DNA of 59,941 nucleotides, counting the filler, from Squatina squatina (lineage: Eukaryota): the NCBI GenBank assembly GCA_031763465.1. It is 3 parts of 3 records of this genome, joined end to end, with 100 filler letters (N's around TTAATTAATTAA, not from the genome) between each part and the next. Parts side by side here need not be neighbours in the genome. Positions count along the whole stretch, not along the records: positions 23,021 to 45,179 come from JARFOE010000001.1; 2 more parts are not named here. The stretch is one strand, 5' to 3'. Shown in pieces: positions 1 to 59,941 of the stretch. A program made the translations under genes and the position numbers. The first letter of the stretch is position 1. Every line of letters starts with the position of its first letter. The notes beneath the pieces are model-generated. The model had not been told where the DNA came from, made no database searches, and was given only the letters and a program-made list of their open reading frames with translations.

Positions 1-904
1 GTACTTAAAATTTCTAGGCTGCCATTCATTACCAGTTTGGTTTTAAGAAAATGACATCAATCAAGCAAAGAAATAGCTGTGTGTGTGGCCCACTGACTTC
101 ATTCTCTTTATGGAATACACCCACCTGAGCACTGTCCAAACTAGGTCTGTGCTTGGATTCAGGGGAACAGAAGCTGTTAGGCAAACAGGCTCAGGCAGTT
201 GCATAATGTTTAATGGATTTTAAGTGTTCTGTAGTCACCCTTTATGCTCTATTATCTTCTAACTAAATAAGCTAAGTCCGTTCAACCAGCCAGACCTACA
301 AATGCAAAGGATGTCTTGAAAAGAAAATAGCAGTACCAGGAAACAAACTGCAAGCAGTAAAATATGCATTGCCATTCAATTCTGGGAGTCTGGAAATGTT
401 TTAAGCATTCATTCATTGCAACAAGCCTACAGACTGTCAGGTTCTCGGCTCTCTACTGGCCTCTAGAGGAAATATAGAAGAAATCTTAGTCACAGTGAGG
501 TACAAAGTAATGTACCTACAACCAGGATTAATACAAATTCAGTAAAACATGTTGAGAATTTTTATCATTCATAACATTTTAAGGAACATTAATGCATATC
601 TTTAGAAATTTTTATTAAGTACCTTCAGGAATTGATTGACTCATTGTCTGCTACTTTACTCTTCCACCCACCTCTGTTGGGCTCATATTATCATATATTT
701 ATACAAAACAGACCAATTGACGGGTCAGTGTCAATGGAGGCTACAATATCAACTAGAACAGTCAGAATGAGACAGCTACTTTGAAAATATGGCAGTTATT
801 TAATTTAGTTTAGTGGTGCCGGTGGGATTTGTGACCACTTTTAGAGTTATCTGCATTTAAACACAGAACCCAATAGTAAACTATGGTAGAATTTTTCTGT
901 TACA

Positions 905-1033
905 TAAAATTTTACAGCACAGAAAAAGGCCATTCGACCCAACTGGTCCATGCCAGTGCGTATCCCTCCCACCTTACTTCATCTAACCCTATCAACATAT
1001 CCTTCTATTCTTCTCTGCCTCATGTACTTATCC
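905..1033 (-). mobile_element. CR1/HER1-type LINE 3' end fragment
   Basis: Reverse complement of the elasmobranch CR1 tail (…gaatggccttttTCTGTGCTGTAAA), the same family as 19887-20010; cut by a gap. Confidence 0.5.
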
Positions 1034-3610
1034 NNNNNNNNNNNNNNNNNNNNNNNNNNNNNNNNNNNNNNNNNNNNNNNNNNNNNNNNNNNNNNNNNNN
1101 NNNNNNNNNNNNNNNNNNNNNNNNNNNNNNNNNAACCCACATTATTCATGAAATTTTTGGTGTGGTTCAGTTTCCTTGGCAGACAAGCCAGAATTCTTTG
1201 CACTCTTAGAAAATTAGGTGATGCTGCTGGGTGAAGTCCTTTTATCTTTACAATATAGAATTTTGTTGTTTAAAAGGAAGGCTTGAAAGTTCTTTCCACA
1301 ACATTCACTTCCATCTTTCCTGAGTGTGGTTTTTGTAACATCTCACCCACAATGTCAATGTTGGTTGACATTGTATTAAAATAGAGGCTACTTTGACATC
1401 AGGCAATTAATAAAAACACTAACCATTTTAAGCAGTGCTATTGAAACACATTGGTTGCCATGCTGTGAGTGGAGCTTTAGCATGAAAGACCCCACGTGCA
1501 AACAGTCCATGAAGAGTCTGTGTGCTTCAGCTTTGCCCACACAGTGTGAAGCCACTGCAGCATTACACGGACCTCACTTGGGTTTGGCACTGGTCCAGTC
1601 TGTAAATTAATCTGTTTGGGTTGTGTTTCTAAACCACTAAAGATAATACGCTATTTAAGCTTTTTTACTGAGCCCCAGAGTTTACAAATGTTACTGTTGT
1701 TTTATTTTGATAGTTTTGATATTTTAATTTTGTTCCCATAGTATAAATTCATATATGCCTATTTCATTGTCCTGGCTGTGGCTGAATTTATGCTGCACAC
1801 TTTAGGAANNNNNNNNNNNNNNNNNNNNNNNNNNNNNNNNNNNNNNNNNNNNNNNNNNNNNNNNNNNNNNNNNNNNNNNNNNNNNNNNNNNNNNNNNNNN
1901 NNNNNNNNTCCAACTGATAGGAGACAGCCTCCAGGAGAGAATTCTATGCCTCAGGGTTTTCGTGCATTTGGTAGTCTTCTGAATTTCTTGCCATTTTTGC
2001 ATTAACATGCAACGAAAACCACTTTGCATCAATGCAAAAAAGGTAGCAAAAATGCTGCCTTCGTTTATTACATATGATTTGAATTAACGTTTTCAACTAT
2101 ATGAACTCATACAAAGTGTGTAGCTAATTTTTTTTGTATTCAAAAGACTGTAGTGTTCTTAAAAAGGATTAAAATCATTTAACTTGTCTGCCTTAGGCTA
2201 ATGTGTATCAAGAGATCATTGTACGTTCACTGGTTTGATTTTAGTCTGCTCAGGTTAATAGAGTCAACTGTGGTATTGTAACTTCCCACGAGGATTTTGA
2301 CTCATAAAATCTAACAGCGAATTTTTCCACATTGATTGGGTGGGAATTCTGCTTGCCTCAGCGGTCCATCCCTGAACCTGGCTGATAAATGCGGAATGCT
2401 CCCAACAGGAATCGTGCTTATGTCAGGGACCCTGCCCGTGGGGAGGAAGGAAAATTGCTGCCCCACTGAAGAGGAATGTAAAAATGTTTTGAAAAAAATT
2501 ACATTTCATGCAGCTGATGAGTTTAGTTGATCAGCCCACATTGCTGGGAAGAAAATGACGTGAGCCCAGAATTTGCTGCCAAAGTACACCGACTTTAATA
2601 GCGCTCACCGTTATTAATATGTAAATCATCCAATATGCAAATTGTCGCAAGGAAGAGATAGCCTGTGAATTGCAAGTCGCCACAAGTTGCGGGACGATTT
2701 GCGCCGCTCCGCCATTAGCTTTGCAGAAACACCAGCTCGCGCTCATTCTCCCCATGAGTTTCATGAAGTTGCTGCATTTGCACATTAATTGGCTGTTAAA
2801 CTTGCCAGAGAAAGTTAGGACTAGTAATTAACAGCATAAGTGCCTTTGTAATGATGAGATTTTTGTTCCTGCAGTACCGATCAATTTCTCCAGCTCAAAA
2901 AGGGAACAATTTAAGCTGTGGAATCTCATTCCTACAGCTAGTACGCGAACCAATTTTTAACTTAAAATTTCAATGTTTTAAATTTTNNNNNNNNNNNNNN
3001 NNNNNNNNNNNNNNNNNNNNNNNNNNNNNNNNNNNNNNNNNNNNNNNNNNNNNNNNNNNNNNNNNNNNNNNNNNNNNNNNNNNNNNATAGGTATACATCA
3101 GAAAATGCTTGTGCGATCGGCAGGTTCTTTGATCTTCACAGAAGTAGTCTGCAGCTTTTACAGTGCCTCAAGCATAAAATGGAGTGACATACAGGTGGAA
3201 AAAGGATTGGAAGTCACGTCAAGAACAACATTAGATTTTGTAATAAGTGACTTTCTTGGGATAAGAGCATAATCTCACTTTCAAAGAAATAATTGCTTGT
3301 TCCTAGGACCTGAGATGTGTTGCAGCTGAACTTTGTGGAAACACCACTCCAAGGCTTCAATTCCTAATATATGCAACATTCACACAAAAGAATCATGTTT
3401 CCCTAGTGAATTCTGGTGAACTGAAAAAGAGTTTTGTTTAAAAACATATATAGAAAGTACCCCAGTGTGAATCAGTACCAAGCTCCCCACAGTGAGTAAA
3501 CTAGTTAAGGTAGTGAATGGCTGAGCAACATAGACCAGGAAAGTCCCATGTTCAATCCCTAGTCTGTTCTGAGTTAATTCATCTCAGCTGGGCTGTGGTA
3601 TGGGGACATT

Positions 3611-4373
3611 GGCCTGGAATTTGTGCTCAGCAGCAAAGCAAAGGAATTCGCTGCTGGCCCCGAAGTACACGCCGCACAAGGATCTCACAATCCTTGTGTT
3701 GATAATTTTGGGTTTACCGATCTTCAATTCAATTCAACGGTAGTGAGAATTCCCTTGTTCGAACTGCTGTGATGTCAACAGCCTGTTTAAGTAGCCAGTC
3801 AAAAGGCAGAATTCTCACAGACAGCGAACAAGGAACTGAGTAAGCTCTTCAAATTCTAACTTTTTGAAATAGTTAGAGAATGCAAAAGAAAGATTGGGGC
3901 TTTCACATGGGGAAAAAGCCTGAAATAAAGATGGACAAACTTTTAAAATAAATGTAAAAATCTTTTTTGAAAAGTTTAGTAAAAAATGTAATTTTTATTA
4001 AAATGGACAAATTTCACATTGCACAAAATGATAATTAGTTTTCCAGGCACTTAACAATTGTTTAGCAGTCAATATGCTGCAAAAATCCAGTTACACTTAA
4101 TCCCTTTGGGTCTAACTTTTAGTGGGAATTTAACAGTGTATTTACTGCAGAAGAGCCGAAGTTTTCGCCAGTTTCAATAACTTGGCTGATTACACAGACT
4201 GCCGGCTGTGTGGGGCGTGATGGGCACAACGCAGCCTGTTTTGGAGCGGTCAATGACTGACCTCAACTTCAGGATTTCCGCAAGCGCCAATCCTGAAGTT
4301 GTGGTCAGTTTCTAAGGCAGGATGATGCGGAACGTTGCCAGTTCGCCGTCATCCCAACCGCAAATTCTTGGCT
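3611..4373. mobile_element. Non-autonomous DNA transposon (MITE, probably Harbinger-type)
   Basis: Imperfect terminal inverted repeats GGCCTGGAATTTG...CAAATTCTTGGCT, flanked on both sides by ATT (3-bp TSD); internal hairpin CAACTTCAGGATT...AATCCTGAAGTTG. Confidence 0.5.
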
Positions 4374-5398
4374 ATTATAAATAGGTCCTCACTTTTACTG
4401 TGGTAATTGACATGTCCATCAGAAAAAAAAGCAAAGAAGACATCTGAATTGCTGACACTTTTTCTGGGACCACTATTGTGAAAAGACTTTTCTGACACTA
4501 CCCAGTAAGGGCTAGGTTCCAACTACCATGTCGCTCCCTATTTTTTGATGCTTTATTTATAATGCAAATGTCGCCAGAGGTCAGAGTCAGAACCCTGTCC
4601 AACACCAGAGAAGTGGAGCAAGACTCCCTGGAGAAGAATATCTATCTCTGCTTCACTTGTGGAGTCAGTTTGGGCTTTGATACGTGACTTGTTCCAAAAA
4701 CTTTGCGGCAATGTGACGCTGAACTTGCAATGTGAATGCATCGTAACAGATATATAAAGGTAGCAAAATAATATGCACTAGACAATCATTAAAAGCATTT
4801 ACAGGCCATAGGATGGTGATTACCATGCACTATTTAAATTTATGTCCATTTGCAGCAATACTGGGAAGGAATGCTTGTTTAAAAAGACACGCCATGCAAA
4901 TGGCGGGAATGTGGTCACTCAAGAAGATTAATGACTGCAGTTGGAAAACATGTCATTGAAGTGTGTATACACAGCTGCTCTTCAGTATAATGTTTGTTAA
5001 AAACCTTCATAGATCAGTATATAGTGATGATTTCCAGTTAAGATAGAAAGCACTGTTAAACAGCAAAATTCAAATATAAACAAGCAATTTTCCACACTGC
5101 AAACATTTGACTGTCCAATGAAATCTGTCAAATACATTAAGAATCCCACATTGTTTGACTAATATAGTATTAAGCATGNNNNNNNNNNNNNNNNNNNNNN
5201 NNNNNNNNNNNNNNNNNNNNNNNNNNNNNNNNNNNNNNNNNNNNNNNNNNNNNNNNNNNNNNNNNNNNNNNNNNNNNNCCTCAGTTACACCTAATCCAAC
5301 AAGGCTTAACATTTAATTGTGTATTTAAAGCGATATTACTGTGGAAAAGTCCAAGTTTTCATCAGTATCACTGATTTCACTGAATACACTGACTGTCA

Positions 5399-5590
5399 GC
5401 TATGGGGGCAGGGTGGGGTGGGCAGGGGAAGGCCACTGTGCAGCCAGTGTTGGAGCAGTGAACGACTGACCACAACTTCAGGATTTCCACGTTTAGATGT
5501 GCATTCGCTACATCCTGAAATTGCTGTCAGTTTTAAAGGGGTAATAACAGGTGTTAGTTCGCTGTTATTATCCACCGCAAATTCCAGGCC
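5399..5590. mobile_element. MITE terminus, same family as 3611-4373 and 44822-45179
   Basis: Shares the ACTGACC.CAACTTCAGGATTTCC...ATCCTGAA.TTG hairpin and ends CCGCAAATTCCAGGCC. Confidence 0.5.
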
Positions 5591-8235
5591 ATTATCATTG
5601 TTCTCCATATCATGGGCTAAGGATGGGAAAAATGACCCCACCATTGAATAACCTGCCAACACTCACCGCCTAGGCACACACATGAAGAATGGCCACTTGG
5701 GCAAGGTACTGAAGGATAATGGGTTCTTGTGGAACTGTATCTCTGTATGAAGCCGCACCTTCAAGAAAAGAGAAGGGGGAGGAAATGGGTAGAAAGGAAA
5801 GAGCAGAAAAATATTAAATCATCGTTTGAAAAAAGAGTCAGAGAGGAAGGGAGAAAATTGGAAGAAATGGAAAGAAAACACNNNNNNNNNNACTAAACTA
5901 ATAGGCAGGTCGTCAAAATAGAAGCTATGATTCTCACTGCAAACACCAGCTTGTATATAACGCCATCTATGAGTTGTAAAACCTTCTTCTTTAAATAATG
6001 TATTTAAAAGTAGTACTTAGATTAAATTACCACACTCTCAGCCATCCTTCTCCATGGATTGAAATGGAACAAGACACAGGTCAGTTAAGTGTATGTAGAA
6101 TGTAAATACTGTTAATACACTTTTTTATTGTTCCAAACACACAAACATGACCATTTATTTGATGTCTTGTTAACACCATCCATGTTGTTATGACAAGTTC
6201 TAATTTCAATAAACATTAAGTAAAAGTATTTTTAACAGTGGATTATGAATTGCTTTGCTCCCCAGTGAGCTGTGGAATTTTGCTTTTACAGAATATCAAA
6301 GACTGTTGATAGAAGCCACACCTCACATTTTTTGGCATTAATATTGCTCCAAAAGGAGTGTTATGTCTTCTTGCATTTTAGTTTCNNNNNNNNNNNNNNN
6401 NNNNNNNNNNNNNNNNNNNNNNNNNNNNNNNNNNNNNNNNNNNNNNNNNNNNNNNNNNNNNNNNNNNNNNNNNNNNNNNNNNNNNTAATACCATGAATCC
6501 AAAATACAATTTGACTTATTCACTCACCATATATCAATGGCCTTCATAATATCTGTTACATACAATAATAGTGACTCACCACCAGCAACACCACAAGAGT
6601 GCATGTGCATAATTTTAGATCTTTACGTAACAATGGAGAGTGGTAAACTTCTGCGATTATTATTTCACTCTTGTTTATTTTAGATGAGCCACGAGGGTTA
6701 ATCACATAAAATTAAAAAGAAAATGCAGATACACATTGCTCTCTGACCACTGGCTGCAGTGTACTTAGTGTGGGATGTAATGGAAAAAAAAGCTTCATTT
6801 CTTAACAATGAATGTAATGGGACAATCTGCATTATTTACCCAATGAATGTATAAAGATACTGAACCAACCGCATTAAACAGAGGGTTGTGTTTTTTTTTC
6901 CTCCCTCTAGTGCACATAGTAGCTGCTTTGTTGGAACAAACTCTTATCTGGGAATGAATCCTTCTGGCCAATCTGGAATTGAGAAGTTCCAGAAAACTCC
7001 CTACTAGTCTCCACGGAAACATCTATGGGGCTGAAATTTGTACATCTGATAAAGATTGCCAATGATGCGAGAAAACCATTGTGGCCGGCTGGGGGATGGG
7101 AAACCAAGTGACTGCCCAGTTTAATGGGAGACATTGAAGCAACAGTCTTTTTCGAATGTTTTGAGAAAGATGTCATTGTGAGATGCTGTGCACAAGATAA
7201 AGTCTGTTGTTGTGCTGTCTGGACTGACCGAGGATCATTTTAGAGGATTGACTACATTTTGGCCCTGTCTGTAATGTTTTAATAAATTTGAAAATGAATG
7301 GCTTACCTTTTGTGGTAATTTACCAGTGCTCTACTGTTCTCAGTTGGATGCTACAGTTAGTTAAAAAGTTTAAATCAAAAAAAGACCCACAGTTTCATAT
7401 CTTCAATTGGCTTAATGCTACTGTGTGTTTAACTATCTGGCTACTTCTTCTACCAGACTTTACTACATAGTTGGTACTTGTTTTAAATATCCCCAGAACA
7501 TGTAGATTAAAAGCCTGCCAGGTATAACTTAGAAGTGGTGAATAACATGGGCAATAATTAGTCTGAGCATGAATCACAGTTTGAGAAATGATCTAAACCT
7601 GAAGCAAATTATTCACTTAGCATTCCTGCCAAGCTTTTCGCTCTACAACAGATCAAGAAATGACAATTGTACGCCACCCTCATTGCTAACTCTTAATGCA
7701 CTTCGAAAATCTTTTGCTANNNNNNNNNNNNNNNNNNNNNNNNNNNNNNNNNNNNNNNNNNNNNNNNNNNNNNNNNNNNNNNNNNNNNNNNNNNNNNNNN
7801 NNNNNNNNNNNNNNNNNNNCTGTGCAATTCTGGATGGGCGGCCATTTTGGGCAGTGCATGCACTAATGACGTCACAGCGCCGCGTTTAGACTAATGCTAG
7901 TGCCTAGAGCATTACGGGCTTTGCGCCCGTTTAGTGCCAGCGCTAACAGCACCCAAATTTTGCCCCCGCGTTTTAGCGCTAAAAGTGGCCTAACGCCAGT
8001 TTTGCGCCAATTTGACGCTCGAAGTTTGACCATGAATTGGCCGCCCACTGTTTTCTGTGAGCCCATCATAAGTCCCGATCCACCTCCAACTGATTGGCTG
8101 ACACAGTGGTGGCTTACACTCTGGGCAAACTGTGGTCTATAGTTGTCTAAATCAATGAAACTGGCTGCAATGCAAATATCTTTTTCCACTGCTGGATTGG
8201 TTAAACACACTTATTGTTAAATATTCATCAGATAC

Positions 8236-8505
8236 CTCTATAAATTGAAGTGTCCTGGTAGAACAAAGAGACACAGATTCAAACTAGCAAAAGCCAAATT
8301 TAGAACTGATGTCAGTAAGTCCTTCTTCACACAAGGAGTGATCAACTTATGGAATGAACTTCCAAACAGAGCAATGGAGGTGAAAACCAGGGAATTATTT
8401 AAGAAATAGATGTCGCAATGGGGATCTGTAGGTTCTTTCTGGATGGATGAACTTCTAAGATGGCTAAATGGCCTTCCTCAACTGTAATTATCTTCTGATC
8501 TTGTG
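8236..8505 (+). mobile_element. CR1-clade LINE ORF2 C-terminus plus 3' UTR
   Basis: Translates RTKRHRFKLAKAKFRTDVSKSFFTQGVINLWNELP, the CR1 RTRGH..KL...FF..RV...WN.LP motif, followed by a CR1-type tail. Confidence 0.65.
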
Positions 8506-11500
8506 GTGTGATGGGACAGACTGATTTCCATTTGTTAGCCAGTGTAAATATCATCTAGTGGCAAAGTTCCAGGAAGGAAATATTACTGTTACAAGCCATT
8601 ATTTCATTGTTTGCTCAGGCACAAAGTCTTATGTTATTAATTTCCTCAGGGGTTGTCTCAATCAAGACTATTTTTCCCATATTTCCTTAATTTTTTTAGT
8701 ATACGCAAAGAAAAGTCTGGAAGCAATTGATCATGTGCTGAAGAGTAAAGAAGTACGATAGTTAACCTGGTTGAGACAGCTTACTTTAACACACAAGTTC
8801 AGCTTCTACACTGGGGCTCAGCCATTGCAGCCTCGTCATAATTACTCATTGCAACACCCATGAATGAAGATAACAGAATTACCACAGTAAACAGTCATTA
8901 CAAAAAAAAATTGAACAATTCAGTCATTAATGTCACAATTTAATCTGATTCTGAACTAAAACACTGACCAAGTAAACAATAAATAGCAATTATATATTTC
9001 AGTACTCAAAATTCCATGCAATAACAACTGAAAATAAAGCAGCAAAATTCCAAACATATTTAAAGGGCAAGGCAACTTTAAGGAAAGTACTGTTGTAATA
9101 TTTCCATTTACACAATCCTCTGGAGTCAAAATTTCCCCCAATACCTAGGCGCGCACCAATCCATTGGTCCTATTCCTTAGCCTATCCTAAGCAGCTTGCA
9201 GGACAACCTATCCTTGTGGGGCAGAGATGATACCAAACCTCTTACCTTCTGTGAAGCTCTGAACAGCTACNNNNNNNNNNCTGCTTCCTAACATTAGGGC
9301 CAATATGATCAGTTCGTGTTTAGACTGATCAAAAGTTGTCTTTTTAACCTTAATGTATATTAACCATCCAATGTGGATGAAATGAAGGACATAAAGGCTG
9401 CAACAAAAAGCTCAAATTGAGAAATATTTAAAAAATCTTAAAATATATCTTGTACAAATATTTGCTATTCATGGTATTGTACTTACACATACAGTTTACT
9501 TTTTAAAGAACCTGCCCAATGTAAATTGAACCTGAATAACTGCACATGGTATTTTATAATACATGTCAGTGTCACACTTACAAATAATTGATCATGCCAG
9601 ACAACATGCTCAGAGTCAAACTTATGTGTATTAATGAGTTTGTTGCTTCTACCTTTGTAAACCACAGCAGGAAAGCAGAGGGGTGGAGAGAAGAAAATGA
9701 AGAAAGTGCAAAAGTAGAAAAGGGTAACTGCAATTCCCTCTATATTCAGCTCCAGGTAGTGGAAATATTTGCTAAAATGGTTGCATATTGTGTAATGGAT
9801 CTTCGGGTTAACAATTCTAAGTTGGCCAATTAGAGCAACTAGTAAATATATTAAAATAGGGCATGGAGTAATTTTATAAGAAATCACCACCAATTTCATT
9901 ACAAATATTGTAGTCAGTAATTTCACACCATTAATATCCTTTCAAACACAATATAATTTTTTTCAAAATGCATTTACTGCAAAATTTCTTTAGAATAAAT
10001 TTCCAGATTTTCATAATAGGGAAGATAAATGTGCAGGTTTTTTAATGGTAGTTCCTGAATCTAAATGAGCAGAGGGGACAAAACTTTCTGAGAAGAGTTG
10101 CAAGTGGAGGAAAGGAGTTTATGTGCAGCTTTTAACAGATGCCAAACATTTTTCCATTATTTGTTTATTTCTGTAATTTCCAGAAAATTACAACCTTTTT
10201 TAACACATGTGGATCCAGGAAACAAAGTGGGGCTTTGCTAATTGCTGAGGAATCAGCAAAATGGGAAAAGCAGAGGAAATGCAAGGAATGGAAATCCTTC
10301 CTATTTTAGTTCATGGTTATAATGCTGCTGTCAGGAAGGGATTTCTAATTAGAAAAGTGAGTGCAGATGGCGGTCCGGAGTACACTGAGAACATTTGCTC
10401 AATGATTAGCTGAAGGTTAGACTTAGTGGGTGGGCAGCACNNNNNNNNNNNNNNNNNNNNNNNNNNNNNNNNNNNNNNNNNNNNNNNNNNNNNNNNNNNN
10501 NNNNNNNNNNNNNNNNNNNNNNNNNNNNNNNNNNNNNNNNCTGGCTCTCACTGGGCTTTCAAAGCATGGCCATTCATGGCCAACCTCAGACAGTAACCAG
10601 TTTATTTATTTAAATAACAAACATCCAGACCTGAAACAAGTGCAGCAGCAGAGGGCACATCCTGAATAGGATGAGACAGTGTCTTTACTGCCGCCCACCC
10701 ACATAGCCTCAGACATGTTTCATAGGTGACTTGCAACAAGGAAATGCCAGTATGCATTCACACATCAGCTAGAAAAAAAGTCACAAAATGGTTGTTATAC
10801 CACAGTCAGTTCCTGTTCACTGAATGTCCACAATGTTTTATTTGCTTTTGATGAATATTCACTTCAAAGGAATTCAGACTGAAATATTAGTGTGTGTTCT
10901 TTAGTAGACTAATCTTCTTTGCTTCTTTTTTGCGATCTTTTCTCCTTCTCATTAGTTAACTTCCAAGATCCATATTATCCTCTTTGTCAGGTAGACTCTG
11001 ACTATTTCCACTGCCTCTCCTTGGCCAAACCACCAAGAACTCGGCTGGAGTAGTGCGGGAAAGACATCACCTCCTTCCAGAAACATTTCCCACCTGCATC
11101 CAAGACAGGTGAAACATCCCCTCTAAGGAAATGGAAGTGTGAATAATGTTCAAGATTGGATTTGATGTCACTGTCCAGATCTCTAACATTATAAATGATG
11201 GTTCATTTTTAATTTCCATCCATATAAAAGAGTGTGTTGTAAAAAAGATCAATACTGAAGTATTAACAGACTCCAGCTTAAATAAACATGATCATTACAT
11301 GTAGCTTTAAGAGCTATAGTGTAGTAACTATCAGGCCATTCTAATTTCNNNNNNNNNNNNNNNNNNNNNNNNNNNNNNNNNNNNNNNNNNNNNNNNNNNN
11401 NNNNNNNNNNNNNNNNNNNNNNNNNNNNNNNNNNNNNNNNNNNNNNNNGTCTATAAAGTTGAGAAACTAGGACCACCTATGTTGAAAAGCACAGCCTCAC

Positions 11501-12420
11501 CCACTTTGGGCCTGTTATATTAGAGCCCCCGAAACCGTACCACAAATCTTTCCACAAAAACACACAGATTTCCCAGAATAACCCTCCTGAAATGCCTGTG
11601 GTGGCAATGGGAACGGCTGTGAGAGAAGCCAGCTTGTCAGCAGTTTTTGAAGCAGACAGGTGAAGCACAATGTTAGTTGATTTAGTAACTTATAGTTGGG
11701 TGGGCATGTATGTTTTTCTGTTTTATATGAAATTCTATTCTAGACAAGCTCCAGGCTCTGTCAACACACATCCTTACTTTAATAACCTTGGCTACAGAGC
11801 CTTATTCACACTAGCAGACTGTTGCTGATATAATGTATTAACATTAATTCACAACAATGTCACATGTATCGATTTCTGACACTAAATATTAGACCAGAAG
11901 GTTCCGTAAGTGCCCTAACAAATTTTCAAAAGCACATTATGATTCAACACTTAACCCTTTTACTAGGGTACTAGCTGCCTGATACTGTTTGGGGGAAAGN
12001 NNNNNNNNNNNNNNNNNNNNNNNNNNNNNNNNNNNNNNNNNNNNNNNNNNNNNNNNNNNNNNNNNNNNNNNNNNNNNNNNNNNNNNNNNNNNNNNNNNNT
12101 GCACAGGATAACAGTCATAACATATTCAACTTGACTATTCAGCAGAACTTTAATTGAGAGCTGGAAGCTCTTTTTAAAGCTATGCTGGTAAGGATGTCTC
12201 CACAATGCACCACAAGGTATGCTCTGGTCTTTGTGACAGAGTGACAACATTCTTACTTCAACTGAGCATCATAGATCCATCCAGCAGAACCTGTCATTGC
12301 CAGTGATTGGAAATGGAAACAGGAATACGCTTTTTTTTTTAAAAAACACAAGCAAGTGGGCAAAGATATCTGATGACAAAAAGCCACAACTAGATTATTC
12401 AGGCCCAAAGTATCTACTTT

Positions 12421-12525
12421 TTCCAGTTCTGACGAAGGGTCATCGACCTGAAACGTTAACTGTTTCTCTCTCCACCGATACTGCCTGACCGGCTGAGCAT
12501 TTCCAGCATTAAACTATTTTTATTC
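12421..12525 (+). mobile_element. Penelope-like element-derived short repeat
   Basis: CTGACGAAGGGTCATCGACCTGAAACGTTAAC...GCTGAGCATTTCCAGCA; hammerhead-bearing repeat typical of PLE pseudo-LTRs. Degenerate relatives lie near 17850-18000 and 32600-32680. Confidence 0.5.
12424..12462 (+). ncRNA. Minimal type-I hammerhead ribozyme motif
   Basis: Stem I CAGTT/AACTG; core CTGACGA (12429-35); stem II AGG(G)TC/GACCT; GAAA (12450-53); palindromic ACGT helix III; GUU cleavage triplet ending at 12457. Confidence 0.6.
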
Positions 12526-12798
12526 CAAAGTATCTACTGCTGTCCATAGATTGTATAATAATACTCAAACATAGCAAGTAATCAGTGGGGACCCATCTGT
12601 AGTAGTTATGCAGCAGTTTGGAAGCCAATCTTCACACACTTATGTTGGTAGTATGACTGGAGCAAGAATTAAAAATACAGAAAATACTGCCAAGAAACCA
12701 AGACGTGAATTTCTGTGGAGGTTCCCAATTGTTCACTGTAACTTCAGCAGAAGAACCACAGAAACGCCTGAAAACAGCATGGTGTTAGGAATCTATGT

Positions 12799-13175
12799 TA
12801 TGAGGAAAGGTTAAAAATTTGGGCATTTTATCTTTGGAAGTGGAGACTTAAGTGATTTCAAGATTAGAAGGAAACTGAAAAAAGTGACCTGACCATGGAA
12901 AATTCCTCTTTTTGGTAAAGGGTTCAAATACCAGGGGGTAGAAGTTAAAAATTGGGAAGCTAGGAGTAAAAAGGTGAAGCGAGAAAGCACATTTTCTTTA
13001 AAAGGATAATATAAAATGGTGGAATAAGTTACCAGAAAAGCTACTGAAACTGCCAGACAATGTAAATGGGTTCAAGAAACAATTAGATGTATTTCTGGAG
13101 AAAGGACTGAAGGAAGATAGTTAAGAGGGGTTTAGCAATGAGACAGGATAAGTGGTCTTTAAATTCTTGTGCTCT
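12799..13175 (+). mobile_element. Degenerate CR1 LINE 3' fragment
   Basis: YEERL..LG.LSLE..L-like start and ..GG.AG.AG..AAAATT / WN.LP-like end of CR1 ORF2, heavily decayed. Confidence 0.45.
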
Positions 13176-26707: not shown

Positions 26708-28514
26708 GTAAGTATGATATTAACTGGTAACTTGGTTGATGATGCAAAAAATAGGACGATTGTGAATTGCCTCTTGCTTTTTACATGTGTAGGATAACTA
26801 CAAGTGTAACTTTTATGTTTTGGTGGGAATGTTCTCCAGAGGAAATAGTTTTATGACTCCCCTTAATTGTCACTATTGCTGTAAGTAAGGTGAACTTCAC
26901 AAAATGGCTTCAATTTTATTTGCATAACATTTACTCTTAAAGCAGTGAGATTTGAGATGGTTAAAGAAAACTGCACTAGTGAATTGCTTCATAAAGGGGA
27001 CTACTCTAAGATATAACCTAACAAGGATGGGCTGGAAAAGTTGCCAATCTTCCACTTCAGTCTTTTCATAAAGAAATTGACCCATTAGTGGAGGTTGAGA
27101 TCCTACCAATAATTCATTGTTCCACACTTTTTGAATGCCAAGACTGCTTGGGACCTTTGAGAGCACAAAAAAAGAGCTGGCGTCTTCATCGTTCTTCTGT
27201 TTCTCTCCCACTCCTTACCCTTGGGAATTATTAGGTTGAACAAAACATCAATTTCTACTAGATTACCCAAGTGGTACTATGATGAATCATCAATCTGTTT
27301 TGGTACAGTGCAAGAAAACTGGAGGGAGAGTCTGAAGCTTAAAATGTGAACTACTGGAAGTTTAGAATTTTAGTAGTTTAGATTGTCTTAATCGCTCTAT
27401 AGTTTTCTCTATCAAATATTGGTGACTCTAGAACAGACCAGCTGGCATAAACTTGAACAATGTTTAAATCTGATCTTCAGCAATAAAAGAACAGCAAAAG
27501 AAAAACATAANNNNNNNNNNNNNNNNNNNNNNNNNNNNNNNNNNNNNNNNNNNNNNNNNNNNNNNNNNNNNNNNNNNNNNNNNNNNNNNNNNNNNNNNNN
27601 NNNNNNNNNNNNNNNNNNNNNNNNNNNNNNNNNNNNNNNNNNNNNNNNNNNNNNNNNNNNNNNNNNNNNNNNNNNNNNNNNNNNNNNNNNNNNNNNNNNN
27701 NNNNNNNNNNNNNNNNNNNNNNNNNNNNNNNNNNNNNNNNNNNNNNNNNNNNNNNNNNNNNNNNNNNNNNNNNNNNNNNNNNNNNNNNNNNNNNNNNNNN
27801 NNNNNNNNNNNNNNNNNNNNNNNNNNNNNNNNNNNNNNNNNNNNNNNNNNNNNNNNNNNNNNNNNNNNNNNNNNNNNNNNNNNNNNNNNNNNNNNNNNNN
27901 NNNNNNNNNNNNNNNNNNNNNNNNNNNNNNNNNNNNNNNNNNNNNNNNNNNNNNNNNNNNNNNNNNNNNNNNNNNNNNNNNNNNNNNNNNNNNNNNNNNG
28001 CACTGGATAACTGCAATCCACACCAGTAGTAACTTGCTGACTTCCATGGGGTATTACAAGCAACACTTGAAACATGTTTTATACCTGTACATTTTTATGA
28101 ATTATGAACTTATGTGCAATCCCATTGTATACAACTTTTATATTTAGAGCTAAAATAACCAAACCCAAATTAACCAAAAGGATAACCAAAAAGTCTTGTT
28201 AATTCACTTGGGGAGACTATATGTGCATACAATTTTTTTTAATCACAAGTAGACTATTTGGTATCTTGAAAGAATGATTTTTTTAATAGTCCTGACTGGC
28301 TTCTTTCAACTGATGTTTGTTAAACTAAGATGTTAATTAAAAGTGCCAAGTGGATTAAATAGGGCCAGTCTGACCCAGTACACTAATTTAGTATGATAAA
28401 TACTGGTGTATACTGTTTGAGGGGAAAAGCTTTCAAATGTGGATTATAGTGTCTGCAATATAGGCCTGTTAGGAGATGATCAATATTATGTCAAGGCAAG
28501 TGTATCCTTCCTTG

Positions 28515-28810
28515 GGTAAGGAGTCCAAAACTGCGCACAGTACTCCGGGTGTGGTCTCACCAGGGCCCTATATAATTACAGAAAGACACACCCTTGTACT
28601 CCAGCCCCCTTGCAATAAAGGCCAGGATACCATTTGGCTTCCTAATTGCTTGTTATACCCGTATGTTAACTTTCTGTGTTTTGTGAACAAGGACACCTAA
28701 CTCTCGCTGAACACTAACATTTAATAGTTTCTCACCATTTAAAAAAATTCTGTTTTCTATTTTTCCAACCAAAGTGAATAACCTCACATTTCCCCACATT
28801 ATAATCCTTC
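28515..28810 (-). mobile_element. CR1 LINE ORF2 fragment
   Basis: Minus frame LNGEKLLNVSVQRELGVLVHKTQKV, the CR1 ..DLGV.V...LK region. Confidence 0.65.
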
Positions 28811-28972
28811 NNNNNNNNNNNNNNNNNNNNNNNNNNNNNNNNNNNNNNNNNNNNNNNNNNNNNNNNNNNNNNNNNNNNNNNNNNNNNNNNNNNNNNNNNN
28901 NNNNNNNNNNCTCCTGGTTGTTATTTAATATCAGGTTCAATAGTGCCCCAGCTCACTCTAGTTCTTTTACTA

Positions 28973-29219
28973 TGTAACAGCCCAGGGTCACAATATTACT
29001 ACAAACAGTTTTATAGATTTACCAATTTATCCTTGGTAAATTAAAGCCATCCAATCTCTGTTCCTGTTCATACCAAGTTCTTGATCCAATCCCTCCTTCT
29101 GACCTAATGGTTTATTACAGACGCCATAGTTAGTTTTCTTCCCCATCGTGTATCTTATCCCTGTTCACGGGGTTGCCATCTTATGTGCACCCGAAGCAGA
29201 CAGGTCAATCTCTATTACA
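28973..29219 (-). mobile_element. Possible solo LTR
   Basis: Termini TGTAA...TTACA, AATAAA on the minus strand near 29111, and an imperfect 4-bp flank match (ACTA/ATTA). Confidence 0.3.
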
Positions 29220-29309
29220 ATTAACTTTTCTTTTGCATAAAAGGCTAACCTGCCCCCTCACTATTTGTATTTTCTATTTTTACTTTTATTACCACTATTA
29301 CAAGAAACA

Positions 29310-29670
29310 TCCACCATTTATATTGTGCCTTTTCATATAGAAAACTTCTCAAGGCAGTTGACACGGTGGAGTAAAAGAAAATAATGAAAGGAATGGATGT
29401 CAAGCCTTGTGCAAGGGTTAGAGGTGTCAAGGCATGGTTGAAAAGATGGCAAGAGAAGTAGAGAGGCAGAGCAATTTAAGCAGGGTGTTCCAAAAAGTAG
29501 GGCTGAGGCATCTGAAGGTTCTGCTACTAATAGTAGGACAAAGAGAGGGAGGGGAATGCACAGAAGGGCAATCATTGGACCAAACGGTATGGAAGGAATG
29601 CAAGGCTAGATAGGTTACAGAGATAGGGTGGATGAAGCCATAAAAGGATCTGAAGATGGATTTTCCCAAC
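29310..29670 (-). mobile_element. L2-clade LINE 3' end
   Basis: Reverse of an L2 tail (…AAAAGGCACAATATAAAT) and FRCLSPTFWNTL (F....P.LWN.LP) in the minus frame. Confidence 0.5.
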
Positions 29671-30267
29671 CGTTGCCTCCCACGGAACACACATCCGAGG
29701 GTAAAGTTCAGCAAAAAGGGGCAATTTGGGCCGTTGCCCCTTTAAAGCTGCTCTGGGATTTCCTGAAGAGTTGGAGCTTTTCCTGCGCTTGTAGTAGGCA
29801 TAGGCCAGTCTGATGCATGCTAATGCGGCAGAAGAATCTTTCCTGGCATCCAACCTCATTTCCCTGATGAGCCAGTTTCTGGGCGCTGTACCCTGACCAG
29901 AGTGTCCGCAGGGGTCCTCCGTTGTCTGTAAAGTGCTTTGGATGTCATGAGGTTGTAAAAGGTGCTGTATAAATTCATTTCAAATAAACATAGCGGACAA
30001 TGCAACTTTTCATTTTGTTGCTTCAGCACATTGCATGCAATATTCCATCATGTTTAGTGCACACAGACAAATACTAGGAAACCACCGGAAAGTTTAAGCA
30101 AGAAATTGATTAAGAGTTCTAACAAAGATGACAGCAAATGATTAACTCAAACCATTAAATTTTAAAATATAAATAAAAAGTTAGTTTCCAAGCAGGTACA
30201 AAATGCTTTATTAAGCAGATTAATCATTGGTCCAGTTGCTAAATTAAAGCCAATAATCAAAAGATAC

Positions 30268-30414
30268 AGTGATGGGGATGGTTCAGCCTTTGATACAATT
30301 TCTTCAGCTTGTTCTTCAACACCATCTGTATCCACTGGAGCTTCATCGAGCTTAAAGGTAGTAATCCGCTTGTTTGGTATGGATTCTGCAAAACCAAACT
30401 TCCCACCTTCCTTC
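30268..30414 (-). CDS. EXOSC9: Exosome complex component RRP45, internal exon
   Basis: 147-nt cag|KEGGKFGFAESIPNKRITTFKLDEAPVDTDGVEEQAEEIVSKAEPSPS|gtatct. Confidence 0.88.
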
Positions 30415-31695
30415 CTGTCCAATGCAAAATTTACAGACAACTTAGTAAGCTTTTGCATAAAATCTTAACAGTTCAGTTTGTAATTGTTATTAATGCATCA
30501 AGTTATTTACTTGAACTATGGTTTTCGTCACTCTGATATTGCTGACTACTGGAGGAGAGGAAAGGAAGGGACACATATTAGAACACTACAGACATGAAAT
30601 TCCTTTGGAAAATGTCAGAGAACCTGGATTTTCATCATTTCCAGATGAATTATGGTTATCTTATAAGAGGTGGGACTTCCGTCCGCCCTGGCACAGGGAC
30701 CTCCTATGCAGAAATCTCCCACTCCTCAGGGCACTGGGACATAGTGTATCACTAGAGGCTGGTACACAGTGACTGGGGGCGTATTGGCCCCCACAAGGCC
30801 CCATTGGTGGGGTCCAGGTCAGGCAAGCAGCCTGGACTCCCAAAGACCAAGATTTTTAAAAAAATGCAGGTTGACCCCCTGCAAGGACCAATGTGTAAGA
30901 ATTTGCAACTCTACAGGCCACATGTGTAGAGCATGAAAACTAATAATGCCACTTAGGATACACAAATAGAGTAGTGCCGTTATCCTGTTGCTGCTTGCAT
31001 CATAAGCTTGTCCCCTTGAATGGTGTTGAAGCAGTCTGATTCAATTGCTGATGACATAGTAACAAAATGTGTTCTTGAGGAAATTAGGAGGAAAAGGCTG
31101 GTCCTCTACCTGTATTATGTTCTGTCCCCTTGAAGATCCATCCACAGCCCCCGTCTAAATTTCCTGGCCTCTGCTGATCAGGGTAGGATCCTGGCGGAAC
31201 ACCGGCTAAGTGNNNNNNNNNNNNNNNNNNNNNNNNNNNNNNNNNNNNNNNNNNNNNNNNNNNNNNNNNNNNNNNNNNNNNNNNNNNNNNNNNNNNNNNN
31301 NNNNNNNNNNNNCCTCCGGGGAGATGAACCCTTAGAAGCTGATTATCTGTAGCTGCCTGCTTGGCAGACAATAGATTGATTGTGGGTGAGCTTATCCATT
31401 TTTTGGCTATATTACTGTTGTGTACGTAAACTGTTGTTATATGTCTGCCTTTTTGCTAAACTAAACCTCCTGGTGAGATTTCTGTATGTGGAGAAATCTA
31501 ATGCTAAATAAACAATGAATTATTAAAACATCCATTTATTGGTGTGGTTAACCATACCTGAGCCCAAGGCACAAATCCCCTCTCCCTGCCTAGTGAACTG
31601 CAGTCTGGTTTGCCAGAGATAGTGGTCAGTAGGGAGGTGCTTGAGATACAAGTTCTCAGGTGCCTACCCGACCTGTCGTGATAATATCTTCTCAC

Positions 31696-31798
31696 CTTTG
31701 CACTGGCTACAACACACAGAGATTCTGTGTCTATGCACTTGGAATTCCTCAGACACCTCTCCAACAGCCGGTTCAGTTTAACTAATAACTCGGATTGC
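31696..31798 (-). CDS. EXOSC9: EXOSC9, internal exon
   Basis: 103-nt cag|QSELLVKLNRLLERCLRNSKCIDTESLCVVASAK|gtgag, part of the RNase PH domain. Confidence 0.92.
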
Positions 31799-31978
31799 CT
31801 GGAATCAGAAAATGTAGACACTATTATTGCAAACTAACTTGCCCAAAAAAGAAAAACTACAGATAGCAGTTATTACATATTCAAACAGCAGAGGTAATGA
31901 GGTACATTACTACATGATCTAAATTCTAACAAAAACAATGGAGAAAAAATATAATTGGAGAAACAAAATGTTAGTTGG

Positions 31979-32156
31979 GGTGAAATTGGTCTTCGGTGGT
32001 AGTGCAAAATAGGCAATAGCGAATTGGCAGCCGGTTTTAAACACTGCCTGATTTTCCTTTCCATTGATTTTGAATTGAAAATAAATTTGAGAGATGTAGA
32101 TAGGCTACCGATTCACTATCATGCATTTTGCACTATAGCTGAGGGCCAATTTCACC
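31979..32156. mobile_element. Hairpin-type MITE
   Basis: Imperfect inverted repeats of about 32 bp or more: GGTGAAATTGGTCTTCGGTGGTAGTGCAAAAT ... ATTTTGCACTATAGCTGAGGGCCAATTTCACC. Confidence 0.6.
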
Positions 32157-32681
32157 GTTTAAAAAGCTGTCAAATTGTTTAACTTGCAAAACAACTTTTC
32201 AATGATTTTATAACTATCTAATTTTGTGTGTACACTTTCCAAAAATCAGGCATATTAAATGAAGAATGTGCATTATTAATCTTCTACATAACTAGACTGC
32301 TTTCATAGATTAAAAAGCTCCACATTTTTAATTCGTTGTTCTACAACAGTTCAAGCGATTCATTAACTGTGCCTCATCACACTGCTCATCTGTGCAGAAG
32401 ACTCTGCAGATAGCAGATCCTAAAAATAGGAGAACAGAATATACAATAAAACAACAGAACTTATTATCAAGGATTTCTAAAATTGAGATAGTAACAGGTG
32501 ACAAAGTGATGGACTAAACATGGTCTGTGAACATTACTAGTCCAAGACACTTATTACAATGGAGATAGAGACAAACAGATTACTAGGGTATGAATAAAAA
32601 AAAACTGAAAAATACACAGATCTGCTGGCATCTGAAAGAGCCAATGCTCTGGTGAAAAGTCTCCACCTGAACAGGAAACCT

Positions 32682-33507
32682 GGGAGTCAAAATTCCCTAG
32701 CGCCGCAAACTGCCCGGCACAATGGGCTGATAAACTGTGTGAAATTGGCCACTTAGGGAAAAAAAACGGAGCGCGGTGCTGGTGGAGACGCAAATAGGCT
32801 CAGTGGAGCGCTGGAGAGGCGACATTACCGGAGCTGCAGCCAATTTCACCCAAACTTCATTGACTCATAATGAGCTTCCACTGTATTCCATTCCTTAAAG
32901 GTGATGTTGTTTCAGGCACCACCTGCTCTCTCTGCTCTTTACCACTGTTCAGTGACCTGAAAGGATTCTATCAGATGGCTGCTGCACCAGGACCCCACCG
33001 AGCCAGCTTCAGTGACCTGGCCCTAGAGTCCTTGGTGGGGACGGTTGAGGGAAGGAGGGATGAGCACTTTCCGCCCTCGGAAAGAAGGCCAACACCACAG
33101 CTGTTCAGGGCCCTGTGGGCAGCTATGGCACAGGAGGTCTTGGGAGCAGACATAGTGCAACGCACCTGGACATGGTGCAGGAAGAAGTTCAACAACTTCA
33201 GTCGAGTGATCAAAGTGAGTACATTTTTAAACTACTCTTACATACCAGCCTTGGAGAGGAAGCTGAGCTAACACCCCTCTCCAACCTGGAGGAGAGAGTG
33301 TTGCGGCTCATTGGACCCCGTGGCCGCAGGAGAGATCCAGCCCGCAGGGGGCAACAATGGTATTTGCATTCCCTCTTCTCATCTCACTTCCCCATTAAAG
33401 CATAAGGCCTTATCACCTTGCATCTCCCCCTTCTGACTGCCTTCCTTGCTCCATTCCTGCCTACCTGCCCTAACCTTAATGTGACTTTTGTGTCATTTAT
33501 GCTTTCA
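32682..33507 (+). mobile_element. PIF/Harbinger-type transposon remnant with Myb/SANT-like ORF (about 32974-33320)
   Basis: RASFSDLALESLV..VEGRRD..FP...LWAAMAQEV....RTWTWCRKKFNN, then LTPLSNLEERVLRLIG; Myb/SANT-like DNA-binding protein of the Harbinger type. Confidence 0.65.
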
Positions 33508-33935
33508 NNNNNNNNNNNNNNNNNNNNNNNNNNNNNNNNNNNNNNNNNNNNNNNNNNNNNNNNNNNNNNNNNNNNNNNNNNNNNNNNNNNNNNNNNNNNN
33601 NNNNNNNCATTCGGTTCCTGAAATAACCAGTTTTGAAATTATCGTGGGTCTGCGCACCTAAATATTTCAATCTTCAAGACAATTAGCACCTAACTTAGCT
33701 GGGTCAAAACAGCATGCTTACAAAACTGAATTTCCACTTCCGGCTGGTTTCCCAATTTAAATAAATATTTTATACATTAAAATGAGAAGGTATGAAACAC
33801 AGAAAATAATTTTAATGCACCAGGTCTCAAAAGCATAAAATATACACTTCTGGTGTCAAAAAGGAAAAACTAGTTGGTTGCTGGAAAATTATTTACAATT
33901 GTAATCTTCCATGGTTGACTACATGCCAGACTAAC

Positions 33936-34055
33936 CTGCCAGGTTCAAACGCGGGAGAAGCCATTGGAGAGAGCTCCAAATTGAAGAAGATGATACCGTC
34001 TGTAGGCCGACTAGGTTTAGGAGTAACAAGTTCACATGACACTTGTGCAAGGACT
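33936..34055 (-). CDS. EXOSC9: EXOSC9, internal exon
   Basis: 120-nt cag|VLAQVSCELVTPKPSRPTDGIIFFNLELSPMASPAFEPG(R)|gttag; its phase matches the 31696-31798 exon. Confidence 0.92.
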
Positions 34056-34159
34056 CTGAAATGACAGTTGAAGACAAATTAGCAAAGACAACAACTTTTA
34101 CTTTGACTCCAGAAAATAGAACAGGTCTACATAATAATAGCCAATATTAACCGTACCAA

Positions 34160-34300
34160 CTACAGCACTGAGGGAGTGCTGCATTGTCAGAGGTGCCGTC
34201 TTTTAGATTAAACGTTTAAACCGTCTATATGTTCAGGTGAACGTAAAAGGACTTGGCACTATTCAACGAGGAGCAAGGAGTTTTCTGTTGTCCTGGCAAA
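34160..34300 (+). mobile_element. Deu-domain SINE fragment
   Basis: CAGCACTGAGGGAGTGCTGCATTGTCAGAGGTGCCGTCTTT...CAGGTGAACGTAAAAG...GGCACTATT. Confidence 0.7.
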
Positions 34301-34857
34301 AATAATGGTTCTTTGCAGCACTCCTGTGCCACCTTTGTCCAATTAAGTTTTATTTAGTTGGTTCCTAGCTGTCTTCCTTGCTTCCATGCCTTTTTCACAG
34401 CCCTCCCTGCCTTAAAAAATGGTACTTTTCCTACATGTTGATGGCAACAAGAACATTCTAGTCAGTTGCTCCATTGGCAGCTCAAGTGTGCCTCTTCATC
34501 TCTCCTCCTTTAAAATCAATGCTGCCTCTCAACCACCGGCCCAGTTTGAATAGGCACTAGAATTTCATTCTTGGGAGCTGTTTCGCTTGACATTTGTGCC
34601 AGCACCAAGGATTTTCTCTTTATTGTTCATCGACTGCTACTAGACAATAGCTTTCTGTGTCGAAATGGTGTAGTTAAAGCAGGCCTGGTGGCAGTTGGCA
34701 TCCCAGCAGAGAACTGCTCAGGAAGAGCTGCCACATTGAGCCATTGCTGCTGACACCNNNNNNNNNNNNNNNNNNNNNNNNNNNNNNNNNNNNNNNNNNN
34801 NNNNNNNNNNNNNNNNNNNNNNNNNNNNNNNNNNNNNNNNNNNNNNNNNNNNNNNNN

Positions 34858-35433
34858 GGCATGTCCAGGTGTACTGTTGCCCTTGAAATGTAAGGGCAAA
34901 TTTGTACTGGTCTTCCCGTTTATGGGGAATTGACCAGAACCCATTGGAGATATCCAGCACTGTGAAAGTGGTTGCGGTCTGGAATGCTCCCTATGAGGTC
35001 AGCAACAGTCGCACTGTGGGCGCGCAGGCTGGGATATTTTTATTGAGCACACGATAGTCCACAGTGGCTCTCCACGACTGGTTGGGCTTCTTAACCGGCC
35101 AAAGTGGTGAGTTTACGTGGGTGGCTATCAGCCTCAACACCCCCTGTTCTACGAGGGATCCCAGTGCCGTCTCTAAGTTGGCTCCTGCCTCTCTGGGGAA
35201 ACTGTACTGTTTCTGTGGCCATGACATGGGGTCCCCTTGCACCCACTTCTACCCCTGTCACCCTGCCACAGTCGTGCTTGTGAGTGGCAAATGTGGCGAG
35301 GTTGTCCTGCACGTTCACCTGATATTTGGCTGGGGTATTATAGACCAACTGCTCTCGGTCGTAATTCCCCTTGGGCTTCATAGTACAAACACTACCCCTT
35401 CCTTCCCTATCTTTTGGGATCACTAGCACCTCC
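34858..35433 (-). mobile_element. Endogenous retrovirus-like pro/RT fragment (copy A; same family as 46927-52480)
   Basis: Frameshifted PQKQY.FPREA...NSPLWPVKKPNQSWRATVDYRVLNK...VLDISNGFWSIP...QYKFALTFQGQQYTWTC. Confidence 0.9.
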
Positions 35434-35533
35434 NNNNNNNNNNNNNNNNNNNNNNNNNNNNNNNNNNNNNNNNNNNNNNNNNNNNNNNNNNNNNNNNNNN
35501 NNNNNNNNNNNNNNNNNNNNNNNNNNNNNNNNN

Positions 35534-35675
35534 CGTTGCTGTGTGTGCAGTTATTTACCCCCCATGGGTTTGCAGAGCACTGATTGCGGGTAGGCTCTGT
35601 CCCGTTACACTGTCCCCAGTCCCCTGTCCATAGTCGGCGCCTCCTGTTGCTGACAGAGCCGTCCCACAGTTCAAC
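35534..35675 (-). pseudogene. Truncated SRCR pseudo-exon
   Basis: Only the 3' half of an SRCR exon remains. It is fused to the minisatellite and has a 19-nt deletion at 35610/35611 relative to the intact copies. Confidence 0.75.
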
Positions 35676-36179
35676 GAGTGGGGAACTCCCCTCGCCCGAG
35701 CGGGGAACACCCGTCACCCGAGTGGGGAACTCCCCGTGCCCGAGCGGGGAACACCAGTCACCCGAGTGGGGAACTCCCCTCAACCGAGCGGGGAACTCCC
35801 CTCAACCGAGCGGGTAAGTCCACTCACCTGAGTGGGGAACTCACTTCACCCGAGCGGGGAACACCCCTGCCCCGAGTGGGGATCTCCACTCACCCGGGCG
35901 GAGAATTCCTCTCACCCGAGCGCGGAGCTCCCCTCACCCGAGCGCGGAGCTCCCCTCACCCGAACGGGGAACTCCCCTCACCCGAGCCGGGATCTCCTCT
36001 CACCTGAGTGGGGATGTCGCCTCGCCCGAGCGGGGAACACCATTCACCCGAGCGGGGAACTTCCCTCAACCGAGCGGGAAACTCTACTCACCCGAGCGGG
36101 GAACTCCTGTCACCCGAGCAGGTAAGACCACTCACTCGAGCGGGGAACTCACTTCACCCGTGCGGGGAACTCCACTCAC
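35676..36179. repeat. 22-bp minisatellite (about 23 units)
   Basis: Tandem TCACCCGAGCGGGGAACTCC(A/C)C; on the minus strand each unit equals the exon end plus GTGAGT. Confidence 0.92.
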
Positions 36180-36494
36180 CCGAGCAGGTAACTCCGGCGT
36201 CCTGGCTGTGTGTGCAGTTATTCAGCCCCCATGGGTTGGCAGAGCACTGATCGAGGGCAGGCTCTGTCCAGTTACATCTCACATCATCCAACGAGATGTC
36301 CCCAGTCCCCTCTCCATAGTAGGCGCCTCGTGTTGCTATCAGGGCCGTCCCACAGTTCAACAGTCTGCAGACCACGTTTGCTGCATTCACATCCCAGCCA
36401 TTGTCACAGACGGTCCCCCAGGAGGAGTTATGGTAGACCTCAACTCTCCCGGAGCACATGTTGGTACCGTTCACCAGCCGTATGGGCACCGGTC
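36180..36494 (-). CDS. Group-B SRCR domain exon (DMBT1/CD163-like), domain 5 in this window
   Basis: 315-nt phase 1-1 AG/GT exon; IRLVNGTNMCSGRVEVYHNSSWGTVCD...HSQDAGVTCS, 8 Cys. Confidence 0.9.
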
Positions 36495-36765
36495 CTGGAA
36501 TAAAGACAGGAGCACGATTTAACGGGTTTCCACAATGCCGGAAGGAATCAACAGGGCCCAGACATCAGCATGCTCTTAACACCCACGTGAGCCTCTCAAC
36601 CAGCATCCTCATAATAAAGTTCAACATCCGACCTCACCCTATACTATGGTGGACGGGCGATGGTCAATGGGGGAGTGGGACGCTGTGTGCTCTGTCCTAT
36701 TTTCCCAGTCATGTGCTAGCATGACATTTCTGCATGGGGTCACATAGAGGGCGAAATTGCACAAC

Positions 36766-37310
36766 ACCCCGTTTGTAGGCGGCAAACCTGGTGAGGCAGG
36801 ACATCCAGCGCCCAGCGCAGAAGTCCCGCCCCGGAAGTGAAACTGTGGTTACTGCCCCCGAGAGGAAGTGGAGGTGGCTCAGGAGTCCTCAGCGCGCAAC
36901 TTAGAGTGTTATGCAGCCTCTCCACATTGCACTGACACGATGCCAGGACCACGCGAAATTCCACACGGAGGCGGGGCTGGTAAATTGGAGGTCAACGCAA
37001 AATGGCGCCGCGCACCACCCCTTTAACTTACGCCCCACGAGCTGAGTGCGGCCCGTTTCACAACCGGCAAGCTGGCACTAACATTGCCCGCGTTAGCCTC
37101 ACATGGCGCAGCCCAATGTCCACCGTTTGGCAAAGGGGTCGCCACGCACAGCAATGACATCATCTCCAGAGGCGCAGCGGCCCGTTTTGATACCGGCGGG
37201 GGCGGGGCGTTACCGGATTTGCGCCTCCGCTGACGCCCGCACAATTTCACGGGAGCCGGTAGCACCACCCCATCCCCCCGGGTGAAAAATTGTTTGCGCC
37301 CCGTTAGCGC
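36766..37310. mobile_element. GC/CpG-rich non-autonomous DNA-transposon-like insert
   Basis: Abrupt CpG-rich block starting GGGCGAAATTGC and containing CAATTTCAC; resembles the other G4TGAAATT-type termini in the window. Confidence 0.35.
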
Positions 37311-37547
37311 CATTCAGAAGTCACTAACGGCAGTCGCAAGCCATGCACGTTTTTATCCCATAAACTCCACTCAGCGTTATTAAATTTCCTCTGCCATGTG
37401 TCTGCCCAGTTCACCAGCCTGCATATCTCCTCCTGAAGTCTGTTACTNNNNNNNNNNNNNNNNNNNNNNNNNNNNNNNNNNNNNNNNNNNNNNNNNNNNN
37501 NNNNNNNNNNNNNNNNNNNNNNNNNNNNNNNNNNNNNNNNNNNNNNN

Positions 37548-37745
37548 CTCACCCGAGTGGAGAACTCACCCAAGCAGCTAACTCCTCTCCCGCGAGCGGG
37601 GAACTCCACTCACCCGAGCGGCTAACTCCCCTCGCCCGAGCGGGGAACTCCCCTCGCCCGAGCGGGGAACTCCCATCCCCCGAGAGGGGAACTCCACTCG
37701 CCCGAGCGGGGAACTCCACTCGCCCGAGCGGGGAACTCCACTCAC
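37548..37745. repeat. 22-bp minisatellite (about 9 units)
   Basis: Same unit as 35676-36179, starting at the donor of the 37746-38060 exon. Confidence 0.9.
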
Positions 37746-38060
37746 CTGAGCAGGTAACTCCAGCATCCTTGCTGTGTGTGCAGTTATTTAGACCCAATGA
37801 GCTTGCAGAGCACTGATCGAGGGCAGACTCTGCCCCATTACACCGCACACCACCTAACCAGATGTCTCCAGTCCCCTCTCCATAGTCGGCGCCTCCTGTT
37901 GCTGACAGGCCCGTCCCACAGTTCACAACTCTGCAGACCACACTCGCTGCATTTACATCCCAGCCATTGTCGCAGACGGTCCCCCAGACGGATTTACGAA
38001 AGACCTCAACTCTCCCAGAGCACATGTTGGTTCCGTTCACCAGCCGTACGGGCACCGGAC
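37746..38060 (-). CDS. Group-B SRCR domain exon, domain 4
   Basis: 315-nt tag|GPVPVRLVNGTNMCSGRVEVFRKSVWGTVCD...HSKDAGVTCS|gtgagt. Confidence 0.9.
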
Positions 38061-38604
38061 CTAGAATGGAGATGGGCACACAGTTACTTTGCTCTGGGAT
38101 TATCTGGACTTTCACTGGAGTCATCGGCTGGACATTTGGGCCCAGGTATCAGGCTCCTCCCAATATCGAGACTGATCATACCTGCCATAACTCTCGCGTA
38201 ACACCATTTCTGGGAATGCCCTGCACCATCCCTCCAGGTTTAATGCTGTCACCACTTGGTACTGAGGCACGAGACCCTCGTCAAGCCAGACTCACTTCCA
38301 GAAGGCTCTCTCCTCCAAGAGAACCAGGTGAGAACAGCTCACACAGCAAAGGCTGGGGATGGACCCTGGGCCTTTCCTGCTCCGTGTGTGAGGGGCTCAG
38401 TACCACACCAGCCGGGGCATTTACCCATCGAGCAATTGGAGCCCCTCTCTTAGCCTTCACACTAACATCGCTCACTCACCATCTCCAATCACAGTAGCAG
38501 GGCGGCAGTAAAGTATCTGCAACTGCTGCCATGTTTACCCGAGCAGGACACTCCACTCACCCGAGCAGGTAACTCCACTCTTTGGAGCAGGCTACTCCAC
38601 TCAC

Positions 38605-38919
38605 CTGAGCAGGTAACTCCAGCATCCTTGCTGTGTGTACAGTTATTGACATCCGATGAGCTGGCAGGGCACTGATCGAGGGCAGGCTCCGTCCCGTTGC
38701 ACCTCAAACCCCCTAACCAGATGGCCCCAGTGCCCTCTCCATAGTAGGCGCCTCCATTTGCCGAAATGGCCGTCCCACAGCTCAGAAGTCTGCAGACCAC
38801 GCTCGCTGCATTTACGTCCCAGCCACTGTCGCAGACGGTCCCCCAGACAGACTTACGATAGACCTCAACTCTCCCGGAGCACATGTTGGTGCCATTCACC
38901 AGCCGTACTGGCACCGGAC
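38605..38919 (-). CDS. Group-B SRCR domain exon, domain 3
   Basis: 315-nt cag|GPVPVRLVNGTNMCSGRVEVYRKSVWGTVCD...HSKDAGVTCS|gtgagt. Confidence 0.9.
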
Positions 38920-39452
38920 CTGGAATAGAGACAAGAACAAAGTTAATCTGGTCTGGGGTTACTTGGAATTTCACTGGAGTCATTGGCTGGACATTTGGGC
39001 CCAGGTATCAGGCTCACTATACAGACTGATCCCACCTGCTCTAACTCAGCTGTAACACCTGTTTTGGGAATGTCCTGCAGCCCCCATCTGGGACTAACGC
39101 TGATATCACCTGGTACTGAGGCACGAGACCCTCACAGGCTCCCTCCCAAGAGCATCATTCCTCCAAGAGACGCAGGTGAGATCAGCTCACAAAGCCCAGG
39201 CTGGGGATAGAGCAGGGGGCTTTTCCTGTCTGTGTGTGAGGGGCACGGTACCATAACAGCTGGGACGTTAACTCATCACACAATTGCAGACAGTCCCTTT
39301 GCCTTCACACCAATACACCTCACTCACCGCCTCAGATTACAGAAGCAAAGCGGCAGTAAAGAAGCTGCCAATGCTGACATGTCCAGCTCAAGCAGCTAAT
39401 TCACTCCCCCGAGCGGGGAACTCCCCTCACCCGAGCCGGGAACTCCCCTCAC

Positions 39453-39767
39453 CCGAGCAGGTAACTCCGGCGTGCTTGCTGTGTGTGCAGTTATTCAGTC
39501 CCCGTGAGTGTGCAGGGCACTGATCGAGGGCAGGCTCTGTTCCGTTACACCTCACATCATCCGACCAGATGTCCCCAGTCCCCTGTCCATAGTAGGCGCC
39601 TCCTGTTGCTGACAGAGCCGTCCCACAGTTCAACACTCTGCAGACCACTGTCGTTGCGTTTACATCCCAGCCATCGTCACAGACGGTCCCCCAGACGGAT
39701 TTATGATAGACCTCAACTCGCCCGGAGCACATGTTGTTACCGTTCACCAGCCGTATGGGCACCGGAC
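39453..39767 (-). CDS. Group-B SRCR domain exon, domain 2
   Basis: 315-nt cag|GPVPIRLVNGNNMCSGRVEVYHKSVWGTVCDD...HSKHAGVTCS|gtgagg. Confidence 0.9.
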
Positions 39768-40175
39768 CTGGAATAGAGATGGGAACACGGTTAATGTGGT
39801 CTGGGATTACCTGGATATTCACTGGATTCATCGGTTGAACATTTGGGCCCAGGTTTCAGGATTCCCCCACTTTCCAGACTGATCCCACCTGCACCAGATT
39901 TGAGAAGGACCTGCAGACCCCATCCAGGATTAATTCTGCCACCACCTGGTGACTCCATCCTTCAAGAAACCCAGTGAGATCAGCTAACGCAGCACAGGCC
40001 AGAAATGGAGCCTGGGCCTTTCCTGATTTGTGTGTGGGCTCAACACACCAGCTGGGACATTTACCCCACAAACAGTTGCAGACCTTCCCTTTGCCTTCAC
40101 GCTAATACCCCTCACTCATTATCTCCAATCATTTCAGCAGGGCAGCAGTAAAGTAGCTACCAGCACTGCTGCGCT

Positions 40176-40397
40176 AACCGGAGCAGGGAACCCTACTCAC
40201 CCGAGGGGGGAACTCACCTCGCCCGAGTGGGGAACTCACCTCGCCCGAGTGGGGAGCTCCACCCACCCGAGCAGGTAGCTCCACTCACCGAGCGGGGAAC
40301 TCCCCTCACCCGAGCAGGTAGCTCCACTCACCCGAGCGGGGAACTCCCCTCGCCCGAGCAGGTAGCTCCACTCACCCGAGCTGGGAGCTCCACTCAC
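40176..40397. repeat. 22-bp minisatellite (about 10 units)
   Basis: Same unit; several copies keep the exon-type GAGCAGGTA variant. Confidence 0.9.
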
Positions 40398-40712
40398 CCG
40401 AGCAGATAACTGCAGCGTCCTTGCTGTGTGTGCAGTTATTGGCAGCCAAGGGGTTGGAAGAGCACTGATCGAGGGCAGGCTCTGTCCCGTTACACCTCAC
40501 ATCATTCAACCAGATGTCCCCAGTCCCCTGTCCATAGTAGGCGCCTCCTCTTGCTGACAGGGCCGTCCCACAGTTCAACACTCTGCAGACCACGCTCGCT
40601 GCATTTACATCCCAGCCATCGTCACAGACGGTCCCCCAGACGGTTTTATGAAAGACCTCAACTCGCCCGGTGCACATGTTGGTACCGTTCACCAGCCGTA
40701 TGGGCATCGGAC
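40398..40712 (-). CDS. Group-B SRCR domain exon, domain 1
   Basis: 315-nt cag|GPMPIRLVNGTNMCTGRVEVFHKTVWGTVCDD...HSKDAAVICS|gtgagt. Confidence 0.9.
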
Positions 40713-41020
40713 CTGCAATAAAGACAGGAACACAGTTAAACTAGTGTGGGATTATGTGGACTTGACTGGAGTCATCGGCTGGACATTTGGGCTTCGGTGT
40801 CAACACTGGTTAGCACAGAGGCCATGCAACTAAGAGCAGTAATCGAGAGGACTGGACGAGGAATCCAGGGACTTGTGCAAGTAATCTGGACATCATGATC
40901 TAACCCGTGCTATACCTACCTTGGGAGCATTTGAAGGAAAGCTCTACTCTTAGTCTAACTTGTGCTGCACCTGCCATCAGCTTGCTCAGCATAAAAGGCA
41001 CCAACCAATTACCTGAGCAC

Positions 41021-41145
41021 CTAATTCCACTCACCCGAGCGGGGAACTCCCCTCACCCGAGCGGGGAACTCCACTCACCCGAGCGGGGATCTCCACTCAC
41101 CCGAGCGGGGATCTCCACTCACCCGAGCGGGGATCTCCACTCACC
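41021..41145. repeat. 22-bp minisatellite running into a gap
   Basis: 5-6 near-perfect TCACCCGAGCGGGGA(A/T)CTCC(A/C)C units. Confidence 0.9.
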
Positions 41146-41245
41146 NNNNNNNNNNNNNNNNNNNNNNNNNNNNNNNNNNNNNNNNNNNNNNNNNNNNNNN
41201 NNNNNNNNNNNNNNNNNNNNNNNNNNNNNNNNNNNNNNNNNNNNN

Positions 41246-41654
41246 ACTATATAGCATTTCAAAGCTGCTACCAGGGGACCTATACACAAGTCCCACAACA
41301 GTTTTATATCCTTTCCTATTTCTTAATTCTACCCTCAAAGACTCCACTGCCTGCTTACCTCATGTTATATCCTCTCATCATTGAAGAGATTTCATCCTTA
41401 ATCACTGAGGCTACTCATCCCCCTTTGCCATTTTCCCTAACTTTCCTGTCGACTTTCTAACCTGGTATATTTAGTTGCCAGTCCTGACCATCTTGCAGCC
41501 ACATCTCAGTAATGGCTACCATGTCATACTCTCCAAGTTGAATTTGTGCCTGTAATTCATTCAATTTATTCCTTGTGCTCCATGCGTTTGTATAAAGAAT
41601 GCTTATTTGAGCCACACACCCCAGCCTGTCCTTCAGCTCTAATGCTTTTCTCAC
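41246..41654 (-). mobile_element. CR1 LINE ORF2 APE endonuclease fragment
   Basis: ILYTNAWSTRNKLNELQAQI...YDMVAITEMWL...ESLRVELRNRKG..TVVGLVYRSP. Confidence 0.85.
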
Positions 41655-41909
41655 TTGTTTCTCTTATTTCTTTCACCTGGTTTAATCACTTTACATCTTT
41701 TAGTTTTCCCTCTACATGTAGTGCCTAAAGCATAGTTTCGGACTGTTACTCTACTCTCTTCCCTTGCATTTGTTTTTGAGCTCTTATTGTTACTACCATT
41801 TCCACCTGANNNNNNNNNNNNNNNNNNNNNNNNNNNNNNNNNNNNNNNNNNNNNNNNNNNNNNNNNNNNNNNNNNNNNNNNNNNNNNNNNNNNNNNNNNN
41901 NNNNNNNNN

Positions 41910-42738
41910 GAGACTGTGTCCTCTGTTCCTAGACTCACCCATGAGAGGAAACATCCGCTTAGCATTTACCCTGTCCAGCCCCCTGAGAACCTTATATGTT
42001 TCAATACGATCTCTTTGCTTTTATATTCTATTAATCTATTTATAAACCAATAACGCATATGCTTCTTTCACCCCCCTTATCAACTCTCCCTGCCACCTTT
42101 AAGGATTTGTGTACGCGCACACAGGTCAGTCTGCTCACCTGCTCTTTTCACACTGCTCCCCATTGAACTGCACCTGCTACGCTTCTGCCCATTTCACCAT
42201 CCTGTCTTTCACACTGGAGCCCGGAACTATCTCATTTCATGATTTGCCACTTTGTCAAGATTCAAATGAGCTGCAAACATTATAATGTTGCTCCCTGCGC
42301 CCAAGTCTCTAGTCGTTCATCGAAGCTGCCGAGAGTAATGGACCCAAAACTGACCCTTGGCGAGCACCACCGCCAACCGCCTCCCGGTCCGAAAAAACGT
42401 CCAATCACCGCTTCACTTTGCTTCCTGTCGCTGAGCCAAATCCCTGTCCATACCGCCACTTTCCCCTTAACTTTGTGGGTTGCCATCTTCTTAATAAGAA
42501 TTCTGCGCGGCACTTTGGGGAATGCCTTCTGAAAGTCCATAGGAGCAAGATCTGCTGCACTATCTTGATCGACCTTCTCCGTTAACTCATCAAAGAATTC
42601 AATCAAGTTCGTCAGACACGATTTACCTTTAACAAATCCGTGCTGCCCCTCCTTGATTAACCCATGCCTTTCCAAATTAAAGTTTATTTTGTCCCTGATA
42701 ATGGTTTCCAATAACTGCCCCGCCCAGGTTATAAATAA
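41910..42738 (-). mobile_element. CR1 LINE RT and 3' fragments
   Basis: QHGFVKGKSCLTNLIEFFDE...MDFQKAF.KVP.R.L; internally deleted. Confidence 0.85.
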
Positions 42739-42838
42739 NNNNNNNNNNNNNNNNNNNNNNNNNNNNNNNNNNNNNNNNNNNNNNNNNNNNNNNNNNNNNN
42801 NNNNNNNNNNNNNNNNNNNNNNNNNNNNNNNNNNNNNN

Positions 42839-43440
42839 CGAGCACAGGACCCAAAACTGACCCTTGGACCAACCACCTCCTAGTCTGAAAAACATCGATC
42901 CACCTCCCTTTGCTTCCTGTCACGGAGCCAATGTCATATCCATACCATCACTTTCTGCTTCATTCTGTGGGCTTCCATCTTCTTAACAAGCCTCCTTTGT
43001 GGCACTTTGTTGAATACCTTCCGAAAGTCTATATATACATCTACTCCACTACTCTGAGTAACCTTCTCTGTTTCTTCATTAAAGAATTCAATCAAGTTAA
43101 TCAGATACGATTTGCCTTTAACAAATCCATGCTGGCTCTCCTTGATTAAACTATGCCTTACCAAATGAAAGTTTATTTTTTCCCTGATATTGGTTTCCAA
43201 TGACTTCCTCACCACCAATGTTAGGCTGACTGGCCTGTGGTTTCCTGGTTTATCCCTCTCCCCTTTCTTGAATAGTGGTATAACATTAACAACCCTCCAG
43301 TCCTCCGGCACTACTCATGTATCCAATGAGGACTGAAAGATTGTGACTAATGCCTTTGCAATTTCTACCTTTGCTTCTGTCAGCAACCTCGGATGCATCC
43401 CATCTGGACCAGGTGACTTACCAACTTCCCGTAATGCTAA
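42839..43440 (-). mobile_element. CR1 LINE RT fragment (second copy)
   Basis: PEDWRVVNVIPLFKKGERDKPGNHRPVSLT...SQHGFVKGKS.L.NLIEFF...DFRKVFNKVP. Confidence 0.88.
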
Positions 43441-43499
43441 TCTTTATGGTACATCTTCTCTATCGATAACTGTCCTGTTCATAACTTCCCTTTAAAATG

Positions 43500-43670
43500 T
43501 TTCCTCCTTTAAAATCCACCTTAAATTGGTTTTGACCAAGCTTTTGGTCACCTGACCTAATATCTCCTTGTGTGGCTCTGTGTCAAATTTTGTCTGATAA
43601 TGCCCCTGTGAAGCAACATGAGATATTTTACACCGTTAAAGGCACTGTATAAATAGAAGTTGTTGTTGTA
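43500..43670 (+). mobile_element. L2-clade LINE 3' tail
   Basis: TTTGACCAAGCTTTTGGTCACC...CTGTGAAGC...GTTAAAGGCACTGTATAAAT plus a (GTT)n tail. Confidence 0.6.
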
Positions 43671-43994
43671 AGTAGTGTACTGCCATTATTGGCCTGCAAA
43701 CACCATGCTCCTACGTGAAAACAGCAATGGAAACCACACCATGCAGCAAGTGTTAATTCAGACAAAACATCGACTACATCTACCTGTTCGCATGAAGTAT
43801 CTCTTCCCACAGAGTTATCCAGTCTTTTCTCTTTCAGGCATTTATTGATGAGCTATATGTATTCACAGCATCTTCTGCTTCTGGAAGAATCATANNNNNN
43901 NNNNNNNNNNNNNNNNNNNNNNNNNNNNNNNNNNNNNNNNNNNNNNNNNNNNNNNNNNNNNNNNNNNNNNNNNNNNNNNNNNNNNNNNNNNNNN

Positions 43995-44160
43995 AGTTCC
44001 TTGGGCCAGAGATTCCCATGAGTCGTGGGGATGCTGCATTTTTTCAGGGAGGCTTTGAGGACGTCCTTTTAGCGTTTCCTCTGCCCATCTGGAAGTTGCT
44101 TGCCGTGACGGAGCTCAGAATATAGTGCTTGTTTTGGGAGTCTTGAATCAGGCGTGCATC
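43995..44160 (-). mobile_element. RTE-clade LINE C-terminal fragment
   Basis: Minus frame PDSRLPKQALYSELRHGKQLPDGQRKR*KDVLKASLKKC, the RTE RLPK..LY.EL..G.R..G.Q.KR.KD.LK motif. Confidence 0.7.
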
Positions 44161-44397
44161 TATAATAAAGCTATTAATGTCACAAATTCCTTATTTGAGT
44201 ATCACTGGTCTGCTACAGAGTCACTCTTGTAGCTGGACATTTACCACTTAATGGAGCTCATAGCTATTATCAGTAGCATCACAAATGCCCTGAGGAAATT
44301 TTGCTTTGTCCTGATTTTCCATAGTTGCAGATCCACTAGTAGTAATAGAAGTGTTTCCTAAACAGTCTTTCAATAACATCTTTTTATTTCTCCTCAG

Positions 44398-44580
44398 GCA
44401 CTGCTAAGCAACCCAAAAATTGATGTAACAGATGGAAAATATGCCTTTAAACCCAAGTACAATTTAAGAGATAAAAAGGCTCTTCTGAGGCTTTTGGACA
44501 AGCATGATCAGCGGGGTTTGGGAGGGATCCTCTTGGATGATATAGAGGAAGGACTACCAAATGCACAGAAAGCTATAAAG
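44398..44580 (+). CDS. GTF2E2: Transcription initiation factor IIE subunit beta, internal exon
   Basis: 183-nt cag|[61 protein letters not shown]|gt. Confidence 0.93.
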
Positions 44581-44821
44581 GTATCTGTTTAAACATTTTA
44601 CCAAGACTACATAACTGAGATGCTGCATATCTTAAATCACTCCCCTTGCCAACTATTAATCCCACTCTGTCCTAAATTTACCAACACAAACTGCCTCTTT
44701 GGGAAAGTGATAGATTACTCACTGTGCAAAGTAATTAAATCTAAGCTATCTGTTCACCTTATCTTTTCTGTGCTTGATTCTGTGCTGCCATCTTATTGTG
44801 AAGCTTGTGACTATAACTAGT

Positions 44822-45179
44822 GGCCCGAATTTTTGGGTGGTAATAACAGCGAGCTGTCAGCGTACCTCTGAAACTGACCGTAACTTCGGGATTTAGCACA
44901 TGCGCAGCTGAACGTGGAAATCTTGAAGTTGCAATCAGTTATTCTCTATTCCGCCACAGACTGCGCTGTGGAACTCCCGATACCCTACAATCAGATAAAC
45001 TGATGAAAATTTAAGCTTTTCCGATCAAATTGCACTGTTAAAACATCCCATAAAAAGTTGAGCAGTGTATTGACTGCTGAACAACCGTTCTGGCCCTGAA
45101 AATCTACTTTTATATTTGTGGAATGTCAAAATTTCTCCATTATGTTAAAAATTACTAGATTTTTAAAATAAAACATTTT
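44822..45179. mobile_element. MITE terminus (family of 3611-4373)
   Basis: GGCCCGAATTTTTGGGTGGTAATAACAGCGA...AACTTCGGGAT...ATCTTGAAGTTG is the reverse complement of the 5590 terminus. Confidence 0.5.
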
Positions 45180-45279
45180 NNNNNNNNNNNNNNNNNNNNN
45201 NNNNNNNNNNNNNNNNNNNNNNNTTAATTAATTAANNNNNNNNNNNNNNNNNNNNNNNNNNNNNNNNNNNNNNNNNNNN
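45180..45279. other. Artificial scaffold/contig linker
   Basis: 44 N + TTAATTAATTAA (45224-45235) + 44 N. Confidence 0.95.
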
Positions 45280-45280
45280 C

Positions 45281-45338
45281 CTTACCAAAGCTTCCTTTGC
45301 CAATTAGCTTCAATAAAGCAAAGTCTGTTGGCTTAGCC
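45281..45338 (-). CDS. SGK3: Serine/threonine kinase SGK3, exon at the start of the kinase domain
   Basis: 58-nt cag|AKPTDFALLKLIGKGSFGK (glycine-rich loop); only the donor G is visible before the gap. Confidence 0.88.
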
Positions 45339-45552
45339 CTGAAATAAATACACCCCCCCCACAAAAGTCAAAAATCTGTAAGTTAAGCAATGTGGGGTTA
45401 AAATACACAAAACATGAAATTATTGTGCTGTGTAATATAAAATGCGACAACTTACCAGATGATGCAGTTATTTTTTTAAATGGCAAGATGATCTAAGTTT
45501 TTATTACATTAAAAAAAATCAAAATAAATAACTAAAGCTATAAAGTACTCAC

Positions 45553-45602
45553 TGTGGATTTCCTGAGGCACCAAGATAAATGCTTTCAGAGGTAGAATGT
45601 TG
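45553..45602 (-). CDS. SGK3: SGK3, internal exon
   Basis: 50-nt cag|QHSTSESIYLGASGNP(Q)|gtgagt; phases join both neighbouring exons. Confidence 0.85.
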
Positions 45603-45728
45603 CTGTAGAAATAAAAATATTAAAGCTCTGTGACGCAGGCATGACAATAAATTGCATTAAGACAGAAAACGGTCAGTCTCCGAGGTAGTAAGTACATTTT
45701 AAAACTAAATCTTCTGTATGTACAGTAC

Positions 45729-45816
45729 CATATGACCAGACTTTTCATCTTCATCTTCTGATGGATCTGATTGATTCTTTGGGTTGTCCATTTGAAGAAA
45801 TGCTCGAACATCAAGG
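45729..45816 (-). CDS. SGK3: SGK3, exon at the end of the PX domain
   Basis: 88-nt tag|[29 protein letters not shown]|gt, an SGK3-specific linker; VCPIP1 is the neighbour. Confidence 0.88.
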
Positions 45817-46926
45817 CTAAATGAAACAAAGTAGCTTTTTTCAATGGTAGTTAGCTTTGATACTCTAAAGAAATGGGTAAAAAATTAGAATAAAACAAAA
45901 AGTTAAAATGCCAAAAACCATGCTAACACACCACAGGAAGTTTCAAAGGAGAGCTGGACCAGCTCTTGGGCCTGCATCTTGTAAAAGGTAGGCAATTTAA
46001 CAGTTAACATTAACATGGTCAATGTGGTCTCCTGGACTGGTTTTAAATCACCTGAAAGGGTTGAAGAGTAATTTTCTCGATTTCTNNNNNNNNNNNNNNN
46101 NNNNNNNNNNNNNNNNNNNNNNNNNNNNNNNNNNNNNNNNNNNNNNNNNNNNNNNNNNNNNNNNNNNNNNNNNNNNNNNNNNNNNGCTGGAAATTTACTC
46201 AGACCAGTTGTTGCTCAGCCGCTGTTATTTCTAGGCAAGTGCAATGGAAAACCGATTTCTGCTGCACTTCCAGCAAAACTATGGTGGTGGAGAGGAGCAG
46301 CTTCAAGCTAGTATTTGACAACCACTGTGCATCACAGCACAACTGGACTGCTTAGATTTTTCTATAAGGTGCTCACGAAATTCTGCTGTGGAATCTCTTT
46401 CATACCTCACAGTTATTACTCAGAATGACGCATTTAGATTTAATCTGGGTAAAAGTACCATATTTGTATTGCTGGAGGCAGGACAGAGAAAGGAAATTCA
46501 AAGTGTTGACCCCATATCCACGAATAGATTACATTACAAGCAACTTCAATATTATCTTGTTTTATGCATATAGTAGAGATTACCTGGATCAAAATTGTCT
46601 CCAAATATTCTTTTTGCAGGAAGCTTCAGGGGAAATTGAGGTAACTGCTTCTTTAGCTAACACAGACAGAAAAGGAAGCCAGATTAGTTTTTGTTTTACC
46701 AAAACGTTTCTATTCATATCATATTTCTGTAGCAGAGAATTCACAATATAGTAAGTGGATCTATCACGGCTTTTCTCATGGGTAGTTTGTGGTGTGGAGC
46801 ATGGTTATGATGTTTAGTGGCTTCCANNNNNNNNNNNNNNNNNNNNNNNNNNNNNNNNNNNNNNNNNNNNNNNNNNNNNNNNNNNNNNNNNNNNNNNNNN
46901 NNNNNNNNNNNNNNNNNNNNNNNNNN

Positions 46927-48365
46927 CCCGATGATAGGCCCCAGTATAGTGAGTGTTGGTCATCTTCCGAGGCACCGGGAGCACCAAGGCCAATGTGCCC
47001 CCTGCAACAGCAAAGGTTCAGTCCACCATCAGCGGATGGTTGCGCGGCACCATCGTAGAGTGATTATCTACTGCCATATAAACCCCTCCAGTTAGAAGAA
47101 ATGCTGACTAGCATGATGAAATTGAAACATGGAGGAGTTGCCTATGTCCATTTTGCCAATGTAGAACAGATAGGCGGCGTCAATAATTGTAACGATGACG
47201 AAATGAAGAAACCGACACTGTTCTCCCTAGACGGGAAGCTGTATCAGAGTTTGACGGCAGCCACTGAAGTGGGGGGCGGAATAGTGAACGGCTTGAAAGA
47301 TGAAATTTTAGTGGCACTAGGCCATAGCCAAGGTAGTCCTTTCTTACAAGCTCAACAAACTAGGCAGCAGGCAGGCGAGTCGCCGGACACATTCGCGGAT
47401 AGATTGTGGCGGGTATACTTGAAAACAACTGGAGGAAATCTAATACGCACGAACTTAATAGAGGCTCCCAGAAATCATTGGCTGAAGACCATAGTGTCCA
47501 ACAGATCAGGGAAAGGCCGGGGCATGGTTTGACCCTGAGGACAATAATAATACGGACGTGGGCGTGCTAAGGAAGCTTACTTGAGCTTTCAAATCAGACA
47601 AAGGGGAAGAAAATAAACAAAGGGGAAGGTGCATGAAGTAAGAGGAAACGTGGGGAGTAAAAAGAAATGGAGGTACAAGGTGGGTAATGCGGGCAAACTC
47701 CAGGCTTGTTTCAACTGTGGAAGAATGGGACACTGGAGTAAGGAGTGTAGGTTCCCGAAAGAGGCGAAACCAGAATACAAGGGTCTCAAGGGGTCGAAAC
47801 CATGGGTGGTAGAGACAAATCAAGAGAAAGTAGAAGACCAGTGAAACTCTTAGTGGCCGCACTACAGCAGGTTATGTCCAGAGATCAAGGGAAACTGGGC
47901 GCTGCAGTGAAAGAGCCGTGCCCAGCCCGAATACCTGTGTCCTCTCACCTATGATGAGTGGGGTAGACCATGTGTAAATATTGAAATAGAGACCACTCGG
48001 GGAAGGTATCTAGTGGACACTGGAGCCTCTAGTACGATGGCCCACTCACCAGATCCAACCACTTCCCAATGGTCAAGTGGAGACCCCTTTAAATTGGCAG
48101 GTTTCACAGGTAATGAACAAGCTGGGGCGGTCGATACCCTTGACTATAAGATTAGGACCCTTGTCACCAAATGGGAATGTGTTCTCTTGAAATGGGAACA
48201 GCCCGGCTCGGGGGTTCTCGGGTCCGAGTACATGTGGGTCCACCATGTGATAGTAGATATGAAAAACAACTGTCTATGGGGGGAGTTGATTCGGATAAAC
48301 TAGAGGAGATTTTAGTTATTCCCAACGATGAAAGGGTAAAAGGCAGCACCTGTACGATGGAACCA
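46927..48365 (+). mobile_element. ERV-like gag-pro fragment (copy B)
   Basis: CCHC knuckle CFNCGRMGHWSKEC (47707-47748), aspartic protease YLVDTGAS (D at 48016); frameshifted. Confidence 0.9.
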
Positions 48366-48465
48366 NNNNNNNNNNNNNNNNNNNNNNNNNNNNNNNNNNN
48401 NNNNNNNNNNNNNNNNNNNNNNNNNNNNNNNNNNNNNNNNNNNNNNNNNNNNNNNNNNNNNNNNN

Positions 48466-48872
48466 GACAACATCGACACGACGGGGCTGCAGTCAGGTGA
48501 AGACGGACGGAGACCAGTCACCTCCAGATCCAGGCCTACAATCAACATCGGTAATGACCAGCCACGTGGGTGATTGTAAGTTCCAGGCACATCACTAAGG
48601 GTTGTGCATTGCGGAAGCTGCATTCAAGGCAAGAAGGACGGAAACCGGTCAGTTCCAGGTCCAGGCCTACGATCAGCATCGGTAACAACTAGCCACGTGA
48701 GTGATTGTAAGTTTCAGTCAAATCATAGATGGGTTTGTACTGGGGTTTTGTTGGTTTTAATAAACTAACTAGTTTTGGTTGAGCCAGGACCTGTTTGTTG
48801 TGTATATTTTGTTCCTGTAATTCCCGAGTCCAAAAATCAGTGTAAGGCACGAAAGGAACGGAACACCTTACA
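48466..48872 (+). mobile_element. Putative 5' LTR (3' part) of ERV copy C
   Basis: Internal 131-bp-offset duplication, AATAAA at 48759, ends in CCTTACA just before a TGG-initiated PBS-like site and gag; the 5' end is lost in the gap. Confidence 0.65.
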
Positions 48873-48876
48873 ATCT

Positions 48877-48894
48877 TGGGGCCCGCGGCAGGAC
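48877..48894 (+). promoter_or_regulatory. Putative primer-binding site
   Basis: TGGGGCCCGCGGCAGGAC begins 4 nt after the LTR-terminal CA; tRNA identity unresolved. Confidence 0.4.
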
Positions 48895-48911
48895 TTGAGG
48901 TCGGAAACACA

Positions 48912-51315
48912 ATGATGAACAAGGTCAGAGTCAAGAGACCCCCAATGGAAGATAAGATATACTCACATGTGTGTAGTGAGGTAGACATTTCTGAGCGATG
49001 GGCACAAGAAATGATACACTCTGTTAATCTGCAGGAGAAAGTGGCAGAGTGGACAGTTAGTAGTAACCATAGGAAATCGAGAGAGAAAGCAATTTGACTA
49101 ATATGTTTGCAAAAGCAAAAGCAGGTTCTCATGAAGAGAGTAGAAGAATTAGAAGAAGTAAAAGAGGAGTTAGGAATTAAGGCAAATGGTAGAGAAGCAG
49201 TAGTAAATCAGTTGATGGAAGATTTAGGTGAAGAAAGACAGGAAAGGAAAATGAAGGAAGAAACGGCACAAAGTATGCTAGTGTATTTATAATGCCGGGT
49301 TACTGAGTGCAGGAGACAGTGTCAGACTCATTACGAGGAAAGCATAAGGAATCTGAGTGAGCCGAAGAAGCAGAGGAACGATTGAAGGATATTAAGATGG
49401 CATATAGAGTAGGCCGAAAACAGGGGTATGAAGGGGCCGATCACGGGCCATGTAATGAAGGAATTCGTAAACTGACCCGAGCATATCCGGGGCCAGAGGT
49501 ATGGTTTGTCTCATGGAGCCGGGAGAAGTTGGGGGAGAATGGGATGAGAGGGGTAAAGAACCCAATGATGGGCCCCAGTATAGTGAGTGTTGGTTGGCTC
49601 CCGAGACACTGGGACCACCGAGGCCAATGTGTCCCCTGCGACAGCAAAGGTTCGGTCCACCGCCAGCGCATGGTGGCCCGGCGCTGTTCCAGAGTGACTA
49701 TGTGCTCCCATATACACCCTTGCAGTTACAAGAAATGCGGCTAACGTGGTGAAATTGAAATATGGAGGAGACGCCTCCGTCCATTTTGCCAACGTAGAAC
49801 AGATAGGCGGTATCAATAATTGCAACGATGACAAGATAAAGAAACTAATACTGTTCTCCTTAGACGGGAAGCTGTATCAGAGTTTGTTGGCTGCCATTAA
49901 ACAGTTTGAAAGACGGAATTTTAGCAGCATTAGGATATAGCCAAGGTAGTCCTTTCTTACAGGTTGAGCATACTAGACAGCAGGCAGGCACGTTGCCCGG
50001 CACATTTGTGGATAGATTGTGGTCGGTATATCAGAGCAACTGGAGGAAATCTAGCACGCGGAGAAGTCATTGGCTAAGGACCGTAGTGTTCAACAGCTTG
50101 CCGCAGATCAGAGCAAGGGCTGAGTCATGGTTTGACCCTGAGGACAATAATAATACTGAGGTGGGTGTGCTGAGAAAGCTAACTTTAGCTTTCAAATCAG
50201 ACAAAGAGGAAGAATATAAACAAAAGGGGAAGGTGCGTAAAGTAAGAGGGAACGTGGGGAGTAAGAAGGAATGGAGGCACGAGGGGGGTAATGTGGGCAG
50301 ATCCCAGGCATGTTTCAACTGTGGGAAAATGTGACACTGGAGTAAGGAGTATAGGTTCCCAAATGGGGGGAAACCAGGACACGAGGGTTCCGAGGCATCG
50401 AAACCAAGGGTGGTAGAGATAAGACAAGAGAAGGTAGAAGACCCAGTGAAATTCTTAGTGGCCACATTACAGCAGGTTATGTGCAGAGATCAGGGGAAAC
50501 TGGACGCTGCTGTAAGTGACGGAGGACCCGGTATGTCTGCACCCCTACAGTGATGGGGCGCACCCAGCCCAAATACCTGTGTCCCCTCACCCATGATGAG
50601 TGGGACAGACCATGTAGAGAGTAAAGTGGAGACCTGGGGAAAGTATCTAGTAGACACTAGAGCCTCTAGTACGGTGGTCCATTCACCAAATCTGACCACT
50701 TCATGGTCAGAGTGGAGTCCCATTTAAATTGACAGGTTTTACAGGTAATGAACAGGCTGGAGTGGTATCAATACTCTTGACTGTAAAGTTAGGAGCCGTT
50801 GTCACCAAGAGGGAATGTGTTCTGATGAAGTAGGAACAATCAGGTTCAGGGGTTCTCGGAGCCGATTATATGTTAGCTCACCACGTGATAGTAGATATGA
50901 AAAACAACTGTCTATGGGGGCAGTTGATTCGGATAAACTAAGGAAATTTTAGTCATTCCCAAAGATGAAAAGGTTAAAGGTAGTGCCTGTACGATGAAAG
51001 CAAAGGAAAGCAATGACATAGAACATTTGATTAATAGGGTACCAGCAAAGTACCAAGCAAGTTTACGGGGTAACATCGCTGTGTTCGCTACCCACAGGCA
51101 TGATTGTGGAAGGGTAACGGGGTAGAGGTGAAGGTAGATGGAGACCCAATGATGCGGCCTCAGAAACAGTACAATTTTCCCCGAGAAGCAGAAAGGGATT
51201 TGGAAACTGTGATAAACTCCTTGGTGGATCAGGGAGTATTGAGACCAATAGCTACCCATGTGAATTCATCCCTTTGGCCGGTTAAGAAACCCGATCAATC
51301 TTGGGGAGCCACGGT
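48912..51315 (+). mobile_element. ERV-like gag-pro-RT (copy C), defective
   Basis: Gag from ATG 48912 to TGA 50553 with an N-terminal coiled coil, a capsid-like region and a broken knuckle (50311); protease DTR; RT start PQKQYNFPREA...WPVKKPD; many stops and frameshifts. Confidence 0.9.
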
Positions 51316-51415
51316 NNNNNNNNNNNNNNNNNNNNNNNNNNNNNNNNNNNNNNNNNNNNNNNNNNNNNNNNNNNNNNNNNNNNNNNNNNNNNNNNNNNNN
51401 NNNNNNNNNNNNNNN

Positions 51416-52480
51416 GGTGGGACTCCACTCACCAAAGCCGAGCACTTCCCCATGGTCGAGTGGAGTCCATTTAAATTGAAAGGTTTTACAGGTAATGAAC
51501 AGGCTGGGTCGGTATTGATACCATTGACTATAAAATTAGGATCCTTTGTCACCAAGTGGGAATGTGCTCTGATGAAGTGGGGACAACCCGGTTCGGGGGT
51601 TCTCGGGGCCGATTACTTGTTAGCTCACCACTTGATAGTAGATACGAAAAACAATTGTCTATGGGGGGCAGTTCATTCGGATAAACTGGAGGAAATTTTA
51701 GTCATTCCCAAAGATAAAAAGGTTAAAGGCAGTGCCTGTACGATGAAACCAAAGGGAAGTTCTGAAATAGAGCAATTGATTAATAGCATCCCGGCAAAGT
51801 ACCAAGCGAGTGTACGGGGTAACATCGCCGTGTTCGCTACCCACAGGCATGATTATGGAAGAGTAATGGGGTAGAGGTGAAGGTAGATGGGGACCCAATG
51901 TTGCAACCTCAGAAACAGTAAAATTTTCCCCGAGAAGCAGAAAGGGATTTAGAAACTACGATAAACTCCTTGGTGGATCAGCGTGTATTGAGAACAATAG
52001 CTACCCATGTGAATTCACCTCTTTGGCTGGTTAAGAAACCCAATCAGTCAATGCGAGCCACAGTTGACTTCCAGGTTCTGAATAAAAATATTCCAGCCTG
52101 TGAGCCCACTGTAGCGGCTGTAGCAGATCTGATAGGAAGTATCCCTGCGTCGATAGCAACATTCACCGTACTCGATATACCAAACGGGTTTTGGTTGATC
52201 CCCATGAGGCAGGAAGGCTAGTATAAGTTTGCTTTTACATACAAAGGACAACAATATACATGGACGTGTCTCCCTCAAGGGTTTCACAACAGTCCCTCGA
52301 TTTTTCACCAGTGTATGGCCAATGCGTTAAAGGGTATTAGTCAGCCCAACCAGTTGATCCAATATGTGGACAACCTGTTTTTATTCTCTGAAGGTACAGA
52401 GGATCATGAGCCATTATTGTGTGAACTATTAAAGGAGGCTGGTTTTAAGGTGAATCTCAAGAAAGCCCAAATTAGGCAAG
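51416..52480 (+). mobile_element. ERV-like pro-RT (copy D), defective
   Basis: VLDIPNGFWLIP, YTWTCLPQGFHNSPSIFH and YVDN (52363-52374; degenerate YVDD). Confidence 0.92.
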
Positions 52481-54353
52481 NNNNNNNNNNNNNNNNNNNN
52501 NNNNNNNNNNNNNNNNNNNNNNNNNNNNNNNNNNNNNNNNNNNNNNNNNNNNNNNNNNNNNNNNNNNNNNNNNNNNNNNNTATGGTTGAATAAGCCATAA
52601 GGATGTGGCTTAGAAATATAAAAGTAAAACATATTTTTGCTTCAGAGCTTTTTCAGGAGGTTTCTCCAACAAAATTAGGTTTGCCCACCCCTACAGAGTA
52701 TTTTCTGTATTTATTTCAGATTTTCAACGTTAACAGTTTTCTAAATATATGATACTGCAGTCACCAATGTGACATGAAATCTATGTTTTTGCAAAAGGTG
52801 TGGAACTGAGCTTTCTCAACCCTCGCTCACATTGTTAACCCTGACACCTTCAGCGCTCTGATAAACAACAGAGAATAACATTACTATGGCGTCATCAAAT
52901 CGCAACAAGGAACGATACACTGTGATATCATCGGCGAGTCCTTCGCACGCACGCAGAGAAAGACGTTAAACATCATCAAATCAGGACAATGCCGGGTAAC
53001 TATGACATCCGCTTCTCCTTAGTAACCATGCAGCAGGCCTGACATCTCATTCTAAACTGACAACTGCACCGAACCAGCTCGTTCATATCCTCACAATACA
53101 AGAGGAAAAACACATTTGAAAGGCTACAGTACATAAGCTCAGGGTTATCGTAAAGTGGAACTTGCCAGGAAAATAATTTTAAAAATCATTTTAATTGGGT
53201 TAAGTCACAGGGTCAAAGAAACACACAATTCCTATTATCGCTGACTTTCAAAATTACTACATCAAAAGCAAAAAAACAAGCGTGACCTAACCATCACCTC
53301 TACTCCCAGCACACCTTTCGCTTGTCCAGCAGTCCGAATCCTCCGCTCGGTGGGCNNNNNNNNNNNNNNNNNNNNNNNNNNNNNNNNNNNNNNNNNNNNN
53401 NNNNNNNNNNNNNNNNNNNNNNNNNNNNNNNNNNNNNNNNNNNNNNNNNNNNNNNNNNNNNNNNNNNNNNNNNNNNNNNNNNNNNNNNNNNNNNNNNNNN
53501 NNNNNNNNNNNNNNNNNNNNNNNNNNNNNNNNNNNNNNNNNNNNNNNNNNNNNNNNNNNNNNNNNNNNNNNNNNNNNNNNNNNNNNNNNNNNNNNNNNNN
53601 NNNNNNNNNNNNNNNNNNNNNNNNNNNNNNNNNNNNNNNNNNNNNNNNNNNNNNNNNNNNNNNNNNNNNNNNNNNNNNNNNNNNNNNNNNNNNNNNNNNN
53701 NNNNNNNNNNNNNNNNNNNNNNNNNNNNNNNNNNNNNNNNNNNNNNNNNNNNNNNNNNNNNNNNNNNNNNNNNNNNNNNNNNNNNNNNNNNNNNNNNNNN
53801 NNNNNNNNNNNNNNNNNNNNNNNNNNNNNNNNNNNNNNNNNNNNNNNNNNNNNNNNNNNNNNNNNNNNNNNNNNNNNNNNNNNNNNNNNNNNNNNNNNNN
53901 NNNNNNNNNNNNNNNNNNNNNNNNNNNNNNNNNNNNNNNNNNNNNNNNNNNNNNNNNNNNNNNNNNNNNNNNNNNNNNNNNNNNNNNNNNNNNNNNNNNN
54001 NNNNNNNNNNNNNNNNNNNNNNNNNNNNNNNNNNNNNNNNNNNNNNNNNNNNNNNNNNNNNNNNNNNNNNNNNNNNNNNNNNNNNNNNNNNNNNNNNNNN
54101 NNNNNNNNNNNNNNNNNNNNNNNNNNNNNNNNNNNNNNNNNNNNNNNNNNNNNNNNNNNNNNNNNNNNNNNNNNNNNNNNNNNNNNNNNNNNNNNNNNNN
54201 NNNNNNNNNNNNNNNNNNNNNNNNNNNNNNNNNNNNNNNNNNNNNNNNNNNNNNNNNNNNNNNNNNNNNNNNNNNNNNNNNNNNNNNNNNNNNNNNNNNN
54301 NNNNNNNNNNNNNNNNNNNNNNNNNNNNNNNNNNNNNNNNNNNNNNNNNNNNN

Positions 54354-56466
54354 TGCGTGAAAATCTCAAACAGCATTTTAAAGTAAACCTTGATCGTTAC
54401 AAGGCATTATTCCATGACTTCATTGATGCAGCAGAATGGGAGGATATCATTAATGAGTGTGACCCTTTGTTTGTCCCTCCTGAAGGAGTACCTTTGGGTC
54501 TACGTAATATTCATATATTTGGCTTGGCCAATGTATTACATCGTCCAATCATTTTGCTAGATTCACTGAGTGGAATGAGAAGTTGTGGTGATTATTCAGC
54601 TACCTTTCTCCCAGGATTAGTTCCTGAAGAAAAATGTCGGGGAAAGGATGGACAGCTTAATAAACCTATTTGTATTGCATGGAGCAGTTCAGGGCGCAAC
54701 CATTATATACCTTTGGTTGGGATAAAAAGGGGTCCTTTACCCAGACTTCCTTTGAAACTGTTGCCTAAAGCCTGGGGTGTCCCACAGGAGCTTATTAGGA
54801 AATACATACAGTTTGAAGATGACAGCTGTCTGTTAGGAGGTGACCGAAGTTTGCAGGACAAGTACTTGCAGAGGCTAGTTGCTGCGATGGAAGAAATTTT
54901 CTTGGAGAAGCATGACATCCACCCTTCTCTGGTAGCAGATGTTCATCAATATATATACAGAAGGACAGGAGTAATTGGAATACAACCTGAGGATGTTACT
55001 GAAGCTGCAAAGAAGGCTGTAATTGAAACTCGTTTGCAGAAATGTTTGATTTGTGGTGCTCTTTCAGAGCTTCATGTGCCTACAGAGTGGCTAGCTCCAG
55101 GAGGAAAGTTGTACAACTTAGCTACAAGCACCCATGGTCAACTGAAGCCAGACAAAAATTACAGCTTTCCTGTTCACCATCTGGTGTGCTCGTATGACCC
55201 NNNNNNNNNNNNNNNNNNNNNNNNNNNNNNNNNNNNNNNNNNNNNNNNNNNNNNNNNNNNNNNNNNNNNNNNNNNNNNNNNNNNNNNNNNNNNNNNNNNN
55301 NNNNNNNNNNNNNNNNNNNNNNNNNNNNNNNNNNNNNNNNNNNNNNNNNNNNNNNNNNNNNNNNNNNNNNNNNNNNNNNNNNNNNNNNNNNNNNNNNNNN
55401 NNNNNNNNNNNNTCCCAATAACTTTGGAATGGAATGGAAGGGTGGTGCGAGAAACTGTTTATTGGTTTCAATATGAAAGTGAAGTGGCTCTAAACAGCAA
55501 TGTTTATGATGTTGCTATGAAGCTTGTCACCAAGCATTTTCCTGGTGAATTTGGAAGTGAAATCTTGATTCAGAAAGTTGTTAACACCATATTACATCAT
55601 ACAGCCAAAAAGAATCCTGATGAATATACTCCAGTTACTGTTGAAGGTGCACATAGTCGTAGAGTTGGTGACTTGCAAGATGAACCAATATCAGAGCCAC
55701 ATTTACCTACCAAAATTATTTTAATGGGTCAGAAATCAAAGACTCTGCATAAAGAAGAACTGAACATGAGTAAAACTGAACGAGGTATTCAGCAGAATAT
55801 TACTGACCATGCAGCTATTGTGCAAAAGCGAAAAACTGACCAATTACGACAGGATCAGAAGGGACCAGGCCAACCATCTTCTTCTGGAATTGTTAAAGAT
55901 GGTTCATCATCTGCCCCAGCCACTCCCACTAAGTCCCCTTATTCCCCATCAGCTAGCAAGGAAAAAAAGATTAGAGTAACCACTAGTGATGGACGACAGG
56001 CAACATTGACCCTTCAAGCATCTGTAACATTTTCTGAATTTCAAGAANNNNNNNNNNNNNNNNNNNNNNNNNNNNNNNNNNNNNNNNNNNNNNNNNNNNN
56101 NNNNNNNNNNNNNNNNNNNNNNNNNNNNNNNNNNNNNNNNNNNNNNNTCTGAATTTCAAGAAAGCATAGCTAAAGAATTTAACCTTCCTCCACGTTTGCA
56201 ATGCATACGGTATGGCTTTCCTCCAAAAGAATTGCATCCTCCTAAAGTGGGATGGGAGAACGAGGTTTTGCCCCTGCAGCACGGTGATCGTGTTTCTGTG
56301 GAGATTCTGAAGGACAGCAAGGAACCTGTGCCTGCTGCTTCAACATCTGCAGCTCATTCCTGGAAAACTGAAGAACCTGAAGCATCTGGTAGAGCTTCTG
56401 TTAAGGATATGCAAGACCATATTGATCTTGAAATGTCTTCCCTCTGCCTTCTAGCAACCTTAATGG
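54354..56466 (+). CDS. VCPIP1: Deubiquitinase VCPIP1 (VCIP135), large first coding exon (5' part in gap, two internal gaps)
   Basis: RENLKQHF...FIDAAEWEDIINECDPLFVPPEGVPLGLRNIHIFGLANVL...WSSSGRNHYIPL (OTU His loop)...UBX-like KKIRVTTSDGRQ...EMSSLCLLATLM(G)|gtgag. Confidence 0.95.
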
Positions 56467-57587
56467 GTGAGAACTTACATTATCTTATTTTTGTTCAATT
56501 TAGTTCATTTAACTAGAATGTTATAATGATACAATAATATATTTAGTGGCATAGCTACTTTTTGTGTAAATAGATAATATCCTTTCCAATATTTTTAGCC
56601 AAACGCTTCTTCATAATAAAGAAGAGCAGATAGATATATTACAGTGATACATGCACTGTGGGTTAAGTTGGCTTTGTAAAAAGAACTTTAAAATCACACA
56701 AAATGAGGGAAGATAACAGAACATCTATTTTGTGACACATTAACTGACCATGCATTTACGGTGTTTTATATGGTGTAGTTACATTCAGGAATTCCATTAA
56801 ATTGTATCGCAGTACAACCATCCTAACAGAGAATGGCTAGTTCAGCATGGACCAAAACCCTGATTTTGCTGATTCATGGCAAAGGCTCACCTGTGCCAAT
56901 AACATGAAGGTCAGGCCAAACTGACTATTGCAATGGCAAACCTTCCCCCTAAATTAAATAGGCTACTGTGATATGAAAATCAAGGCGATGCCGGACTGGG
57001 AGCCAATGTCGGTCGGCGAGCACAGGAGTGATGGATGGACGGGACTAGGTGCGAGTTAGGATACGGACAACAGGTTTTTTAGATCGGCTCAAGTTTACGC
57101 AGGGTGCAGGGTGGGAGGCTGGCAAAGTGAGGATTGGAATATTCGAAGCAGTCAGAGAAGGTGGATGGGAGTGTAAAACCTGGCAAGGCAGCAGCTTCTG
57201 AAGGGGGTGGCTTGCCACCAAAGGGGAAGATATGATGCAACAGAAAAATGGACAAATTAGTCATCATGGCTCAGTGGCGATATGTAGACAACACTTTGTT
57301 GCTGTTGAGTTGGAGGTTGGCAAGCAGAGAAGGTTCTCTCTTTGCTGAGAGAAATAAATACTGAACTGGACCCGAGAATGGCTGCACTCCAATTCACTTT
57401 GAAGAGGATGTCATCCAGTTACAATTGAATCCTCAGCAGCATTGCTCAGCCTTTAGCTATAAATGAAATGGCATCGACCCTCAGTGACGCATGGGAGTTT
57501 TGTAGAGCTTCGGGATATGATTTAGTCTAGCATGGCCAACGTCACCAGTGAGCAGCTGCAGAATATCTTTGGCCAAAGCTACTTGGG

Positions 57588-58373
57588 ACATAGAATGATG
57601 CAGGCAAGAAGGAGGCCATTTGGCCCATCGTGCCTGTGCTGGCTCCATGAAAGAGCTCTCCAAATAGTCTCACTCTCCAAATCTTTCCCCACAGTCCTGC
57701 AAATATTTCCCCTTCAAATATTTATGCAATTCCTTTTTGAACATCGGAACCGGAGGAGGCCATTCAGCCCCTCGAGCCAGTTACAGAGGAACAGGAGGAG
57801 GACATTCAGCCCTTCGAGTCTGCTCCGCCATTCAATGAGATCATGGCTGATCTGCAACCTAACGGCATATTCTCACCTTGGGCCCATATCCCTTAATACC
57901 TTTGGTTAACAAAAATCTCCGATTTAGAATTAACAATTGATCCAGCATTAATTGCCGTTTGCGGAAGAGAGTTCCAAACTTCTCCCACCCTTTGTGTGTA
58001 GAAGTGTTTCCTAATTTCACTCCTGGAAAGTCTGACTCTAATTTTTAGACTCTGCCCCTGTTCTTAGACTCCCCAACCAGCGGAAATAGTTTCTCTCTAT
58101 CCAACCTAGCTGTTCCCCTTAATATCCTGAAAACTTTGATTAGATCACCTCTTAACCTTCTAAATTCCAGGGAATACAACCCTAATGTGTTTAATCTCTC
58201 CTCGTTACTTAACCCTTGATGACCGGGTACATTCTGGTAAACCTACGCTTCACTCCCTCCAAGGCCAATATCTCCTTCCTAAGGTGTGGTGCCCAGAACT
58301 GCTCCCAGTGCTCCAGGTGGGGTCTAACCAGGGTTTGTACAGCTGCAGCATAACTTCTACCCCCTTGTATTCT
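57588..58373 (-). mobile_element. Stacked CR1/HER1 LINE 3' ends
   Basis: Repeated GGAGGCCATTCAGCCC tails and a reverse CR1 ORF2 C-terminus (AACCCTTTGTGTGTAGAAGTGTTTCCT region). Confidence 0.75.
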
Positions 58374-58473
58374 NNNNNNNNNNNNNNNNNNNNNNNNNNN
58401 NNNNNNNNNNNNNNNNNNNNNNNNNNNNNNNNNNNNNNNNNNNNNNNNNNNNNNNNNNNNNNNNNNNNNNNNN

Positions 58474-58671
58474 AGAGGGCAGTGGATGCTCAGTTCTTGA
58501 GTATATTCAAGACAGAAATAGATTTTTGGACATTAAGGAAATCAAAGGATATGGTGATAGTGCAGGCAAGTGGATTTGAGGTCGAAGATCAGCCATGATC
58601 TTATTGAATGGTGGAGCAGGCTCAAGGGGCCAAATGGCCGACTCCTGCTCCTATTTCTTAAGTTCTTATGT
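58474..58671 (+). mobile_element. CR1/HER1 LINE 3' tail
   Basis: GATCAGCCATGATCTTATTGAATGG...GGCCAAATGGCC.ACTCCTGCTCCTA plus a TTCTTATG-type tail. Confidence 0.75.
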
Positions 58672-58862
58672 AAGTAACTTTTTATAGAAAAAAATTCTAC
58701 CATTTTCCCTCAGTAACTGACAATTCTGATGACCCAAATAAGGATTGTAACATAAGAGATGTTAAACGTTTACATACTTCAAAATGATATTAATTTCAAC
58801 TATAAAGTTGTTTTTGAGGACTTTCATTAATATACATTTAAGGACTTTAGCTCTCCCAATAA

Positions 58863-59047
58863 CTGAATCATTGAGTATATTCAGGTCTGAGATAGATAGA
58901 TTTTTGGACTCTAGGGGAATCGAGGGATATGGAGATCGGGCGGGAAAGTGGATTTCAGATTGAAGATCAGCCATGATCTTATTGAATGTTGGAACAGGCT
59001 TGAGGGGTCATATGGTCTAGTCCTGCTTCTAATTCTTATGTTCTTAT
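58863..59047 (+). mobile_element. CR1/HER1 LINE 3' tail (second copy)
   Basis: Same tail as 58474-58671, ending TTCTTATGTTCTTAT. Confidence 0.75.
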
Positions 59048-59153
59048 TACAGACCAATGAATTTTTTGAAACGGAGATCATAAGTACTAAGTTGTTTTAA
59101 ACTGTATCAACTAACTCTAATATATTGTTCTTGGTGTTCATTCTTATATACAG

Positions 59154-59941
59154 GTTTAGCAGATGGCAAGCACTTCACTCTTCCCCATCTTCCTGGTAAG
59201 ACATTTGTATACAATGGAACAGATGATAAGCTGGAGCTGTGCATTGATCCAGCAGGGCACATTACCATTGGTCCTGACATTGACAATCTGATCAAAGAGG
59301 CCTTAAGTCAATTACGATCTGAGGGAGGGTCAAGAAGTAGGGAAGGAAGTCCCTCTTCGCATGGAGGGATGAAACTTGGCAGTGGAGGAGTGGTGCGAAA
59401 GAAATCTGAACAAATGCCAAATGTCACAGCTTTCCAGGGAAAAGGCCATTCCCTTGGGACTGCTTCAAGTAGTCCACAGTTGGAGCAGAGGCATAGCAGG
59501 GAAATGCAGGTACTCAGGAAACAAAGCATTGGTAGTTCTTCGGGAACAGATCTTAATTATGGTGTTGGCAAGTCTAGTCCCAAGCAAGGGGCTTCCCCAC
59601 CCAAGTCCAGCAGTGGGGATAGTCAGCTAATACGAATGGCGCCTGGTTTTGTAACAATGCGAGACGGTAGGCAACTTGATTCCTATTTAATTGAAGCACA
59701 ACGTAAGAAGTTGCAAGAGATGGTATCTTCCATTCAAGCCTCCATGGATAAACACTTGAGGGATCAAAATGCAGAACAATCAATACCTAGTGATGTCCCT
59801 GAAACAAAAGTACACTCTACAGCTTCCTCAGTCCAATTAATAATGAGAACTGAAAGCCTTCAAACCGATGCACTGGAGCCACTGCCAGTGACTCCACAAG
59901 CAGGTGACAATGAGAATTTGGGCATGGAAACAACAGCTGTT
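59154..59941 (+). CDS. VCPIP1: VCPIP1, last coding exon (runs off the window)
   Basis: cag|GLADGKHFTLPHLPGKTFVYN...SRSREGSPSSHG.MKLGSGGVVRKKSEQ..NVTAFQGKGHSLGT...RMAPGFVTMRDGR...IEAQRKKLQEMVSSIQASMDKHLRDQ; open to the window end. The small middle exon is not visible (probably in gap 58374-58473). Confidence 0.93.

Follow-up and report, generated by a model that had tools for sequence, protein, structure and literature searches.

What tandem copies of a splice donor are doing behind one exon after another is the question raised by an SRCR locus of the shark Squatina squatina, which lies within a window of 59,941 nucleotides and encodes SRCR domains in tandem, each on a single exon and with its cysteines conserved. 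Five intact 315-nt exons on the minus strand, exon A (40398..40712), exon B (39453..39767), exon C (38605..38919), exon D (37746..38060) and exon E (36180..36494), all match Pfam SRCR (E 4e-29 to 2e-32), and the splice model gives each of them phase 1-1, an AG acceptor and a GT donor. Each exon leads straight into a 22-bp array on the same strand: array A (40173..40413, first donor after 40398), array B (39403..39468), array C (38533..38620), array D (37548..37761, ending at a gap) and array E (35668..36195). A sixth 22-bp array (41007..41145, minus strand), whose exon is absent from the assembly here, enters the gap at 41146, and since two arrays run into gaps the lengths of these two are lower bounds. 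Directly fused to the end of array E is the 3′ half of a broken SRCR exon (35534..35675, minus strand) that lacks an acceptor and its first 132 nt, carries a 19-nt internal deletion and ends at a gap. Tandem Repeats Finder places period-22 arrays at 35675-36195, 37580-37762, 38537-38621, 39404-39468, 40177-40403 and 41026-41145 with 76-96% within-array matches at that period, and the observed periodicity was reached by 0 of 2,000 shuffles for each of the six arrays. A preliminary description of this DNA had reported exon ends repeated as donor-bearing 22-bp arrays in about 3 to about 23 copies; the arrangement is confirmed, and counts that include the exon-end unit now read 11 units for array A, 3 plus a decayed fourth (to about 39385) for B, 4 for C, at least 10 for D, 24 for E and at least 6 for the sixth array.

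The first unit straddles the exon/intron border in all five window exons, with 16 nt of exon and 6 nt of intron. The preliminary description was right in deriving the repeat from this junction; the later units are not exact copies, as their consensus differs from the exon end at unit positions 7, 10 and 15. Many of them do keep the donor, as had been noted: GT is retained in 33 of 53 downstream units within the window, including 6 of 10 later units in array A and 15 of 23 in array E, and it is lost in the five units after the first in array D. Over 12 exon-attached arrays, 107 later units comprise 62 with GT and 21 with GC. The coding pattern is kept in first units and lost in later ones, and an A at −2 occurs in 8 of 12 first units versus 8 of 107 later units. 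Two-unit arrays, the form expected for a starting state, are also present (L006 and L008).

Reading frame restricts which of these donors could yield protein. The earlier arithmetic, that 22 mod 3 = 1 places only every third donor in frame, is correct, and the in-frame TGA that it assigned to the +22 unit is found in three of five exon-attached window arrays (A, B and E) and has been lost in the other two. GT is kept by 9 of 12 +22 units, and a +22 unit that keeps GT has the TGA in frame, so the “every third” donor sits behind a stop. A later donor is reachable in an open frame in only 2 of 12 arrays: the +66 donor of array C, weak yet in frame and open, use of which would add 22 residues, and the +132 donor of array D, the first GT past the true donor, use of which would add 44 residues. 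By U1-match count, a crude measure of donor strength, no later unit outscores the first donor in 10 of 12 arrays; it is exceeded by one unit (+352) in array E and by two units in array L007, and several later GT units equal it.

Splicing the five exons at their first donors yields a single open 525-residue chain with an SGP joint. Among 16 cartilaginous-fish database gene models, SGP stands at 102 of the 121 places where a domain starts, a total made up of 95 joints and 7 more whose domain end is a variant (the count leaves out one Heptranchias joint), and first-donor splicing produces a domain joint identical to that of shark orthologues. An alternative reading is that the arrays are used as alternative donors, with +22 and +44 choices committing part of the transcripts to decay and those in-frame donors that are open supplying 22- or 44-residue linkers. 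The GT-bearing +22 units, the open donors of arrays C and D and the use of two downstream copies in human IFI6 and CBS, as described in the introduction of PMC1557585, speak for this idea, but 10 of 12 arrays offer no productive later donor, the 121 joints in relatives' models contain no array-type linker, and protein searches with array-encoded peptides returned 0 related proteins among 118 candidates (lengths 92-294) and, in another search, five proteins, all unrelated and without SRCR motifs. The read-through peptide was likewise found in none of six proteins examined, of eight returned. We consider this reading unlikely, and the proposal that the arrays add variable inter-domain linkers is weakened with it. 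A membrane anchor was absent from all seven relatives scanned, so that a truncated “secreted” isoform, also suggested earlier, would not act as a switch. The idea that the conserved segment before the acceptor hides a linker exon found no support, since the domains of relatives are joined directly.

Two further ways of silencing the later donors were considered. Selection against competing donors was not shown by the variation events per unit position, which are most numerous at +2 (13) and +6 (16) and are not raised at +1 (5) or +5 (7), a pattern that fits T-to-G/C drift in G runs. Masking of later donors by hairpins was rejected because the first donor is as costly to open as later GT donors (no difference at any of four window sizes, p 0.31-0.74); the arrays do fold well (z −1.8 and −4.1), but the derived unit ranks only 457 in stability among 2,079 double changes.

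The 22-bp unit is confined, in this genome, to the neighbourhood of one SRCR subfamily. A 25-nt unit pattern searched across 1.5 Gb gave ten exact matches, all ten on SRCR contigs, with 0 for the control; an array lies behind 6 of 7 closely related paralogous exons (≥74% identity) and behind 0 of the 17 less similar exons that have downstream sequence. In one individual of the species, paralogous arrays range from 2 to 24 units. The tree of the exons is star-like, and 10 of its 11 inner branches are open; a motif scan of flanking stretches L011-L019 (19-90% N) found no further SRCR exons, and a candidate terminal exon that matches is present on a different small contig, L061. The unit also occurs in an independent sequencing run of a relative, where contigs pass from exon into array and back out. 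In the sevengill shark Heptranchias, the terminus of a gene model equals the predicted read-through peptide into an exon-type second unit at 7 of 8 residues; as this model reads into the same duplicate, the founding copy is likely old, and the origin of the junction duplicate is likely common to another shark order. That the arrays are assembly artefacts might be suspected from the 1.15 million contigs and the two arrays that end at gaps, but units that differ from each other throughout, the independent-run contigs and the shared Heptranchias duplicate already largely refute this reading and leave it a negligible probability. Contigs of this assembly break in arrays, and the arrays partly account for the shattering of this gene in a short-read assembly.

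The same breaks have a place in a different proposal, that the arrays are fragile or recombinogenic spots driving gain, loss and shuffling of SRCR exons. Two junctions lend weak support to this earlier suggestion of recombination seeds: array E is fused to the broken exon, and the L021 array lacks an upstream exon, with an 8-nt match at the point where its end meets the pre-acceptor segment. The final four units of L007 also agree with those of array A, despite the difference between their exons. Against this, the array E junction has an overlap of only 1 nt and so is no array-to-array crossover, either junction could be a mis-assembly, the exons themselves offer 315 nt at 83-90% identity, and the star-like exon tree is uninformative on exon/intron discordance. 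A recombinogenic role is accordingly quite unlikely.

A regulatory role would give the expansion a purpose outside splicing. GGGRNWYYCC is the NF-κB consensus, and the HRAS1 minisatellite reportedly binds NF-κB. The two principal changes that set the array unit apart from the exon end are exactly the ones that create a match to this consensus, present in 36 of 107 later units versus 0 of 12 first units, and such a match is created by just 4 of 2,079 double changes or 2 of 144 AT-to-GC double changes; the expanded unit might thus form a cluster of NF-κB sites that serves an innate-immune gene as an enhancer within its introns. The main changes are nevertheless all AT to GC, the chance of gaining a random motif with comparable information is p 0.0014 (13% when 100 motifs are considered and 50% when 500 are), and the second unit in Heptranchias is exon-type, not motif-type. 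Motif positions were not conserved above background in variation events across derived units (5.8 events per invariant position versus 6.5 outside the motif and 1 at the free position), and the match is present in only 35 of 82 derived units. We regard an NF-κB enhancer as very improbable. A broader scenario, in which an early-shark junction duplicate would have been kept because it was functional, with two substitutions making an NF-κB site, a length-variable immune enhancer in each exon module and optional linkers in two arrays, also appears quite unlikely; if true, a regulatory array that grows with the number of domains would have been made out of a splice site. The case would become important only under the enhancer or linker readings, each of which is weakly supported.

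Together, these data favour, with reasonable confidence, a junction-spanning minisatellite that likely arose once, was likely co-duplicated with its exon and whose first donor is likely the one chosen in nearly all splicing. The series would begin when the junction of one ancestral exon in a DMBT1-like subfamily was duplicated once, head to tail. The distribution of arrays suggests that the exon-plus-intron module was then duplicated many times with the repeat included, and unit patterns suggest that a GC-richer unit variant expanded within some arrays while copies drifted and exon-like units often remained at the 3′ edge. The spliceosome would pick the most upstream donor, as in human F7, to give the standard SRCR chain, and in Squatina squatina the first donor is likely the one used; occasional use of a +22 or +44 donor would be frameshifted waste, with frameshifted or NMD products possible at a low rate. 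Several points count against this explanation: a neutral repeat would have persisted for a long time to be found in different shark orders, GT survives in 62 of 107 later units, arrays C and D hold open in-frame donors, and the human IFI6 and CBS precedents would by analogy allow use of downstream copies. The case offers a natural series, fit for testing first-donor choice, in which each of a dozen near-identical exons has between 1 and 24 donors behind it, graded in strength. If the origin is shared with another shark order, as is likely, repeats of this kind can evidently persist for long within a module that duplicates.

The preliminary description knew of no account of this for SRCR genes; our literature searches likewise turned up none, but the arrangement itself is known from other genes, and the window array belongs to the class that includes F7, CBS, IFI6 and the amphioxus “mirages”. 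The closest relatives by protein, the DMBT1-like multi-SRCR models of sharks (for example XP_067834490.1 and XP_067834492.1 of Heptranchias perlo), share the 105-residue repeat and the direct SGP joint, and the best of them are 75-88% identical to the Squatina squatina domains, domain by domain, a comparison made between proteins alone. According to Borensztajn et al. 2006 (PMC1557585), intron 7 of human F7 carries a 37-bp VNTR whose first monomer likewise straddles the exon/intron border and repeats the donor in tandem within the intron. F7 has one array with identical pseudo-sites, a number that varies between alleles and first-donor use proven by experiment, whereas the shark array accompanies 12 or more paralogous exons, varies from 2 to 24 units among paralogues, has heterogeneous units and has its donor use deduced from sequence. 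The introduction of that paper reports that only the first donor is used in LMNB2 and PDGFA, as in F7, and two downstream copies in IFI6 (6-16) and CBS; these four genes share the geometry of the shark arrays, and the CBS intron 13 unit, 24 nt of exon plus 7 nt of intron (alleles in PMC2630376), likewise has a length equal to 1 mod 3. In amphioxus, the mirage repeats of the Adh3 and globin genes, as described by Ebner et al. 2010 (PMC3087553), duplicate an exon/intron boundary in tandem, retain the signal in many but not all units, let edge units escape homogenisation as in the shark arrays and leave splicing undisturbed; they differ in lineage, in unit lengths and in having no tie to domain-exon expansion. 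Each of the IFI6, CBS, LMNB2 and PDGFA cases, as described there, is a single locus, whereas the shark repeat rides on a duplicating exon, and what is particular here is that the array likely travelled with the exon as it was duplicated.

The SRCR exons lie on the minus strand in the second part of the window (contig G000:C1; contig position = window position + 4,909,317), in two pieces at 35534-37447 and 37548-41145 flanked by 100-N gaps, within an assembly of 1.15 million contigs. Five exons of 315 nt each, A to E, bounded by AG acceptors and GT donors, encode one complete SRCR domain apiece, and the best matches of these domains are shark DMBT1-like gene models (75-88% for best hits). Our analysis confirmed the six period-22 arrays of the preliminary description, a periodicity reached by 0 of 2,000 shuffles: A at 40173-40413 (11 units), B at 39403-39468 (3), C at 38533-38620 (4), D at 37548-37761 (at least 10), E at 35668-36195 (24) and a sixth array with a hidden exon at 41007-41145 (at least 6). 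In each array, as also reported there, the first unit joins 16 nt from the exon end to 6 nt from the intron start. GT is kept in 33 of 53 later units in the window and in 62 of 107 across all arrays collected, with GC in 21 of the 107; at positions 7, 10 and 15 the consensus of the later units departs from the exon end, in every case from AT to GC. Before each acceptor, about 100 nt (about 38061-38170, 38920-39030, 39768-39860 and 40713-40790) are kept among copies and open in frame; the same stretch is translated in Heptranchias and Mustelus models and is therefore conserved across sharks. On a separate small contig, an exon (L061, G000:C438653:635-772) matches the short tail at the C-terminus of shark DMBT1-like proteins.

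The arrangement is real, and the repeat is confined to one SRCR subfamily. A 25-nt pattern has 10 genome matches, every one on an SRCR contig; reversed as a control, the pattern has none. A protein search of the genome returned 101 SRCR matches, and the best 30 were fetched. We analysed 28 exon ends lying outside the window, of which 3 had no sequence further downstream. In this set, 6 of 7 exons of at least 74% identity are followed by an array, as is one partial exon (L028), and none of the 17 exons of 66% identity or less is. Outside the window, array length ranges from 2 units (loci L006 and L008) to 22 (L028), and two more arrays, at L010 and upstream at L021, have no visible exon. Exon-like units stand mostly at the 3′ edge of arrays and the derived unit occupies the middle, as would be expected had a single duplication been followed by copying of the module and by expansion inside the arrays; the exon tree, being too flat, gives no order of events.

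Further evidence comes from independent sequence and from gene models of relatives. In run X1 (DNA contigs, share 0.07), 0 of 180 contigs matched at 99% or more and unique intron pieces matched at about 94-98%, and the source is therefore probably a close relative. Two X1 contigs pass from exon end into array, and one of these, 528 nt long, reaches the next exon after about four units. After its last cysteine the Heptranchias perlo model P0127 ends SGEWGYLLR, where an exact second copy of the exon-type unit would give SGEWSYLLR, an agreement with a rough chance of 2e-6 under uniform codons. Read-through in these models is probably an annotation error, yet it reports genomic letters. The founding duplicate is therefore likely common to Squatina squatina and a hexanchiform shark, on the evidence of one protein; the model P0097 and the Mustelus model P0088 add a weak match of the first three extra residues only.

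Splicing at the first donor gives an open chain of 525 residues with the joint SGP, which recurs at 102 of the 121 domain starts of 16 cartilaginous-fish gene models. In a simple count of U1 matches, no later donor outscores the first in 10 of 12 arrays; one of the 12 (L028) stands behind an exon that is probably broken. A at -2 occurs in 8 of 12 first units versus 8 of 107 later units, the units not being independent of one another. We consider it most likely, with good though incomplete confidence, that the spliceosome would take the first donor and that the later copies would drift. Use of later donors as alternatives, proposed earlier together with inter-domain linkers, is unlikely: productive in-frame donors do exist in C at +66 (weak) and D at +132, but the other 10 of 12 arrays have none, and none of the other 19 domain starts in the 16 models has an array-type linker (22 or 44 residues). 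Of the 12 arrays, 7 carry an in-frame TGA in their +22 unit, and in 2 others a stop lies 5 nt past the donor. Truncated secreted isoforms had also been suggested; no membrane-spanning stretch occurs in the seven relatives scanned, and early stops would therefore make no receptor-to-soluble switch. The paralogous exon L007 (L007:472-493) has a GC first donor, the flanks of which are otherwise strong, and GT copies at +88, +110 and +176, each out of frame; its array reaches a stop before any in-frame donor. First-donor choice has its sharpest natural test here.

Two rearrangements involve arrays. Array E is joined to a broken exon with an overlap of 1 nt, and at the L021 upstream array the exon and most of the intron are lost. 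These junctions suggest array fragility, but they fall short of showing that arrays drive copy-number change; the earlier proposal that arrays seed recombination behind SRCR copy-number change we regard as very unlikely. On the SRCR sense strand, L021:1-230 holds an array without an upstream SRCR exon, with only about 55 nt from array end to next acceptor. The broken exon at 35534-35675 matches the start of L028 (L028:1-545; 96% over 53 nt), which then enters a 22-unit array. L028 may represent the missing continuation, either as its second allele or as a sister copy.

The arrays fold as long hairpins. Masking of later donors by these hairpins was rejected, as later donors are at least as open as the first, and the derived unit has no exceptional stability. 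A putative NF-κB enhancer was also weighed, using an NF-κB consensus for motif matching. The two main derived changes create a match in 36 of 107 later units and 0 of 12 first units, an effect that only 2 of 144 AT-to-GC double changes would have; however, motif positions are as variable as others, the free position of the motif is the least variable, and the look-elsewhere estimate for some motif of this kind is 13-50%. We hold an enhancer role to be highly improbable.

Among other elements, a short interspersed repeat at 39974-40042, which looks like a tRNA-derived shark SINE, has many genome matches, related copies in adjoining introns and tandem copies on other contigs (for example L025) with a period near 87. 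Fragments at 34858-35432, 42283-43314 and 47059-51871 look, by sequence, like LTR-retroelement and LINE reverse transcriptase, gag and protease frames. Long open frames lying some 30 kb upstream on the scaffold (L014:3567-4784 and 7723-8118) resemble, by sequence, an SLC26 anion transporter, and those at 54356-59941, in the third part of the window, resemble the deubiquitinase VCPIP1.

Our literature search on shark, SRCR and DMBT1, with most subscription journals outside it, found no account of this case. Minisatellites with the first monomer across an exon/intron border are already described in PMC1557585, which reports use of only the first donor in F7, LMNB2 and PDGFA, use of two downstream copies as well in IFI6 and CBS, and, in F7 constructs, a bias towards the functional site lying furthest upstream. 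For amphioxus mirages, PMC3087553 describes splicing as unaffected. The SRCR arrays belong to this already known class of junction-spanning minisatellites.
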